From assembly GCA_036004985.1 (NCBI GenBank), contig DASYQX010000030.1, positions 4,151 through 68,150 of the forward strand: a DNA stretch of 64,000 nt. The letters run 5' to 3'. Within the stretch, counting starts at the first letter, position 1, and each line of letters starts with the position of its first letter. The DNA is from Gemmatimonadales bacterium. GTDB taxonomy: Bacteria > Gemmatimonadota > Gemmatimonadetes > Gemmatimonadales > GWC2-71-9. Below, one piece after another: positions 1 to 64,000 of the stretch. The notes under the pieces are model-generated. The model saw nothing but the letters and a program-made list of their open reading frames with translations, was not told the origin of the DNA and did no database searches. The translations under genes and the position numbers were made by a program.

Positions 1-2
1 TC

Positions 3-329
3 CAGCGGATCGACCCGCTGCGCGACAACTACGAGCCCGACTTCGGTTGGCAGCGCGGCTTCCTCGTGGATCGTACGTCGGAAGAACAGGGCCGCTATCG
101 CCCGACGCGCGACACCTGGGGCCCGCTGCGGGTGCCGCCTGGCAAGTACTTCGTGCTGGGCGACAACCGCGACAACTCGGCCGACTCGCGCTACTGGGGG
201 TTCGTGGACCAGTCCGCGGTCAAGGGCCGTCCGCTCGTCGTGTACTTCAGCTACGATCGCGGGGCGCGGGATCCGCTCCCCTGGTTGATGGACATACGCT
301 GGGACCGGCTCGGCTCGCTGATTCGCTGA
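3..329 (+). CDS. lepB: Signal peptidase I, 3' part (5' end lies outside the window)
   Basis: Frame is open from the window start; box E motif YFVLGDNRDNSADSRYWGFV. Confidence 0.93.
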   Translation, partial: QRIDPLRDNYEPDFGWQRGFLVDRTSEEQGRYRPTRDTWGPLRVPPGKYFVLGDNRDNSADSRYWGFVDQSAVKGRPLVVYFSYDRGARDPLPWLMDIRWDRLGSLIR

Positions 330-412
330 CTGGTCAGGTTCGTATCCCGGCGGAAGTGGGCCCTGTTCACGCTCCGTAGGGCGTCGTTCCTTAGTGGAGG
401 AGTGACCACCCC

Positions 413-1270
413 ATGCAACTGAACACCGCGAAGCGGGCATCGTTCGACGAGGGATCTCTGGACCAGTACCTACGGGAAATCAGCCAGTACCCACTCATCA
501 CCCGGGAAGAGGAAGTCACTCTCGCCCAGCGCATTCGCGTGGGCGACGAGGAGGCCCTCGACAAGCTCGTCCGCTCGAACCTGCGCTTCGTCGTGTCGGT
601 CGCGAAGAAGTACCAGAACCAGGGCGTCTCGCTGTCCGACCTCATCAACGAGGGCAACCTCGGCCTGATCCGGGCTGCCCACAAGTTCGACGAGACCAAG
701 GGCATCAAGTTCATTTCGTACGCCGTGTGGTGGATCCGCCAGGCCATTCTCCAAGCGCTCGCGGAGCAGTCACGCATCGTCCGCGTGCCGCTGAACCGCG
801 CCGGCACGCTGCACCGGATCGGCAAGCGCTCGGCCTCGCTGCTGCAGGAGCTCGGCCGCGAGCCGACCGTCGAGGAGATCGCCGAGGGGATGGACATTTC
901 CGAAGAAGAGGTCGCGAAGACGCTGTCCATCTCGCAGGCGCACCTCTCCCTCGATGCCCCGCTCACGCCCGGTGAGGACAACAAGCTCCTCGACTACCTG
1001 CCGGATACCACGAACCCCGGCCCCGACGACGAGATCTTCGAGCACGCCCTGACCGAGTCCATCGAATCGGTGCTCTCGACGCTCAAGGACCGCGAGGCCA
1101 AGATCCTGCGGCTCTACTTCGGGCTCGAAGGGCAGGAGCCCATGACGCTCGAGGAAATCGGCTCGCTGCTCGGCATCACGCGGGAGCGCGTGCGGCAGCT
1201 CAAAGAAAAAGCCCTGGCGAGACTGAGACATGTCTCGAGGGCGCGGGCGCTGGAGAGCTTCCTGTCCTGA
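413..1270 (+). CDS. RNA polymerase sigma-70 factor, RpoD/SigA family, short form without region 1.1
   Basis: Region 1.2 (LDQYLREISQYPL), region 2 (NLRFVVSVAKKY, DLINEGNLGL, FISYAVWWIRQAI), region 4 HTH (TLEEIG...TRERVRQ). Confidence 0.95.
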   Translation: MQLNTAKRASFDEGSLDQYLREISQYPLITREEEVTLAQRIRVGDEEALDKLVRSNLRFVVSVAKKYQNQGVSLSDLINEGNLGLIRAAHKFDETKGIKFISYAVWWIRQAILQALAEQSRIVRVPLNRAGTLHRIGKRSASLLQELGREPTVEEIAEGMDISEEEVAKTLSISQAHLSLDAPLTPGEDNKLLDYLPDTTNPGPDDEIFEHALTESIESVLSTLKDREAKILRLYFGLEGQEPMTLEEIGSLLGITRERVRQLKEKALARLRHVSRARALESFLS

Positions 1271-1273
1271 TAC

Positions 1274-1339
1274 GGAGCAGGGAGCAGGGAGCAGTACGCG
1301 ACGGAGCGCCGTAACGTACTGCTCCCCGCTCCGTGCTCC
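1274..1339. repeat. Palindromic heptamer tandem repeat, (GGGAGCA)n ... (TGCTCCC)n hairpin
   Basis: Left arm ggagcagggagcagggagcagtacg at 1274-1298 is near-complementary to cgtactgctccccgctccgtgctcc at 1315-1339; lies just after the sigma stop codon. Confidence 0.85.
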
Positions 1340-1357
1340 CTTTATATTCCCCCTCCT

Positions 1358-1861
1358 ATGGCTTCCCTTTCCTCATTCGACATCTCGACCGGCGCCGATC
1401 TCCAGGAGGTTGATAACGCCGTCAATCAGGCCACCAAAGAGGTGGTGCAGCGCTACGACTTCAAAGGCTCCAAGGCTTCGCTCACCTTTGATCGTCCGAA
1501 CGCGACGTTGGTGTTGGTTGCTGACGACGACTTCAAGATGAAAGCGCTGTTCGATGTGCTGCAGTCCAAGCTCATCAAGCGGGGCGTGCCGGTGAAGAAC
1601 CTGGAGCTCGGGCCCGTAACGCCGGCGGCCAACGACACCGTACGCCGCGAGATCAAGCTCACGCAGGGCATCCCGCAAGAGAAGGCGAAAGCGATCGTCA
1701 AGGCGATCAAGGACCGGAAGTTCAAAAAGGCCCAGGCCTCGATCCAGGGGCAGGAGATCCGCGTCCAGGCGCCGTCCAAGGACGAGCTGCAGGAGGTCAT
1801 CGCCTTCGTCCGCGGTCAGGACTGGGGGATCGAGCTGAAGTTCGGGAACTACCGCGGATGA
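1358..1861 (+). CDS. yajQ: YajQ family nucleotide/cyclic-di-GMP-binding protein
   Basis: SFDIS...DLQEVDNAVNQA.KE..QRYDFKGS; C-terminal ASIQGQEIRV, FGNYR. Confidence 0.93.
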   Translation: MASLSSFDISTGADLQEVDNAVNQATKEVVQRYDFKGSKASLTFDRPNATLVLVADDDFKMKALFDVLQSKLIKRGVPVKNLELGPVTPAANDTVRREIKLTQGIPQEKAKAIVKAIKDRKFKKAQASIQGQEIRVQAPSKDELQEVIAFVRGQDWGIELKFGNYRG

Positions 1862-3174
1862 AGCTCGGCGTCATCTCCCTCGGCTGCGACAAGGCCACGG
1901 TCGACTCGGAGCGGCTCGTGGGCGAGCTCGTCGGGCACGGCGCGGTCGTCACGCCCGACCTGGCGGGCGCCGACGTCATCCTCGTCAACACCTGCGGCTT
2001 CATCGATACCGCCAAGCAGGAATCGATCGACGCGATGCTGGGCGCCGCGAAGCTCAAGCAAGAATCGGGGGTCAAGGCGGTCGTGGCGGTCGGGTGTCTC
2101 GTGCAGCGATACAAGCAGGAGCTCCAGGCCGAGATCCCTGAGGTGGATCTCTTCCTCGGTTTCTCCGACCTGCATCACCTGGTGCCCGAGCTGGCGCAAC
2201 GGGGGCTCATCCCCGACCCGGTCGCGACTCACCCCGGCGTCAGGCAGTTCCTCGGCGAACAGGCGCACGTCCGCTACCTCAAGATCTCCGAGGGTTGCGA
2301 TCACACCTGCGCGTTCTGCGCCATCCCGTTGATGCGCGGCAAGCATCGCTCCGAGCCGCTCGCGCGCCTCGTCCGGGAGGCACAGACGCTCGAAGCGCAG
2401 GGGGCGAAGGAGATCAACCTCGTCGCCCAGGACCTGGGGCACTGGGGGCGCGACCTCGGGCCGAACGGGCCCAAACTGCCCGAGCTGCTCGAGGCGTTGC
2501 TCGCCGAAACGGCGGTGCCGTGGTTCCGGCTGCTGTACGTCTACTCGGCGGGGCTCACGGAGCGCCTCGTCGACCTCATCGCGCGCGAACCGCGCATCGT
2601 GCCCTACCTCGACATCCCGATTCAGCACGCCAACGACCGGATGCTGGAGCGGATGCGCCGCCCCGAGCGGAAGCGCACGCTGCGTGAAAAGCTCGCCTGG
2701 CTGCGCGGCACGATCCCCGACGTCGCCATTCGGACGACCTGCCTCGTGGGCTTCCCGGGAGAGACTGACGCCGAGTTCCGAGAGCTGCTCGAGTTCCTGG
2801 AGGAGGCGCAGTTCGATCGCCTCGGGGCATTCGCCTACTCGCCGCAGGAAGGGACGCGCGCGGTGCAATACGAAGACGACGTCGACGACTGCGTCAAGCG
2901 AGAGCGTCTGGAAGAAATCGTTGAAGTACAACGTGCAATCTCATGCCAGCAGCTGACGCGGTTCGTCGGTCGGGAAGTGGACGTGCTGGTGGATCGGGTC
3001 AGCGACCCGGAGGACCAGGGCGCCACCCACGTCGGGCGCGTGCAGTGGCAGGCCGACGACGTCGACGGCGTCACCTACCTGGGGCAAGGCGGATGGGCGC
3101 AACCGGGGAGCTTCGTGCGGGCACGAATCACTGAGAGCGAGGACTACGACTTCCGGGCGGCCGCGCTGACGTGA
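1858..3174 (+). CDS. rimO: Ribosomal protein S12 methylthiotransferase
   Basis: SLGCDKATVDSE, VNTCGFI..AKQESID, radical SAM motif CDHTCAFCAIP, C-terminal TRAM domain. Confidence 0.92.
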   Translation: MKLGVISLGCDKATVDSERLVGELVGHGAVVTPDLAGADVILVNTCGFIDTAKQESIDAMLGAAKLKQESGVKAVVAVGCLVQRYKQELQAEIPEVDLFLGFSDLHHLVPELAQRGLIPDPVATHPGVRQFLGEQAHVRYLKISEGCDHTCAFCAIPLMRGKHRSEPLARLVREAQTLEAQGAKEINLVAQDLGHWGRDLGPNGPKLPELLEALLAETAVPWFRLLYVYSAGLTERLVDLIAREPRIVPYLDIPIQHANDRMLERMRRPERKRTLREKLAWLRGTIPDVAIRTTCLVGFPGETDAEFRELLEFLEEAQFDRLGAFAYSPQEGTRAVQYEDDVDDCVKRERLEEIVEVQRAISCQQLTRFVGREVDVLVDRVSDPEDQGATHVGRVQWQADDVDGVTYLGQGGWAQPGSFVRARITESEDYDFRAAALT

Positions 3175-4457
3175 GGCGGTCGGCTGAGCTGTTCGACCGG
3201 GCGAAGGGCATCCTGCCCGGTGGGGTGAATTCCCCAGTACGGGCGTTCCGAGCGGTTGGCGGGACGCCTTTTTTCGTCGCGCGCGCCGCCGGGTGCCGCC
3301 TCACGGACGCCGACGGGACGAGCTACGTGGACTACGTCTGCTCCTGGGGCCCCCTGATCCTCGGCCACGCGCACCCCGCGGTGCTCGAGGCCGTGCGGCA
3401 GGCGGCCGAGCGGGGGTGGACGTACGGCATGCCGTGCGAGGCCGAGGTCGAGCTGGCGGAGGAGGTGCGGCGCCGCATGCCGTCGCTCGAGGTGATGCGG
3501 TTCGTGAACAGCGGCACCGAGGCGACGATGGCGGCGGTGCGGCTCGCGCGCGCGGCCACGGGGCGGGAGCTGATCGTCAAGTTCGACGGCTGCTACCACG
3601 GCCACGCCGATAGCTTCCTCGTCAAGGCGGGCTCCGGCGTCGCGACGCTCGGCCTGCCCGACAGCCCGGGCGTCCCCGGCGCCCTCGCCGGGCTGACGCT
3701 GACCGCACCATTCAACGACGCCACGGCGGTCGAAGACCTGTTCCGGCGCCACGGCGACCGCATCGCGGCGGTGATCGTCGAGCCGTACGTCGGGAACGTG
3801 GGGTTCATCCCCCCGGCGCCCGCCTTCCATCCGGCGCTGCGGGCGCTGTGCGATCGCGCCGGCGCGCTCCTGATCTTCGACGAAGTGATGACGGGATTCC
3901 GGGTCGCGCCCGGCGGCGCGCAGGCGGTGCTCGGGGTGCGACCCGACCTCACGACGCTGGGCAAGATCGTGGGCGGCGGTTTCCCCGTCGGCGCGTACGG
4001 GGGGCGCGCGGCGCTGATGCGGCAGATCGCCCCCGAGGGGCCGGTCTATCAGGCGGGCACGTTGTCGGGCAACCCGGTCGCGATGGCCGCGGGACTCGCG
4101 ACGCTGCGGGAGACCGCACGCGCGGGCTTCTATGACGTGCTCGAGGGGCGAACCGCTCGGCTGATCGCGGGTATAGGGGACGCCGCGCGCCGCCGCGGCA
4201 TCCCGGCGACCCTGGGGCATGCGGGCTCGATGTGGGGCGTCTACTTCGCGGCCGGGCCGATCCGGAATTACGCCGACGCCAAGCGCGCCGACGCGGCCGT
4301 CTTCGCGCGGTGGCACCGGGCCGCCCTGGCCCGCGGCGTGTTCCTGCCGCCCTCGGCGTTCGAGGCGGCGTTCGTTTCCAGCGCGCACACGGATGCGGAC
4401 ATCGATTTCACGATCACTCAGCTCGATGCGGCGCTGGACGAGGCGCGCGCTCGCTAG
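3171..4457 (+). CDS. hemL: Glutamate-1-semialdehyde 2,1-aminomutase
   Basis: PGGVNSPVRAF, VNSGTEATM, FDEVMTGFR, TTLGKIVGGG, YQAGTLSGNP. Confidence 0.96.
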   Translation: MRRSAELFDRAKGILPGGVNSPVRAFRAVGGTPFFVARAAGCRLTDADGTSYVDYVCSWGPLILGHAHPAVLEAVRQAAERGWTYGMPCEAEVELAEEVRRRMPSLEVMRFVNSGTEATMAAVRLARAATGRELIVKFDGCYHGHADSFLVKAGSGVATLGLPDSPGVPGALAGLTLTAPFNDATAVEDLFRRHGDRIAAVIVEPYVGNVGFIPPAPAFHPALRALCDRAGALLIFDEVMTGFRVAPGGAQAVLGVRPDLTTLGKIVGGGFPVGAYGGRAALMRQIAPEGPVYQAGTLSGNPVAMAAGLATLRETARAGFYDVLEGRTARLIAGIGDAARRRGIPATLGHAGSMWGVYFAAGPIRNYADAKRADAAVFARWHRAALARGVFLPPSAFEAAFVSSAHTDADIDFTITQLDAALDEARAR

Positions 4458-5682
4458 CCTCACCCTGCTGTGGGCCGCCGCGTGCCCGCGGCCGCCGGGC
4501 CGTCCTGCACCGGCCGGCGAGCCCGAGCTGCGAGTGGCGCTCGCGGTGGGCGCGGAGACCGCCTCACTGGGCGGCGATGGAGAGATGTTCGTCACCGACG
4601 ACGGCACCGGACAGCCCGTCGGATCGATCCCGGCGGGCGTGCGCTGGACCGCCGTCCCCGACTCCGGGAGCGGGAAGCTGCGGCTCGTGAAGCCCGACGG
4701 CACGAGCACCGAGCCGCATCGGGGCGTCGCCGCCGTCAATGTCACGGAGGACCGGTTCGCCATGGCGAACGGCCGCCGGTACCGCGGGCGGATTCACGTG
4801 ATCGCGAGCCGCGCCGGCATGACCCTGGTCAACCGGGTGGGCATCGAGGGCTACGTGGCCGGTGTCGTCGGTCCCGAGATCGGAGCGCGCCGGCCCAACG
4901 AGGAGGCCGCCGTGCTGGCCCAGGCCGTCGTGTCGCGCAGTTTCGCGCTCAGGAATCGGGGGCGCTGGGAGTCCCTCGGCTTCGACGCCTACGCGGATGT
5001 GCGCGACCAGGTCTACGTCGGCGTCGCGGCGGAGACGCCCCAGGTGTGGGCGGCGGTGCGGCGGACAGCCGGGCAGGTGCTGCGCTACCGCGGCGAGATC
5101 ATCGACGCGTACTTCCATTCGACGTGCGGGTTCAGCACGGCCGGCGTGGAAGAAGCGTTCGGCACGGCGCGGGGACGCCCCTACCTCCGACCGGTGTCCG
5201 ACGCGACCGGCAGAGGTGGGGACCATTACTACTGCGACATCTCGCCTCGGTTCCGGTGGCGCGAGGAATGGGATGGCCCCAAGCTGCGCGCTATATTGTC
5301 GCGGACGCTGCCGACGGTGATGCCGCTCGGCGGCGATGGCCTGCAGCCGATCACCGGCGTCGAGGTGAGCCGCCTGACGCGCTCGGGGCGCGTCGGTGAG
5401 CTGCGGATCGTGTTCGCGCGGGGCGACGTGCGCATCCCCGCCACGAACGTGCGCACGGTGCTCCGCCCAGACGCCGACCGCATGTTGTCGAGCACGGCGT
5501 TCCAGGTCACCGTGACCAAAGACGGCGGGCAGGTCAGCCGGCTCGTGGCGGCCGGGGCGGGGGCGGGGCACGGCGTCGGGATGTGCCAGTGGGGAGCCGT
5601 GGGCCGCGCCCGGGCGGGGCAGGACTATCGCCGCATCCTCTCGACCTACTTTCCGGGGACGACACTTGATCGGATCTACTAA
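4426..5682 (+). CDS. SpoIID/LytB domain peptidoglycan lytic transglycosylase, probable lipoprotein
   Basis: YVAGVVGPE, AQAVVSRSFA, DQVYVG, YFHSTCG, GHGVGMCQWGA, ILSTYFPG; start moved to ATG 4426 with lipobox-like WAAAC. Confidence 0.88.
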   Translation: MRRWTRRALASLTLLWAAACPRPPGRPAPAGEPELRVALAVGAETASLGGDGEMFVTDDGTGQPVGSIPAGVRWTAVPDSGSGKLRLVKPDGTSTEPHRGVAAVNVTEDRFAMANGRRYRGRIHVIASRAGMTLVNRVGIEGYVAGVVGPEIGARRPNEEAAVLAQAVVSRSFALRNRGRWESLGFDAYADVRDQVYVGVAAETPQVWAAVRRTAGQVLRYRGEIIDAYFHSTCGFSTAGVEEAFGTARGRPYLRPVSDATGRGGDHYYCDISPRFRWREEWDGPKLRAILSRTLPTVMPLGGDGLQPITGVEVSRLTRSGRVGELRIVFARGDVRIPATNVRTVLRPDADRMLSSTAFQVTVTKDGGQVSRLVAAGAGAGHGVGMCQWGAVGRARAGQDYRRILSTYFPGTTLDRIY

Positions 5683-6379
5683 GACGGGCGGACGGGCGGA
5701 CGGCCGGACGGCCCGACGTGCCGCGGTCCTCGCGGTGGTTCTCCTGGCCGTCGGGCCGACAGGCCGTCTGGCCGCCCAAGGCGTTCTCAACCAGTTCTCC
5801 TACGACAGCTTGCGGCTCTCGGCGATCCAGCTGGATCTGGGCCCGCTCGGGTCGAGCGAGCTGCGCGGCGCGATCGTGGGCGGCCTGCGAATCGATTACG
5901 GGTTCATCGCGCCGCGCGTGCGCGTGCTGCTCGGCCTGTCGTATTTCCGGTCCGAGTTCGACAATGACGCGCGGGCCCGCTTCGAGCAGCGCATCCGGCA
6001 ATTCGTCATCGATCCCGCCGGCGACGACACGATCCGCGTAGGGCGCATCTTCTGGAGTGACGTCACGGCTGATGTCGACTTCCAGTACGTCATCCCCCAG
6101 GGGCGCGGCATCACGTCGTACATCGGTCTCGGCGTAAGCGCGCACCTGCGTGACGGGAGTGGCAGCGCGATCAATGGCACGTTCGTGGAAGACGCGCTCG
6201 ACGAGATCACCGCCGGGCTCAACGTCTCGACCGGCGTGGAGTTCGCGCTGTCGCGGTCGTGGCGCTTCACGCTCGACGGGCGGGGCGTCGTCTCGAGCGG
6301 GCTGTCGACGGTCAGCCTGCGCAGCGGGGTGATGTACCGGTTACGGGGAGCGCGGGGAGCGGGGAGCGGGCGGCGGTGA
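5666..6379 (+). CDS. Exported protein, probable outer-membrane beta-barrel (start uncertain)
   Basis: Signal peptide ending LAAQ; alternating amphipathic strands (GLNVSTGVEF, FTLDGRG, LRSGVMYR). Confidence 0.6.
   Translation: MIGSTKTGGRADGRTARRAAVLAVVLLAVGPTGRLAAQGVLNQFSYDSLRLSAIQLDLGPLGSSELRGAIVGGLRIDYGFIAPRVRVLLGLSYFRSEFDNDARARFEQRIRQFVIDPAGDDTIRVGRIFWSDVTADVDFQYVIPQGRGITSYIGLGVSAHLRDGSGSAINGTFVEDALDEITAGLNVSTGVEFALSRSWRFTLDGRGVVSSGLSTVSLRSGVMYRLRGARGAGSGRR
5683..5777. repeat. Octamer tandem repeat (GACGGNCG)x4 with an inverted copy flanking the signal-peptide h-region
   Basis: gacgggcg gacgggcg gacggccg gacggccc gacg at 5683-5717; degenerate reverse complement at 5746-5777. Confidence 0.75.
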
Positions 6380-7383
6380 ACGACCCGATTCGCGTCGGCG
6401 TGATCGGCGCGGGAGCGATCTCGCAGGTCGCCCATCTGCCGGTGCTGCGCCGCCTCCCCGGAGTGGAGGTCGCGGCGATCTGCGACAACGACCTCGGCAA
6501 GGCCCAGGCGCTCGCGGCACGGTTCGAGGTGAAGGACACCTACGACGACATCGAGGAAGTGCTGCGCTACGCCAACGTAGACGCCGTGGTGATCTGCACG
6601 CCCAACCACCTGCACGAGATCCACGTGACGTCCGCCCTCGCGGCGGGGGCGCACGTACTGTGCGAGCGGCCCCTCGCGCTCAACCTCGCGGGCGTCGAGC
6701 GCGCCCTCCAGGCGAGCGAGAAGTGCGGCAAGCGGGTGATGGTGGGGATGAATCATCGGTTCCGCTCCGACGTCCAGGCCGTGCGGGGCTTCCTTGCCGG
6801 CGGCGACATCGGCGCCCTCCAGGCGGTGCGCGGCGGGTGGTACACCTTCCAGCCCAGCCGACAGCTGCTGGGGTGGCGGCTGCGGCGCGAACAGGCGGGT
6901 GGGGGCGCGATGCTCGACCTGGGCCTGCCGCTCATCGACCTGGGGCTCTGGCTCGCCGGGTGGCCCGCCCCGAAACGGATCTCCGCGCATCTCACCGCGC
7001 CGGCGAAGGACCGGGTCGAGGACATGGGCTCGGCGTTGATCGTGTGCGAGACCGGCGCCTCCATCACGGTGGACGTGAGCTGGCGGCACATGGGGGAAGG
7101 CGAGCGCTTCTGGTTCGACCTCGTGGGCGCGAGGGGATCGGCCGCCATTCAGCCGCTCCGGATCTTCCGCGAGCAGCACGGCAGTCCCGTGGACGTCACG
7201 CCCACCGGGGCAACGGGCCGCGAGACGCCGTTCATCCAGTCCTACCGCGCCGAGTGGATGTACTTCCTGGCGGTGATCAAGGGGGATGTGAACGCGCCGC
7301 CGCCCCGCGACCAACTCGCGCTGCAACGGGTCGTGGACGCCGTCTACCGGTCAGCGGACGAAGGGCGCGACGTCTTGCTGTGA
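6376..7383 (+). CDS. Gfo/Idh/MocA family oxidoreductase
   Basis: VGVIGAGAI Rossmann motif, DAVVICTPNHLH, HVLCERPL, GGGAMLDLG; GTGA overlap start. Confidence 0.9.
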   Translation: MNDPIRVGVIGAGAISQVAHLPVLRRLPGVEVAAICDNDLGKAQALAARFEVKDTYDDIEEVLRYANVDAVVICTPNHLHEIHVTSALAAGAHVLCERPLALNLAGVERALQASEKCGKRVMVGMNHRFRSDVQAVRGFLAGGDIGALQAVRGGWYTFQPSRQLLGWRLRREQAGGGAMLDLGLPLIDLGLWLAGWPAPKRISAHLTAPAKDRVEDMGSALIVCETGASITVDVSWRHMGEGERFWFDLVGARGSAAIQPLRIFREQHGSPVDVTPTGATGRETPFIQSYRAEWMYFLAVIKGDVNAPPPRDQLALQRVVDAVYRSADEGRDVLL

Positions 7384-8939
7384 GCGGCCGCCGGGTGGCG
7401 GGGCTGGTCGTGCTGGGCGCCGTGGCGCTCGTCGCGAGCTACCCCCCGTTCCCCCTTCCTTTCCTCAGTTTTTTCGCGATCACCCCCGCCGTCCTGCTGG
7501 TGCGGCACGCCGCGGACCTCGCCGACCCCCGCCGCGCCTTCCGCTGGGGCTGGTGGTACGGGCTCGCCGCCAACGCGGTGGTGCTCTACTGGATGGTGGT
7601 CGCGTTGTGGCATTTCACGCCGTTCTCCGCGCTCGGCTACCTCGCGACGATCGCCGTCCTCGGTCTCCTGACCGGAGCACTGTTTTGGTTCGTGGTGCGG
7701 TTGCGGCTCGACGCCCCCACCGTACCCCTGTGGGTCACGCTCCCCGTCGCCTGGACGGCGCTCGAGTGGCTGATCGGCCATCTCAGCGACATCCGGTTCC
7801 CCTGGCTCGGGCTCGGCACGTCGCTGGCCGACGCGCCGGTGCTGGTGCAGTGGGCGGATATCGCGGGGGCGCGTGGGGTCACGCTGTGGGTGGCGTGGGC
7901 GAACGTAGCGATCGTAGAAGCGACGGTCGGACGGTCGGACGGCCGGACGGCCCTGGTTCGCCGTCTCGCGCCGGTGGCCGCCTCAGTCCTTCTGGCGCTC
8001 GGCTACGGGGCCTGGAGGATGCGGACCTTGCCGGTCCGCGAGGTCGGCGTCATCGGCCTCGTCCAGCCCAACGAGGGATTCCGCGAGAAGTGGGACTCCG
8101 CGCATTCGGATGATGTCGTCGCGAAGCTCCTCGGGATGACGCAGCGGGTGATGTCCGCCGCTCGTCCGCAACTGGTCGTCTGGCCCGAGGCGGCGATCCC
8201 GGGCTACCTGTTTCAGAACCCCGAGTGGGATGCGATGATCAGCGGCCTGGCGCGCACGAGTCACACTCCCATCCTCGCCGGGGGGTTGCACGCGGACCCG
8301 CGGGCGCCCCCGCCGATTCCGTACTACAACGCCGCATTCCTCTACGACTCGACCGGCGACCGCCGCAGCCACCCGGTGTACGGCAAGCACTACCTGGTGC
8401 CGATCACGGAGCGCGTGCCGTTCGTGCCGGTCGCGTGGCTGCGCCGTGTCCCCGGGGTCGGCCGCTGGTCGGGGGGCTTCGCCCGCGGCCGCGACCTCCC
8501 GGTGTACGAGACGGCGATCGGGCGGTTCGGCGTTGTGATCTGCTACGAGTCCGCCTTCGAGGACCTGCCCCGTCGCTACCGGGCACGCGGCGCCCAATTC
8601 CTCGTCAACATCACCAACGACGCGTGGTTCGGTCGCACCAGCGCGCCGCGGCAGCACGCGTCGCACCTCGTGCTGCGCGCCATCGAGACGCGGATGGGCG
8701 TCGCGCGCGCAGCGAACTCCGGCATCTCCGAGTTCGTGGACCCGCTGGGCCGGGCCTACGCCGCCACTCAGCTCAACGAGGAAGCGATCGTCGCCGACCG
8801 CCTGCGCACCAGCGACGTCACCACCCTTTACGTGCGCTGGGGTGATTGGATCGGTATGCTTGTGGTGCTCGCGACGCTGGGATTTGGAGTCGTGATCATC
8901 CAATCCGCAATCCGCAATCGGAAATCTGCAATCCCATGA
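7380..8939 (+). CDS. lnt: Apolipoprotein N-acyltransferase
   Basis: Multi-TM N-terminus, FPWLGLG, VVWPEAA, YGKHYLVPITE, ICYES, NITNDAWFG, RAANSGIS. Confidence 0.94.
   Translation: MSGRRVAGLVVLGAVALVASYPPFPLPFLSFFAITPAVLLVRHAADLADPRRAFRWGWWYGLAANAVVLYWMVVALWHFTPFSALGYLATIAVLGLLTGALFWFVVRLRLDAPTVPLWVTLPVAWTALEWLIGHLSDIRFPWLGLGTSLADAPVLVQWADIAGARGVTLWVAWANVAIVEATVGRSDGRTALVRRLAPVAASVLLALGYGAWRMRTLPVREVGVIGLVQPNEGFREKWDSAHSDDVVAKLLGMTQRVMSAARPQLVVWPEAAIPGYLFQNPEWDAMISGLARTSHTPILAGGLHADPRAPPPIPYYNAAFLYDSTGDRRSHPVYGKHYLVPITERVPFVPVAWLRRVPGVGRWSGGFARGRDLPVYETAIGRFGVVICYESAFEDLPRRYRARGAQFLVNITNDAWFGRTSAPRQHASHLVLRAIETRMGVARAANSGISEFVDPLGRAYAATQLNEEAIVADRLRTSDVTTLYVRWGDWIGMLVVLATLGFGVVIIQSAIRNRKSAIP
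7922..7953 (+). repeat. In-frame octamer tandem repeat (GACGGYCG) inside lnt
   Basis: gacggtcg gacggtcg gacggccg gacggccc; encodes TVGRSDGRT; same unit as at 5683. Confidence 0.75.
8901..8935 (+). repeat. Heptamer tandem repeat (CAATCCG)x5 at the lnt 3' end
   Basis: caatccg caatccg caatcgg aaatctg caatccc, immediately before the next ATG. Confidence 0.8.
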
Positions 8940-10927
8940 GAGTCGGGGTGGACGTCGGCGGCACGTTCACCGACCTCGTCGCAGTCGCTGCCGACGGCAC
9001 CCTCCACATCCGCAAAGTCGGCAGCACGCCGCGCGAGCCGGCGGTCGGACTCTTCAAGGCCGTCGACGAATTCGGAACCGGGAAGGTCGCGATCGCCGTG
9101 CTGGTGCACGGCACCACCGTCGCCACCAACGCGCTGCTGGAACGTGGGGGGGCGCGCCTGGCGCTGGTGACCACGTCCGGATTCGAGGACCTCCTCTGGT
9201 TGCGGCGTCAGGACCGGCCCGCCCTGTACGACCTGGCCCGCGATCACCCGCCGCCGCTCGTGGCGCGCTCCGCCGTGATCGGGGCGGTCGAGCGGGTGGG
9301 ACCCGCCGGCGCCGTCCTTCCCTTGACCGATCGCGAAGTGGCCCGGGTGACCGACGCGGTGCGTGCCCTCGCGCCGCCCCCTGAGGCGGTCGCGGTCGCG
9401 CTGCTGTTCGCGTTCCGCCATCCCGCGCACGAACAACGGCTCGCGGCGGCGCTGCGGGCCGCCCTGCCGGCCATCCCTGTGGTCGCGAGCCACGAGATCC
9501 TCCCCGTGTTCCGCGAATACGAGCGCACGAGTACGACCACCGCCGAGGCATACCTGCGGCCCAAGATTTCGGCGTACCTGTCCAAGACGGCGGCGGAAGC
9601 CGCGGCGCGTGGCGTGCGGGCGCTGCGGATCATGACCTCGAGCGGTGGGACGCTGGCGCCCGACGCGGCGGCGGCGCGCGCGGCGAGCCTGGCCCTGTCA
9701 GGACCAGCGGGTGGAGTCGTGGGCGCCCGTCTCGTTGGCGAGGCGGTGGGCGTGAAGGATCTGTTGACGCTCGACATGGGCGGGACGAGCGCCGACGCGA
9801 GCCTCGTCTCGGGCGGCGTCGCCGTGAGCGAGGGTGCGGAGACCGTCGCGGGGATTCCCCTCGCCCTGCCGGCGATCCTTATCGAGACGGTGAGCGCGGG
9901 AGGCGGGAGCATCGCCGCGGTCGATGAAGGCGGGGCGCTCAAAGTCGGGCCCCGCAGTGCGGGCGCGGAGCCGGGCCCGGCGTGCTACGGGCGGGGAGGC
10001 ACCGAGGCGACCGTCACCGACGCCTGCCTCGCGCTCGGCTGGCTCAACCCCGCGCAACCGCTCGCCGACGACGTGCGGCTCGACCCCGGCGCGGCGGAGC
10101 GGGCTCTGAGCGCGCTCGGCCGCGCGCTGGCTGGAAGTGGCGACATGCGCCGCGTGGCTGCAGGAATCGTCCAGGTGGCGACCGCCGTGATGGCGCGCGC
10201 GCTCAAGCGGGTGAGCGTCGCGCGCGGCATCGACCCGCGCACCATGGCGCTGCTGCCGTTCGGCGGGGCGGGCCCGCTGTTCGCCTGCGCGCTCGCCGAT
10301 GCGCTGGGCATGTCGCGCGTCGTCATCCCGCCGCACCCGGGCGTGCTGTCCGCGCTCGGCCTCGCCGCGGCGCCGGAGCGGGTGGAGCTGTTGGCATCGT
10401 GCCACCGGCCGCTCGCCACCCTCGATGCACGCGCGCTCGCCAGCGCCTTCCAGCCGGTGCTCGACGTGGCGGCGGCCGCGTTTCCGGAAAACGGCGCGAG
10501 CCTGGCGCGCTTCGCCGATTGTCGCTTCGCGGGGCAGGGGTACGAAGTCACGGTCGCCGCGTCGGAGGACGACCCCGCGGCGCTCGCGGCCGCGTTCCGC
10601 GCCGCGCACCGCCGGCGCTACGGCCACGCCGATCCCGACCAGCCGATCGAGCTGGTGAACGTGCGTGTGACCGCCGAGCGGGCGGTGCCGGCGCCGCGGC
10701 TGGGGATGCGCGCGGGGATCGGCGTCCCGACGCCGGCGCGCCGCGAGATCGTCACGCGGGAGGGCACGGTCGCCCGGGCCGAGGTGTGGCCGCTCGGGGA
10801 GCTTCCCACCGGCCTCGAGCTGCGGGGCCCGGCGGTGCTCGCCGGACCCGACGCCACGGGACTGATCGAGCCCGGGTGGCGCGGTACCGTCCACAGCAGC
10901 GGCGCCGTCGTCCTGGAGCGGCGATGA
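8936..10927 (+). CDS. Hydantoinase/5-oxoprolinase subunit A (HyuA-like)
   Basis: VGVDVGGTFTD, HGTTVATNALL, EYERTSTT, LSGPAGG, DMGGTS, AGGGS, GPACYG, FGGAG. Confidence 0.92.
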   Translation: MRVGVDVGGTFTDLVAVAADGTLHIRKVGSTPREPAVGLFKAVDEFGTGKVAIAVLVHGTTVATNALLERGGARLALVTTSGFEDLLWLRRQDRPALYDLARDHPPPLVARSAVIGAVERVGPAGAVLPLTDREVARVTDAVRALAPPPEAVAVALLFAFRHPAHEQRLAAALRAALPAIPVVASHEILPVFREYERTSTTTAEAYLRPKISAYLSKTAAEAAARGVRALRIMTSSGGTLAPDAAAARAASLALSGPAGGVVGARLVGEAVGVKDLLTLDMGGTSADASLVSGGVAVSEGAETVAGIPLALPAILIETVSAGGGSIAAVDEGGALKVGPRSAGAEPGPACYGRGGTEATVTDACLALGWLNPAQPLADDVRLDPGAAERALSALGRALAGSGDMRRVAAGIVQVATAVMARALKRVSVARGIDPRTMALLPFGGAGPLFACALADALGMSRVVIPPHPGVLSALGLAAAPERVELLASCHRPLATLDARALASAFQPVLDVAAAAFPENGASLARFADCRFAGQGYEVTVAASEDDPAALAAAFRAAHRRRYGHADPDQPIELVNVRVTAERAVPAPRLGMRAGIGVPTPARREIVTREGTVARAEVWPLGELPTGLELRGPAVLAGPDATGLIEPGWRGTVHSSGAVVLERR

Positions 10928-12492
10928 GCCTCGATGCCGTCGGCCTCGAGGTGATGGCCCACGCCTTCGCATCGGTCGCGGAGGAGATGGGCCTCGTGTT
11001 GGTGCACAGTGCGCTCTCGCCCAATATCCGCGAGCGCCGGGACGCGTCGGCGGCGCTGTTCGATGCCGACGGCGAGATGATCGCCCAGGCCGCCCACATC
11101 CCCGTGCATCTCGGCGCCCTGGCGGACGCCGTAGCCGCCGTGCGGGCGGCGCGGCCCGCTCCCGAACCGGGCGACCTCTTCATTCTCAACGATCCGTACT
11201 CAGGCGGCAGTCACCTGCCCGACCTCACGCTGGTCGGCGCGATCGAGGTCGACCGCGCGGTCGGCGGCTACAGCGTCGTGCGGGCGCACCACTCGGACGT
11301 CGGCGGGATCACGCCCGGGAGCATGCCGGCCGGGGCGCGGGAGATCTTCGCCGAAGGAATCGTGCTGCCGCCCGTGCGTCTCACGCCGGACGTGGAGCGG
11401 GTATTGCTCGCGAACGTGCGCACCCCTGCGATGCGGCGAGGCGACCTCGCGGCCCAACGCGCCGCCGTGGAGCGAGGCGCGGAGGGGCTCCGGGCCTTGG
11501 CGGCGCGGCACGGCTGGGCGGTGCTGCGCGAGGCCGCGCGGGACCTGCTGGACTACGCCGAGCGGCGGACGCGCGCGGCGCTCTCGCGCCTGCGTGCCAA
11601 GCGGCTCACCGCCACCGACTACCTCGAGGGCGACGGCATCGTCACCGACGACCTCGCCATCACCGTCGAGGTGAGCATCGAGGACGGCGTGTTCCAAGCC
11701 GACTTCAGCGGCACGGCGCCGGCGGCGGCCGGGAACGTCAACTGCCCGCTCGCCGTCACCCGTTCAGCGGTGCTGTTCGTGGTCCGGACGCTGTTGTCCG
11801 ATGACGTCCCCACGAACGGCGGTGTGCAGCGCGCGGTGCGCGTCACGGCGCCGGAGGGCTGTCTGGTCAATGCGCGGCTGCCGAGCGCGGTGGCGGCGGG
11901 CAACGTCGAGACCTCGCAGCGCATCGCCGACACGGTGTTCCGCGCGCTGGCACAGGGCGGGGTGCCCGTCCCGGCGCAGGGACAAGGCACGATGAACAAC
12001 GTGACTCTCGGGGGCCTGGGGGCTGGGGGCTCGGGGCTAGGGAGTGGCTGGACGTACTATGAGACGATCGGCGGGGGGCAGGGCGCGAGCCAGGGCGCGA
12101 ACGGGCCATCCGGCGTGCACGTGGGGATGTCCAACACGCGCAATACGCCGATCGAGGTACTGGAGCTCGAGTGTCCGCTCAGGGTTCGCACCTACGCATT
12201 GCGGCGGGGCAGTGGGGGCGGCGGGAAGTGGACAGGCGGAGAGGGCGTCGTGCGGGAGCTCGAAGCGCTGGCGCCGATGGACGCGACGCTGCTGACGGAG
12301 CGCCGCCGCCACCGGCCCCGCGGCGCGGCGGGCGGATCCAACGGCGCGCGCGGCGCGAACCTGCTCAACGGCACGCCGCTCGCCGCAAAGGCCACGCTGC
12401 ACCTCGCGGCGGGAGACGTCTTGCGCATCGAGACCCCCGGCGGCGGCGGATGGGGGGAAGGGAAACCTGACCGGAAAGGATCGGCCAAATGA
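10924..12492 (+). CDS. Hydantoinase B/oxoprolinase family subunit
   Basis: SPNIRERRD, HIPVHLG, NDPYSGGSHLPD, HHSDVGG, GNVETSQR, YYETIGGG, ETPGGGGWG. Confidence 0.92.
   Translation: MSLDAVGLEVMAHAFASVAEEMGLVLVHSALSPNIRERRDASAALFDADGEMIAQAAHIPVHLGALADAVAAVRAARPAPEPGDLFILNDPYSGGSHLPDLTLVGAIEVDRAVGGYSVVRAHHSDVGGITPGSMPAGAREIFAEGIVLPPVRLTPDVERVLLANVRTPAMRRGDLAAQRAAVERGAEGLRALAARHGWAVLREAARDLLDYAERRTRAALSRLRAKRLTATDYLEGDGIVTDDLAITVEVSIEDGVFQADFSGTAPAAAGNVNCPLAVTRSAVLFVVRTLLSDDVPTNGGVQRAVRVTAPEGCLVNARLPSAVAAGNVETSQRIADTVFRALAQGGVPVPAQGQGTMNNVTLGGLGAGGSGLGSGWTYYETIGGGQGASQGANGPSGVHVGMSNTRNTPIEVLELECPLRVRTYALRRGSGGGGKWTGGEGVVRELEALAPMDATLLTERRRHRPRGAAGGSNGARGANLLNGTPLAAKATLHLAAGDVLRIETPGGGGWGEGKPDRKGSAK
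12011..12043 (+). repeat. In-frame heptamer repeat (GGGGCTN) inside hydantoinase B
   Basis: ggggcct gggggct gggggct cggggct aggg; encodes a Gly-rich stretch GLGAGGSGLG. Confidence 0.6.
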
Positions 12493-12845
12493 CGTGGGTC
12501 TTCGTGGCACTCCTGGGGTTGGCGGCGGGGGTTGTATCTGGACTGTTCGGCGTCGGCGGGGCGATCGTGATCATTCCCGGCCTGGTGCTGATCGCGAAGC
12601 TGCCGCAGCACACGGCGCACGGCACGTCGCTCGCCGCGCTGCTCCTGCCGGTCGGGATCCTCGGCGCGCTCGAGTACTACAAGCGAGGGCAGGTGAACAT
12701 CGCCTTCGCCGCGATCGTCGCCGTCGGTCTTCTGATCGGCGCGTACTTCGGAGCCCGGCTGGCGGGCACGATGTCGGACGTGATCCTGCGGAAGGCGTTC
12801 GGCGTGTTCCTGCTGCTCGTGTCGGTGCGGCTGCTGGCGTCGTAG
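12489..12845 (+). CDS. Sulfite exporter TauE/SafE family protein, half-size
   Basis: GLAAGVVSGLFGVGGAIVIIP, AHGTSLA, GAYFGARLA, LRKAFGVFL; about 4 TM helices. Confidence 0.85.
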   Translation: MTWVFVALLGLAAGVVSGLFGVGGAIVIIPGLVLIAKLPQHTAHGTSLAALLLPVGILGALEYYKRGQVNIAFAAIVAVGLLIGAYFGARLAGTMSDVILRKAFGVFLLLVSVRLLAS

Positions 12846-12884
12846 GCTGGTGACGCCACGGGGCGACGACAGGGTACTCTAGTC

Positions 12885-13421
12885 ATGAGCACCCGGCGCG
12901 TCCTGTTTCTCCTTCTCTGGCTAGCCGCGTGCGGTAGCGAGGATCGCGTCCTCGAGCCCGCGGTCGGCCTCCCGGCAGAGCTGCATGTCGTCGGGACCGC
13001 GGCGGGTCCCCGCGGCGACGGCGGTTCGATCTCCTGCGGTTTCGCTCTGCTGGTTACCCTGGCCGAGCGCCGGCGCACACCGGCTTGGATCGAATACGAA
13101 GGGTCCATGGGAGGCGAGGCTCACCGCGCCACGCTCGATAGCGCCGGCGGGGGCTTTGAGTTCTGGGCGGATGTCGCCTGGCCCAGCGTCGTGGCGCGAC
13201 TGGTAAGCCAGGACAGCATCGAGCTCCTGATCGGGGATACGACGATCACCGACCGCCGCTTCTGGCGCGAGATGGCCTTCATCAGGGGTGCACGGCATCC
13301 CGAAGACCCCGGGTCGGGCACCTGGACCTGCGCGCCGTTCGACATCTACGAGGGCGGCTACGTCGACACGATGGGGGTGGTGCAGGGTACGTGGTGGGTG
13401 GAGCCGCCCAGCGCTCGGTAG
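12885..13421 (+). CDS. Hypothetical lipoprotein
   Basis: Signal peptide II with lipobox LAAC; typical codon usage. Confidence 0.6.
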   Translation: MSTRRVLFLLLWLAACGSEDRVLEPAVGLPAELHVVGTAAGPRGDGGSISCGFALLVTLAERRRTPAWIEYEGSMGGEAHRATLDSAGGGFEFWADVAWPSVVARLVSQDSIELLIGDTTITDRRFWREMAFIRGARHPEDPGSGTWTCAPFDIYEGGYVDTMGVVQGTWWVEPPSAR

Positions 13422-13424
13422 ACG

Positions 13425-15389
13425 TTACGCTTCCGGCGTCGTCCTCTCGAACACCTTCCCCTCCACGAACAGCCGGTACAACTCCGGATCGAGCTGCCCG
13501 TCTTTCACTTCGTGGGTCAGGATGTCGAGCGCCCGCTCGAGCGGCACCGCGCGCTTGTAGGGCCGGTCCTGGGCCGTCAGCGCGTCGTAGATGTCGCTGA
13601 TCGTCATCATGCGCGTCTGGATGGGGATCGCCTCGCCGGTGACGCGGCGCGGGTACCCGCGCCCGTCGAGTTTCTCGTGGTGCCCGTAGGCGATCAGCGG
13701 CACCTGCTGCAGCTCGCGCGTCCACGGGATGCGCTGCAGGAACTGGAAGGTGTGGCTGACGTGGCTCTCGATCTCGTGCCGCTCGGCGTCGTCGAGGCTG
13801 CCCTTGCGGATCGTGAGAAAGCGGATCTCGTCCGGCGTGAGGAACGGCTCGGTGGCGCCGTCGAAGGCGAGGTAGGTGCGCCGCGACCACGCCTGCAGCT
13901 CCTCGAAGCTCCCCTCTGGGAGAATGCTCGGCTCGTTGGCCTGCAGCACCGTGGCGAGGAACCTGTCGAGCCGCGCGAGCTCTTCCTGGTGTGCCGCCTG
14001 CTGCTCCTGCACGAACAGGTCGTAGCCCTTGTTGCCGTGCGCCTCGAGGAACTCGGCGCGCCGGCGCCAGAACTCCCGCTCGGCGGTGCGCCGGATGAAG
14101 GCGTGGCGGTGCTTGATCAACGCCAGGTCCGGCGGATAGAGCTTCTTCGCCTTCACCAGCACCTGCTCGCGCACGCCCACCTTGCCGAAGTCGTGCAGCA
14201 GGGCCGCGTACCGGATCTCGCGCACCTGCTCGCGCGTGAAGCGGACGTTGCGGTACGTGCCGTCGCCGGCCCGGTCGACGACCTCCGCGAGGCCCACCGT
14301 CATCCCCGCCACGCGCCCGCTGTGGCCGTACGTCGTCGGATCGCGCTGCTCGATCGCGTGCACCGCCGCGAGCACGAAGCCCTCGAACAGCTTCTCGATG
14401 TCCTCGTACAGCCGGCTGTTCTCGATGGCCACGGCCGCCTGGCCGGCGAGGGCAGTCACCAACTCGACGGTGCGCTTGGAATAGGGCACGACCTGGTCCT
14501 CGACCTCCGCGGGGGCGGCGAGCACGGCGTCGAAGTTCCGCTTGCGGTTGATGAGCTGGAGGACGCCGATGATGTCGTCCTTGTGGTCCTTCATGGGGAT
14601 CACGAGCATCGATTTGGTGCGGTAGCCCCAGCGCTCGTCGAATGACCGGTTGATCGTGTACTCGACGTCGGGCGGCAGGAAGTAGGCGTCGTCGATGACG
14701 AGCGGCTCTCCGGTGACGGCGCAATAGCCGGCGAGGCTGGAGCGGTCGACGGGGATCGTGAACTCGACGAACGGCGCCTCGGGCTTGGAGAACGTTTGCG
14801 CCAGCCGGAAGCGCAGGCGTTTCAGACCCGGCTCGCTGGTCTCGACCAGGTACAAGCTGCCGGCGTCCGACTGGGTGATGCGCCGCGCCTGCGTGAGGAT
14901 CAGGTCGAGCAGCGTCTTCAAGTCGCGCTCCGTGCCGAGCGCGACGCCGATGCGGGTCAGCTCGCCGATCTCGCGGGCGCGCTGCGCCGCTTCCCCCCGT
15001 GCGCGCGCCGTCTCCGCGCGGCCCGCCGCCTCCCGGAACCCCGCCCGGATCGCGACCAGCAGGCGCCGGGGGCTCGTGGGGTGCGTGAGGAAGCCGGAGA
15101 GGAACTCGGTCGGCAGGGTATCGGGGACGTCCGTTTCCCCCTCGCGGCCGAGCGCGACCATCGCGCCGCCCGCATCCACGAAGGCGCGCATCACGTCCAC
15201 CGGGAAGGCGGAGCGGCTCTCGGCATCGAGCAGGAACACGGTGGGCCGGTCGTCGGCCACGGCGAGGTCGCGCGGCCGGCGCACCTCGCGCGCTTCGACC
15301 TGCGAGGTCTCGAGCGCCGGCGCCACGGCGTCGGGGTGCCACTTGGGGGGATGCAGCAGCAGGTATCTCACGGCCGCAGCTGGCCCCAC
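13425..15389 (-). CDS. GAF + HD-GYP cyclic-dinucleotide phosphodiesterase (start may be GTG 15371)
   Basis: GAF (DAGSLYL, YRTKSMLVIPM, GVLQLIN, AAVAIENSRLY); HSGRVA, LLHDFGK, HHEKLDGRGYP, DIYDALT..DRPYK. Confidence 0.92.
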   Translation of the reverse strand: MGPAAAVRYLLLHPPKWHPDAVAPALETSQVEAREVRRPRDLAVADDRPTVFLLDAESRSAFPVDVMRAFVDAGGAMVALGREGETDVPDTLPTEFLSGFLTHPTSPRRLLVAIRAGFREAAGRAETARARGEAAQRAREIGELTRIGVALGTERDLKTLLDLILTQARRITQSDAGSLYLVETSEPGLKRLRFRLAQTFSKPEAPFVEFTIPVDRSSLAGYCAVTGEPLVIDDAYFLPPDVEYTINRSFDERWGYRTKSMLVIPMKDHKDDIIGVLQLINRKRNFDAVLAAPAEVEDQVVPYSKRTVELVTALAGQAAVAIENSRLYEDIEKLFEGFVLAAVHAIEQRDPTTYGHSGRVAGMTVGLAEVVDRAGDGTYRNVRFTREQVREIRYAALLHDFGKVGVREQVLVKAKKLYPPDLALIKHRHAFIRRTAEREFWRRRAEFLEAHGNKGYDLFVQEQQAAHQEELARLDRFLATVLQANEPSILPEGSFEELQAWSRRTYLAFDGATEPFLTPDEIRFLTIRKGSLDDAERHEIESHVSHTFQFLQRIPWTRELQQVPLIAYGHHEKLDGRGYPRRVTGEAIPIQTRMMTISDIYDALTAQDRPYKRAVPLERALDILTHEVKDGQLDPELYRLFVEGKVFERTTPEA

Positions 15390-15507
15390 ATCGCAGTCAA
15401 GTTCGCGAGGGGTTCCCGCAGATCGGAACGGTTTTCCATGCCCGTGCCTGGGCCGTCGATCAACTCGAGCCGGCTACGACCCGGCTGGTCGCGGCCAGCT
15501 GGGACCC

Positions 15508-16203
15508 CTAGGAGCGCTGCACCCGCTGGAGGCCTTCCTGGGCCTCCGCGTAGTCGGGGAAGATCGCCAGCGCGCGGTTGAACATCTCGACCGCCTTGTC
15601 TTTCTGCCCGCGGTCCTGGAACAGCAGGGCGCGCGAGTAGTACGTCAGCGCTTCCGTGGGCACCTGCCGACTCATCCGCTGGTCGCTCGTCTGGCGCGGG
15701 AGTGCCGGGAGGTTCGCGTCCTTCATGAGGCGCGCGGCGACGTTGCGAATGATGTCGAACAGGTGGTCGCGCTGCATCCGCTCGGACTCGGTCTTGACGA
15801 CCTCGCTCGTTTCGGTGTTGATAAGCCGTACGTCCACGCGGAAGTCGCCGTAAAAATCGACGAACGTGCCCATCACCATGTAGCGGGCGCCGACGAGCTT
15901 GCCGATTTTCGCCGCGGTCGCGGCGTCCACGCGGCCCTGGGCGCCGAGGTTCTGCTCCTCGAGCAGCCGCTGGACTTCCTGGCGCTCCACGACGCGCGCC
16001 GCCGGGTTCGCGCTCAGCTCGGAGATCATCATCCCCGCGATCCCGCGCTCCAGGGCCTCGAAGTCTTCCTTCCCCTGGCCGTAGGAGCCGCCGTTGTTGA
16101 AGGGGAGCACGGCGAGGCCGGGCCGGGTGTCCTGACCGCGCTGCTGCGCGCCAAGCAGGACCGGCACCAGGCTCAACACCGTCACGACCGAACGCACACG
16201 CAT
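15508..16203 (-). CDS. Exported CsgG/FlgO/TolB-N-like domain protein with a C-terminal TPR
   Basis: Signal peptide; LAVLPFNN, RVVERQEVQRLLEEQ, AAKIGKLVGARYMVMG, VRLINTETSEV; TPR AVEMFNRALAIFPDYAEA. Confidence 0.8.
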   Translation of the reverse strand: MRVRSVVTVLSLVPVLLGAQQRGQDTRPGLAVLPFNNGGSYGQGKEDFEALERGIAGMMISELSANPAARVVERQEVQRLLEEQNLGAQGRVDAATAAKIGKLVGARYMVMGTFVDFYGDFRVDVRLINTETSEVVKTESERMQRDHLFDIIRNVAARLMKDANLPALPRQTSDQRMSRQVPTEALTYYSRALLFQDRGQKDKAVEMFNRALAIFPDYAEAQEGLQRVQRS

Positions 16204-16217
16204 ATCCGCTCCTCAGG

Positions 16218-17084
16218 TCACAAGGTTACTTTCATGCCTTCTTGCGCGGCCAGCACCTCGAGCGGCCGGCCGCTTTTTTTCGCGTAACTCCGAGCCGCGT
16301 TCACGAGGCCGTCCATCATGTCGTCGCCGTGCTCCGGCTCGTGATGGAACAGCACCAGCCGTTTCGCCGCGGCTTCCTGGGCCAGGGCCACAGCTTCTTC
16401 GTAAGTCGAGTGCCCCCACCCACGGTGCTGCTCCAGCTCGGCCGGCGTGTACATCGCGTCGTGGATCAGCAGGTCCACGCCCTGCAGGAACGCCACGAAA
16501 TCGCGGCGCCACGTGGGTGGCGAGTCGTAATGCCCGCCCGGCCCCAGCTCGTTGTCCGTCACGTACGCCATGCTCGGCCCGCCCTTGGCGGGGCTCAGCC
16601 GGTAGCCCAGCGTCGTCCCCGGGTGGCGCAGCTTCATCGTCCGGACGCGGAACGCGCCGAGCGAGAACTCCGCGGGCTCGACCTGCTGTACGGTCAGCTG
16701 CGCCGACAGCGCATCCAGCGGCACCGGGAAGACGGCCGGGTCCATCTGCTGGCGCAGGATCGCCTCGAGTGACGCGGTCCCCTGGCGCGTTCCCCAGATG
16801 CGGACGGTGTTCCCCGGGGCGAAGAACGGCTTGAAGTGCGGCAACCCTTGAATGTGGTCCCAGTGCGCGTGCGACAGCAGGATCTCCGCTTTCACCGCGC
16901 CGTTCTGCTTCTCGACCAACTGCAGGCCCAGCGCCCGGATCCCGGTCCCGGCGTCCAGGATGACCAGGTGCCCCCCGGCGTCCTCCACGGCGACGCACGG
17001 CGTGTTGCCGCCGTAGCGCGCGGTGTGGGCACCGGGCGTCGGGATGCTACCCCGAGTCCCCCAGAAGGTCACCGTGTAGGCCAT
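16218..17084 (-). CDS. MBL-fold metallo-hydrolase (RNase Z / class II phosphodiesterase-like)
   Basis: FWGTRGS, YGGNTPC, LDAGTG, SHAHWDHIQG, YVTDNE, WGHST, LFHHEP. Confidence 0.9.
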   Translation of the reverse strand: MAYTVTFWGTRGSIPTPGAHTARYGGNTPCVAVEDAGGHLVILDAGTGIRALGLQLVEKQNGAVKAEILLSHAHWDHIQGLPHFKPFFAPGNTVRIWGTRQGTASLEAILRQQMDPAVFPVPLDALSAQLTVQQVEPAEFSLGAFRVRTMKLRHPGTTLGYRLSPAKGGPSMAYVTDNELGPGGHYDSPPTWRRDFVAFLQGVDLLIHDAMYTPAELEQHRGWGHSTYEEAVALAQEAAAKRLVLFHHEPEHGDDMMDGLVNAARSYAKKSGRPLEVLAAQEGMKVTL

Positions 17085-17162
17085 GCGTTCAGGCACGCCG
17101 CAACTCGCGCTAAGTTACTGGAAATCCGTGACGTAGAACAAGCGACACCCTCACCCGCGGTC

Positions 17163-17178
17163 CGTGACTTGCCTCACG
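17163..17178. promoter_or_regulatory. Putative CRP-family binding site CGTGA-N6-TCACG
   Basis: Perfect palindrome cgtga cttgcc tcacg overlapping the crp stop codon, upstream of the MBL gene and its candidate -10 (TAACTT, 17117-17112). Confidence 0.55.
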
Positions 17179-17869
17179 AGCGTCCCGCCGCCTGCTCCAG
17201 CGCGCCGCGGTCGCGGATCAGGATGTCCTTGCGGCTGACGTCGATCAGTCCCTTGTCGACGAACTCGCGCATCGTGCGGGACACGGTCTCGCGTGACGAG
17301 CCGATCATCTGCGCGATGGTGTGGTGGGTGAGCCGGCGCGTGATTTTCTGGCCGTCGGTTTCGTCGGCCAGCTCGAGCAGCAGTTGAGCGACGCGGCCGT
17401 GGACGTCGAGCAGCACGAGACTGCCGACCTTTTCGTCCACGCGGCGCAGGCGGCGGGAAAGCTCGCGCAGCAGGGCGAGCGCGATGCCGGGGGTGTGGGT
17501 GAGGATGCCCTGGAAGTCCTCGCGGCGCAGCACGATGAGCGTCGAGTCTTCCATCGCGATCACGTGCGCCGAGCGGGGCTCGTCGTCGATCAGGGCCATC
17601 TCGCCGAAGAATTCTCCCTCGCCCAGCACGGAGAGAATGACCTCGCGACCGTCTTCGCCGATCAGGACGACCTTCACCTGGCCCTTGGCGACGACGTAGA
17701 GCGCGTCGCCGGGGTCGTCTTCGAACAGGATGACGGAGTTCTTGGGGTAACTGCGCTCGCGGGCGACCTCGACGACCCGCTGCAGCTCGGGAGGGGCGAG
17801 CTGGCTGAACAGCGGCACTTTCTGGAGCACGACTGCTGCCGACACTCGGGGTCTCCCCCCCTTGGGCAA
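17174..17869 (-). CDS. Crp/Fnr family transcriptional regulator (start may be GTG 17845)
   Basis: cNMP pocket FFGEMAL...PRSA; HTH IAQMIGSSRETVSR. Confidence 0.93.
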   Translation of the reverse strand: MPKGGRPRVSAAVVLQKVPLFSQLAPPELQRVVEVARERSYPKNSVILFEDDPGDALYVVAKGQVKVVLIGEDGREVILSVLGEGEFFGEMALIDDEPRSAHVIAMEDSTLIVLRREDFQGILTHTPGIALALLRELSRRLRRVDEKVGSLVLLDVHGRVAQLLLELADETDGQKITRRLTHHTIAQMIGSSRETVSRTMREFVDKGLIDVSRKDILIRDRGALEQAAGRS

Positions 17870-17888
17870 GGGTGTTTCGGGATGGGCA

Positions 17889-17917
17889 AGCTTAGGCGTG
17901 TATTAGGGTTGTGTCAA
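17889..17917 (-). promoter_or_regulatory. Sigma70-type promoter of the crp-like gene
   Basis: TTGACA (17917-17912), 17 nt spacer, TAAGCT (17894-17889), in an AT-rich island. Confidence 0.7.
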
Positions 17918-17969
17918 ATTCGGGCAGGACGCGGGCTCCTTCTCGCTGCACCAGGGCCCATCAATGCTG

Positions 17970-18293
17970 CTAGATCGGCCGGAACAGGTCCGCCAGCTCG
18001 ACCGTGAACGGCACCTCGGCACCCGCCGGATGCCACACCAGCCGCTCCCGCTCGACCGCCGGAAACCGATCCTCGGGCCGCCACACCTCCACGAACCGTG
18101 CGTCGCCGTCCACGATCCAGTACAGCGGCACGCCCTGCTCCTGGTACAGCCGGCGCTTCGTGAACCGGTCGTAGCGGAGTGACGACGGACCCAGGATCTC
18201 GACGGCGAGGAGGAGGTGCCGGATCTGAGACCAGTCGAGTGTTCGGACATGATCGAGGGGCGCCACGAGGACGTCCGGCTCCTCGTCCCGCAC
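17970..18293 (-). pseudogene. Uma2 family (restriction-endonuclease-like) protein, C-terminal fragment
   Basis: [36 protein letters not shown]; the N-terminal part typical of Uma2 is absent. Confidence 0.7.
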
Positions 18294-18314
18294 GACACAC
18301 CAAAACCCCGCGGC

Positions 18315-18344
18315 TTGCCCACAACTTCCTGTCCCCGTTATATT
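18315..18344 (+). promoter_or_regulatory. Putative promoter of the rpmE-prfA-prmC operon
   Basis: TTGCCC, 18 nt spacer, TATATT. Confidence 0.5.
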
Positions 18345-18388
18345 TCCCCACTTCGTGCCGTTCGACTTTAGGGCAAGGATCGATTGCA

Positions 18389-18607
18389 GTGAAACCCGGA
18401 ATTCACCCGAAATACCAGCGGGCCACCGTGCAGTGCGCGTGCGGCAACAACTTCATCACGCGCTCCACCGTCCCCGTCATCCACGTCGAGATCTGCGCGC
18501 GCTGCCACCCCTACTTCACCGGCAAGCAGAAGCTGGTGGACACGGCCGGGCGCGTGGAGCGGTTCCGCCAGAAGTACGGGACAGACGCGAGCACCAAAGG
18601 GAGCTGA
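18389..18607 (+). CDS. rpmE: 50S ribosomal protein L31 (zinc-binding type)
   Basis: [40 protein letters not shown]. Confidence 0.96.
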
Positions 18608-18610
18608 CCC

Positions 18611-19669
18611 TTGGAGGCCCGACTCCGCCAAGCGCTCGCGCGGGCGGAGGAGGTCGCCCGCCAGCTGGCCGACCCCGAGACCGCGCGGAATCCGGCCAAG
18701 CTGAAGCAGCTGGGCCGCGAGCACGCGCGACTCGACGCCATCCGGCAAACGCACGCGAAGCTGGAACGCCTCGAGGCCGACCTCGCGCAGGCGCGTGAAG
18801 TCCTGGCCGACAAAGACCCCGATCTGTCCCAGCTGGCGCGGGCCGACGTCGAGCGCCTGCAGCCCGAGATCGAGCGCCTCCAGGCCCAGCTCGCCGAGCT
18901 TCTCACTCCGGCCGATCCCCTCGACGACCGCGACGCCATCGTGGAAATCCGCGCCGGCACCGGCGGGGACGAAGCCGCCCTGTTCGCGGCCGACCTGTTC
19001 CGCATGTACACCCGGTTCTGTGAGCGGCGCGGCTGGAAGGTCGAGATCCTCGCCCTCTCCGAGGGCAACCTCGGCGGCCTGAAAGAAGCGATCTTCGCGG
19101 CGCGCGGCCCCAAAGTGTACGGCACCCTGCGTTACGAGTCCGGCGTCCATCGCGTGCAGCGTGTGCCAGCCACCGAGGCCCAAGGCCGGATCCACACCTC
19201 GGCGGCGACCGTCGCCGTCCTCCCGGAAGCCGAAGACGTCGACGTCAAGATCGAGGACAAAGACCTGCGCATCGACGTGTTTCGCTCCGGCGGGCCGGGA
19301 GGTCAGAGCGTCAATACGACCGACAGCGCCGTGCGGGTGACGCACCTGCCCACCGGCCTCGAGGTGAAGTGCCAGGACCAGAAATCGCAGCTCCAGAACA
19401 AGATCAAGGCGCTCGACATCCTGCGGTCGCGGCTGCTCGACCGGATGGTGGCGGAGCAGGAGGCCGCCCGATCCCGCGAGCGGCGCGCCATGGTCGGCAC
19501 CGGCGACCGCTCCGCGAAGATCCGCACCTACAACTTTCCCCAGAACCGGGTGACCGATCACCGGATCAATTACAACGTGCACAACCTCACGGGGGTGTTG
19601 GACGGGAAGCTCGATGACTTGATCGCCGCGCTGAAGCTCGCCGGGGAGAAAGAACGCGTCAGTGTCTGA
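18611..19669 (+). CDS. prfA: Peptide chain release factor 1
   Basis: [28 protein letters not shown] (PAT motif), [20 protein letters not shown]. Confidence 0.96.
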
Positions 19670-20489
19670 GCGGCGGTCAACCAGCAACGGCGGCGGTCAA
19701 ACAACAGCTGCGGCGGTCTGGGCGGCACTGTCGGGCCTGACTGTCGGTGAAGCGTGGCTGCGCCGCGACGAACCGAAGCCGCCAGCCATGATCGAGCGAT
19801 TCCGCGCCGCTCTTACTGAGCTGGAACGCGGCGTTCCGTTCGCCTACGCCGTCGGCCGCGTGGGCTTCCGCTCGCTCGACCTGAACATCGACCGGCGCGC
19901 CCTCATCCCGCGGCCCGAGACGGAGGGGTTGGTCGACCTCGCGCTCACCGCGGGGCCTGGGGGGGGGGGGGGCATCGCCGCGGACGTCGGCACCGGCTGC
20001 GGCTGCATCGCGCTGGCGCTCGCGACGGAAGGCCGCTTCGATCGCGTGATTGCGGTCGAGCGGTCCCCGGAGGCGGTCGTGCTGGCCCGCAAGAACGCGG
20101 CGCTCGTGCAACCGCCAACGCCCGTTGAGGTTCGGGAGGGCGACCTGCTCGGCCCCCTGGGCGAGGACGGGGCGCGATATCGGGTAATTGTGTCGAACCC
20201 GCCTTATCTTAGTGCGGCGGAATACGGGGGGCTCGACCCGGCCGTCAAGCAGTTCGAGCCGCGTGAAGCGCTCGAGAGCGGTCCCGATGGGCTGGCCGCG
20301 ACGCGGCGGCTGCTCGCCGGCGCGGCGGCGCTGCTCGAGCCGGGCGGGATCCTGGCGCTAGAGATCGACGAGCGGCGTGACGCCGCTGTGCGCGCGCTGG
20401 CCCGCGAGTGTGGCTGGGCGCGGATCACGATTCACAATGACCTGTTCGGCCGCCCACGTTACGCGTTGGCGTTTCCCCGGGAGGGGTGA
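19662..20489 (+). CDS. prmC: Release factor glutamine methyltransferase
   Basis: [29 protein letters not shown]; follows prfA. Confidence 0.92.
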
Positions 20490-20843
20490 GTGCTCGAGGA
20501 CAAGGCGGAGGAGCTGGGGCGGCTGTTGGGCCAGACCGAGGAGTACAAGGCGCTGCGGCGCGCCAGCGACCGGCTGCGGGAGGACCCGGAGGTACAGAAA
20601 GTCCTCGCCGAGGGGGAGCGCCTGGCTCAGGAGATCGAGAAGGCGGCCCAAGCAGGAAAGGAGCCCACCAAGGAACAGGTGGAGCAGTACGATCGGGCGT
20701 TGCAGAGCGTACAGGGAAATCCGGTGTACCAGCAAATGGTGGCCGCGCAGTCGAACTTCGAGAAGTTGATGGCCAAGATCAACGCCCGCATCTACGACGG
20801 CATGAAAAAGGGATCGGCCAGCCCGATCATCACGCTCGGCTAA
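20490..20843 (+). CDS. YlbF/YmcA (Com_YlbF) family protein
   Basis: AEELGRLLGQTEEY start, helical; NPVYQQMVAAQSNFEKLMAKIN. Confidence 0.7.
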   Translation: MLEDKAEELGRLLGQTEEYKALRRASDRLREDPEVQKVLAEGERLAQEIEKAAQAGKEPTKEQVEQYDRALQSVQGNPVYQQMVAAQSNFEKLMAKINARIYDGMKKGSASPIITLG

Positions 20844-20846
20844 GCC

Positions 20847-21470
20847 GTGTTCATTGTGGTCGAAGGGCCGGAGGGGGCGGGGAAGTCCACGCTGATCCGG
20901 TGGCTGGCGGCGCAGCTCTTGGCGGACGGTCGCCGGGTGCTGACGGTGCGGCAGCCTGGCGGCACGCCGGTGGCCGAGGCGGCGCGCAAGCTGGCCCTGA
21001 AATCGAAGCATGACATCACGCCCGCAGCCGAGCTGTTCCTGTTCCTTGCGGCGCGCGCCGAGCTGGTGGATCGCGTGGTCCGGCCCGCGCTCGCGGAGGG
21101 GCAGGTGATTCTGGCGGACCGCTACGACCTGTCCACGCTGGCCTATCAGGTGGCGGGGCGCGGGCTGCCCCGCGCCGAGGTCGAAGCGGCGTTACGCTTG
21201 GCCACCGGCGGGCTGGTGCCCGATCTCACGCTTGTGCTCGACGTGCCGGTAGGTGTCGGGCGGGAGCGGCAACGCCGGGCGCGGAAGGAGCAGGATCGCT
21301 TGGAGGGGCAGGACGACGCGTTCCACGAGCGGGTGCGGCAGGCCTACCGCGCGGCCACCGGGCCCGGGATCGTGCACATCGATGCGAGTCAGTCGAAGCA
21401 AGTCGTGCAGGCCGCCGCCTGGCGGGAAGTCGCCGCGGTGACTGCACCTTCACTACGGGGCGTCTCATGA
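20847..21470 (+). CDS. tmk: Thymidylate kinase
   Basis: FIVVEGPEGAGKST, ELFLFLAARA, DRY..STLAYQ, PDLTLVLDV. Confidence 0.95.
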   Translation: MFIVVEGPEGAGKSTLIRWLAAQLLADGRRVLTVRQPGGTPVAEAARKLALKSKHDITPAAELFLFLAARAELVDRVVRPALAEGQVILADRYDLSTLAYQVAGRGLPRAEVEAALRLATGGLVPDLTLVLDVPVGVGRERQRRARKEQDRLEGQDDAFHERVRQAYRAATGPGIVHIDASQSKQVVQAAAWREVAAVTAPSLRGVS

Positions 21471-23083
21471 TGCGTCACAAGATAGCCGTGGTTGCCGTCG
21501 TCGCCGTCGCCGCGCTCGCCAGCGGCGCGTGGTTCCTGCAGCGCGAGACCGAGCCTGTCGGCTCCGTCTACCAGCAGGCCCGCTTGTTCGACGACGTGCT
21601 CGCCCACGTCTCCGATTACTATGTCGACTCGCTCGACGAGCGCCGGCTGTACCAGATGGCGATCGACGGGCTGCTCGACCAGCTGGGTGATCCCTACTCC
21701 GTGTATCTGAAGCCGGAGGACTTCCGCGGGCTCACGGAGGCGACGACCGGGAACTACACCGGGCTTGGTATCCAGATCGACGTGCGCGACGGGTGGATCA
21801 CCGTCGTGGGGGCGCTGCCCGACACGCCCGCGGAGCGGGCCGGCATCCAGACCGCCGACCGCATCGTCGCGCTCGACGGCCGGCCCACGGAGGGGTGGAA
21901 GCAGGACCAGGCGGTAAAGGAGCTGCGCGGCCCAGCGGGCACCGTGGCCGAGTTGGCGATCCGGCGCGTGGGCGTGGATCAGCCGATCACCTTCAAGATC
22001 ACCCGGGCCACGATCCACATCCGCTCGGTCCAGATCGCGATCATGCTCGACCAGCACGTGGGCTACATCTCGCTCAACCCTGTGAATGAGACGTCGGCGC
22101 AGGACGTGACGCTGGCGGTCGACTCGCTCCTGAAGCTGGGGATGAAGTCGCTCGTGTTCGACCTGCGGGGCAACCCCGGCGGGCTGCTGGATCAGGGGGT
22201 GGCGGTGTCGGACCTGTTCCTGGACCCCGGGAAGGAGATTGTTGCGACGCGCGGCCGGGCGCCCGGCTCGAGCCGCGAGTTTCGCGACTCGAAGGCGCAG
22301 CGGTGGGCGGGCCTGCCCATCGTCGTCCTGGTCAACGGCGGCTCGGCGAGCGCGGCGGAGATCATCGCGGGGGCGTTGCAGGACCATGACCGCGCCGTGC
22401 TCATCGGCACGCCGACGTTCGGCAAGGGATTGGTGCAGTCGTTCTGGCGTCTGACGCCGGAGTCGGGACTCAAGCTGACGACGGCCCGCTGGTATACGCC
22501 GAGCGGCCGGACGATCCAGCGCGTGACGCGCACGGAGGCCGAACAGGAGGCGCAGGTGCTGGCGGCGCAGCGCGGTCAGGACACGGTCAAGGTCGATTCG
22601 ATGCCGGTGTTCCACACCGATGGCGGCCGCATCGTGTACGGCGGCGGCGGCATCCGGCCCGACATGTTCGTCGCGCCCGATACCTTCACGGCCGCCGAGC
22701 GCGCCTTCACCCGCGGGCTGGGCAACAAGATCCCCGTGTTCCGGGACGCGCTCACCAGCTACGCCCTCGAGCTCAAAGAGGGGCGGCGGCTGCCGGCGCC
22801 GAACTTCACGGTGACCGACGGCATGGTGGACGAAGTGTTGCGGCGCATCCGCGCGAAGGGCGCGGTGGTGCCCGACTCGATCGTGGCGGGAGCCCGGTCG
22901 CTGATCGCGCAGGAGCTGACCTATGAGGCGGCACGCTACGCGTTCGGGCGTCCCGCCGAGTTCCGCCGCCGCATGGCGGACGACCGTCAGGTGCAGCGGG
23001 CGCTGACGCTCGCGCAGCGGGCCAAGTCGCCGCAGGATCTGTTGGCCCAAGTCGTGACGCCGGCGCCGGTCCGCAATCAGTGA
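21467..23083 (+). CDS. ctpA: S41 carboxy-terminal processing protease with a PDZ domain
   Basis: GDPYS, GLGIQI PDZ, DLRGNPGGLL, SASAAEIIAGALQD, TFGKGLVQ, TARWYTPSGR. Confidence 0.92.
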   Translation: MMRHKIAVVAVVAVAALASGAWFLQRETEPVGSVYQQARLFDDVLAHVSDYYVDSLDERRLYQMAIDGLLDQLGDPYSVYLKPEDFRGLTEATTGNYTGLGIQIDVRDGWITVVGALPDTPAERAGIQTADRIVALDGRPTEGWKQDQAVKELRGPAGTVAELAIRRVGVDQPITFKITRATIHIRSVQIAIMLDQHVGYISLNPVNETSAQDVTLAVDSLLKLGMKSLVFDLRGNPGGLLDQGVAVSDLFLDPGKEIVATRGRAPGSSREFRDSKAQRWAGLPIVVLVNGGSASAAEIIAGALQDHDRAVLIGTPTFGKGLVQSFWRLTPESGLKLTTARWYTPSGRTIQRVTRTEAEQEAQVLAAQRGQDTVKVDSMPVFHTDGGRIVYGGGGIRPDMFVAPDTFTAAERAFTRGLGNKIPVFRDALTSYALELKEGRRLPAPNFTVTDGMVDEVLRRIRAKGAVVPDSIVAGARSLIAQELTYEAARYAFGRPAEFRRRMADDRQVQRALTLAQRAKSPQDLLAQVVTPAPVRNQ

Positions 23084-24009
23084 CCTTGGCGGCCTCCCGG
23101 CCGGCGGTCGGCGTGATCGGCCCCGGCCGGGCGGGCGTCGGGTTGGCGTTGGCGCTGGCGCGGGCCGGCTACACGGTCTACCTCCACGGGCGCCGCAAGA
23201 AGAGCGTGCCGGCACCCCTCACGCTGAGCGTCGGAGATGGGGTCTCGCCGCCCGCCTGGCTCGCCCAGGCGGGCGTCGTCATTCTCGCCGTGCGGGACGA
23301 CGGCGTCCGCCCGCTCGCCGAGTCGCTGGCCGCGTCGCGCGCGATCGGCGAGAGCCACGTCGTGCTCCACCTCTCGGGCGCGCAGGGCCAGGAGGCGCTC
23401 AGTCCGTTGGTGACCAGCCGGGCGGCGCTGGGGTCGCTCCATCCGCTGCAAACGATCGCCGAGCCCGAGCAGGCGCCGGCCCGCCTCAAGGGCGCGTGGG
23501 CCGCGGTCGAGGGGATGCCGCGCGCCGTCGAGGCCGGGGAGCGGCTCGCCCGGGACCTCGGGATGCGGCCGTTCCACATCCCCACGAAGGCCAAACCGAT
23601 CTACCATGCCGGGGCGGTGTTCGCGTCGAACTACTTGGTGGTCGTGGAGGCGGTGGCGCAGCGCTTACTGCGTCATGCCGGCCTGTCGGACGCGGACGCC
23701 TGGGCGGCGCTGCGGCCGCTGGTGGAGGGCACGTTCGAGAATCTGAGCCGCGCCGAGCCGCGCGACGCGCTCACCGGCCCCGTGGCCCGTGGCGACACGG
23801 CGACGATCGCGCGGCACCTCGAGTCCCTGACCCTCGACGATGCGAAGCTGTACCGTGCGCTGGGGCGCGCGGCGCTGGAGTTGGCGGAGAAGCGGGGGAT
23901 GGACGAAGCGACGGCCGCGCGGGTCGCCGAGGCGCTGGCTACTGATCTACCACTCGTGATCCGGCCGGTGGCGCGAACACAAACTCGCGGGAAGGGACGC
24001 CGCGGTTGA
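23080..24009 (+). CDS. Rossmann-like + DUF2520 domain oxidoreductase (PanG-like)
   Basis: GPGRAG, LAVRDD, HLSGA, SLHPLQT, YHAGAVFASN, ALTGPVARGD. Confidence 0.85.
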   Translation: MTLAASRPAVGVIGPGRAGVGLALALARAGYTVYLHGRRKKSVPAPLTLSVGDGVSPPAWLAQAGVVILAVRDDGVRPLAESLAASRAIGESHVVLHLSGAQGQEALSPLVTSRAALGSLHPLQTIAEPEQAPARLKGAWAAVEGMPRAVEAGERLARDLGMRPFHIPTKAKPIYHAGAVFASNYLVVVEAVAQRLLRHAGLSDADAWAALRPLVEGTFENLSRAEPRDALTGPVARGDTATIARHLESLTLDDAKLYRALGRAALELAEKRGMDEATAARVAEALATDLPLVIRPVARTQTRGKGRRG

Positions 24010-24610
24010 CCGCGAGATTCCGCAGCGCCACGCTGCGGCGTTGGCCCGACGTTTCCACCAGCTCGATCCTTCGTATCAGCCCGTCGTCCCGGTCGATCCA
24101 CACCACCGCTTCCGAGTAGGGCAGATCGGTCGCGCGCGGAACCAGCGCGACCACGTCGGCCAAGCCATCCGCCAGCGAATCGGCGCGCAGGTAGCGCGCG
24201 CGGTACCGCTCGCGCGGCCGCTCCACGAACTGCCCGATCAGGTTGGGGCCGGTGGTGCCGGTGCTGGGGATCCCGGTGCGGATCACCTGACCGGGGGTCG
24301 AGCTGGGCGTGTAGAGCCAGAGATGCCGCCCGTCGGCCACGATGCGGTCGCCGCGGGGCTGTGAGAACCGCATCGCGAAGTGACTGGGCCGCATCTGGTA
24401 CAGCTTGCCGCGCGTCGTGTCGGGCGCGCCGATCAAGGGGTTCGCGACGATTTGCACGAAGTCCGCCGAGAGAGTGCGGATCGTCTGGTAAACCGCGGAC
24501 GCCCGGTCCAGGATCGGTCCCGGGTCCTGCGCTGGAAGGTTGGAAAGTTGGAACGCTGGAACGAGTGCGATCATTCCAACTTTCCAACGTTCCAACGTTC
24601 CGACCTTCAC
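23939..24610 (-). CDS. lolA: Outer-membrane lipoprotein carrier protein
   Basis: [43 protein letters not shown]. Confidence 0.85.
24531..24608. repeat. Palindromic octamer tandem repeat, (GTTGGAAN)x4 ... (TTCCAACN)x4 hairpin
   Basis: gctggaag gttggaaa gttggaac gctggaac, loop, then ttccaact ttccaacg ttccaacg ttccgacc; covers the LolA N-terminus. Confidence 0.88.
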
Positions 24611-25647
24611 GCCCCCACCGCCGCTGGCTCCGCCACTCGACGCCCGATCGCTTCCGCGATGATCCGCACCTCGCGCATCAGCTGGGCGAACTGCTCCGGG
24701 AACAGCGTCTGCGCGCCGTCAGACAGCGCCTCTTCGGGGTTGGGGTGCACCTCCACCATGATGCCGTCGGCCCCGGCGGCGACCGCCGCGCGGGCCATCG
24801 GAATGACCTTGTCGCGCAGGCCGGTGCCGTGCGAGGGATCGGCGATGATCGGCAGGTGCGAGAGCTTGTGCACCACCGGGATCGCGGTGAGGTCGAAGAT
24901 GTTGCGCGTCGTCGCATCGAAGCCGCGCACGCCGCGCTCGCACAGAATCACCTCGTGGTTGCCTTCGGCGAGGAGGTACTCGGCCGAGAGCAGCAGCTCG
25001 GTGATCGTGGCGCTGATGCCCCGCTTGAGCAGCACCGGCTTACCGCAGCGGCCCGCGACCTTGAGCAGCGCGAAATTCTGCATGTTCCGGGCGCCGATCT
25101 GGACGATGTCGGCCATCTCCGAGACCCAGCCGAGGCCGCTCTCGTCCATCGCCTCGGTGCAGATCAACAGTCCCGTCTCGTCGCGGGCCCGGGCGAGGAG
25201 CTTCAGGCCCGGGCGGCCGAGCCCCTGGAACGAGTACGGCGAGCTGCGCGGTTTCCAGGCGCCGCCGCGCAGGATCACCGCCCCGGCGTCCTTCACGAGG
25301 CGCGCCGCCTCGACGATCTGCCGCTCGGTCTCGACCGAACAGGGGCCGGCGATCGCCACCACATCCGTTCCTCCGACCTGCACGCCGCCCGGTAGCCGCA
25401 CGACCGTCGGCTCGGTCTTCCACTCGCGGCTTACCTGCTTGTAGGGCTTGGAGACGTGGATGACTTCCTGGACGCCGGGAAGGCCCTCGAGCCGTGACGC
25501 GTCGACGCGCCCGTCGTTGCCGACGAGCCCGACGGCGGTGCGCTGCGCGCCGGGCATGGGACGAGCCTGATAGCCCATCTCCTCGATGACAGAGACGACT
25601 TTGTTCAGTTCCTCAGGCGTGGCCCCATGCCGCATCACGATGAGCAC
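24607..25647 (-). CDS. aroF: DAHP synthase type I-beta with an N-terminal ACT-like domain
   Basis: [59 protein letters not shown]. Confidence 0.93.
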
Positions 25648-25649
25648 GA

Positions 25650-26423
25650 CTACTTGCCTCCCTGTCCGATGCTGAACCGGTCGCCATCCTTCGCGGCCGT
25701 TACCGGACCCTTGAACCGCGTTCCCGCCAGCTTGGCCGGGTCCGAAGTCTCTACCGGAGGATAGAAGTGCGTCAAGACTAGCCGTTTCGCCTTGGCATCC
25801 CGCGCTAAGTCGCCCGCCCGCTCGGGCGTGAGGTGGATGTCCATCGCCATCGACTCGGGGAGTGAGCACTCGGCGAGCAGCACGTCGCAGCCGGCGGCCC
25901 AGCGCGCCAGCTCGTCGCTCTGCCCGGTGTCGCCCGTGTATACCAGCCGTCCTTCCGGCGCCGTGAGCGAGAGCGCCACGCTCTCCGTGGTGTGGGGCAC
26001 GGGGAAGGTGTCGAGGCTCACCTCCGCGTTCAGCGGGAACGGCTCGCCGTCGCGCACGTCGAGGATCCCGATCGGGAAGCCGGGGTCGAGCAGCCAGTCG
26101 CCGTACCCTTCGGCCAGGGCGCGGAGCAGCTGCACCACGCCGCGCGGCCCGAGGATCACGAGCGGCTCGGTGCGCGCGGGGGTGGTCGTGTACTTGAGCG
26201 CGTACACGAGCATTGGCAGCTCGCCCCAGTGGTCGGGATGGAAGTGCGACAGCACCACATGACTCACCTGCTGCCACGGCAGCCCGAATTCAGCGAGCCG
26301 GTGCAGCGCACCGTTGCCGCAGTCGAGCAACACGCGGAGGTCCCCGCGCGCCACCCAGTGGCAGGCGCAGGTGCGGCGGGCCGAAGGAGCGACGGTGCCG
26401 GTGCCGACAGTCACGAGGTCCAT
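25650..26423 (-). CDS. MBL-fold hydrolase, ribonuclease Z/BN-like
   Basis: [38 protein letters not shown]. Confidence 0.87.
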
Positions 26424-26424
26424 T

Positions 26425-28713
26425 TCACCTTCCGCGGAAGACGATGCGTTTGAACAGCACGATGCCGGGCGCCTTGAGCTTGTAGAGATACACGCCCGTC
26501 GGCAACAGGCGTCCATTGTCGGCGCGGCCATCCCACATGAGACGCGGATCGCAGGTCCCGCCCCCCCCCCCCGGCAGGCCGCGGCCGTAACGGCCCGCCG
26601 TCAAAATGGGCGGGAAATCGGCACCGGGAATGAACCGGCGCAGCCGGTTGCCCCGCAAGTCGAGGATCTCGAGCTCGACGAGCCCAGTGGTGGCGAGGTC
26701 GAACCAGAGGCAGGTCGAGTCGCGGCCGGCGCCGGGGAAGGGGTTGGGGAAGTTCTGGTACAGCAGGGTCGCCGCCGGCACGCCGCCGTCGACCACCAGG
26801 AACGACCCCAGACTCGGGGCCAGGCTCGTGTCGGCGCCCGCGTGCACGACCAGGAACCAGCGGTATTCGGCGTTGCGCTCCAGCGCCTGCGGGATCCGGA
26901 AGCTCATCGCCGTGAGCCCGCCGGCGCCGAACTCGGGGAACGGATCGCCGACACGCTGCACGAAGAGGTCGTAGCTGAACGGTCCGGGGGGCGCCGCGAT
27001 GGCGGGCGACGTCCAGGTGAAGGTGGGCTGCGTCGAGTCGGTCACCGACCCGCCAGGGTCGCTGAGCGAGGTCAGCGTGGCCCACTGCGGCACGTCGAGC
27101 GGGCCGATCCGTCCCGTGCTCGCCGTTTCGCCCGTCGCCGCGGTCGCATCCACGCGCCAGAAGATCGGCGCCCCGGGCTTCACGGCGCGGGGGAGGTCGT
27201 ACGTCTGGCCGTTCGCCAGGGTCGTGTCCACGAACGGCGTGGCGATCCCGGTGTCGCGCGCCAGCCGCAGCCGGTAGGCGACCGGCATGGCGGAGGGCGG
27301 GACGCCGCCCGCCGACCAGGTGAACGTGGGTGTGATCGAGGTGAGCAGCCCGGCGAGCGGAGCGTTCGCGACGACGCCGTTCGGGAAGACGGCGGATGCG
27401 GCGACGTCGGGCCGCCCCCAGCCCCGCACCGAGTCGGGCGCGGCGCGGTTCGTCGCCGTCGCGCGAAACGCCGCGCGCAGCTGCACGGGCGTGAGCCCGG
27501 GGTGCAGTTGCTTGACCAGCGCCGCGCTCGCGGCGATGAGCGGCGTGGCGAACGACGTGCCGTTCAAGCGGCTCACCGAGCCTGAACCCACCACGACGCA
27601 CACGTCCACGCCGGGGGCGGTGAAATCGGGCTTCAAGCGACCGTCGGCGGTCGGTCCACGGGACGAGAACGCGGCGATGTTCCCCAGCGAATCCTCGGCT
27701 CCGATCGCCAGGACCGAGTCGCCGTCCGCCGGTGTCCCCAGGGTCCGGAATCCCGGGCCCGAGTTGCCCGCGGCGGTGACGACGAGGATGCCCCGCTGGG
27801 CCGCCAGATCGGCGGCGACGGTCGTCACCGCCACATCGCCGTTGAGCTGGGAGGGCAGGTAGCTGAAGCCGTTGTCGAACACGAGGTAGCCGAGGCTCGA
27901 GGACACGAGATCCACGCCGATCGAATCGGCCCATTCGAGGGCGGCGACGTAGTTGTCCTCCTCCACCCGCATTTCGGAGCGCACGTCCTCGGTCTTGGCG
28001 AGCAGGTAGGTCGCGCCGCGCGCGACGCCGCGGAGGCGGCCCGGGACGTCGCCCGCGAACAACGACCACGTCGCGGTGCCGTGCGAATGGGCGTCGCTGG
28101 CGCCGTCCGCCGAGTCGTTGCGGACCACGGTATCGCGAAACACGAAGTCGTATTGCGCCGTGACCGTGATCCCGGTGAACGCGGGGTTCTGCGTGTCGAA
28201 GCCGGTATCGAGAATACCAATGCGGACGCCGGCGCCGTCCACGCCCGCGTCGCTGAGGGGCCGGAGATGGAGCTGGCGGTACGGCATTTCGGACGGGCCG
28301 TAGGTGGGATCGCCTACGGCGTCGCAGACGACAGCTGTTGCGGGGGCGATCCGCGCGGGGTCGGGCCGGCCGGGCGGCAGCCGGAAGCGGCCGAGGGGCT
28401 GGATGCGCCGCAGGCCGGGGTCGCGGGCGAGGAGGCGGAGGGCGGCGGTCGGGGCGTCCACGCTGACGGCGTGGAGCCAGCGGCTGCGCATTCGGACGCG
28501 GGCGCCGAGCGCGGTGGCGCGGTCGGCCACCGCGGCGAGCGATACGCCGGGCCGGGCGAACAGCCAGACGGAGATCGTCGTGTCCTGCGTCCAGGCGCGG
28601 GGCAGGGCGGGAGAAACGGCGGGCCGCTGCGCTGCGAGGCCCGCCGTGAGCGTGAGCCAGAGCAGAACTACGACCCCCCCCCCGCCCCCCGCCAGCCGGA
28701 GGGACCGGCCCAC
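26425..28713 (-). CDS. Secreted S8 subtilase with a C-terminal FlgD-Ig / T9SS-CTD-like domain
   Basis: Triad ILDTG, HSHGT, GTSFATP; AAGNSG; C-terminal YQNFPNPF...WDG...GVYLYKL. Confidence 0.9.
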   Translation of the reverse strand: MGRSLRLAGGGGGVVVLLWLTLTAGLAAQRPAVSPALPRAWTQDTTISVWLFARPGVSLAAVADRATALGARVRMRSRWLHAVSVDAPTAALRLLARDPGLRRIQPLGRFRLPPGRPDPARIAPATAVVCDAVGDPTYGPSEMPYRQLHLRPLSDAGVDGAGVRIGILDTGFDTQNPAFTGITVTAQYDFVFRDTVVRNDSADGASDAHSHGTATWSLFAGDVPGRLRGVARGATYLLAKTEDVRSEMRVEEDNYVAALEWADSIGVDLVSSSLGYLVFDNGFSYLPSQLNGDVAVTTVAADLAAQRGILVVTAAGNSGPGFRTLGTPADGDSVLAIGAEDSLGNIAAFSSRGPTADGRLKPDFTAPGVDVCVVVGSGSVSRLNGTSFATPLIAASAALVKQLHPGLTPVQLRAAFRATATNRAAPDSVRGWGRPDVAASAVFPNGVVANAPLAGLLTSITPTFTWSAGGVPPSAMPVAYRLRLARDTGIATPFVDTTLANGQTYDLPRAVKPGAPIFWRVDATAATGETASTGRIGPLDVPQWATLTSLSDPGGSVTDSTQPTFTWTSPAIAAPPGPFSYDLFVQRVGDPFPEFGAGGLTAMSFRIPQALERNAEYRWFLVVHAGADTSLAPSLGSFLVVDGGVPAATLLYQNFPNPFPGAGRDSTCLWFDLATTGLVELEILDLRGNRLRRFIPGADFPPILTAGRYGRGLPGGGGGTCDPRLMWDGRADNGRLLPTGVYLYKLKAPGIVLFKRIVFRGR

Positions 28714-28718
28714 CGTGG

Positions 28719-31700
28719 CTACACCTGTTCCATCTGGCCGAGCCGCACGCCGACGATCGTGGAGACTCCGGGTTCCTGCATCGTGACCCCGTACACGGCG
28801 TCTGCCGCCTGCATCGTGCGCGGGTTGTGCGTGATCACGATGAACTGGGTCTGATCCTTGAACTCGGCGAGGAGCCGCACGTAGCGGCCCACGTTGGCGT
28901 CGTCGAGCGGCGCGTCGACTTCGTCCAGCAGGCAGAAGGGGCTGGGCTTCGTGAGGAAGATCGCGAAGAGCAGCGACACCGCCACCAGGGTGCGCTCGCC
29001 GGAGGAGAGCAGGTGGATGCGCTGGGTGCGTTTGCCGCGCGGCGCCGCGTGAATCTCGATCTCGCTCTCGAGCGGCTCGTCCTCGTTGGCGAGCCGAACG
29101 TCGCACTCGCCGCCGCCGAACAGCGTCTGGAAGACGGTGCGGAAGTTGTCGCGCACCTTGCCGAACGACTCGAGGAACAGCGCCTTGGCCGTCTGGTCGA
29201 TCTCGCGCGCCGCCTGCTGCAGGGCGTTCCGCGCCGCGACGAGGTCGTCCCGCTGGGTCATGAGGAACTCGAGCCGTTTGACCTCGTCGCCGTGCTCCTC
29301 GACGGCCAGGGCGTTCACGGGGCCCACCGCGTCGATCGCGCCTCTCAGTCGCTCGTTCTCCTGGCGCAACCAGTCGAGGTCGCCCGCCACCTCGGGTGCC
29401 TGTGCGAGCAGTTCGTCGAGGGGCTTGCGCCATTCGGTTTCCACGCGCTCGACCAGCCCGCGCTTCCGGCCCTCGACTTCGGTGCGCTCGAGCTGCAGGC
29501 GGTGCTCCTCCTCGCCCAGCGCCTGGAGTGCCTTGCGGGCCTGGTCGAGCGCGCCTTCGGCTTGAGCGACGTCGGCTTCGCCCAGCCCCACGTGCGCCTC
29601 GGCGTCTTTCGCGGCAGCCTCCAACTCGACCAGCGACAGCCGCCGTTCCTGCAGCGCGTCTTCCCACTGGGCCCGCTGGCCGGTGAGGGCGGCGCTGTCG
29701 CGCTCGATGCGCGCGATTTCCTCAGCGCGCGCCGCCGCCTGCTCGCGCGACGCGCCCGCGTCGGCCGCCGCGCGCTCGACCCGTTCCCGGGCCGCGGCGA
29801 GCCGCGCCTCCACCTGCGCCGCTTCCACCTGCCACCGCACCCGTTGCTCGCGCGCGGCCTCCTGCTGTGCCTCCAGATCGGCGAGGGCCGCGCGCTCGGC
29901 GCCGAGCCGCTCGCCGGCGCGCACCCGCTCCAGCTCCCGCTCTTGCAGCTCCGCGTGCAGGGCGCCGAGCCGGGTCTCGACCTCGGCGAGTCGGCGCGTG
30001 AGCCGCTCGGCCTGCACGCCCGCCTCTTCGGCTTCGCGGCGCGCGTGGATCACTGCCCGCTCGGCCTCGCCCTTTTCGGCGCCGGCCTCCAGCTCGGCGT
30101 GGCGGGCCCGCTCCGCCGCCTGGCCGGCCTCCGCAAACGTCGCTTCCGCCGCCGTGAGCTCTTTGCCTACCGCTTCGAGCTCGGTCGTGGCGCGGCCGCG
30201 CGCGGCCTCGGCGTCCCGGACCTCCTGCTCCAGGGACTCGAGCTCGGCGCGCCGCTGCAGGGGTCCGCCACCGGCTCCCTCACCCGCTGGTCCGCCGTCC
30301 AGGAAGACGGCGCCGTTGGCGCGGCGCAGCGACCGGCCGTCGTCGAGCACTTCGTGGCCGGCGAGCAGCGCGCGCACCCACGCAGCCGCCGGCCCGTCCA
30401 CCCGCAGCTCGTCTTTCAGGGGATGGCCGTCGGCAGCGAGCCGTGGCCCGGGGACACAGGGCAGCAGGACGAGCGGGCCCGGTTGGGTCTCGGCGTGCCA
30501 GGTCCGGATCTCGTCGACGGCCCCGGCGTCGCGCACCAGCACCGCGTGCAACCACTCCCCCAGCAGGCGCTCGGCGAGCTCCGCGTCGCGGCGGCTGGTG
30601 CGGACGAAGTCAGCGAGCGGGCCGATCACCGCGTAACCGAACCGGTCCTTGGCCTTGAGCAGCGCCTGCGCGGCGGGGGCGAGGCCCACGCGCTCGTGGT
30701 CGAGCTCGGCGAGGGCATCGCGTCGCGCCGTCAGCTGGGCCAGGGCCGCTTCCGTGTGGCGCCGTGCCGAGCGCGTGCGCATCTCCTGCTCTTGGAGCGC
30801 CGCCACACGCCGGCGGGCGTGCTGCAGCGCTTCGATGGCGCGCACGGCGGCCTGGGCGCCGCGCGCCGCGTTCTGCGCGGCCGCGTCGGCATCGCCCGCT
30901 GCCGCCTGCGCCGCCGCCTCCCGGGCCCGGCGCTCGCCCGTCGCGCGGGCCAATTGCTCGCGCAGCTCGGCGCCCTCGCGCTCGAGGGCGGCGCGCTCGC
31001 CCTCGAGCGCCCGCGCCGACTCCGCCTGGCGCTGCAGCGCCTCCTCCAGCTCGCGCACCGCGCTGCGCTGCGCCGCCAACCGGGTGCGCACGTCCTGCTC
31101 GCTCGCCGTGCGCGCGCTCAACTCGCCCTGCACGGCGGCGAGGTCGCGCTCCGCGGCGGCGCATTCCGCTGACGCCGCCTCGCGCTCCCGCTCCGCCTGA
31201 GCGGCGCGCCGCTCGGCCTGCCCGCGCTCCTCGGCCGCGGTGTGGCGGCGCTGGGCCGCGTTCCCAAGCCGCTCCGCCGCCAGCGCGACGTCGCTCTCCA
31301 GCCGGCCCACCTCCACCTTCGCGTCGGCCAGGCGGCGCTCCACCTCGGTGCGGCGCGCCTCCGCCGTGTGGCGCGCCTGCGCCCGCGACTCGCGCCCGCG
31401 CTCCGCGTCGCTGAGGCGGGCGCGAGCGGCGGGGAGGGCCTCCGCCAGCTCGCGCGCCCGCACGCCCAGGCCGCCGAGCGTCAGGTCGAAGTCCTCCAGC
31501 TCGCGCCGCACCAGCGTGAGGGCGATGCCGAACCGCTCTTCGACCATCTTGCCGTAGCGCTCGGCTTTGCCGCGCTGGCGGGCGAGACTGCGGACCTGCG
31601 TCTGCACCTCGCTGATCAGGTCCTCGAGCCGCGCGACGTCCGCCGCCGTTTCCTCGAGCCGGCGCTCGGTGCTCTGCTTGCGGTCGCGATACAGCCCGAT

Positions 31701-32198
31701 GCCGGCCGCTTCCTCGAACAGCGCGCGCCGCTCCTCGGCCTTCTCGGAGAGCAGCGCCTCGATCATCTTCGCTTCCATCACGACGGCGGCGTCAGCGCCG
31801 AGCCCGGTGCCCCGCAGCAAGTCCTGGATGTCGCGCAGCCGGACCGGCGAGCCGTTCAGCAGGTACTCGCTCTGGCCGGAGCGCGACAACCGGCGCGTCA
31901 CCACGACCTCCTGGTACGCGATGGGCAGTGTGCCGTCCGAGTTGTCGAACACGAGGGAGACCTCGGCCACGTTCACCGGCCGGCGCCCCGTGGAGCCCTG
32001 GAAGATGACGTCTTCCATCTTCCCGCCGCGCAGCAGGCGCGGGGACTGCTCCCCGAGCACCCAGCGGACGGCGTCCGAGATGTTCGACTTGCCGCAGCCG
32101 TTGGGGCCGACGATCGCGGTCACGCCTTGCTCGAAGGGCAGCTCCACCGCGCCTGCGAACGATTTGAAGCCCGACAGCTCCAGCCGGCTCAATCTCAT
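28719..32198 (-). CDS. smc: Chromosome partition protein SMC
   Basis: LSGFKSF, Walker A GPNGCGKSN, long coiled coils with hinge, LSSGE signature, LLDEVDAPLD, ITH. Confidence 0.96.
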   Translation of the reverse strand: MRLSRLELSGFKSFAGAVELPFEQGVTAIVGPNGCGKSNISDAVRWVLGEQSPRLLRGGKMEDVIFQGSTGRRPVNVAEVSLVFDNSDGTLPIAYQEVVVTRRLSRSGQSEYLLNGSPVRLRDIQDLLRGTGLGADAAVVMEAKMIEALLSEKAEERRALFEEAAGIGLYRDRKQSTERRLEETAADVARLEDLISEVQTQVRSLARQRGKAERYGKMVEERFGIALTLVRRELEDFDLTLGGLGVRARELAEALPAARARLSDAERGRESRAQARHTAEARRTEVERRLADAKVEVGRLESDVALAAERLGNAAQRRHTAAEERGQAERRAAQAEREREAASAECAAAERDLAAVQGELSARTASEQDVRTRLAAQRSAVRELEEALQRQAESARALEGERAALEREGAELREQLARATGERRAREAAAQAAAGDADAAAQNAARGAQAAVRAIEALQHARRRVAALQEQEMRTRSARRHTEAALAQLTARRDALAELDHERVGLAPAAQALLKAKDRFGYAVIGPLADFVRTSRRDAELAERLLGEWLHAVLVRDAGAVDEIRTWHAETQPGPLVLLPCVPGPRLAADGHPLKDELRVDGPAAAWVRALLAGHEVLDDGRSLRRANGAVFLDGGPAGEGAGGGPLQRRAELESLEQEVRDAEAARGRATTELEAVGKELTAAEATFAEAGQAAERARHAELEAGAEKGEAERAVIHARREAEEAGVQAERLTRRLAEVETRLGALHAELQERELERVRAGERLGAERAALADLEAQQEAAREQRVRWQVEAAQVEARLAAARERVERAAADAGASREQAAARAEEIARIERDSAALTGQRAQWEDALQERRLSLVELEAAAKDAEAHVGLGEADVAQAEGALDQARKALQALGEEEHRLQLERTEVEGRKRGLVERVETEWRKPLDELLAQAPEVAGDLDWLRQENERLRGAIDAVGPVNALAVEEHGDEVKRLEFLMTQRDDLVAARNALQQAAREIDQTAKALFLESFGKVRDNFRTVFQTLFGGGECDVRLANEDEPLESEIEIHAAPRGKRTQRIHLLSSGERTLVAVSLLFAIFLTKPSPFCLLDEVDAPLDDANVGRYVRLLAEFKDQTQFIVITHNPRTMQAADAVYGVTMQEPGVSTIVGVRLGQMEQV

Positions 32199-33496
32199 TG
32201 CGTGGTCCCCACACGTGGGAGAAGAGTGGCGCGCACACCGGCGCGCGTCAGGGCCGCCCGGGTGAAGGCGGCTTGCTCCGGCGTCTCGAACGCGCCGAGG
32301 AAACGGCCGCGCACCGCGGGCAGGCCGCGGGCCCGGAGGGTCTCCACCGACGTGTTTGCCGCGAGCGCAAACGAGTACGGTGCGCGCAGCAAGTCGCCGG
32401 TGCCGCGCGGCGCGGCGCCCCGGCGCCACAGCGCTCGGCGCCCGGCGGCCGCAGCCTCGCGCGTCGCATAGGAGCCGGCCACCACCCGGTACCACACGGT
32501 GCCAGCGGCGCTCTGCGGGACCGGCGTCACCAGCGCGCTGATCCCCGCCTGCGCGGTCAGGCGGTCCGCGTGCGCGAGGGCCTTATCGAGCGTTCCGTAT
32601 GCCGCGAGCCGAATCGTCCAGGCGAGCGTGTCGGCTCGAGCGGCCCGCGCGGGCGGGGTTGCAGCGGGGGGGGCCGGGGCCGGGGCCGGGGCCGGAGCAG
32701 GGGTGGGGCGGGAAGGACGTGTGGAGGCGGCGGACGCCCGCCCGCGCGCGCTCCCGCCTCCCGCCCCTCCCAGGAGCGATTCTCGGGCCGTCGCGAACAA
32801 TGCCCACCCGCCCACGGCGGCGCCGGCCAGGACGAGGGTCACCAGGGCCGCCCGGGCGGCTCGCCGGTTGGATGGGCGCGGCAGCAGCGCGGGTTCGACG
32901 GGGGGCGGAACGGATACGGGCACGGGCATCCAGCGGTCGCGCGCCACGCCCAGCAGGGGTGTCCCGCGCTCTTGGGCCGCTGCGATATCGGTCGCCACCG
33001 CGGAGCCGTCGTCGAATCCCTCGGGGGCGAGCACGATCGCCCCGTCGGCCACGGCGGAGAGTTTGGCGAGCCCCGCCGCCGAGACGAACAGCAGCAGCAA
33101 GGCGCCCTCGGAGCGGAAGCCGGCCTGCAGCTTCCGCCAACGCGGGTGGGCGTACAGGTCCCCGGTGCTCGCGGTATAGGAGCCCGCGGCGATGAAGAAC
33201 ACCCCGTCCACCTCGTGCGCGGCTTTGGACAGTGACACGCCGTACTCGAAGGCGTCCACGATCCCGTCGCTGGGCGTGAGCCCCACCGACTGATGGAGCG
33301 CCGGCTCCTCGACGGAGAGGTCCACCAGGGCCACGCGCCGGCCGCCCCGCGCCGCGATGCGCGCGATGTCCCACGCGACTTTCGCCGCCCACACGAGGTC
33401 GGCCGTCGCGGGGACGAGCGCGACCAGCGCCTGCGCTTCGACCAGCGGCGGAACCAAGTGGCCGAGCCGCGAGAGCGGCAGCTGGCGCGCGGTCAC
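32195..33496 (-). CDS. SPOR domain membrane protein with a degenerate MinD/ParA-like N-terminal domain
   Basis: GRRVALVDL segment without a Walker A lysine; TM helix; Pro-rich linker; SPOR WTIRLAAY...WYRVVAGSY. Confidence 0.7.
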   Translation of the reverse strand: MTARQLPLSRLGHLVPPLVEAQALVALVPATADLVWAAKVAWDIARIAARGGRRVALVDLSVEEPALHQSVGLTPSDGIVDAFEYGVSLSKAAHEVDGVFFIAAGSYTASTGDLYAHPRWRKLQAGFRSEGALLLLFVSAAGLAKLSAVADGAIVLAPEGFDDGSAVATDIAAAQERGTPLLGVARDRWMPVPVSVPPPVEPALLPRPSNRRAARAALVTLVLAGAAVGGWALFATARESLLGGAGGGSARGRASAASTRPSRPTPAPAPAPAPAPPAATPPARAARADTLAWTIRLAAYGTLDKALAHADRLTAQAGISALVTPVPQSAAGTVWYRVVAGSYATREAAAAGRRALWRRGAAPRGTGDLLRAPYSFALAANTSVETLRARGLPAVRGRFLGAFETPEQAAFTRAALTRAGVRATLLPRVGTTQ

Positions 33497-34935
33497 TGGC
33501 CGGGTTGGTAGATCCAGAAGGGCCGGCCCAATTTGCGTCCGATCGCCTCAGCCTGCTCGCGCGTCGCGTAGGGCCCGAGCACGACCCGATACCCGTCGTC
33601 GGCGCTCTGGGGAGGCAGCACCCGCGCGGCGAGGCCGGCGCGCGCCAGATCCTGCGCCAGACGGCCCGACCAATCGGGGTTCCGCGACGTCGAGACCTGC
33701 ACGTACAGGGGACCTTCCGCGCCTGCCACTCCGCTATCGGCTGCGAGTGCCGCCTGACTCGCGGGCGCGACGCCGCGCGGCAGCCAAGTCGAGAGCACCC
33801 AGAGATCCGCGGCGCCGCGCTCCACGCGTCCCGTCTCGGTCAGGGAGTCGGGGCGCATCGCCACCACGGCGTCCCCGCGACGGAGCAGCAGCACGCCGTC
33901 GGGAGACACGGCGGGGAGGTCGGTCTGCCAGCTGGTCGCGACCCCACCCGTGTGCCGTTTGATCGGCAGGTCCACTATCCACGCGGAGTCGTCCAGCACC
34001 GGGCGCGCGAGCAGCCAGCGACCCAGCGGATCGACGCGCAGCGCGGCGGCGGGGCCGGGGAGCGCGACGCCGTCGAGCTCCTTGCGCTCGTAGCGGTCCA
34101 GCACCGCGAGTCCGAGCGCGGAGCGGCGCGCCACGTAGATGCGATGTCCCGACGGCGAGAAGGCCAGGGCGCGCGGCTGGTCCGGCAGCCGGACAAAGGC
34201 CGGCTCGCGCCGCCCCAGCGGATCGTACAACGCCACGCCCGAGTCGCTCGCGATCGCGACGAGGTCGCCCCAGCGCGTCGCCGCGACGTCGCCCCCGGCG
34301 GAAACCTGACGGACCGCCGGCGGCTGGTCTGCGGCAGCGGTGAGTAACCGGGGCGGGTCCTGCGGAATCACGGCGACGAGACGTTGGTCGGTGGACCCGA
34401 ACAGGTCGCGCGGCACGCCCGCGAGGGGCTGCGGCCAGGTGAACCGCGTGCGCCGCGAGAGCGAGATCACTCGGCGCTTGCCGTCCACGGCGTACAGGGT
34501 GCCGTCGGGGCCGAGGGCCGCCTGGGCGATTCCGGTCGCCACGGTGTCGACCCGCCCGCTGCCCAGATCGAGCGCCAGCAGCTCCTGCTTGGCCGTCGTG
34601 ACGAACAGGAACTCCGACTCGGGATCGAGCCCGATGACCCGGTCGACGGGGGGGAGGCGGCCGCGCATCAGCCCCACCGCCTCGGTGAGCTTAGGGAGGC
34701 GGTACAGCTGTGGGACGCCCCCTTTTGCTGCCAGCCGGATGGCCACCCCGGTGCTGCGGCCGAGGGTGCGGCGCTGGTTGCTAACTTCTTGTTGTGCTTG
34801 AGATTGCGAAGATGCGTCGGAGGGCGCTTGGGACCGGCAGCCCCAGAGCGCCATGCTCGCGAGCAGGAGGTACCAACCAGGGATCCGCAAAATGGCCTCG
34901 CCGGACAAGATAGACAACCGACGAGGCCATTGCAA
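33493..34935 (-). CDS. Probable lipoprotein with a beta-propeller and a C-terminal SPOR domain (start uncertain)
   Basis: Lipobox-like ALWGC; propeller-like repeats (LAFSPSG, VSPDG); SPOR YVQVS...YRVVLGPYATREQA. Confidence 0.75.
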   Translation of the reverse strand: MQWPRRLSILSGEAILRIPGWYLLLASMALWGCRSQAPSDASSQSQAQQEVSNQRRTLGRSTGVAIRLAAKGGVPQLYRLPKLTEAVGLMRGRLPPVDRVIGLDPESEFLFVTTAKQELLALDLGSGRVDTVATGIAQAALGPDGTLYAVDGKRRVISLSRRTRFTWPQPLAGVPRDLFGSTDQRLVAVIPQDPPRLLTAAADQPPAVRQVSAGGDVAATRWGDLVAIASDSGVALYDPLGRREPAFVRLPDQPRALAFSPSGHRIYVARRSALGLAVLDRYERKELDGVALPGPAAALRVDPLGRWLLARPVLDDSAWIVDLPIKRHTGGVATSWQTDLPAVSPDGVLLLRRGDAVVAMRPDSLTETGRVERGAADLWVLSTWLPRGVAPASQAALAADSGVAGAEGPLYVQVSTSRNPDWSGRLAQDLARAGLAARVLPPQSADDGYRVVLGPYATREQAEAIGRKLGRPFWIYQPGQ

Positions 34936-34954
34936 GTGTTTTAGCGACGCGGAG

Positions 34955-37900
34955 TTAGAACGTCGGACCGAGACTGATGGTCCAATAGCTCCGCTTCAGC
35001 GGCCGATCCAGCGGCTTCGTGTAGTCAAACCGGAGGATCACGAATCCCAGCATGTTGGCCCGGATCGACGCGCCCCAACTGCGCAGCGGCGCGCGCACGA
35101 ATTCGGGATTCTCGCCTGGGTCCCGCTTCCACTTGACGGTGTTGCCGTCGTTCCAGGCGACGCCCGCGTCGTAGAAGATCGCGGCCTCGATCGGCGGGAA
35201 CCCGACCGGGAGGACGCCCAGCACCAGACTGCGCGTGAGCGGGAAGCGCAGCTCGACGTTGGCCACGGCGATTTTGGACCCGATGAGCTGGTCCACTTCG
35301 GCGCACCCGGTTTGCGAAGCGCCGCTAGGGTCGGCGATGCACTCGTTGTCGCGGAACGAGCCGAACGTGTAGCCGCGGATCAGCTCGGTGCTGCCGAGGA
35401 ACACGGGGAAGCGCCCGGCGTCGCGGCCGTAGCGCCCGAACGTCAGGCCGCGGAACGCCAGCGTGAACGGCCGCAGGAAGATGTAGCGCCGGTAATCGGC
35501 GAGGCCGGCGGTGAACTGCCAGGTGCCGAAGGCGGGTGAGATCTGGAAGCGCGAGCGGGAGCCGGCGAACGGGCCGACGTACCCGAACAGCGAGTTGTCG
35601 TGCACCAGCGCCAGCGAGGGCTGCACGAAGCTGATCGAGCCGCCGTTCTGGGTGTAGTAGTTCTGGCCGACGAACCCCCCGGATGCGGAGTCAAAGGCGG
35701 TCTCGAGCGCGAGCGTCGCGTCCCCGACGTTCACGGCGTGCACGCCCAGTTCCAACCGGCTGAACCGGCTGAACGGATAGTACGACTCGCCGAAGGCGTC
35801 ACGGATCACGAGCCGGCGGAGGCGCGTGGTCAACACTTGCGCGGCGCCACTAGGGCAGAGTTGGGGGTTGCATGCCCGGGTGTCCCAGCTGCTGTAGTCG
35901 TAGAAGTAGAGCGGCGTCTGGGAGAAGCCCGTCGCCCAGTTGAACCGACGAGCCTGGTTGATGTACACGCCGAGGAACTGCGCTTCGCTGATGCGCCCGT
36001 TCACCGCCCCCGAGAGGATGATGGTGCGGTTGCCCAGGATGTCCGACAGGGCGACCGCGGTGCCGCCGAAGAAGCCCCGCCCGAAGTTGTCACGCTGATA
36101 GCCCACCGTGGGACGCACGACGTAGTCGGGCGTGAAGCGCACGCGATACGGCCGGAAGGTGAACTCGGTCGTGTCCGGTAACGCCAGCGCGGCTGAGTCG
36201 AGCAGCTGGCGGACCGACACGGGCCCGCCCGCCGCCCCCAGGGATTCGGCCGGCTGGGGTGAGGCCGAGGGGCGGAACCCGCCCCCCGTCCGGTAGATCG
36301 ACGCCGACTCGTTCGGCCGGCCCGCCGGGGCGGGGGTCGGCGCCGTCGCGGTCGTCCCGCCGGGCGGCGGCGTCGTGTCGCGCGGCCCGGCTGCGAGCAA
36401 CGACACCACCGGCGGCGCCGTGGGCCCGCGGAACGGCCCGCGGCGCAACGAGCGCGGGTTGTCGACCGAGTACACGCTGTACTGGCCCTCTTCGTAATAG
36501 ACGAACGACAGCTTGTCCGCCTGCCGCGCCCACGACATCACCGGCGAGAGCGGCGTGATGCCCTGGACGCCGGTGTAGAGGTTCGTCAGCTGATACACGT
36601 CGCTGTCGCCGAAGTCGTACAGATACACGTTGCTGATGCCCGTGCGGTCGGACACGAACGCGAGCGACCGGCCATCGGGGGCCCACACGGGGTTGCTGTT
36701 CCGACCCTGCATGCGTCCCAGCACCTCGATCGTCCCGCGGTCGAGGCGGTAGAGAGCGATCCGCATGTCCCCGAACCGCAGGACGTCGAAATCGGTCCCC
36801 GGGCCGCGGTCGGTCGCGAACGCGATCGTCTTGCCGTCGGGGGACCACGCCGGATGCAGGTCGGCGTACTTGTCGTTGGTCAGGCGGCGCAGGCCGGTGC
36901 CGTCCCGGTTGACGATGAACAGGTCGGACAGCCCGCCGTCGAAGCCTGTGAACACGAGCTGGCGCCCGTCGGGGGACCAGCTGGGCGTGACCAGGCCGTT
37001 GAGCGGAATCCGGATGCGCCGGTCTTCGCGGCGGCGCTTCACGTCCAGGATGACGAGGTCATCGCGGTCCCTGCGCTTCGCTGCGATGGCGAAGAACCGT
37101 CCGTCGGGCGAGAACGTGCCCGCCGACGTGATGAACCGCAGGCTCTCGAAGTTGTTGTTGAGGGTCGACTTGACGAGCCGCCGCTTGACGCGGCCGGTCT
37201 CGGCGTCGGCCAGCCACAGGTCCACGAAGAACCCGCCCTGGTCGCCGAAGAACGCGACCTCGCGGCCGTCGGGGGTGAGGGCGGGCGCGAGGAAGATGCG
37301 CCCGTGCGAGCGGCGCCGCGTCAACATGGGTTGGGCGATGCGCCGCGCGCGGTAGTGGTCGCCCAGCTGCGGCAGGAACGTCGTCTGCACCGCGTCGCGC
37401 CACTCGTCGGAGAGCTGCTCGAGCGACAGGCCGAGCGCCCGCTTGACCGCCGCCTCCACGCCGGAGCTCGCCGACGTCTGCAGGATCTCCCCGATCACCT
37501 CGTCGCCCCACTTCTCGCCGATGTACGCCCACAGGGCGTGGCCGTAGTAGTAGGGGAAGACGTTGGGGTCGTAGGTCATTTCCTCGATCGTCGGCAGGTG
37601 GCCCTCGAGAGAGGCGTCACGCAGCCACATCGCCGTGTTCGGGTCGATGGGGCCGAGCGAGAGGTACTCCGCCATCCCCTCCATGAACCAGAGCGGCGGG
37701 TTGACGCTGATCAGGGTCTGGACCCCCGCGCCCGGGCGGCCACGACTGTACACGTCGTACTGGAACTGGTGCACCATCTCGTGCTGCAGTACGTGCTCCA
37801 GCTCGGCATACGACCCGGTGAACGGGAGCACCATCCGGTGCTTGAAGAACTCGGTGACGCCGCCCAACCCCTCGCCCTGCGCGTCGGTGACGTTGGTCTG

Positions 37901-38191
37901 CTGAAAGTCCGACTGGGAGGCGTACAAAATGATCGGCTTGCGGCTTTGGAACTGGTGGTGCAGAACGCGTGACAGCCGGGCGTACCCGCGCTCGGCCATG
38001 CGGGCGGCGTCGAGCGCGGCAGCGCGCTCCTGGGGGTAGTAGTAGACCTCGAAGTGCTCGGTCTGGATGACCTTGAAGTCGAACGTGCGGTATTGGACCT
38101 TGTTCTGCCCGAAGTACTGGGCCGCGAGCGGCCCCGTGCCCAGGGTCGTGAGCACCAGAATCGCCGCCAGCGTCCCCTCGATGCGTCGCAT
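34955..38191 (-). CDS. Zincin-like domain + PD40/TolB propeller + Omp85/BamA-type barrel protein
   Basis: QYFGQNKV, HEMVH...WFMEGMAEY, several PSWSPDG repeats, IRGY, ANVELRFP, terminal ISLGPTF. Confidence 0.85.
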   Translation of the reverse strand: MRRIEGTLAAILVLTTLGTGPLAAQYFGQNKVQYRTFDFKVIQTEHFEVYYYPQERAAALDAARMAERGYARLSRVLHHQFQSRKPIILYASQSDFQQTNVTDAQGEGLGGVTEFFKHRMVLPFTGSYAELEHVLQHEMVHQFQYDVYSRGRPGAGVQTLISVNPPLWFMEGMAEYLSLGPIDPNTAMWLRDASLEGHLPTIEEMTYDPNVFPYYYGHALWAYIGEKWGDEVIGEILQTSASSGVEAAVKRALGLSLEQLSDEWRDAVQTTFLPQLGDHYRARRIAQPMLTRRRSHGRIFLAPALTPDGREVAFFGDQGGFFVDLWLADAETGRVKRRLVKSTLNNNFESLRFITSAGTFSPDGRFFAIAAKRRDRDDLVILDVKRRREDRRIRIPLNGLVTPSWSPDGRQLVFTGFDGGLSDLFIVNRDGTGLRRLTNDKYADLHPAWSPDGKTIAFATDRGPGTDFDVLRFGDMRIALYRLDRGTIEVLGRMQGRNSNPVWAPDGRSLAFVSDRTGISNVYLYDFGDSDVYQLTNLYTGVQGITPLSPVMSWARQADKLSFVYYEEGQYSVYSVDNPRSLRRGPFRGPTAPPVVSLLAAGPRDTTPPPGGTTATAPTPAPAGRPNESASIYRTGGGFRPSASPQPAESLGAAGGPVSVRQLLDSAALALPDTTEFTFRPYRVRFTPDYVVRPTVGYQRDNFGRGFFGGTAVALSDILGNRTIILSGAVNGRISEAQFLGVYINQARRFNWATGFSQTPLYFYDYSSWDTRACNPQLCPSGAAQVLTTRLRRLVIRDAFGESYYPFSRFSRLELGVHAVNVGDATLALETAFDSASGGFVGQNYYTQNGGSISFVQPSLALVHDNSLFGYVGPFAGSRSRFQISPAFGTWQFTAGLADYRRYIFLRPFTLAFRGLTFGRYGRDAGRFPVFLGSTELIRGYTFGSFRDNECIADPSGASQTGCAEVDQLIGSKIAVANVELRFPLTRSLVLGVLPVGFPPIEAAIFYDAGVAWNDGNTVKWKRDPGENPEFVRAPLRSWGASIRANMLGFVILRFDYTKPLDRPLKRSYWTISLGPTF

Positions 38192-38196
38192 ACGCC

Positions 38197-38610
38197 TTAT
38201 CCTTTCGCGCCCGTAGCACCCGTCGCGCCCGAATCGTCGGCGACGACCACCGGGGCGTCACCCCACAGCCGCTCGAGCTGGTAGAAGTCCCGCAGCTCCG
38301 GATGAAACACGTGCACCACGAAATCCACGTAATCCAGCAACACCCAGCGTCCCTGCACCAACCCTTCCACATGATGGGGTTTTACACCCAGCGGCGCCAG
38401 CGCGGCCACCAGGTGGTCGGCCATCCCGCGCACGTGCGCGTCGGACGTCCCTGACACGATCACGAAGTAGTCGGTCGCCGCGCACAGGCCCCGCAGATCC
38501 AGGACCACTGCATCGACCGCCTTGCGGTCCGCCAGCGCATCGATGACCAGCCGCAGCGCGGCCGTGGCGGCGGGCGGTCGGGCGCCTCCTCCCCGTCCCC
38601 GGCTACTCAT
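38197..38610 (-). CDS. rsfS: Ribosome silencing factor
   Basis: DRKAVDAVVLDL, DYFVIVSG, WVLLDYVDFVVHVF, RDFYQLERLW. Confidence 0.94.
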   Translation of the reverse strand: MSSRGRGGGARPPAATAALRLVIDALADRKAVDAVVLDLRGLCAATDYFVIVSGTSDAHVRGMADHLVAALAPLGVKPHHVEGLVQGRWVLLDYVDFVVHVFHPELRDFYQLERLWGDAPVVVADDSGATGATGAKG

Positions 38611-38620
38611 AGCGCCTGCG

Positions 38621-40441
38621 TCATGCGTTTGTTCCGTCCTCCACCTGATAAAACACGCCCCAGGCTCCGACGCCCGCGTGCGCGGCGATCACCGGCGTGA
38701 CCGGACTCACCAAACATTGGATGGGCCGGTACCGCGACACCAGCTCGGCGCGCAACGCCTCGGCGAATTCCGGGATGTCGCCGTGCGCCACACCGAGCCG
38801 CAGCATCGCGGGACGCGCCGCGCGCCGCTCGATCGCGGCGGCGACCAATTCCAGGAGGCGGCGCCGCGCGGCCTCGGCCCCCCGGACCCGGGCGACGGGC
38901 TCGATCTTCCCTTCCATCGTAAGCGCCAGGATCGGCTTGAGGTTCAGCTTGGTGCCCAGCCACGCCCGCCCGCGCCCAACCCGCCCCGAGCGGACCAGCC
39001 GGTCGAAGTTGTCCACCGTGAAGAAGGCGCCGGACTGCCCGCGGACCCGCTCGAGCTCGCGGGCGATGGCCTCCGGGGCCCATCCCGCCGCGGCGAGCTC
39101 GATTCCGCGCAGCACGAGCATCCCCTCTCCCAACGAGGCGCTCCGGCTGTTGACGACCGTGACCCGTCCCCCGTTAAAGCGACGGGCCGCCGCTTCGGCG
39201 TTGGCGCACGTTCCCGAGAGGGCCTTCGACAGCACGACGGCCACGACGTGGTGCGCCGTCCGCGCCGCGTCGCCGTAGGCCTCCGTGAACGCCTGCGGGC
39301 TGGGCTGCGACGTCGTCGCGTCCAGTCCGGCGCGCAGCCGCACGAAGAACTCGGCGGACGTCAGCTCCAGGCGGTCGCGATACGACCGCTCGTCGACGAT
39401 CAGCTGGGTGGGGACGAGGCCCACGTCGTATTGGAGCACCAGGTCGTCGGGGAGGTCGCAGGCGGTGTCGCTCACGAAGGCCACGGGCCGGCGGGTCTGC
39501 AGCGCCTGGTGTTGGGCCCGCATGTCGTCGGCCTTCGTGTATTCGACGCGGCCCCACGAGGCGCCGAGCTGAAACACGGCGTCCGGCGTGTCGGTGTGGA
39601 CGTGCGCCTTGACCAGCTCGCCCGTCTGGAGCACGACGATGGACCCACCGAACGCGCGCAGGGCTCGGCGCACCTCGGCAGGGGCGGGCAGCGCGCTGCC
39701 GCGCACCATGACCTCGGTGCAAAAGCGGTAATCTCGGTCCGACGCGACTTCGGCTTGCGCCGCGGCGTTGGGCACCAGCCGGTCCACCGCTCCCTCGGCG
39801 ATGTGCCCCTCTTCGATCAGGCGCTTGACGCCGTCGAGCAGGCGGACGAACCCTTTGGCGCCGGCGTCCACCACGCCGGCCGCTTTCAGGGCGGCGAGGA
39901 GGTCCGGAGTGCGTTGTAACGCGTCGTCGGCGCGGCGCACGAGGCGTCCCACGAACACGCGAAGGTCGGGCTCGTTTTGGGCGCGGCCGGCTTCGTCCGC
40001 GGCTTCGCGGGCCACCGTGAGGATCGTACCCTCGACCGGCTCATCGAGCGAGGACTGCAGCCGCTCGAACCCGAGGCGGATCGCCCGAGCGAGGTCAGCC
40101 GCCCTGGCACGGACCCGCTGGCCCAGGCCCTCCTGGAAGCCGAGCAGGAACTGCGAGAGCATCATCCCGGAGTTGCCGCGCGCCCCGCGCACGCTGGCCT
40201 GCGCCATCACGTCGGTCACACGGGCCAACGAGGGCGGGGGGACGTCGTCCAGCTCGCGCAGCGCCTGCGCGACGGTCCGGAGAGTAAGACAGAGGTTCGT
40301 GCCGGTATCGCCGTCCGGCACCGGAAAAACATTGAGGCGATTCAGCTCGTCGCGGCCTGCCGCCACCCAGTCCGCGGACGCCAACAACGAGCGGCGAAAC
40401 CGCGGGCCGTCCAGGTAGCCGATGCCGATGCCGCCACCCAC
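38621..40441 (-). CDS. DAK2 (FakA-like) - DegV (FakB-like) fusion protein
   Basis: LNVFPVPDGDTGTN, GARGNSG, PVEGTILTV, VVDAGA, HVHTD; DegV SDTACDL, TTSQPS, LSGT, LVRSGR, AAHAG. Confidence 0.9.
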   Translation of the reverse strand: MGGGIGIGYLDGPRFRRSLLASADWVAAGRDELNRLNVFPVPDGDTGTNLCLTLRTVAQALRELDDVPPPSLARVTDVMAQASVRGARGNSGMMLSQFLLGFQEGLGQRVRARAADLARAIRLGFERLQSSLDEPVEGTILTVAREAADEAGRAQNEPDLRVFVGRLVRRADDALQRTPDLLAALKAAGVVDAGAKGFVRLLDGVKRLIEEGHIAEGAVDRLVPNAAAQAEVASDRDYRFCTEVMVRGSALPAPAEVRRALRAFGGSIVVLQTGELVKAHVHTDTPDAVFQLGASWGRVEYTKADDMRAQHQALQTRRPVAFVSDTACDLPDDLVLQYDVGLVPTQLIVDERSYRDRLELTSAEFFVRLRAGLDATTSQPSPQAFTEAYGDAARTAHHVVAVVLSKALSGTCANAEAAARRFNGGRVTVVNSRSASLGEGMLVLRGIELAAAGWAPEAIARELERVRGQSGAFFTVDNFDRLVRSGRVGRGRAWLGTKLNLKPILALTMEGKIEPVARVRGAEAARRRLLELVAAAIERRAARPAMLRLGVAHGDIPEFAEALRAELVSRYRPIQCLVSPVTPVIAAHAGVGAWGVFYQVEDGTNA

Positions 40442-40450
40442 GGCGCGGCG

Positions 40451-40894
40451 CTATTCCTTCACCACCGTGACGACGACTTCCGGCCGGACGTCGGGGTGGA
40501 TCTTGATGGCCACGCGGAACTCGCCCAGCGCGCGGATCGGCTCGGGCAGGTCGATCTTGCGCTTGTCCACATGGATGCCTTGCTCCTCGAGCTTGCGCTG
40601 GATGTCGCTGGCCGTGACCGAGCCGTACAGTTTGTCTTCCTCGCCGACCTTCGCGAGAAAGGTGAGCTCCAGGCCGGCGAGGCGGGTGGCCTCACCCTCG
40701 GCCGCGGTTTTCTCGGCGGCGCGCTGCCTGGCGAGGCGCTCGGCCTCGTACGTGATCCGCTTCTTGTTGGCTTCGGTGGCGGGGTAGGCCAGGCCTTTGG
40801 GGAGCAGGTAGTTGCGCGCGTAGCCGTCCTTGACCTTGACGACTTCGCCGGTCTTGCCGAGGTGCTCCACGTCTTCCCGCAGAATGATCTCCAT
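40451..40894 (-). CDS. rplI: 50S ribosomal protein L9
   Basis: MEIILREDVEHLG..GEVVKVKDGYARNYLLP, KLYGSVT. Confidence 0.96.
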   Translation of the reverse strand: MEIILREDVEHLGKTGEVVKVKDGYARNYLLPKGLAYPATEANKKRITYEAERLARQRAAEKTAAEGEATRLAGLELTFLAKVGEEDKLYGSVTASDIQRKLEEQGIHVDKRKIDLPEPIRALGEFRVAIKIHPDVRPEVVVTVVKE

Positions 40895-40902
40895 CGCCGT
40901 CC

Positions 40903-41805
40903 TCAGGTTGTGTTGGACCGGCGCGCCGCGAGGCGGCGCCGGTATTCGTACCAAGTATCGGTGATTCCCAGGGTGCACAGCCCGGGGATGAGCAGCACGA
41001 GCGGCACCGCCAGCACGGCCGCGACGGCGCCCGCGATGACGAGCGCGGCCGCCGAGACGCCGAGCGCCTGGGCCACCACGACGACGATCGCCGCGCCGCG
41101 CAGGAGGTAGAGGGCGCCCAGCACGAGCCCCAGGTTGGTCCCCGCCATGTGGAGCGCGCCGGATACCGGCGCGATCACCAGGCCGAGCCAGGCCACGACG
41201 CCCCACACCCAGCCGTCCCCGAACCGGAACTCGCGGAACGGGGCGAGCGACGCGCCGAGCGGCAGCGCGGCCAGGTGGACGTGGCATTGCCACGCGAGCG
41301 CCAACCCGGCGAGCGTCTGCAGCGCGAGCATGCCGGGCGTAGTGACCGAGAGGAAGCGAACGGCCGGCTCGTACAGGGGGAAGGCATCGGGTTGCAGCTC
41401 GACGACGAACCGCATCGCAAGCCCGGCTTGCCGCGTGGCCTCCCACGCGAGCGCGCCCCATCCGCTCGGCCCCCACACGACCTGGACCAGCAGGACGGTG
41501 GCGGCGCTTGCGGTGAGGATCGCGCGCAGCGCCTGGCGGATGAACCCCGCCGGTGCGAGCAGGGCGCCGGTGACGAACGCCGCCGTGACGAGCACGATAT
41601 AGGCGCTGATCGCGGCCCCCAATCGCCCCCCCCCGGGCACGACGAGCAGACCGACGCTCACGGCGCCGATCGCCGCGGCGGCGACGCGAGCCCGCAGCGA
41701 CCGGTCGGGGGCGACGGCCAGCAGCGCCGCACAGGGGAGCCCCACGAGACTCGGCGGCGCCCACACCGCGAACGCGATGACGCCGAGGAACAGGCGCCAC
41801 CTCAT
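40903..41805 (-). CDS. DUF2232 (YybS-like) integral membrane protein
   Basis: Multiple TM helices, PFREFRF, LGITDTW..R; located between rpsR and rplI. Confidence 0.75.
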   Translation of the reverse strand: MRWRLFLGVIAFAVWAPPSLVGLPCAALLAVAPDRSLRARVAAAAIGAVSVGLLVVPGGGRLGAAISAYIVLVTAAFVTGALLAPAGFIRQALRAILTASAATVLLVQVVWGPSGWGALAWEATRQAGLAMRFVVELQPDAFPLYEPAVRFLSVTTPGMLALQTLAGLALAWQCHVHLAALPLGASLAPFREFRFGDGWVWGVVAWLGLVIAPVSGALHMAGTNLGLVLGALYLLRGAAIVVVVAQALGVSAAALVIAGAVAAVLAVPLVLLIPGLCTLGITDTWYEYRRRLAARRSNTT

Positions 41806-41806
41806 G

Positions 41807-42028
41807 TCAGGCCGTGTGACCCTTGATGTAGGGAATCAGCGCCAGCTGACGCGCGCGCTTGATGGCGGTCGCGAGCTGGCGCTGGTGGCGCGCGCACATC
41901 CCCGACAGCCGGCTGGGCAGGATCTTGCCGCGCTCCGTGAGGAAGCGCCCCAGGGTCCGGTCGTCCTTGTAGTCCAGCACCCGCGCGCCGGACTCGCACA
42001 CGGGACAGGTCTTGGCGGGGCGTCTCAC
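41807..42028 (-). CDS. rpsR: 30S ribosomal protein S18
   Basis: [36 protein letters not shown]. Confidence 0.96.
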
Positions 42029-42387
42029 GCTTCCTCCTCCTCGATCTCTTCTTCTTCGGTCGCGATCACCGCCGCTGTAACCGGCTTGGGCTGCTCGCGC
42101 CCGGCCTGGACGATGAGGTAGCGCAACACGCCCTCGTCCAGCTTCACCGCGCGCTCGTACTCGGGCAGCAGCTCGCCGGCGGCCTCGAACTGGGCGACGA
42201 CGTAGTAGCCCGTGTCGCGCTTCTTGATCTTGAAGGTCATGGTGCGCTTGCCCCAGTGGGACACGTTCGTGACCGTGCCCTTGCCGTCCTTGGTCAGGAG
42301 GGCGTGGAAGCGGGCGAGCTTTTCGTTGATCGCGGGCTCGTCCAGCGCGCTGTCAAAAATGTAGACCGTCTCGTACCGACGAGTCAT
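42025..42387 (-). CDS. rpsF: 30S ribosomal protein S6
   Basis: [35 protein letters not shown]. Confidence 0.94.
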
Positions 42388-42445
42388 GCCACCTCCCTTT
42401 GGTCGTAGGCGACCCGGCGCAGGTGCGGCGCCGAGTAGGGGATAT
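42388..42445 (-). promoter_or_regulatory. Structured rpsF 5' leader, candidate S6:S18 autoregulatory element
   Basis: Leader AUCCCCU can pair with the SD AAGGGAGG and encloses hairpins CUCGGCGC/GCGCCGGG and GGUCG/CGACC. Confidence 0.35.
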
Positions 42446-42523
42446 GTGAGCGCGAAAGCTAAGCGGGGTGGCGCTTGACGGCAACGGATCCACGGTGAAT
42501 GGTGAGGCAGGAGGGATTCCCCT

Positions 42524-43243
42524 TTGCGAATCGCTCTGTGTGCCGCGGCAGTGCTGGTGGCCGGCGCCGCGCCGGGCGCCGCCCAGCAGGACACGCTGGC
42601 GCGCCTGACGGGCACCGTGAGCGCGTCGAACAGCGGGCAGCCGCTGGCGGGTGTGATGGTCTCGGTCCGCGGCAGCGGAGCGTTCCACGTCACCGATTCG
42701 ACCGGCACGTTCACGATCGTCCGGCTCCCGCCCGGGCGCTACATGTTGCGCCTCGCCTACCAGGACCGCACGTCCCAGGACTATGAGGTGGTGCTGCAGC
42801 CCGGCCGGACGCTCGAGCTGGCGATCCTGCTCGACGTCGGCGGGGTCGAGCTGGCGCCGATCGTGGTGGAGGCGGCGTCGCAGGAGTGGGTGCTCAGCCT
42901 CGCGGGCTTTTACTCGCGCCGCGGCAGAGGATTCGGGCGGTTCGTCACGCGCGACGATATCGAGCGGCGCAACCCGGCGAACTTGAGCACGCTGTTGGCC
43001 GGCAGCGGGATCGTCATGCGCTGCATCCGCACCCACTGCACGCCGACGCGGTACTCGTCCGGCCGCCGCTGCGCCGTCGCGGTTTTTCTCGACGGGCTGC
43101 GGGTCGAGGACTACAACATCGATCTGATCCCGCCCGAGGATGTGGTGGGCATCGAGGTGTACCGGCAGGGGGCCGACACGCCGGCCGAATTCTCGCGCTA
43201 CTCCGCCGACTGCGGGGCGGTGCTGATCTGGACGAAGAACTGA
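42524..43243 (+). CDS. Exported carboxypeptidase-regulatory-like + TonB-plug-like domain protein (no barrel)
   Basis: Signal peptide, LTGTV...PLAGV.V...TDSTGTF; GFYSRR...FVTRDDIE, VFLDG, IEVY, CGAVLIWTK. Confidence 0.78.
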   Translation: MRIALCAAAVLVAGAAPGAAQQDTLARLTGTVSASNSGQPLAGVMVSVRGSGAFHVTDSTGTFTIVRLPPGRYMLRLAYQDRTSQDYEVVLQPGRTLELAILLDVGGVELAPIVVEAASQEWVLSLAGFYSRRGRGFGRFVTRDDIERRNPANLSTLLAGSGIVMRCIRTHCTPTRYSSGRRCAVAVFLDGLRVEDYNIDLIPPEDVVGIEVYRQGADTPAEFSRYSADCGAVLIWTKN

Positions 43244-43250
43244 GCGGGGC

Positions 43251-44360
43251 TCAGACGTTGAACCGGAACAGCAGGATGTCGCCGTCCTGGACGACGTAGT
43301 CCCGGCCCTCACTCCGCACCAGCCCTTGCTCGCGCGCCGCCTTGTACGACCCGGCGCGCACGAACTCGTCGAACTTGACGGTCTCCGCCCGGATAAAACC
43401 ACGCTGAAAGTCGGAGTGAATCTCGCCCGCGGCCGCGAAGGCCGTGTCGCCGCGGTGCATCGTCCAGGCCCGCACTTCATTCTCGCCGACGGTGAAAAAG
43501 GTCTGCAGGCCGAGCAGCCGGTAGCCGGCATGGATCAGGCGGTCGAGCCCCGGCTCGGCCACGCCCGCGGCCGCGAGGTACTCCTTCCTTTCTTCTCCTG
43601 CCAGGTCGGCCAGCTCCGCCTCGACCTTGGCGGAGAAGGGCACGACTTCCGCTTCTTCATGGTGCGTTTGCACGGCGGCCTTGAGCTTGTCGATCCATTT
43701 CCCGCCGCCCCCCCCGCCGGCGAGGTCGTCCTCGGTCACATTCGCGGCGTACAGGATCGCCTTGGCGGTCAGGAGGCCGAGCTGGCGGAGGAAGCGGACG
43801 GCGTCCTCGCTTTCGCCGGCCTCGCGTGCGCCGCGCCCCCCGTTCAGCTCCTCCATCACGCGCTCGAGCACCACCAGCTCCGCCTGCGCCTCCTTGTCGC
43901 CGGCGCGGGCCGACTTTCGGGTCTTCTCGAGCCGCCGCTCGACCACCGCGAGATCGGCGAGGGCGAGCTCGCTCGTGACGACGTCGTGATCGCGCACCGG
44001 GTCCACCGGCCCCATCACGTGCACGACGTCCGGGTCCTCGAAGCAGCGAATCACGTGGACGATCGCGTCCACTTCACGGATGTGCGACAGGAACTGGTTG
44101 CCCAACCCCTCGCCCTGCGAGGCGCCCTTCACCAGGCCGGCGATGTCGACGAATTCGACGACGGCGGGGACCTTCTTCCTGGGCTTCACCACCGCGAACA
44201 GCGTGTCGAGCCGGGGGTCCGGGACTTCGACGACGCCGACGTTGGGCTCCACGGTGCAGAAGGGATAGTTCTCCGCCGCCGCGGCCTTGGACGAGGTGAG
44301 CGCGTTGAACAGCGTTGACTTGCCGACGTTGGGGAGGCCGACGATTCCGAGTCTCAGCAT
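43251..44360 (-). CDS. ychF: Ribosome-binding ATPase YchF
   Basis: [58 protein letters not shown]. Confidence 0.96.
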
Positions 44361-44418
44361 CTGCGACTACGCGGACGTGCAAAGACTAGGCGCACCGACG
44401 CACAGGGGGGATTGGTCA

Positions 44419-44976
44419 TCAGGAAACGGGAGAGGCTACACCACGCAGCCATTTCTCAACTGCGTCGATCATCGGAGGCATCAACGCTTCAATCTGTGCG
44501 AGCTCTTCGGGCTCAAATGGAGCGAGCACGTAATCCGCCCAGTCGCTCACGCCCTCGGGCAGAGGGCCGACGCCGATGCGCAGCCGCGCGTACTGTTGCG
44601 ATTGCAGCGCGCCCTCGATGCTCTTGAGCCCGTTGTGCCCGCCCGCCGAGCCTTCGGCCCGCAGGCGGAACGTGCCGATCGGGATCGCGAAGTCGTCCAC
44701 CAGGATGAGGAGGTCGCGCGCCGGATCGAACGTCGGGTCGGCGCGGAGCGACGCCAGGGCGGCGCCGCTGCGATTCATGTGGGTGGTGGGCTTCAGGACG
44801 CGGACGGGGACGCCGTGCACGACGCCCTCCGTGGCGCGGGCGCGCTCGGCGCGGCGGAACGGCGCCAGGCCCCAGTGCGCCGCGACGGCGTCGGCGAGCC
44901 AGAAGCCCGCGTTGTGGCGCGTCGCGGCGTACTCCGGGCCGGGATTCCCGAGGCCGACGACGGCGCGCAGGCTCAG
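44419..44976 (-). CDS. pth: Peptidyl-tRNA hydrolase (apparent CTG start)
   Basis: In-frame extension upstream of the ORF call gives VVGLGNPGPEYAATRHNAGF; also KPTTHMNRSG, GGHNGLKS, RLRIGVG. Confidence 0.92.
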   Translation of the reverse strand: MSLRAVVGLGNPGPEYAATRHNAGFWLADAVAAHWGLAPFRRAERARATEGVVHGVPVRVLKPTTHMNRSGAALASLRADPTFDPARDLLILVDDFAIPIGTFRLRAEGSAGGHNGLKSIEGALQSQQYARLRIGVGPLPEGVSDWADYVLAPFEPEELAQIEALMPPMIDAVEKWLRGVASPVS

Positions 44977-45677
44977 GCCTTGGGCTCGGCCTTCGGCGGC
45001 TTGGTCTCGGCCGCCTCCTCGCCCTCGACCGCCTCGCCCTCTTCCTCGCGGACTTTCCGGATCAGCTCGGGCTCGGCGACTTCGGTCGCGGCCTCGGGCG
45101 CGGGCGCCACGACTTCCTCGGCGCGCGGCGGCACGACGGTCGCGACCGTCACGTCGAGACCGAGCAGGATCGTGGCGTTGGGGATCGAGAGATCCCGCAC
45201 GTGCAGCGAGTCGCCGATCTTGAGGGCCGTCACGTCGAGCTCGACCCGGTCCGGGATGTGCTCGGGGAGCACCTCGATCTCGACCTCGCGGGTGACCTGG
45301 TCGAGCACGCCGCCGGCGTTGCGCACGCCGTCGGGCGCCCCCACGAGGTGCACCGGCACCTTGAGCTTCACCTTCTCGTCCGCGTGGATCTCATAGAAGT
45401 CCACGTGGATGATGTCGGGGCGGATGGGATGCCGCTGGATCTCGCGGATCAGGGTGCGCGTCTTTTTCCCGTCGACCGTCAACTCGATGACGGTGCTGGC
45501 GGGCTCGACGCCCGTCAGCGCCTTCTCGAGCGACAGGGCGTCGACCATCAGCGGCTGCGTGGGCCGCCCGTGCCCGTAGATGACGGCCGGGATCTGCTTC
45601 GCGAAGCGGGCCTGCCGCGCAGCGCCTTTGCCCGTCTTGTCCCGCGGGCTGGCCGCGAGGCTCACCATCTGTGCCAT
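44973..45677 (-). CDS. rplY: 50S ribosomal protein L25 / Ctc form
   Basis: GKGAARQAR, IPAVIYG, REIQRHP, HVDF, GGVL, acidic tail. Confidence 0.95.
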   Translation of the reverse strand: MAQMVSLAASPRDKTGKGAARQARFAKQIPAVIYGHGRPTQPLMVDALSLEKALTGVEPASTVIELTVDGKKTRTLIREIQRHPIRPDIIHVDFYEIHADEKVKLKVPVHLVGAPDGVRNAGGVLDQVTREVEIEVLPEHIPDRVELDVTALKIGDSLHVRDLSIPNATILLGLDVTVATVVPPRAEEVVAPAPEAATEVAEPELIRKVREEEGEAVEGEEAAETKPPKAEPKA

Positions 45678-45700
45678 AAGTCAGCCTCAGCTCTCAGCCG

Positions 45701-46654
45701 TCAGTCGAAGAGCGAGCTGACCGACTGGTTTGAGTGTTCGTACCCGATCGCTTTCGCCATGAGTCCGGCGATCGACAGCACCTTCAGCTTCTCGAACGTC
45801 CGCTCCTCGGGGATGCGGATCGTATTGGTCACCGTCACTTCTTCGATCGGCGACGCCCGCAGCCGCTCGACCGCGGGGCCCGACAACAGGGCGTGGGTCG
45901 CGAAGGCGAAGATGCGCCCGGCGCCGAGCCGCTTGAGCGCCGCGGCCGCTTCCGTAATCGTCCCCGCCGTGTCGACCATGTCGTCGGGGATGAGGCAGTC
46001 CTTCCCCTCCACTTCGCCGACGACGTTCACGACTTCCGCGATGTTCGCCGACGGCCGCCGCTTGTCGATGATGGCGAGCGACGCGTCCAGGCGCTTGGCG
46101 AAGCCGCGGGCCATCTTCGCCGAGCCGACGTCCGGCGCGACCACGACGGGATCGCGCAGCCCCTTCTGCCGGTAGTGGTTCACGAACACCGGCGCCGCGT
46201 ACAGATGGTCCACCGGGATGTCGAAGAACCCCTGCACCTGGTGGGAATGGAAGTCCATTCCGAGCACCCGGTCGGCCCCCGCGTGGGTGATCAGGTTGGC
46301 CATCAGTTTGGCGCTGATCGCTACCCGCGGCTGGTCCTTGCGATCCTGCCGGGCGTACCCGAAGTAGGGCAGCACCGCCGTGACCCGGGCGGCGCTCGCG
46401 CGCCGGGCCGCGTCGATCAGGAGCAACAGCTCCAGATAGTTCTCCGCCGGCGAGTTCGTGGACTGGATGATGAAGCAATCCCGCCCGCGTACGTTCTCGT
46501 CGATCTTGACGAAGATCTCGCCGTCAGCGAACCGGCGGAGCGTCACGGCGCACAGCGGCTGGCCCAAATGCTGCGCCATCTCCTCGGCGAGAGGCCGGTT
46601 AGCCGTCCCGGCGAGGAGGAGGAGCTGGCTGCGCGACAGCGACAGGTCCCCCAT
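45701..46654 (-). CDS. prs: Ribose-phosphate pyrophosphokinase
   Basis: FADGEI, PYFGYARQDRK, VVAPDVG, DDMVDTAGT, SVSSLF. Confidence 0.96.
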   Translation of the reverse strand: MGDLSLSRSQLLLLAGTANRPLAEEMAQHLGQPLCAVTLRRFADGEIFVKIDENVRGRDCFIIQSTNSPAENYLELLLLIDAARRASAARVTAVLPYFGYARQDRKDQPRVAISAKLMANLITHAGADRVLGMDFHSHQVQGFFDIPVDHLYAAPVFVNHYRQKGLRDPVVVAPDVGSAKMARGFAKRLDASLAIIDKRRPSANIAEVVNVVGEVEGKDCLIPDDMVDTAGTITEAAAALKRLGAGRIFAFATHALLSGPAVERLRASPIEEVTVTNTIRIPEERTFEKLKVLSIAGLMAKAIGYEHSNQSVSSLFD

Positions 46655-46664
46655 CGGAGCCCGG

Positions 46665-46693
46665 AAAGTAGTCGGCAACGCTCGCGAAGCCAA
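46665..46693 (-). promoter_or_regulatory. Putative prs promoter
   Basis: TTGGCT (46693-46688), 17 nt spacer, TACTTT (46670-46665). Confidence 0.45.
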
Positions 46694-46734
46694 GGGTCCT
46701 TACCAGAGATCGGACCGCCCGGTATGCTAGGAGC

Positions 46735-49878
<3,144 letters not shown>

Positions 49879-49898
49879 CCTACCAAGGTGGAGGGTAC

Positions 49899-50519
49899 AT
49901 GAACACGAGAGCTGAAGGCGCACTGGGACTGGTCGTTGGCGCCGTGGTGCTCACCGTCGCCGCGTGCGCTCCCCCCCCGCATACACCGGCACCGCCCAGC
50001 CTCGTGACGAACGCGGAGTCCTCCAGCCAGCGCGCCGCGGTGCTGGCGTACGCCGCTACGCTGCAGTTCGACACGCTCACGCATGGTGCGAGCGACATGC
50101 AACCACTCACGCTCAAGAACTCGAGCGCCGTGCCACCCAAGGACACGGTGGGGCCCGTCGGGACGATCTACCCCGAGGTCAACACGCACCGCAATTCCCA
50201 GGCGGACTTGGCGGGCGTCGGCCGGATTGTCGCTCGGATCTACACGACGGGGCCGTACCCGAGGCTCGGACTGCCGGCGGGATGGAGCTACTTCTGGGTG
50301 GACAGTCTGAAGATGATCACGCCGGATAGCGGCGTCGGTCGCGCGCTGCTCATTCCCGCTGATTCGACGCAGCCGATCTCGGTTCGCATGCTGAAATACA
50401 CCACCGACCCGGCTGGTGCCCCCGAGCGTCAGGCGATGGCTCGCTGGCGTTACTACCCGCTGCAGAGCGCCTTGCCGTGGGAGCGGTGTACCAAGATGGG
50501 CTGTTGTGAAGCCCAATAA
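49899..50519 (+). CDS. Hypothetical lipoprotein with a Cys-rich C-terminus
   Basis: SD GGAGG; lipobox VAAC; ends WERCTKMGCCEAQ. Confidence 0.7.
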   Translation: MNTRAEGALGLVVGAVVLTVAACAPPPHTPAPPSLVTNAESSSQRAAVLAYAATLQFDTLTHGASDMQPLTLKNSSAVPPKDTVGPVGTIYPEVNTHRNSQADLAGVGRIVARIYTTGPYPRLGLPAGWSYFWVDSLKMITPDSGVGRALLIPADSTQPISVRMLKYTTDPAGAPERQAMARWRYYPLQSALPWERCTKMGCCEAQ

Positions 50520-50570
50520 CGTCGCGAGGCGCTCCTCCGTATAGAGGGCTGACCCCGGAAGGAGACGGAC

Positions 50571-51041
50571 ATGTTTCGTATTGCTCGCACGGCTGTGCTG
50601 CTGGCGCTCTGCGCTGCTCCCGCGCTCGCCCAGGAGCCGGGCCCGATGGGCGGTCCGCGGCGCTTCCCGCCGCCCGCCGATCATTGGATGACGCTCGATT
50701 CGCTCGCCGAGGCGGTCGGCCTGACGGCGGACCAAAAGACCAAGGTCGTCCAGCCCTACACGGCGCTCAACGGCGTGATGCGCGACGTCGCCGCCCGCCG
50801 CCAAGCCTTGCGCCAGCGGATGCAGGGCAGCTTCACGCCGGGCCAGGAGCCCACTCCCGAGGTGCGCGCGCGCATGGACAGCGTGCGGGCCGAGATGGAG
50901 GGGTTTCAGGCTGAAGCGGACCAGTGGCTCGCGGCGATCCGCAACCTGCTGACGCCCGCGCAACAGACGAAGTTTGACGCGCTCCCGAAGCCCCAGTTTG
51001 TCCGGCGCCCGCCGCGCAGCACGGGGCCGGGTATGTTATAG
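50571..51041 (+). CDS. Spy/CpxP-like periplasmic protein (LTXXQ motifs)
   Basis: SD AAGGAG; signal peptide; GLTADQ and LLTPAQ motifs. Confidence 0.75.
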   Translation: MFRIARTAVLLALCAAPALAQEPGPMGGPRRFPPPADHWMTLDSLAEAVGLTADQKTKVVQPYTALNGVMRDVAARRQALRQRMQGSFTPGQEPTPEVRARMDSVRAEMEGFQAEADQWLAAIRNLLTPAQQTKFDALPKPQFVRRPPRSTGPGML

Positions 51042-51063
51042 CATCCCCAACCCGGTTCGATCG

Positions 51064-53367
51064 ATGATGCGTCGCCTGCTGCTCGCCTGCGTTCTCACCG
51101 CGACGTTGGGCGGCACGGTTGCCGCGCAGCGCGCCGCCCCCGCCGCCGACTCCACGCTGCTGACGGTGGATCGCATCTACGCCGGCGCCGAATTCCGCGG
51201 CGGCTCGTTCGGGCCGCTGGCGTGGCTCGGCGACGGATCGGCCTACACGACGCTCGAGCGCAGCGCGGAGACGAAAGACGGCCGCGACATCGTGCGCTAC
51301 GACGCGCAGACCGGGACGCGCTCGATTCTGGTGCCGGCGGCGCGCCTGATCCCGCCCGGTGATTCGGCGGCGCTCGACGTGGACGAGTACTCCTGGTCGG
51401 CGGACGGGAAGCGGCTGCTCGTCTTTACGAACACCGCTCAGGTGTGGCGCACGAACACGCGCGGCGATTACTGGGTGCTGGACCTCCAGACGTGGCGTCT
51501 CAAGAAGCTCGGCGGCTCTGGTCCAGCCTCGACGCTGATGTTCGCGAAGTTCTCGCCCGACGGGGGCCGGGTCGGCTGGGTGCGCTACGGCGAGTACAAC
51601 CTCTACGTCGAGGACCTCGCCACCGGCGCGATCACACCGCTCACCCGGGACGGCTCGCGCACCACGATCAACGGGACGTTCGACTGGGTGTACGAGGAGG
51701 AGCTGGGTCTGCAGGACGGCTGGCGCTGGAGTCCCGACGGTCAGGCGATCGCCTACTGGCAGCTCGACGCCACGGGCGTGCGCGACTTCCCGCTCTACAA
51801 CACCACCGACTCGCTCTACGCTTTCGAGATCCCGGTGCAGTATCCCAAGGCGGGACAGACTAACTCCGCCGGCCGCGTCGGCGTGGTGAGCGCGACGGGG
51901 GAGGGCGGTCCGACGCGCTGGATGCACGTGCCCGGGGATCCGCGCAACAACTACATCGCGCGGTTGGAGTGGGCGCCAGCAGCGGAGCGAGGAGCAGGGA
52001 GCAGGGAGCTCGTGATTCAGCACATGAATCGGCTCCAGAACACGATGCACGTGATGCTCGCCGACGCGCAGACGAGCGCGGTGCGAACGGTGTTCACCGA
52101 CCAGGACAGCGCCTGGGTCGAGCAGTTCGACGAGCTGACGTTCGTCAACCGGGGCCGCGACATCCTGTGGCTCTCGGAGCGGAGCGGGTGGAGCCATCTG
52201 TATCTGTTTCCCCGAGCCGGCGGCGCGCCGCGCGCCCTGACGAGCGGCGCGTTCGACGTCCTCGGCGTGCAGCGCGTGGACACGGCCGGCGGCTGGGTGT
52301 ATTACACGGCCTCGCCCGACAACCCGACGCAGCGCTACCTGTATCGCGTCAGCCTCACCCGGCGCGGCGCTCCACAGCGCGTGACGCCCGCTGGGGAATC
52401 GGGCGTGCACAGCTACAACGTGTCGCCGAACGGCCGGTACGCAGTGCACACCTACTCGCGGTTCGGCGTGCCGTCCACGACGACGCTGGTCGGCCTCCCG
52501 GAGCACCGCACCCTGCGCACGCTGGTGGACAATGCGGCGCTCAAGGCCAAGGTCGCCGGGCTGCGCCTGGGCGCGACCGAGTTCACGCAGGTGGACATCG
52601 GGGACGGCATCAAGCTCAACGCCTACTTGATCAAGCCGCCGGATTTCGACGCGACCAGGCGCTACCCGGTGTTTTTCACGGTGTACGGCGGGCCCGGCTC
52701 GCAGACCGTGATCGACGCGTGGGGCGGGGCCAACTATCTGTGGCACCAGATGCTGGCGCAGAAGGGGTACATCGTGGCCAGCGTGGACAACCGCGGCACC
52801 GGCGCGCGCGGGCGGGCGTGGCGCAAGATCGTGTACAAGCAGATGGGCGTGATCGAGACACGGGACCAGGCGGCCGCGGCGCGCGCCATCGGCCGCTTGC
52901 CGTACGTCGACTCCACGCGCCTCGGAATCTGGGGCTGGAGCTACGGCGGGTTCATGGCGCTGAACACGATCACGCAGCAACCCGACGTGTATCGGATGGC
53001 GATCGCGGTCGCGCCGGTGACGCACTGGAAGTACTACGATACGATCTACACCGAGCGGTACATGGGCCTGCCGCAGGACAACGCGGCCGGCTACGACAAG
53101 GGCTCACCGGTCACGTACGCCAAGAACCTGCGCGGCAAGTTACTGATCGTGCACGGCTCGGGTGACGACAACGTGCATTACCAGAACACCGAGGCGATGG
53201 TGAACGCGCTGGTGGCGGCGAACCGGCCGTTCCAGCTGATGGTGTACCCGAATCGCACGCACTCGATTTCGGGTGGGACGACACGGCAGCACTTGTTCAC
53301 GCTGCTGACGACGTTCGTGGAGGAGAATCTGCCGGCGACTGCGGGGACGAGGGCGGTGCTGCCTTAG
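51064..53367 (+). CDS. Dipeptidyl peptidase IV (S9B)
   Basis: DWVYEEE, YPKAG, VYGGP, GWSYGG, YDTIYTERY, HGSGDDNVH. Confidence 0.94.
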   Translation: MMRRLLLACVLTATLGGTVAAQRAAPAADSTLLTVDRIYAGAEFRGGSFGPLAWLGDGSAYTTLERSAETKDGRDIVRYDAQTGTRSILVPAARLIPPGDSAALDVDEYSWSADGKRLLVFTNTAQVWRTNTRGDYWVLDLQTWRLKKLGGSGPASTLMFAKFSPDGGRVGWVRYGEYNLYVEDLATGAITPLTRDGSRTTINGTFDWVYEEELGLQDGWRWSPDGQAIAYWQLDATGVRDFPLYNTTDSLYAFEIPVQYPKAGQTNSAGRVGVVSATGEGGPTRWMHVPGDPRNNYIARLEWAPAAERGAGSRELVIQHMNRLQNTMHVMLADAQTSAVRTVFTDQDSAWVEQFDELTFVNRGRDILWLSERSGWSHLYLFPRAGGAPRALTSGAFDVLGVQRVDTAGGWVYYTASPDNPTQRYLYRVSLTRRGAPQRVTPAGESGVHSYNVSPNGRYAVHTYSRFGVPSTTTLVGLPEHRTLRTLVDNAALKAKVAGLRLGATEFTQVDIGDGIKLNAYLIKPPDFDATRRYPVFFTVYGGPGSQTVIDAWGGANYLWHQMLAQKGYIVASVDNRGTGARGRAWRKIVYKQMGVIETRDQAAAARAIGRLPYVDSTRLGIWGWSYGGFMALNTITQQPDVYRMAIAVAPVTHWKYYDTIYTERYMGLPQDNAAGYDKGSPVTYAKNLRGKLLIVHGSGDDNVHYQNTEAMVNALVAANRPFQLMVYPNRTHSISGGTTRQHLFTLLTTFVEENLPATAGTRAVLP
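51983..52010 (+). repeat. In-frame heptamer repeat (GGGAGCA) inside the DPP IV gene
   Basis: cggagcg aggagca gggagca gggagct; same unit as 1274-1294. Confidence 0.7.
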
Positions 53368-54461
53368 CCCTTGCGCCGGCGCGGCCGCCGCCCCGACTCG
53401 GCCAGTTTCCAGAACTGTGCTTCTTTGATGACGGTGATCCGGTGCCCCAGTGCGGCGAGGCGCCGGATCTCCATCAGCTTGGTGCCGCCACCCGCACCGG
53501 CGATCTGCAGCCGGTTGGGCCGCCCGCGCACGAGCACATCGGTCGTGCGTCCGGGCTTCGAGTGCAGAATCGCGCCGGCTTTGCGGGCCGCGGCGATGGC
53601 CTCGCTGCGCGGACGGCTCAGGAACCCGGTGAAGGAGAGCCGCTTTCCCGCGAGACTCGCGACGCGGCCCACCGGCAGCTCCTTCGGACGTTGCCGCAGT
53701 GCCGCAATGAGCTCGCCGGCAGCCTCGTAGCGCCGGCCGCGGACCCCCAGACAGCGGTAAATGACCTCCTTCAAGTGGTCGCTGCACGGTAGGCCGCGGA
53801 CGTCGCGACTGCGCATGGGACTCGCGATGTCGCCGCGCAGCAGCATCGCCGCGAGCTGGCCGACCTGATAGATGTCGTCGCGCTGTTGCCACCGCCGGAT
53901 CCATCCCCACGCGATCTCCGTCGGCGCGTTGAGCGGATTGAAGGCGTCGGCGGTGACGCCCTGGCGATTCCGCTGGTGCCGGGCGATGCCGAAATCCCCC
54001 AGCTTGAGTTGCTCGTGCTCGCATACGAATACGTTGAACGGAGTGAGGTCGCGGTGCAGTGCCTGTCCGCGGTGCAGCGTATCGAGCGCTCCCAGGAGGG
54101 CTGCGATCTCGCGGCGCACGACGCGCTCGGGCTGTGGGCCACGGCGCTTGAGCCAAGCGCCCACGTCGCCGTGCTCCGCGTACTCCATCACGAGACAGTA
54201 GCGCATCCCGGTCCCGTCGGCCTCGGCGAACCGATCGAATACCCGGAGCGCGCGCGGCTCACGCTCGAGCAGCTCGGCGAAGTAAGCCTCGCGGAGCCAC
54301 GCCGTGAGACGATGGCTGATCTTGATGCAGACCTGCGCCGGCAGCCCGCCCGCGGGCGTCGGCGTCGCCAGGTAGACCTCGCCGAAGCCGCCCTTGCCGA
54401 TGAGGCGGTCCAGCCGGTAGGAGCGGCCGGTCTCGGAGCTATGGGGGGAGGGGTTCTCCAT
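53364..54461 (-). CDS. Soluble Ser/Thr protein kinase with a C-terminal BRCT domain
   Basis: IGKGGFGEVY, VCIK, HRDLTPFN, DFG, DDIYQVG; BRCT LAGKRLSFTG...GA...TDVLVRG...KL...ITVIKEAQF; no TM helix. Confidence 0.85.
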   Translation of the reverse strand: MENPSPHSSETGRSYRLDRLIGKGGFGEVYLATPTPAGGLPAQVCIKISHRLTAWLREAYFAELLEREPRALRVFDRFAEADGTGMRYCLVMEYAEHGDVGAWLKRRGPQPERVVRREIAALLGALDTLHRGQALHRDLTPFNVFVCEHEQLKLGDFGIARHQRNRQGVTADAFNPLNAPTEIAWGWIRRWQQRDDIYQVGQLAAMLLRGDIASPMRSRDVRGLPCSDHLKEVIYRCLGVRGRRYEAAGELIAALRQRPKELPVGRVASLAGKRLSFTGFLSRPRSEAIAAARKAGAILHSKPGRTTDVLVRGRPNRLQIAGAGGGTKLMEIRRLAALGHRITVIKEAQFWKLAESGRRPRRRKG

Positions 54462-54466
54462 GCGCA

Positions 54467-55525
54467 CTAGTTGCCGCGTGTCCGAGCCGCCGTCAAGCGA
54501 ACGGGAGCCAGCGTCACCGGCCCTCCAACGAACTTGCCGTAGGCACGGACGGCGGCATCGAGGGCTTTTGCCTCCACACCGTTGAGTGCACGCTTCAGAA
54601 CCATCTCGATGCGAATCGAGTTCCGTTTCGCGGTGGGCCTCCAATGCCCGACCAAACGACCATCGAGCAGCACAGCGTGGAAGAAGGGTGCGTCGCCCAG
54701 TCTAAACGAGTCGTCTCTGCTCTCGCTGTACGACATGATGATCTCGTCGTAACCCTGCACGAGGTCGACCGCCGGGGTCCTCGCGGTTCTCACGCCGCGG
54801 GATCCTTCGAACCAGTAGGTCCGGCCATCGACGACCTCACTCTCCAGTTCGCCGGCGACCGACGCCAGTCCGTCGCGGCCTTCAGTCGCCGTCAGGCTGG
54901 ACCAGCGCAGGAAGTCATTCAGGGTCGCCGGGCCACGGGACGTGAAATAGCGTCTCGTCAGCTCGGCCAACGCCGCGTCATAGTCGAGCGCCTTCGCATG
55001 GGGGGCTCGGTCGTCGAGCAGCGCGTAAGTGTGCTGCTTGCCCCGCATCGCGCCGCTGCACACGATGGCATCGAGCTCGGCACGCATGACGATGTACGCG
55101 AGTCTCGGACCACTCGCGCGGATCCCGGCACCCGCGAGCACGACTGCCAACTCCCGTCGGGTCAGGTGGGCTCCATCCCGCAACGCCTTGGCGATGAGCG
55201 AGTTGCACTTGGCGAAGACCTTGTTGTCGAGCTCGTGCTGCCGGTGGTAGTAGGCGTTCAAGGCGTGCACCCGTGGCGCCGTGACCTTGAGCAGCCAGCG
55301 GATGTCGTCGCCGAGCACGAAGTGCCACGTGGGTCGCAGCACATGCGTGCGTAATATCACGCCGTCCGCGAAGGCCTGCTCGACGTCGGCCCGCGTCGCT
55401 CCACGCGTGCGCTGCGCGACCGACCATTTGGCCAGCGGGAACTCCTGGGCCTGCAGCGCGGTCAGCCAGCGCACGACGTCTCGGGGGGTGTCAAAGCGCG
55501 TGCCCCAGAGACGCTGGGCGCGCAT
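54467..55525 (-). CDS. AlkZ-like (HTH_42) DNA glycosylase (alternative TTG start at 55555)
   Basis: Catalytic QxQ (ALQAQ), RTHVLRPTWHFV, LTRREL, RYFTSRGPAT..DF.RWS, YDE, VLLDGRLVGHW. Confidence 0.87.
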   Translation of the reverse strand: MRAQRLWGTRFDTPRDVVRWLTALQAQEFPLAKWSVAQRTRGATRADVEQAFADGVILRTHVLRPTWHFVLGDDIRWLLKVTAPRVHALNAYYHRQHELDNKVFAKCNSLIAKALRDGAHLTRRELAVVLAGAGIRASGPRLAYIVMRAELDAIVCSGAMRGKQHTYALLDDRAPHAKALDYDAALAELTRRYFTSRGPATLNDFLRWSSLTATEGRDGLASVAGELESEVVDGRTYWFEGSRGVRTARTPAVDLVQGYDEIIMSYSESRDDSFRLGDAPFFHAVLLDGRLVGHWRPTAKRNSIRIEMVLKRALNGVEAKALDAAVRAYGKFVGGPVTLAPVRLTAARTRGN

Positions 55526-55555
55526 GCGCAGTGGCGGGAGCGGAGGAACGGGCAA

Positions 55556-55626
55556 TTGGCCCCCTTGGATTCGAACCAAGATTACCGGATCCAAAGTCCG
55601 GTGTCCTGCCGTTGGACGAGGGGCCA
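55556..55626 (-). tRNA. tRNA-Gln (anticodon TTG), CCA not encoded
   Basis: TGGCCCC/GGGGCCA acceptor stem; CCGGA-CTTTGGA-TCCGG anticodon arm; CTTGG-TTCGAAT-CCAAG T arm. Confidence 0.95.
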
Positions 55627-55702
55627 GCGGCTGCTGCGACCATAAGCTAGCGAGTCCACCCCTCGCGGGGCAGCGGCGGCAGCCACGGCCCGCACCGGAC
55701 AG

Positions 55703-57823
55703 TTGCCCGTGCTCCCCCCAAGTGTTATCTGGTTAACGACCCGCTGGGGGGAGCCGGCCGTACACAAGGATAGTGGAGAGGCGGAACGCGCCTTCTGCGC
55801 ACGCTGCGGCGCGAGCCTGGGCACGGGTGCGTACTTCTGCCCGCGCTGCGGCACCAGCGTGCCCACCGCGGCGCGCGACGCCGTGACGGCCGTGTCCGTC
55901 CGCGGGTCCGACGCGGGCCGCGCGGCGCTGCTCGCGACACTGCGCCAGGCCACGCTGGGCGAATACGAGATCCTCACGGAATTGGGCCGCGGCGGCATGG
56001 CCACGGTGTACCTGGCGCACGACATCCCGCTCGATCGCAAAGTCGCGATCAAGGTGCTCGCCCCCGCCTTGCTCCTCATGGGCGAAGGCATGGTGGAGCG
56101 GTTCAAACGCGAGGCCCGGACGGCGGCCGCCCTGAGCCATCCCCACATCATTCCCATCTACGCGGTCAAGGAAAGCAACCGCGTCCTCTACTTCGTCATG
56201 AAGTACGTGCAGGGCCGGCCCCTCGACGCCGTCATCCGCGACGTTGGCCGCCTGCCGATCCCGATGGTGCAGGCCATCCTGGCTCACGTGGGCGACGCGC
56301 TCGCGTACGCGCATCGGCACGGCGTCATCCATCGGGACATCAAGTCGGCCAACATCATGCTCGACGAAGAGGGCTGGGCGGTCGTCACCGACTTCGGCAT
56401 CGCCAAGGTCGAGGAAGCTCAGGGGCTCACGCTGACCGGCGTGACGGTTGGGACGCCCACGTACATGAGCCCGGAACAATGCGCCACGTGCGAAGTCACC
56501 GGCGCCTCGGATCAGTATTCGCTCGGCGTCGTGGCGTACGAGATGCTCACGGGCCGCCTGCCGTTCCGGAGCGAGTCGACGATGTCCGTGATGTACGCGC
56601 ACTTCAACGAGCGCCCGCAGCCCGTGAGCGAGCTGCGACCCGACTGCCCCCCTAACCTCGCGGCCGCCGTCATGCGGATGCTGGAGAAGGAGCCGGAGGA
56701 TCGCTGGCCCACGATGGAGGACGTGGTGGCCGTGTGCGGGAGACCCTCGCTGCGGCACGACGACCCCATCCGCAGCGACATGATTACCCTGGCGAAAGCC
56801 GGCGGCGCGGCGCAGCTGCTCGCCGACATCAACACGCCGACCAGCCCGATCGCACTGGCCAAGGTGCCGACACGCCCACTCGCGCCCGCGCGTCGTCGGG
56901 TCTCCCCCCTGTGGTGGGGACTCGGCGTGGTCGGGATCGCCGCTGCCCTGTGGTGGACGGCGCCGTGGCGCTTGCTGCGGTCGTCGCCCCCGGCTGTGGT
57001 TGGCACCCTCCCCGCCCCGGGCCGGGCCGCGCCCTCCGCCGTGCCGGCGGAGACGGCCGCGGTCCGGCCGCCGCCACCCGCCCCACCCACCGCCGACTCG
57101 ACGGCCCCAGTGCAGGCGACGCGGCCGCCGAGCCGCCGTCTCAGTCGCACCGCCGCGCCGAGCGCGCTGGCAGGCGCCGGAGCCGCGGCGGAATCCGTGC
57201 TCCGAGCGGCAACCGCGCGTCAAGAAGACAGCCTCGTGCGCTCCATGCGGACCACGGCGCTCGCCGCGATGCAGCGGGCGGTCGGGGCCGGGGCAACGCC
57301 GGCGGAGCTGGCACGCGGGGACACGGTGTTGCGGGGGGCGGAATCGCTCGCGGCTGCGGGCCGGCTGTCCGAGGCGATGGTCCAGTTCGTCACGGCCACG
57401 TCTCTCTGGTCTGAAGGCGAGCGTCTGTCGCGGGCACGGGCGGCGCGCGACGCCGCGCCCCCCCCCCCCGTCGGCGCGCCTCCTCCCGCTCCGGTTGACC
57501 CGCGCCCGGCGATCGAGTCGGTGATCGCGGAGTACGCGCGCGCGCTCGAATCGCGCGACCTGAGCCAGGTGCGCCGGGCCTATCCAGGGCTCACGGCCGC
57601 GCAGCAACAAGGATGGCAGGATCTGTTCAGGTCGGTGCGCAGGCTCAAGGCCAGCTTGACCGTCACGACGCTGAACGCGACGGGCGCGACCGCCGAGGCG
57701 ACGGTGAGCGGCGTCTACGAGTTCGAGTATTCCACGACGGGCCGGACGGAGCGGCGTCCGGCAGCGTTCCGAGCCACGTTGGTCGCGGACTCCGCCGGCT
57801 GGCGGCTCAGCGCTATCCGCTAG
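55703..57823 (+). CDS. Zinc-ribbon Ser/Thr kinase with TM helix, Pro-rich linker and C-terminal NTF2-like domain (start uncertain)
   Basis: CARC..CPRC; LGRGGM, VAIK, HRDIKSAN, DFG, GTPTYMSPE; TM PLWWGLGVVGIAAALWW; C-terminal IESVIAEYARALESRD. Confidence 0.88.
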   Translation: MPVLPPSVIWLTTRWGEPAVHKDSGEAERAFCARCGASLGTGAYFCPRCGTSVPTAARDAVTAVSVRGSDAGRAALLATLRQATLGEYEILTELGRGGMATVYLAHDIPLDRKVAIKVLAPALLLMGEGMVERFKREARTAAALSHPHIIPIYAVKESNRVLYFVMKYVQGRPLDAVIRDVGRLPIPMVQAILAHVGDALAYAHRHGVIHRDIKSANIMLDEEGWAVVTDFGIAKVEEAQGLTLTGVTVGTPTYMSPEQCATCEVTGASDQYSLGVVAYEMLTGRLPFRSESTMSVMYAHFNERPQPVSELRPDCPPNLAAAVMRMLEKEPEDRWPTMEDVVAVCGRPSLRHDDPIRSDMITLAKAGGAAQLLADINTPTSPIALAKVPTRPLAPARRRVSPLWWGLGVVGIAAALWWTAPWRLLRSSPPAVVGTLPAPGRAAPSAVPAETAAVRPPPPAPPTADSTAPVQATRPPSRRLSRTAAPSALAGAGAAAESVLRAATARQEDSLVRSMRTTALAAMQRAVGAGATPAELARGDTVLRGAESLAAAGRLSEAMVQFVTATSLWSEGERLSRARAARDAAPPPPVGAPPPAPVDPRPAIESVIAEYARALESRDLSQVRRAYPGLTAAQQQGWQDLFRSVRRLKASLTVTTLNATGATAEATVSGVYEFEYSTTGRTERRPAAFRATLVADSAGWRLSAIR

Positions 57824-57829
57824 CCACCT

Positions 57830-59137
57830 TCAAAAGCTGTATTCGAGTCCCACCGTCCACAGGACGCTGGGCCGCAGTCCACCCCGGTTGATGGGCCACA
57901 GCGTGTTGGTGACGATCGTGATCCCCGAGCCCGTCAGGAACTTGAATCCGAACGAAGCATTGATCAGATCGTCGCGCCGGTTCGGGATATTCGTGGGCTC
58001 GACGGTGCGCCGGAACGGCACGTCATAGGTCACGATCCCCGGCAGCAGGAGTTTGTTCTCCCCGACCTGCAGCTCCGAGACGAGATCGACCGCCATCGTG
58101 GCCCATGGTGCCATCAGGTGATCGAACCCCACGGTGGCGAGCACGGCGTTGTTGAGCGAGTCGGTGCTGCGGAGCAGGAACCCGATGTTGGCATGCGGCG
58201 AGAACGGGCCAAACCGCGCCGACAGAATCCCCATGCCCCGGCCGACGATGTGGCCCGATCCCAGGAGATCGTCCGAGCTCCCGGTGGGGAAGCGCACGTC
58301 GGCCAGCAGCGCGAACGTGCTGCGTTCCGACTGCGTGACGGTCACCTTGACCCGCGCGGCCACGTCGCCGACCCCGGTCGCGGATCCGGCCACCGAGCGC
58401 GAGGTGGAGAGTTGCGGGTTGGTCGGCGTGCCCCCAAAGAAGTGCGCCGCGCTCGACTCGGCGAACGAAATGATCTGCGCGTCGCTCGTGCCGACGAGCG
58501 AGGTCGAGACGATCGGGAGCGCCACGCCGATGTCCACCCGATCGAGCAGCCCGAAGCTCACGAAGAACGAGGTGACCGTCATGTCGATGTCGATCGCGAG
58601 GCGCAGCGCAATGATGTCGTTCTCGAGGCGCGGGATGCCGAACGGCGCGCAATCCCGGCCTTCGATGCTGTCGCACGCGGGCGAATCGACGTTTTGGTGG
58701 ATGAAGTTCAAGCGGATGTCGTCGAGGCTGACGCCCCGCAGCGTCTCGAAGTGCAGGCGGTTGACGTTCGCGCCCACGAACACCCGCCCGCGGCCGAGCG
58801 TCTGCGCCCGTTCGGCGAACACGGGTCCGGGCGAGACCGAGGTCCGGACCGGGGCGCCGCCTTCGAAGCGAAACGTCGAGCCCCCGCTCGTCGCGCTCAC
58901 GGGAATGCCGGCGACATTGCCGCTGATGGCGTTACCGATGAACGAGATCAGGATGCCGTTCTGCGTGCTCGCCGACGTGATGAAATGGTTGGCGTGCAGC
59001 CCGGTGCCGCCGAGGAAGAGCGGTTGCTGTCCGGGGGCGAACACGAAGAGCTCGGAGATCTTGTCGCGCAGTCCCTGCGCGGCGACCGGGGTGGACGCGA
59101 GTGCGAACCCGAGGACACTCCACACCAATCGCCGCAT
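57830..59137 (-). CDS. Exported protein, probable outer-membrane beta-barrel (putative transporter-like)
   Basis: Signal peptide ...VAAQ; ERAQTLGRG, GVGDV..RVK, RFPTG...LLGSG; terminal VGLEYSF beta-signal. Confidence 0.7.
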   Translation of the reverse strand: MRRLVWSVLGFALASTPVAAQGLRDKISELFVFAPGQQPLFLGGTGLHANHFITSASTQNGILISFIGNAISGNVAGIPVSATSGGSTFRFEGGAPVRTSVSPGPVFAERAQTLGRGRVFVGANVNRLHFETLRGVSLDDIRLNFIHQNVDSPACDSIEGRDCAPFGIPRLENDIIALRLAIDIDMTVTSFFVSFGLLDRVDIGVALPIVSTSLVGTSDAQIISFAESSAAHFFGGTPTNPQLSTSRSVAGSATGVGDVAARVKVTVTQSERSTFALLADVRFPTGSSDDLLGSGHIVGRGMGILSARFGPFSPHANIGFLLRSTDSLNNAVLATVGFDHLMAPWATMAVDLVSELQVGENKLLLPGIVTYDVPFRRTVEPTNIPNRRDDLINASFGFKFLTGSGITIVTNTLWPINRGGLRPSVLWTVGLEYSF

Positions 59138-59152
59138 GGCTCCTCCGAGACC

Positions 59153-59178
59153 GGGGGGGGCGGGGGGGGGCGGGGGGG
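59153..59178 (+). repeat. Intergenic G8-C-G9-C-G7 tract (G-quadruplex-capable)
   Basis: gggggggg c ggggggggg c ggggggg. Confidence 0.7.
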
Positions 59179-59226
59179 AGGCCGCCGGTCACCTGGTCAC
59201 GAAGAGATGTGTGGAGCGGTCGGGCG

Positions 59227-60126
59227 TCAAGGCGACTGCGGCGCCGGCGCCGCGGCCGTGCGGGTAGCGGTTTTGATCAGCCGCTGCCGCGTCTCGCCCA
59301 GCTGCTGCGCCGCGTCGTCGCGCTCCCTCTCCTTCTTATAGACCGCCGCCACCGCGCTCCCCGATCCGCACAGCCGCACCCACACCGGCCCCGTGCCCGC
59401 GAGGCGCTCGTACAGCTCGCGCAGCTCGGGATGCTTCCCGAACACCGGCGCTTCGAAGTCGTTGCCCCCGAGCCGCCCGATGCTGCCCCAGGTGGCGAGC
59501 GAGTCGGCGACGAGCGCCACCGGGCCGCGCGCCCCGGGCGTCGGCGTCATCTCGTCCCACCAGCGGTACGCGTCGGCTGTCGCGACGGCGACCGGCGGCA
59601 CGGCGACGAGGGCGGGCGCGGCCGGCGGCGGGGGCAGGCGGAACAAGCGCTCGCCGCGGCCCCACCCCAGCGCCAGGGGCGCGCCACTCGCGAAGAACGC
59701 CGCGTCGGCACCGAGCCGGGTCGCGAAGTGCAGCAGCTCGTGGCGCGGCACCGGGTTGCCGGCGAGCGCATTGACGGCGTGCAGCGCCGCCGCGCCGTCG
59801 CTCGAGCCGCCGCCCAGCCCGGCGCGCACGGGAATGCGCTTTGTGAGCCGCAGCGCGACGCCGAACCGGTTCCCGGTGGCGTCGAGCACCGCCCGCGCCG
59901 CGCGCACCGCCAGATTCTCCTCGACGGGCCCCAAGTCGGCGCTCCCCCCGTCCACTTCGAGCGTGAGGCCCGCGGGGGTGCGCCGCACCTCGAGCTCGTC
60001 GGCAAGCTCGAGCAGCGCGAACGCCGTCTCGATCTGGTGCCACCCGTCGCGCTCCCGCGCGAGGATTCGGAGGAACAGATTGAGCTTCGCGTGGGCGGCG
60101 ATGCGGACCAGATCCGGCGCCGTCAC
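59227..60126 (-). CDS. ispE: 4-diphosphocytidyl-2-C-methyl-D-erythritol kinase
   Basis: AHAKLNLFLRI, KRIPVRAGLGGGSSDGA, LGAD..FF, GRGE, NDFE, LCGSGS. Confidence 0.93.
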   Translation of the reverse strand: MTAPDLVRIAAHAKLNLFLRILARERDGWHQIETAFALLELADELEVRRTPAGLTLEVDGGSADLGPVEENLAVRAARAVLDATGNRFGVALRLTKRIPVRAGLGGGSSDGAAALHAVNALAGNPVPRHELLHFATRLGADAAFFASGAPLALGWGRGERLFRLPPPPAAPALVAVPPVAVATADAYRWWDEMTPTPGARGPVALVADSLATWGSIGRLGGNDFEAPVFGKHPELRELYERLAGTGPVWVRLCGSGSAVAAVYKKERERDDAAQQLGETRQRLIKTATRTAAAPAPQSP

Positions 60127-60127
60127 G

Positions 60128-61168
60128 CTACTCGGCTCCCGCGCCGCGCAGCTCGCCGAGGCGCAGCTGCAGCCGCGAGAGCGACCAGAGGCCGAGCAGC
60201 GTGATCGGGACGAACGTCGTGATGTGGTAGGTGAGCGCGTAGCTCACGGCCCGGCTGGGATCGATCGCGTACACCGCCAACGTGACGCGCGTGGCGGCCT
60301 CGAACACACCCACGAATCCGGGCGTGGACGGCACCGACACCCCGAAACCGATGATCCCTTGGAGCAACAGCGCGGCTTCGAGCGGCACTTCCAGGCCGAA
60401 CGCGCGGAAGCAGACGGCGAACGCCGCCGCGTTCACCGTCCACAGGGTAAGCGACCACGCGACCACGCCGGCGAAGCGGCCGGGACTCTTCAGCACGCTC
60501 AACCCGGCGACGATTCCCTCGGCCCAATGCGTCAGACGGTCCGCGGCGCGCGCGGGGAAGAAGCGGTGCAGCAGGCGCCCGAGCAGCGTCAACCAGGGCG
60601 CGGGCCGGTGAACCACGACGAGGGCGAGCACCAATACGGCGCCGAACAGCAGGGCGGCGCCGCTCGCCAGTGCCGAGAGCGAGTGGCCGTTGACCCGGGT
60701 GCGGGCCGGGAACGACGGCGCCGCGATCGCCACGGCCATCAGCGCGAGCATCACGAGCGCGTCGAACACGCGCTCCACCCCCACTGACCCGAGGGCCGTG
60801 GTAAAGCGCACAGGGAGTTGTCGCGTGACGGCATACGCGCGTGCCACCTCCCCGGCGCGCGCGGGCAACAGGTTGTTGGCCATGAAGCCGATGGCGGTCG
60901 CATGCCACAGCGGGCGCCACGCGAAGCGGTGGCCGTCCACGTCGCGCAGGATCAGGCGCCAGCGGATCGTGCGGAGCGGGAACGTCGCGGTAGCGAGCGC
61001 CACCGCGGCGAGCAGGAGGAGAGGGTCGGCGGCGCGAGCGTAGGCCCACACCTCGCGCGGCTGCACGCCGTGCAGCACCCACGCCAGCAGCGCGACGGTG
61101 ACCGCGAGCCCGATCAACCAGGGCCAGCGGGAGGACCGGCTACGGCTCGGTGTCGAGGGCGAGGACAA
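60128..61168 (-). CDS. Lysylphosphatidylglycerol synthase TM-domain (flippase-like) protein (start approximate)
   Basis: LRTIRWRLIL, GFMANNLLPARAGEVAR, VERVFD, PSTPGFVGVFE; multi-TM. Confidence 0.85.
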   Translation of the reverse strand: MSSPSTPSRSRSSRWPWLIGLAVTVALLAWVLHGVQPREVWAYARAADPLLLLAAVALATATFPLRTIRWRLILRDVDGHRFAWRPLWHATAIGFMANNLLPARAGEVARAYAVTRQLPVRFTTALGSVGVERVFDALVMLALMAVAIAAPSFPARTRVNGHSLSALASGAALLFGAVLVLALVVVHRPAPWLTLLGRLLHRFFPARAADRLTHWAEGIVAGLSVLKSPGRFAGVVAWSLTLWTVNAAAFAVCFRAFGLEVPLEAALLLQGIIGFGVSVPSTPGFVGVFEAATRVTLAVYAIDPSRAVSYALTYHITTFVPITLLGLWSLSRLQLRLGELRGAGAE

Positions 61169-62774
61169 CGAGGTCGCAGACTTCGTCAATGATCGCGCGG
61201 AGGCTGTCGCCGCTCGCCCGTTTGGCGGCCTCGCGCAGCTCCTGCGCCCGGTGGCGGGCCCGCTCGCCCCGGTACAGCAACGTGCGGATGTCGACCACCG
61301 CCGGCGCCGCAGCCCCAGGGCGCGCGGTGTCGAGCGACGGCGTCTGCAGCAGCGCCTCCAGCGACGCTGCGCCGATCCCCCCGGCGGCGAGCCGCTGGTA
61401 GCTCGCCCACGAACCCACCAGATCGGCCGATTCCGGGACGGGCTCGTCACCCGCGGGGAGCGGAGAGCGGGGCGCGGTCGCCGGTGGTGCCGATGCGCGC
61501 CCCGGTGCCGGGATCGGAACGGGCGCGGCGGCAGGGCCACCGATAGATCGGACCGCGGCCGTGACGGCGGCGAGGTCGTCGGCGAGGGCCGCCTCGTCCC
61601 CCGCCGCCGAACGCGACAGGATCTCACCGGCGCGACGCAGCGCTGCCGCGAACGCCGCCGGCTCGTGGACGGCGATGCCGCTCGAGACGGCCTCCCACGC
61701 GACCTGCGCGAATTCCGCGACGCGCTCCGCGAGCGGTCCGCCGCCCGCGTCGCCCAGCGCGCGGAACGTGCCCGCCAGCGTGTGCGCGCGCAGATCCCGC
61801 TGGGTAGCGCTCGGCGCGCGCTCGAGCGAATCGGCCGCCTGGCGCAGGTGCTCCCCGTGGCTCACGAGCTCCAAGCGGCCGAGGGTCGCGGGCCGCGCGG
61901 CCGGCGTGCCGCGCCGCACGATGTGGGGACCCGCATCGGCGTAATAGAGGGTGTCGATGGACACGATGTCCGGCTCACTCTCCATGAACTTCACGAGCAG
62001 TCCGGCGAACCGCCGGAATTCCGCGCTCTCGGCGTCGGGCCGGCCGCGCTCCGCCACCTCGCGCGCGGCATGCGCGATCGAGGACGCGGCCATCTGGAAC
62101 AGCTCGCCGACCAGATCGGGGGACGTGGCGGTGGTGCGGGCCAGCTCGCCGATGGCGCCCTCGATGCCCTCGAGCAGGTCGGGGAGGGGCGGCAGGTCGT
62201 TCAGGGCCGCGAGGCCACGCAACGGCTGCAGGGCCTTCAGGACGTGCTGCAACGGATCGTGCGCCAGCGGATTGGCGCGCAGCACCTGCGCCGCGCGATC
62301 GAGCGCACTCGCAATGGCAGCGCCCTCCCGCGCGACGAAGGCACGCGCGCCGGCATCGAGGCCCATCGCCTCCGCCGCCCGCACCTGGGCCGACGGCCGG
62401 CCGGCGAGCTGCTCCAGCTGGGCGGCGAGCGCGTCGGCCTTCGCCGTATCGGCGTCCGTCCAGCTCGCGGCGCGGCGCACGAAGATCTTGAGGTCATCCA
62501 CCGCGCGCACGGCGACCTGTTTCGTGGCCGCGTCCCAGGCGCGCCGGCTCTCGCGGACGGCGCGGGCCAGCGCCTCGAGCCCCGCCGCCGCCCGCGCGAT
62601 CGCCGGCTGGCTGGCCATCAGCGCGCTGCCCCGCACCGCGCGCGCCAGCCGCACGAACTCGTCCACCGCGGGCGCGCCCTCGCCCGCGAGCAGCCCGTCG
62701 AGCCGCTCGAGATACTCCCCCGCCTCGAGGGCGAAGAAATCGCTCATGCCCAGTGGCTGGCTGGGTTGGGTCAT
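61140..62774 (-). CDS. All-helical protein with degenerate HPt-like repeats
   Basis: DFFALEAGEYLERLD...RLARAVRGSALMA (HPt-like, no His); second repeat AFVAREG...LQPLRGLA; later RAHTLAG. Confidence 0.6.
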   Translation of the reverse strand: MTQPSQPLGMSDFFALEAGEYLERLDGLLAGEGAPAVDEFVRLARAVRGSALMASQPAIARAAAGLEALARAVRESRRAWDAATKQVAVRAVDDLKIFVRRAASWTDADTAKADALAAQLEQLAGRPSAQVRAAEAMGLDAGARAFVAREGAAIASALDRAAQVLRANPLAHDPLQHVLKALQPLRGLAALNDLPPLPDLLEGIEGAIGELARTTATSPDLVGELFQMAASSIAHAAREVAERGRPDAESAEFRRFAGLLVKFMESEPDIVSIDTLYYADAGPHIVRRGTPAARPATLGRLELVSHGEHLRQAADSLERAPSATQRDLRAHTLAGTFRALGDAGGGPLAERVAEFAQVAWEAVSSGIAVHEPAAFAAALRRAGEILSRSAAGDEAALADDLAAVTAAVRSIGGPAAAPVPIPAPGRASAPPATAPRSPLPAGDEPVPESADLVGSWASYQRLAAGGIGAASLEALLQTPSLDTARPGAAAPAVVDIRTLLYRGERARHRAQELREAAKRASGDSLRAIIDEVCDLVVLALDTEP

Positions 62775-62791
62775 CGTGGCACCAAAATAGG

Positions 62792-62859
62792 CGCCACGAC
62801 GCCACGACGCCAAGACGTCACGACGGCGTGGCGTGGCGTCCTGGCGTCCTGGCGTCTTG
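62792..62859. repeat. Palindromic octamer tandem repeat, (GCCACGAC)x4 ... (GTCCTGGC)n, over the pdxJ 3' end
   Basis: gccacgac gccacgac gccaagac gtcacgac, then tggcgtcc tggcgtcc tggcgtct tg. Confidence 0.8.
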
Positions 62860-63558
62860 TACGAGCTTCTTCATCCGCCGCACCGCCTCTTCCATCCCCC
62901 AAAACACCGCGTTGCTCACGATCGAGTGCCCGATGTTGAGCTCCTCGATCTCGGGAATCGCGGCGACCGGCTGCACGTTCTGATAGGTCAGGCCATGCCC
63001 GGCATGCACCGCCAGCCCGAGCCGCTTGCCGTACGCCGCCGCCCGACGCAGTTCGTTCAACGCCGGTGGTCCACGCTTCCAGGAGTGTGCGTACCGTCCC
63101 GTGTGGAGCTCGATCGCCGGCACGCCGAGGGCCCGCGCCGCGTCGATCGTGCGGGGCGCGGGGTCGATGAAGAGACTGACGCGGATCCCGGCGTCCTGGA
63201 GGCGCGCGATCGCGTCCTTCAGGCGGCGGTCGCCGCGCCGCACAGCGAGGCCGCCTTCGGTCGTGATCTCGCGCCGCCGCTCGGGCACGAGGGTCGCCTG
63301 GAAGGGACGCACGCGGCACGCGATCCGGACGATGGCGGGGTGCGCGCCCAGCTCGAGGTTCAGTACGGTCCGGACGGCGCGCGCGAGCGATGTGACGTCG
63401 CGATCCTGGATGTGGCGGCGGTCCTCACGCAAGTGGACCGTGATGCCGTCCGCGCCCGCTCGCTCGGCGGCCGCCGCCGCCGCGACGGGGTCGGGCTCGT
63501 CGGTTTGGCGCGCCTCGCGCAGCGTGGCGACGTGATCGATGTTGACGTAGAGGCGCAT
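62818..63558 (-). CDS. pdxJ: Pyridoxine 5'-phosphate synthase
   Basis: [46 protein letters not shown]. Confidence 0.96.
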
Positions 63559-63606
63559 GGCGTCTTACCTTCGGGTCACCGCGTTCTATACTCGAGGCGT
63601 TCGCCC

Positions 63607-64000
63607 GTGAGACCACGACTCGCTGTGCTCGTCGCGCTGGGTGCCCTGGCATGCCGAGGAACGGCGCAGTCCCCAAGCCCGCAGTCGCCTCAACAGGCGC
63701 TGACGCAATTCATGGCCGCGGTCAAGGACAACGACCTGCAGCGGCTGGCGACTCTGTGGGGCGGCCAGCGCGGCCCGGCCTCTGCTTGGATGAAACCCGA
63801 GGAGCTGACGCAGCGGGTTACGGTCTTCCAGATCTACCTCAATCATGTTGGATACCGCGTCGTCGATGGACCGACGACGGTCCCGGGCGAAGGCACCCGC
63901 GTGAGGTTCAACGTCGAGATTCAGCGGGCGAATGGGTGTAGCGTCGCATTCCCGATCGAACTGGGGCGCGCCAGAAGCGGTGCCTGGCTCGTCTGGTCCT
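63607..64000 (+). CDS. Hypothetical lipoprotein, partial (runs off the window)
   Basis: Own translation: MRPRLAVLVALGALAC (lipobox)...LTQFMAAVKDNDLQRLATLWG, open to the window end. Confidence 0.65.
   Translation, partial: MRPRLAVLVALGALACRGTAQSPSPQSPQQALTQFMAAVKDNDLQRLATLWGGQRGPASAWMKPEELTQRVTVFQIYLNHVGYRVVDGPTTVPGEGTRVRFNVEIQRANGCSVAFPIELGRARSGAWLVWS

Follow-up and report, generated by a model that had tools for sequence, protein, structure and literature searches.

The minus strand of the window studied here, the whole 64,000-nucleotide stretch of DNA analysed from a Gemmatimonadales bacterium, carries in a row a tRNA gene, a gene for a DNA glycosylase and a gene for a protein kinase fused to a BRCT domain, which raises the question of whether the three form a dedicated DNA-damage-signalling unit or whether the kinase stands on its own. 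A sequence-only reading had proposed a damage-sensing phosphorylation system, and its description of the layout was accurate: tRNA-Gln(TTG) (55556..55626; found by ARAGORN, CCA not encoded, the sole copy of this tRNA in the genome), an AlkZ-like (HTH_42, AZL-type) glycosylase (54467..55555; 362 aa counted from a TTG codon) and a soluble Hanks-type kinase with a BRCT domain (53364..54461; 365 aa) are co-oriented on the minus strand. The TTG at 55555 lies directly after the tRNA discriminator base, an A, and only 5 nt (TGCGC) separate the glycosylase stop codon TAG from the kinase ATG at 54461. The source organism is a soil bacterium. An integrated element at tRNA-Gln was considered and rejected, since neither the genome nor nine related loci showed a duplicated tRNA end, no integrase was found among the neighbours and GC3 is only slightly low (0.82 in alkZ and 0.86 in the kinase gene, against 0.88–0.92 in the neighbours). 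As a separate observation, one contig from a soil sequencing run, which contained relatives only, joins the tRNA to the kinase gene without alkZ, a weak hint.

The kinase domain (approximately residues 15–258; 53688..54419, minus strand) matches the Pkinase profile with an E-value of 3e-22, and the protein lacks a membrane helix, since its 19-residue hydropathy maximum is 0.71; the soluble Hanks-type kinase that had been proposed is thus confirmed. It shows the glycine-rich loop, the VAIK lysine, the αC glutamate, the HRD aspartate, the catalytic-loop asparagine and the DFG motif. In an alignment of 62 homologues, down to 31% identity, K47, E58, H136, D138, N143, D156, G158 and D196 (the αF aspartate) are invariant, and the subdomain XI arginine (R244) is kept in at least 90%. 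The complete protein-kinase fold, including the C-lobe, is present, and the closest structure is the catalytic domain of Mycobacterium tuberculosis PknB (1mru), with Z 26.0 and rmsd 2.5 over 236 aligned residues. Canonical Ser/Thr kinases carry the motifs HRD(L/V)KPxN and GT(P/A). The kinase had been called atypical for its HRDLTPFN and NAPTE sequences; both are there, but the glutamate of NAPTE occupies the normal register of the APE glutamate, and the truly unusual changes are the lysine-to-threonine replacement in the catalytic loop (position 140: Thr in 53, Lys in 6 and Ser in 3 of the 62) and an asparagine in place of the "GT" threonine (position 175: Asn in 44, Thr in 6). The family therefore departs from the usual determinants of Ser/Thr specificity, which lowers the expectation of ordinary Ser/Thr specificity and leaves the assignment as a protein kinase intact; on the invariant catalytic residues, an active cytoplasmic kinase of the Ser/Thr type is predicted.

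The remainder of the protein holds a single LigA-type BRCT domain (approximately residues 270–353; 53403..53654, minus strand), and the earlier assignment to the LigA/RFC1 type proved correct, being weak for the lone protein and firm for the family. Against PF00533 this protein scores below the cut-off (E 0.013), and against the BRCT of Thermus thermophilus ligase (1l7b) it gives E 0.003; several homologues exceed the PF00533 cut-off (best E 3e-8), and when the C-terminal domain of the family is used as a profile, it retrieves the BRCT of LigA from the same genome at E 6e-9. This match is reciprocal, LigA's BRCT being the closest relative of the kinase BRCT within the genome. The conserved residues are T278, G279, R285, G296, G313, G326 and K328, with T278 kept in 59, G279 in 57, R285 in 55 and K328 in 60 of the 62 homologues, so that the T-G pair, arginine and lysine of the phosphate-binding type are all present. 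In the RFC1 BRCT these residues contact a DNA phosphate. The domain is very basic (pI 12), and the net charge lies between +4 and +18 in all 62 homologues. The structure model has high confidence across both domains (pLDDT 95.7, pTM 0.92), superseding an earlier one built from 27 close sequences (pLDDT 59); its BRCT region consists of four strands and three helices, the matches listed in fold searches fall on the kinase domain, and the high pTM is consistent with a fixed arrangement of the two domains. The consulted part of a review lists no usual bacterial BRCT proteins other than ligase and the epsilon subunit of Pol III, and it reports that the nick-joining efficiency of LigA drops without its BRCT (PMC10386641). 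As a basic domain of the LigA type, the kinase BRCT probably binds DNA with nicks, gaps or breaks.

The glycosylase was also correctly recognised as an HTH_42 protein with a QxQ motif. It matches PF06224 over its full length (E 5e-53). In its match to AlkZ (5uuj; E 2e-11), Q35-A36-Q37 (55445..55453, minus strand) falls on the QAQ of AlkZ, and the motif does not vary among the 25 AlkZ-like proteins aligned. An HTH_42 domain with (Q/H)-Φ-Q and not Q-Φ-D places it among the AlkZ-like (AZL) glycosylases, following the Q-Φ-Q definition in the consulted part of PMC9040887, and it would be a crosslink-unhooking or N7-alkylguanine glycosylase. The TTG at 55555 is its likely start, since it falls on the ATG of an orthologue (genome G003) in a codon-by-codon alignment. 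The gene is under purifying selection, and its final 12 codons traverse a promoter-like element of the kinase gene.

This element, CTTGACn-N17-CAAnTAG (54467..54497, minus strand), bears directly on whether the two genes form one transcription unit. On that idea, tRNA-Gln, alkZ and the kinase gene would share a transcript, and the kinase would be an obligate partner of AlkZ, signalling from the abasic or nicked intermediates that AlkZ produces; co-orientation with the 5-nt gap, seen in this locus and in two relatives, speaks for it. However, the element ends 5 nt ahead of the kinase ATG and includes the alkZ stop codon TAG, and the gap exists because this conserved element occupies the alkZ 3' end. 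It lies upstream of 27 of 115 kinase loci (mean 0.6 and maximum 4 in shuffles), a figure that is optimistic because the pattern was drawn from the sequences in which it was counted. It is present in five close kinase loci that lack alkZ and thus accompanies the kinase and not alkZ; an operon with translational coupling was therefore rejected, and the idea that the element is the remnant of a deleted alkZ was dropped since it also precedes kinases of distant clades. The kinase site is the best-scoring one in its genome, and a regulon motif is unsupported, with no convincing second site there. Across 151 genomes of the family the element gave 36 matches, not above the reversed control, and 3 of the 30 that were retrieved were kinase genes; a sigma-70 consensus scan found nothing. 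Its conservation and position suggest that it is likely the kinase's own promoter, set inside the alkZ 3' end. As for damage induction, the inferred SOS box of Gemmatimonadales (TTCGG-N6-TTCGG, present at recA, lexA, dinB and lhr, and a useful by-product of this analysis) has no match with up to one mismatch in 53301–55900; upstream of the 115 kinase loci there are no exact matches and four with one mismatch (2.7 expected), so the kinase gene is probably not damage-induced via LexA.

The distribution of the two genes points in the same direction. Kinase-BRCT proteins form a conserved family in Gemmatimonadales, Acidobacteriota and Actinomycetota, with catalytic residues intact. The family is patchy (33 of 351 genomes of the phylum), and its sequences are 70–96% identical across two families; in another phylum it matched a single genome (G389) among 251, a metagenome scan gave at least three short loci of the family and repeat sampling of Gemmatimonadota added nothing. 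AlkZ is present in 23 of 56 kinase genomes and was not found in 33 (27 of the 41 of high quality). Where both occur in Gemmatimonadales, AlkZ lies within 5 kb of the kinase in 15 of 23 genomes, against about 0.4% under random placement, whereas in Acidobacteriota the two lie within 30 kb of each other in none of 11 genomes with both. AlkZ adjoins the kinase in 13 of 104 loci and ranks first among its recurrent neighbours, an observation that is new here; it is adjacent in 4 of the 17 kinase groups, against at most two for other low-copy families. This count leaves out a 40%-identical locus (G106) and two top-ranked rows, both short frames antisense to the kinase gene and lying within it; in all of these linkage counts kin are not independent. 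No single gene order is conserved: AlkZ is divergent in 10 loci, the commonest form, upstream and co-oriented in three, downstream and adjacent in one and 3.6–4.6 kb downstream in four. A single clade of AlkZ-linked kinases is rejected (AU p 3e-49); the linked kinases are paired with three or four separate AlkZ lineages, and the kinase tree implies at least 10 gains or losses of alkZ. Even among the closest loci alkZ is absent from 8 of 11, two of which hold a Uma2 gene in the same slot. On the side of an obligate pair stand the first rank of AlkZ among neighbours, the divergent form, in which the start codons can be less than 30 nt apart around one −10-like hexamer, and the higher frequency of alkZ in kinase-positive than in kinase-negative genomes (23/56 against 6/38, and 11/15 against 5/20, uncorrected for kinship and genome size). 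Given the many kinase genomes and close loci without AlkZ, the gains and losses, the missing linkage in Acidobacteriota and the kinase's own upstream element, a dedicated pair or operon as first proposed is not upheld and appears quite unlikely; since most relatives lack AlkZ, its tie to the kinase is probably a loose one and does not amount to a fixed two-gene system.

Linkage to repair genes in general did hold, with the three or four AlkZ pairings and one kinase clade that adjoins a primase-polymerase and an ATP-dependent ligase, so an absence of such linkage is not what the family shows. The primase-polymerase is within 5 kb of the kinase in 11 of 104 loci and the ligase in three; being confined to one clade, this link counts as one event. 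A role outside DNA damage has to be weighed at this point, in which the BRCT serves for regulation, for tethering to the nucleoid or for protein binding and the AlkZ adjacency reflects co-residence in accessory regions and shared descent. The kinase neighbours vary widely and most are unrelated to DNA, largely metabolic and transport genes; within 5 kb, glycerol kinase recurs in four kinase groups and a 3-keto-disaccharide hydrolase family in five, which AlkZ does not exceed, so that part of the AlkZ signal comes from accessory genes clustering in the same regions. The absence of the SOS-type box agrees with such a role, the high pTM could mean that the BRCT is packed on the kinase as a fixed subunit, and a predicted peptide chaperone (TY-Chap3) at the N-terminus of some relatives points to protein clients. 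Against it, direct adjacency to AlkZ in four kinase groups stands out from other low-copy families (P ~8e-4 for three or more even if accessory genes make up only 5% of the genome, the family having been picked post hoc), and the BRCT retains the T-G, R and G-x-K residues common to LigA. We consider a role apart from DNA damage rather unlikely.

An anti-phage or anti-plasmid kinase, whose BRCT would sense foreign DNA ends and whose kinase would arrest growth, had also been suggested and was not supported in the neighbourhoods examined. The patchy presence of the family would suit it, the systems from which TY-Chap3 was described are predicted to counteract viral ADP-ribosylation (PMC9503650, consulted in part) and PADLOC kinase models match, but they do so mainly in the kinase core and none extends to the BRCT. 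MADS, PD-T4-6, BREX PglW and Mokosh gave no full-length match, NCBIfam scores were far under the cut-offs and the partner genes were absent among the scanned neighbours. Among 47 + 137 + 80 neighbour proteins no defence-system family was found except the Uma2 family and one PIN gene, in a scan that covered few neighbourhoods of the most distant members; no full-length member turned up in the viral contigs and plasmids searched, and 70–96% identity is slow evolution for a defence gene. This possibility seems very improbable.

The reading to which we give somewhat better than even credence is that of a stand-alone kinase-BRCT protein, likely DNA-activated in the manner of Bacillus subtilis YabT, with AlkZ as an optional partner loosely tied to it through repair. 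The kinase gene would be a self-standing unit with a putative promoter of its own; contact of its basic BRCT with nicked, gapped or broken DNA likely brings the kinase to such sites or switches it on, and by analogy with YabT the substrates may be DNA-repair or cell-cycle proteins. The AlkZ-like glycosylase would unhook crosslinks alone, leaving abasic sites to base-excision repair, and its repeated placement beside the kinase probably reflects a benefit of both under the same genotoxic stress. A doubtful, more ambitious extension is that of a LexA-independent damage checkpoint widespread in soil bacteria, in which the kinase would read abasic sites, nicks and 5'-phosphate ends through its ligase-derived BRCT and phosphorylate excision-repair or division proteins, with HRDLTPxN and AFNP giving it a substrate preference unlike that of known bacterial kinases; its repeated recruitment beside AlkZ glycosylases and beside primase-polymerase/ATP-ligase genes would then make it the signalling branch of repair that glycosylases initiate.

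In eukaryotic damage signalling, kinases work together with BRCT domains that belong to other proteins, and to our knowledge few DNA-responsive bacterial kinases are known (YabT and RqkA). A bacterial version on a single chain, in soil phyla that are abundant, would offer a simple model of damage signalling that can be tested, and the recurring AlkZ and primase-polymerase/ligase neighbours indicate the first lesions and substrates to try. The literature searched contained no BRCT-using DNA-responsive bacterial kinase, no bacterial kinase-BRCT fusion and no kinase-AlkZ pair, in line with the earlier statement that no such pair is characterised, although supplementary domain-architecture tables could list the fusion. 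The glycosylase shares the whole-length PF06224 domain and the Q-Φ-Q motif with AlkZ (5uuj) and AZL, and a variable neighbourhood and copy number with AZL (consulted part of PMC9040887); unlike these, it lies outside any biosynthetic cluster, judging by its neighbours, and it has a Ser/Thr kinase neighbour, which is absent from that part of the AZL description. The kinase BRCT resembles that of LigA (1l7b) as a single domain with the T-G, R, G-A and G-x-K residues, and differs in its fusion to a kinase and in a short insertion ahead of G-x-K. In comparison with PknB, the protein has no membrane helix or PASTA repeats, and HRDLTPxN and AFNP replace the canonical motifs. Deinococcus radiodurans RqkA would be comparable as a DNA-damage-responsive Ser/Thr kinase that targets repair and cell-division proteins outside the LexA/RecA route, but its C-terminal domain is a WD40-type propeller (bioRxiv 10.1101/2020.04.06.028845; PMC6052341, each consulted in part), and the present genome has LexA and an inferred SOS regulon. 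The closest working model is YabT, a DNA-activated Hanks-type kinase that phosphorylates RecA and is needed for DNA-damage resistance in sporulation; it is putatively transmembrane and sporulation-specific with a DNA-binding stretch at residues 230–315, no BRCT being mentioned in the consulted parts of either report (PMC3708118; PMC4754617), whereas the kinase described here is soluble and carries its BRCT at the C-terminus.

As the sequence-only reading had proposed, the tRNA-Gln(TTG) gene (55556-55626), an AlkZ-like ORF (54467-55555) and the kinase-BRCT ORF (53364-54461) share the minus strand, flanked by an unrelated, divergent Ser/Thr kinase gene and a convergent dipeptidyl peptidase gene. 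Its assignment of the middle gene to the HTH_42 glycosylases with a QxQ motif was also borne out, PF06224 covering the whole length (E 5e-53) and QAQ lying in register with AlkZ (5uuj); judged by sequence, the enzyme is of the AZL type as defined for HTH_42 glycosylases in the accessible part of PMC9040887. The alkZ TTG noted directly behind the tRNA corresponds in the alignment to an ATG in the G003 orthologue; in another relative (locus L028), CTG occupies this place, flush with the tRNA. Compared with L028, the kinase shows 105 silent and 40 amino-acid changes over 358 codons, and alkZ 107 and 102 over 350; at the codon level, purifying selection acts on both. Besides the kinase-BRCT, two Ser/Thr kinases lie near the locus, a zinc-ribbon-kinase (55703-57823, plus strand) and a kinase-TPR (46735-49878, plus strand), neither of them close to kinase-BRCT, in a genome with about 31 kinase ORFs.

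No membrane helix was found in the kinase-BRCT sequence, in line with the soluble kinase first described. Residues K47, E58, H136, D138, N143, D156, G158 and D196 are invariant across 62 homologues (down to 31% identity), and the protein is therefore likely to be an active kinase. A structure model built from the 62-sequence alignment is confident over both domains (pLDDT 95.7, pTM 0.92), with PknB as its best structural match (Z 26.0, rmsd 2.5, 236 aligned). The atypical motifs resolve into two specificity positions that depart jointly from usual Ser/Thr kinases, which carry Lys in the catalytic loop and Thr in the GT motif; among the homologues, Thr replaces the Lys in 53/62 and Asn the Thr in 44/62. 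The C-terminal BRCT domain scores under the Pfam cut-off for the window protein alone but is confirmed at family level: several homologues exceed the cut-off, the domain matches the Thermus thermophilus ligase BRCT, and its family profile finds the LigA BRCT of the same genome (E 6e-9). The domain is basic in 62/62 sequences and keeps T278, G279, R285 and K328, whose equivalents we take to contact DNA phosphate in RFC1.

Close relatives of the kinase carry Gemmatimonadales labels. The family was found in 29 of the 37 genomes of the genus and 33/351 of the phylum (70-96% identity, save one 40% member), as well as in 16/351 genomes of Acidobacteriota (the phylum of genome G388); it extends to Actinomycetota, and a 50%-cluster search yielded full-length kinase-BRCT proteins, dozens of them, with divergent sequences. 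An N-terminal TY-Chap3 domain is present in six of eight long members scanned; this three-domain TY-Chap3-kinase-BRCT subfamily comprises P0136, P0140, P0144, P0147, P0148, P0153 and P0275-P0298, some labelled Bryobacteraceae. The accessible part of PMC9503650 predicts a peptide-chaperone function for TY-Chap3, within systems countering viral ADP-ribosylation. Gemmatimonadales-type loci also occur in assemblies labelled Chloroflexi (L025, G389), Burkholderiales (L066, G391) and Thermoanaerobaculia (L079, G388); mis-binning is more likely than transfer, since L025 retains its tRNA-Gln context.

The linkage of AlkZ and kinase stands above random placement in Gemmatimonadales, but the pair is optional rather than fixed. 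Both genes occur in 14 genomes of the genus and lie within 5 kb in 12 (the two unlinked cases include the unpublished genome G009, and AlkZ without the kinase occurs in two genomes, the unpublished G018 among them); among 27 further kinase genomes, AlkZ was present in nine and within 5 kb in three. Altogether, 15/23 genomes with both genes have them within 5 kb (random placement, about 0.4%). Against an obligate AlkZ-kinase module, which we hold improbable, AlkZ was not found in 33 of the 56 kinase genomes searched (27 of the 41 at least 90% complete) and, in 15 acidobacterial ones, was present in 11 but never nearer than 33 kb. In the closest kinase clade, alkZ accompanies 3/11 loci and the kinase stands directly behind tRNA-Gln in 5/11; a Uma2-family gene occupies the slot in two (L022:5207-5761, L025:2193-2741). 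Of the 104 distinct Gemmatimonadales-type loci, 13 have AlkZ as a direct neighbour and 18 have it within 5 kb; adjacency spans 4/17 kinase groups against at most two for every other low-copy family, which argues against a kinase role unrelated to DNA, a reading we consider rather unlikely. At 5 kb, glycerol kinase recurs in four groups and a 3-keto-disaccharide hydrolase family in five; accessory genes thus cluster regionally.

Linked AlkZ proteins form three clades and one lone sequence that each show a distinct gene order, and unlinked AlkZ proteins of other genomes are interspersed among them; linked kinases fall into three separate clades and one outlier. A single clade of linked kinases is rejected (AU p 3e-49, the groups having been named after seeing a tree), and linkage changes at least 10 times on the kinase tree. 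Repeated pairing is the simpler reading of these trees and gene orders; an old linkage followed by many losses and rearrangements is less simple and not favoured. In divergent loci L101, L106, L110 and L113, the alkZ and kinase start codons stand back to back with a single TAGATT hexamer in the interval of less than 30 nt, an arrangement resembling a compact two-way promoter.

In another kinase clade, the neighbour within 5 kb is a stand-alone LigD-type primase-polymerase (11/104 loci), with an ATP-dependent ligase in three; this link is one event, confined to that clade. The domain occurs somewhere in 52/55 kinase genomes. AlkZ also lies within a few kb of it away from any kinase-BRCT (G006:C143:1134-3569; G321:C3:522952-526974), hinting at a wider neighbourhood. 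In one acidobacterial case (L333:3643-5142, G670), an lhr helicase gene follows the kinase by about 1.6 kb on the same strand.

The 5-nt gap between alkZ and kinase is real, but the last 31 bases of alkZ constitute an element (CTTGACn-N17-CAAnTAG) that five close loci lacking alkZ also carry, 5-6 nt ahead of their kinase ATG, which further weighs against an obligate module. It occurs at 27/115 kinase loci in both families (shuffles: mean 0.6, maximum 4), for a pattern picked with the data already in view; in other members an ordinary TAnnnT hexamer stands shortly before the start, and the three co-oriented alkZ genes enter the element at differing points. This element is best interpreted as a predicted promoter belonging to the kinase itself, giving a nearly leaderless message; transcription of alkZ could therefore start at the tRNA promoter and that of the kinase at its own, and read-through may occur. 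As a regulon motif the element was rejected after an own-genome scan and family-genome site counts. In L021:5925-6010, L027:5897-5990 and L029:5863-5950, the element is gone and 5-9 nt separate the tRNA-Gln 3' end from the kinase ATG that follows; leaderless messages might arise through tRNA processing at these starts, and at the flush alkZ TTG and CTG here and in L028.

TTCGG repeats are common to the lexA promoters of five genomes, and in the genome containing the window TTCGG-N6-TTCGG lies ahead of lexA, recA, two IMS-family genes (dinB and an imuB-like gene), lhr and a radical-SAM gene. The repeats with an A/T-rich spacer lie outside the window (G000:C109:15057-15084, C79:11276, C58:118156, C49:7085, C35:2824 and 6460; also L374-L378). 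Without the spacer condition the pattern does not stand out from shuffles in that genome (10 vs 6-9), whereas in five other genomes the A/T-rich version gave 28 matches and its reversed control 0; this version is likely the LexA box of Gemmatimonadales. No such box was found at the locus or in 115 kinase upstream regions. A constitutive sensor would need none; yet one support for a damage role is removed, and a role unrelated to DNA gains accordingly. The suggested anti-phage module found no support in the neighbourhoods scanned: PADLOC and NCBIfam matches stop short of the BRCT domain, and a defence role is improbable given 264 neighbour proteins without defence systems, a Uma2 family and one PIN gene being the sole members with a loose tie to conflict. 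Searches of viral contigs and plasmids gave no full-length member, and neither of two 40%-identity members viewed in context lies in a defence island.

On balance, slightly favoured by analogy is a kinase whose BRCT domain would bind a DNA discontinuity (likely), thereby localising or activating the enzyme, which would then phosphorylate repair or cell-cycle proteins; AlkZ would act upstream and independently, making abasic sites and nicks readable by such a sensor. Literature searches, supplements aside, brought up neither a bacterial kinase-BRCT fusion nor a kinase-AlkZ pair, and the accessible part of a BRCT review lists, for most bacteria, only ligase and Pol III epsilon (PMC10386641). The proposed enzyme resembles YabT, which, according to the accessible parts of PMC3708118 and PMC4754617, is switched on by DNA and has RecA among its substrates; RqkA, from what is accessible on it, is a second known parallel. 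DNA-associated Hanks kinases are already known, and the novelty would lie in the sensor domain, which is new for them, and in the altered residues at specificity positions, to which this locus adds absence from the SOS regulon, a predicted internal promoter and a repeated but optional AlkZ link.
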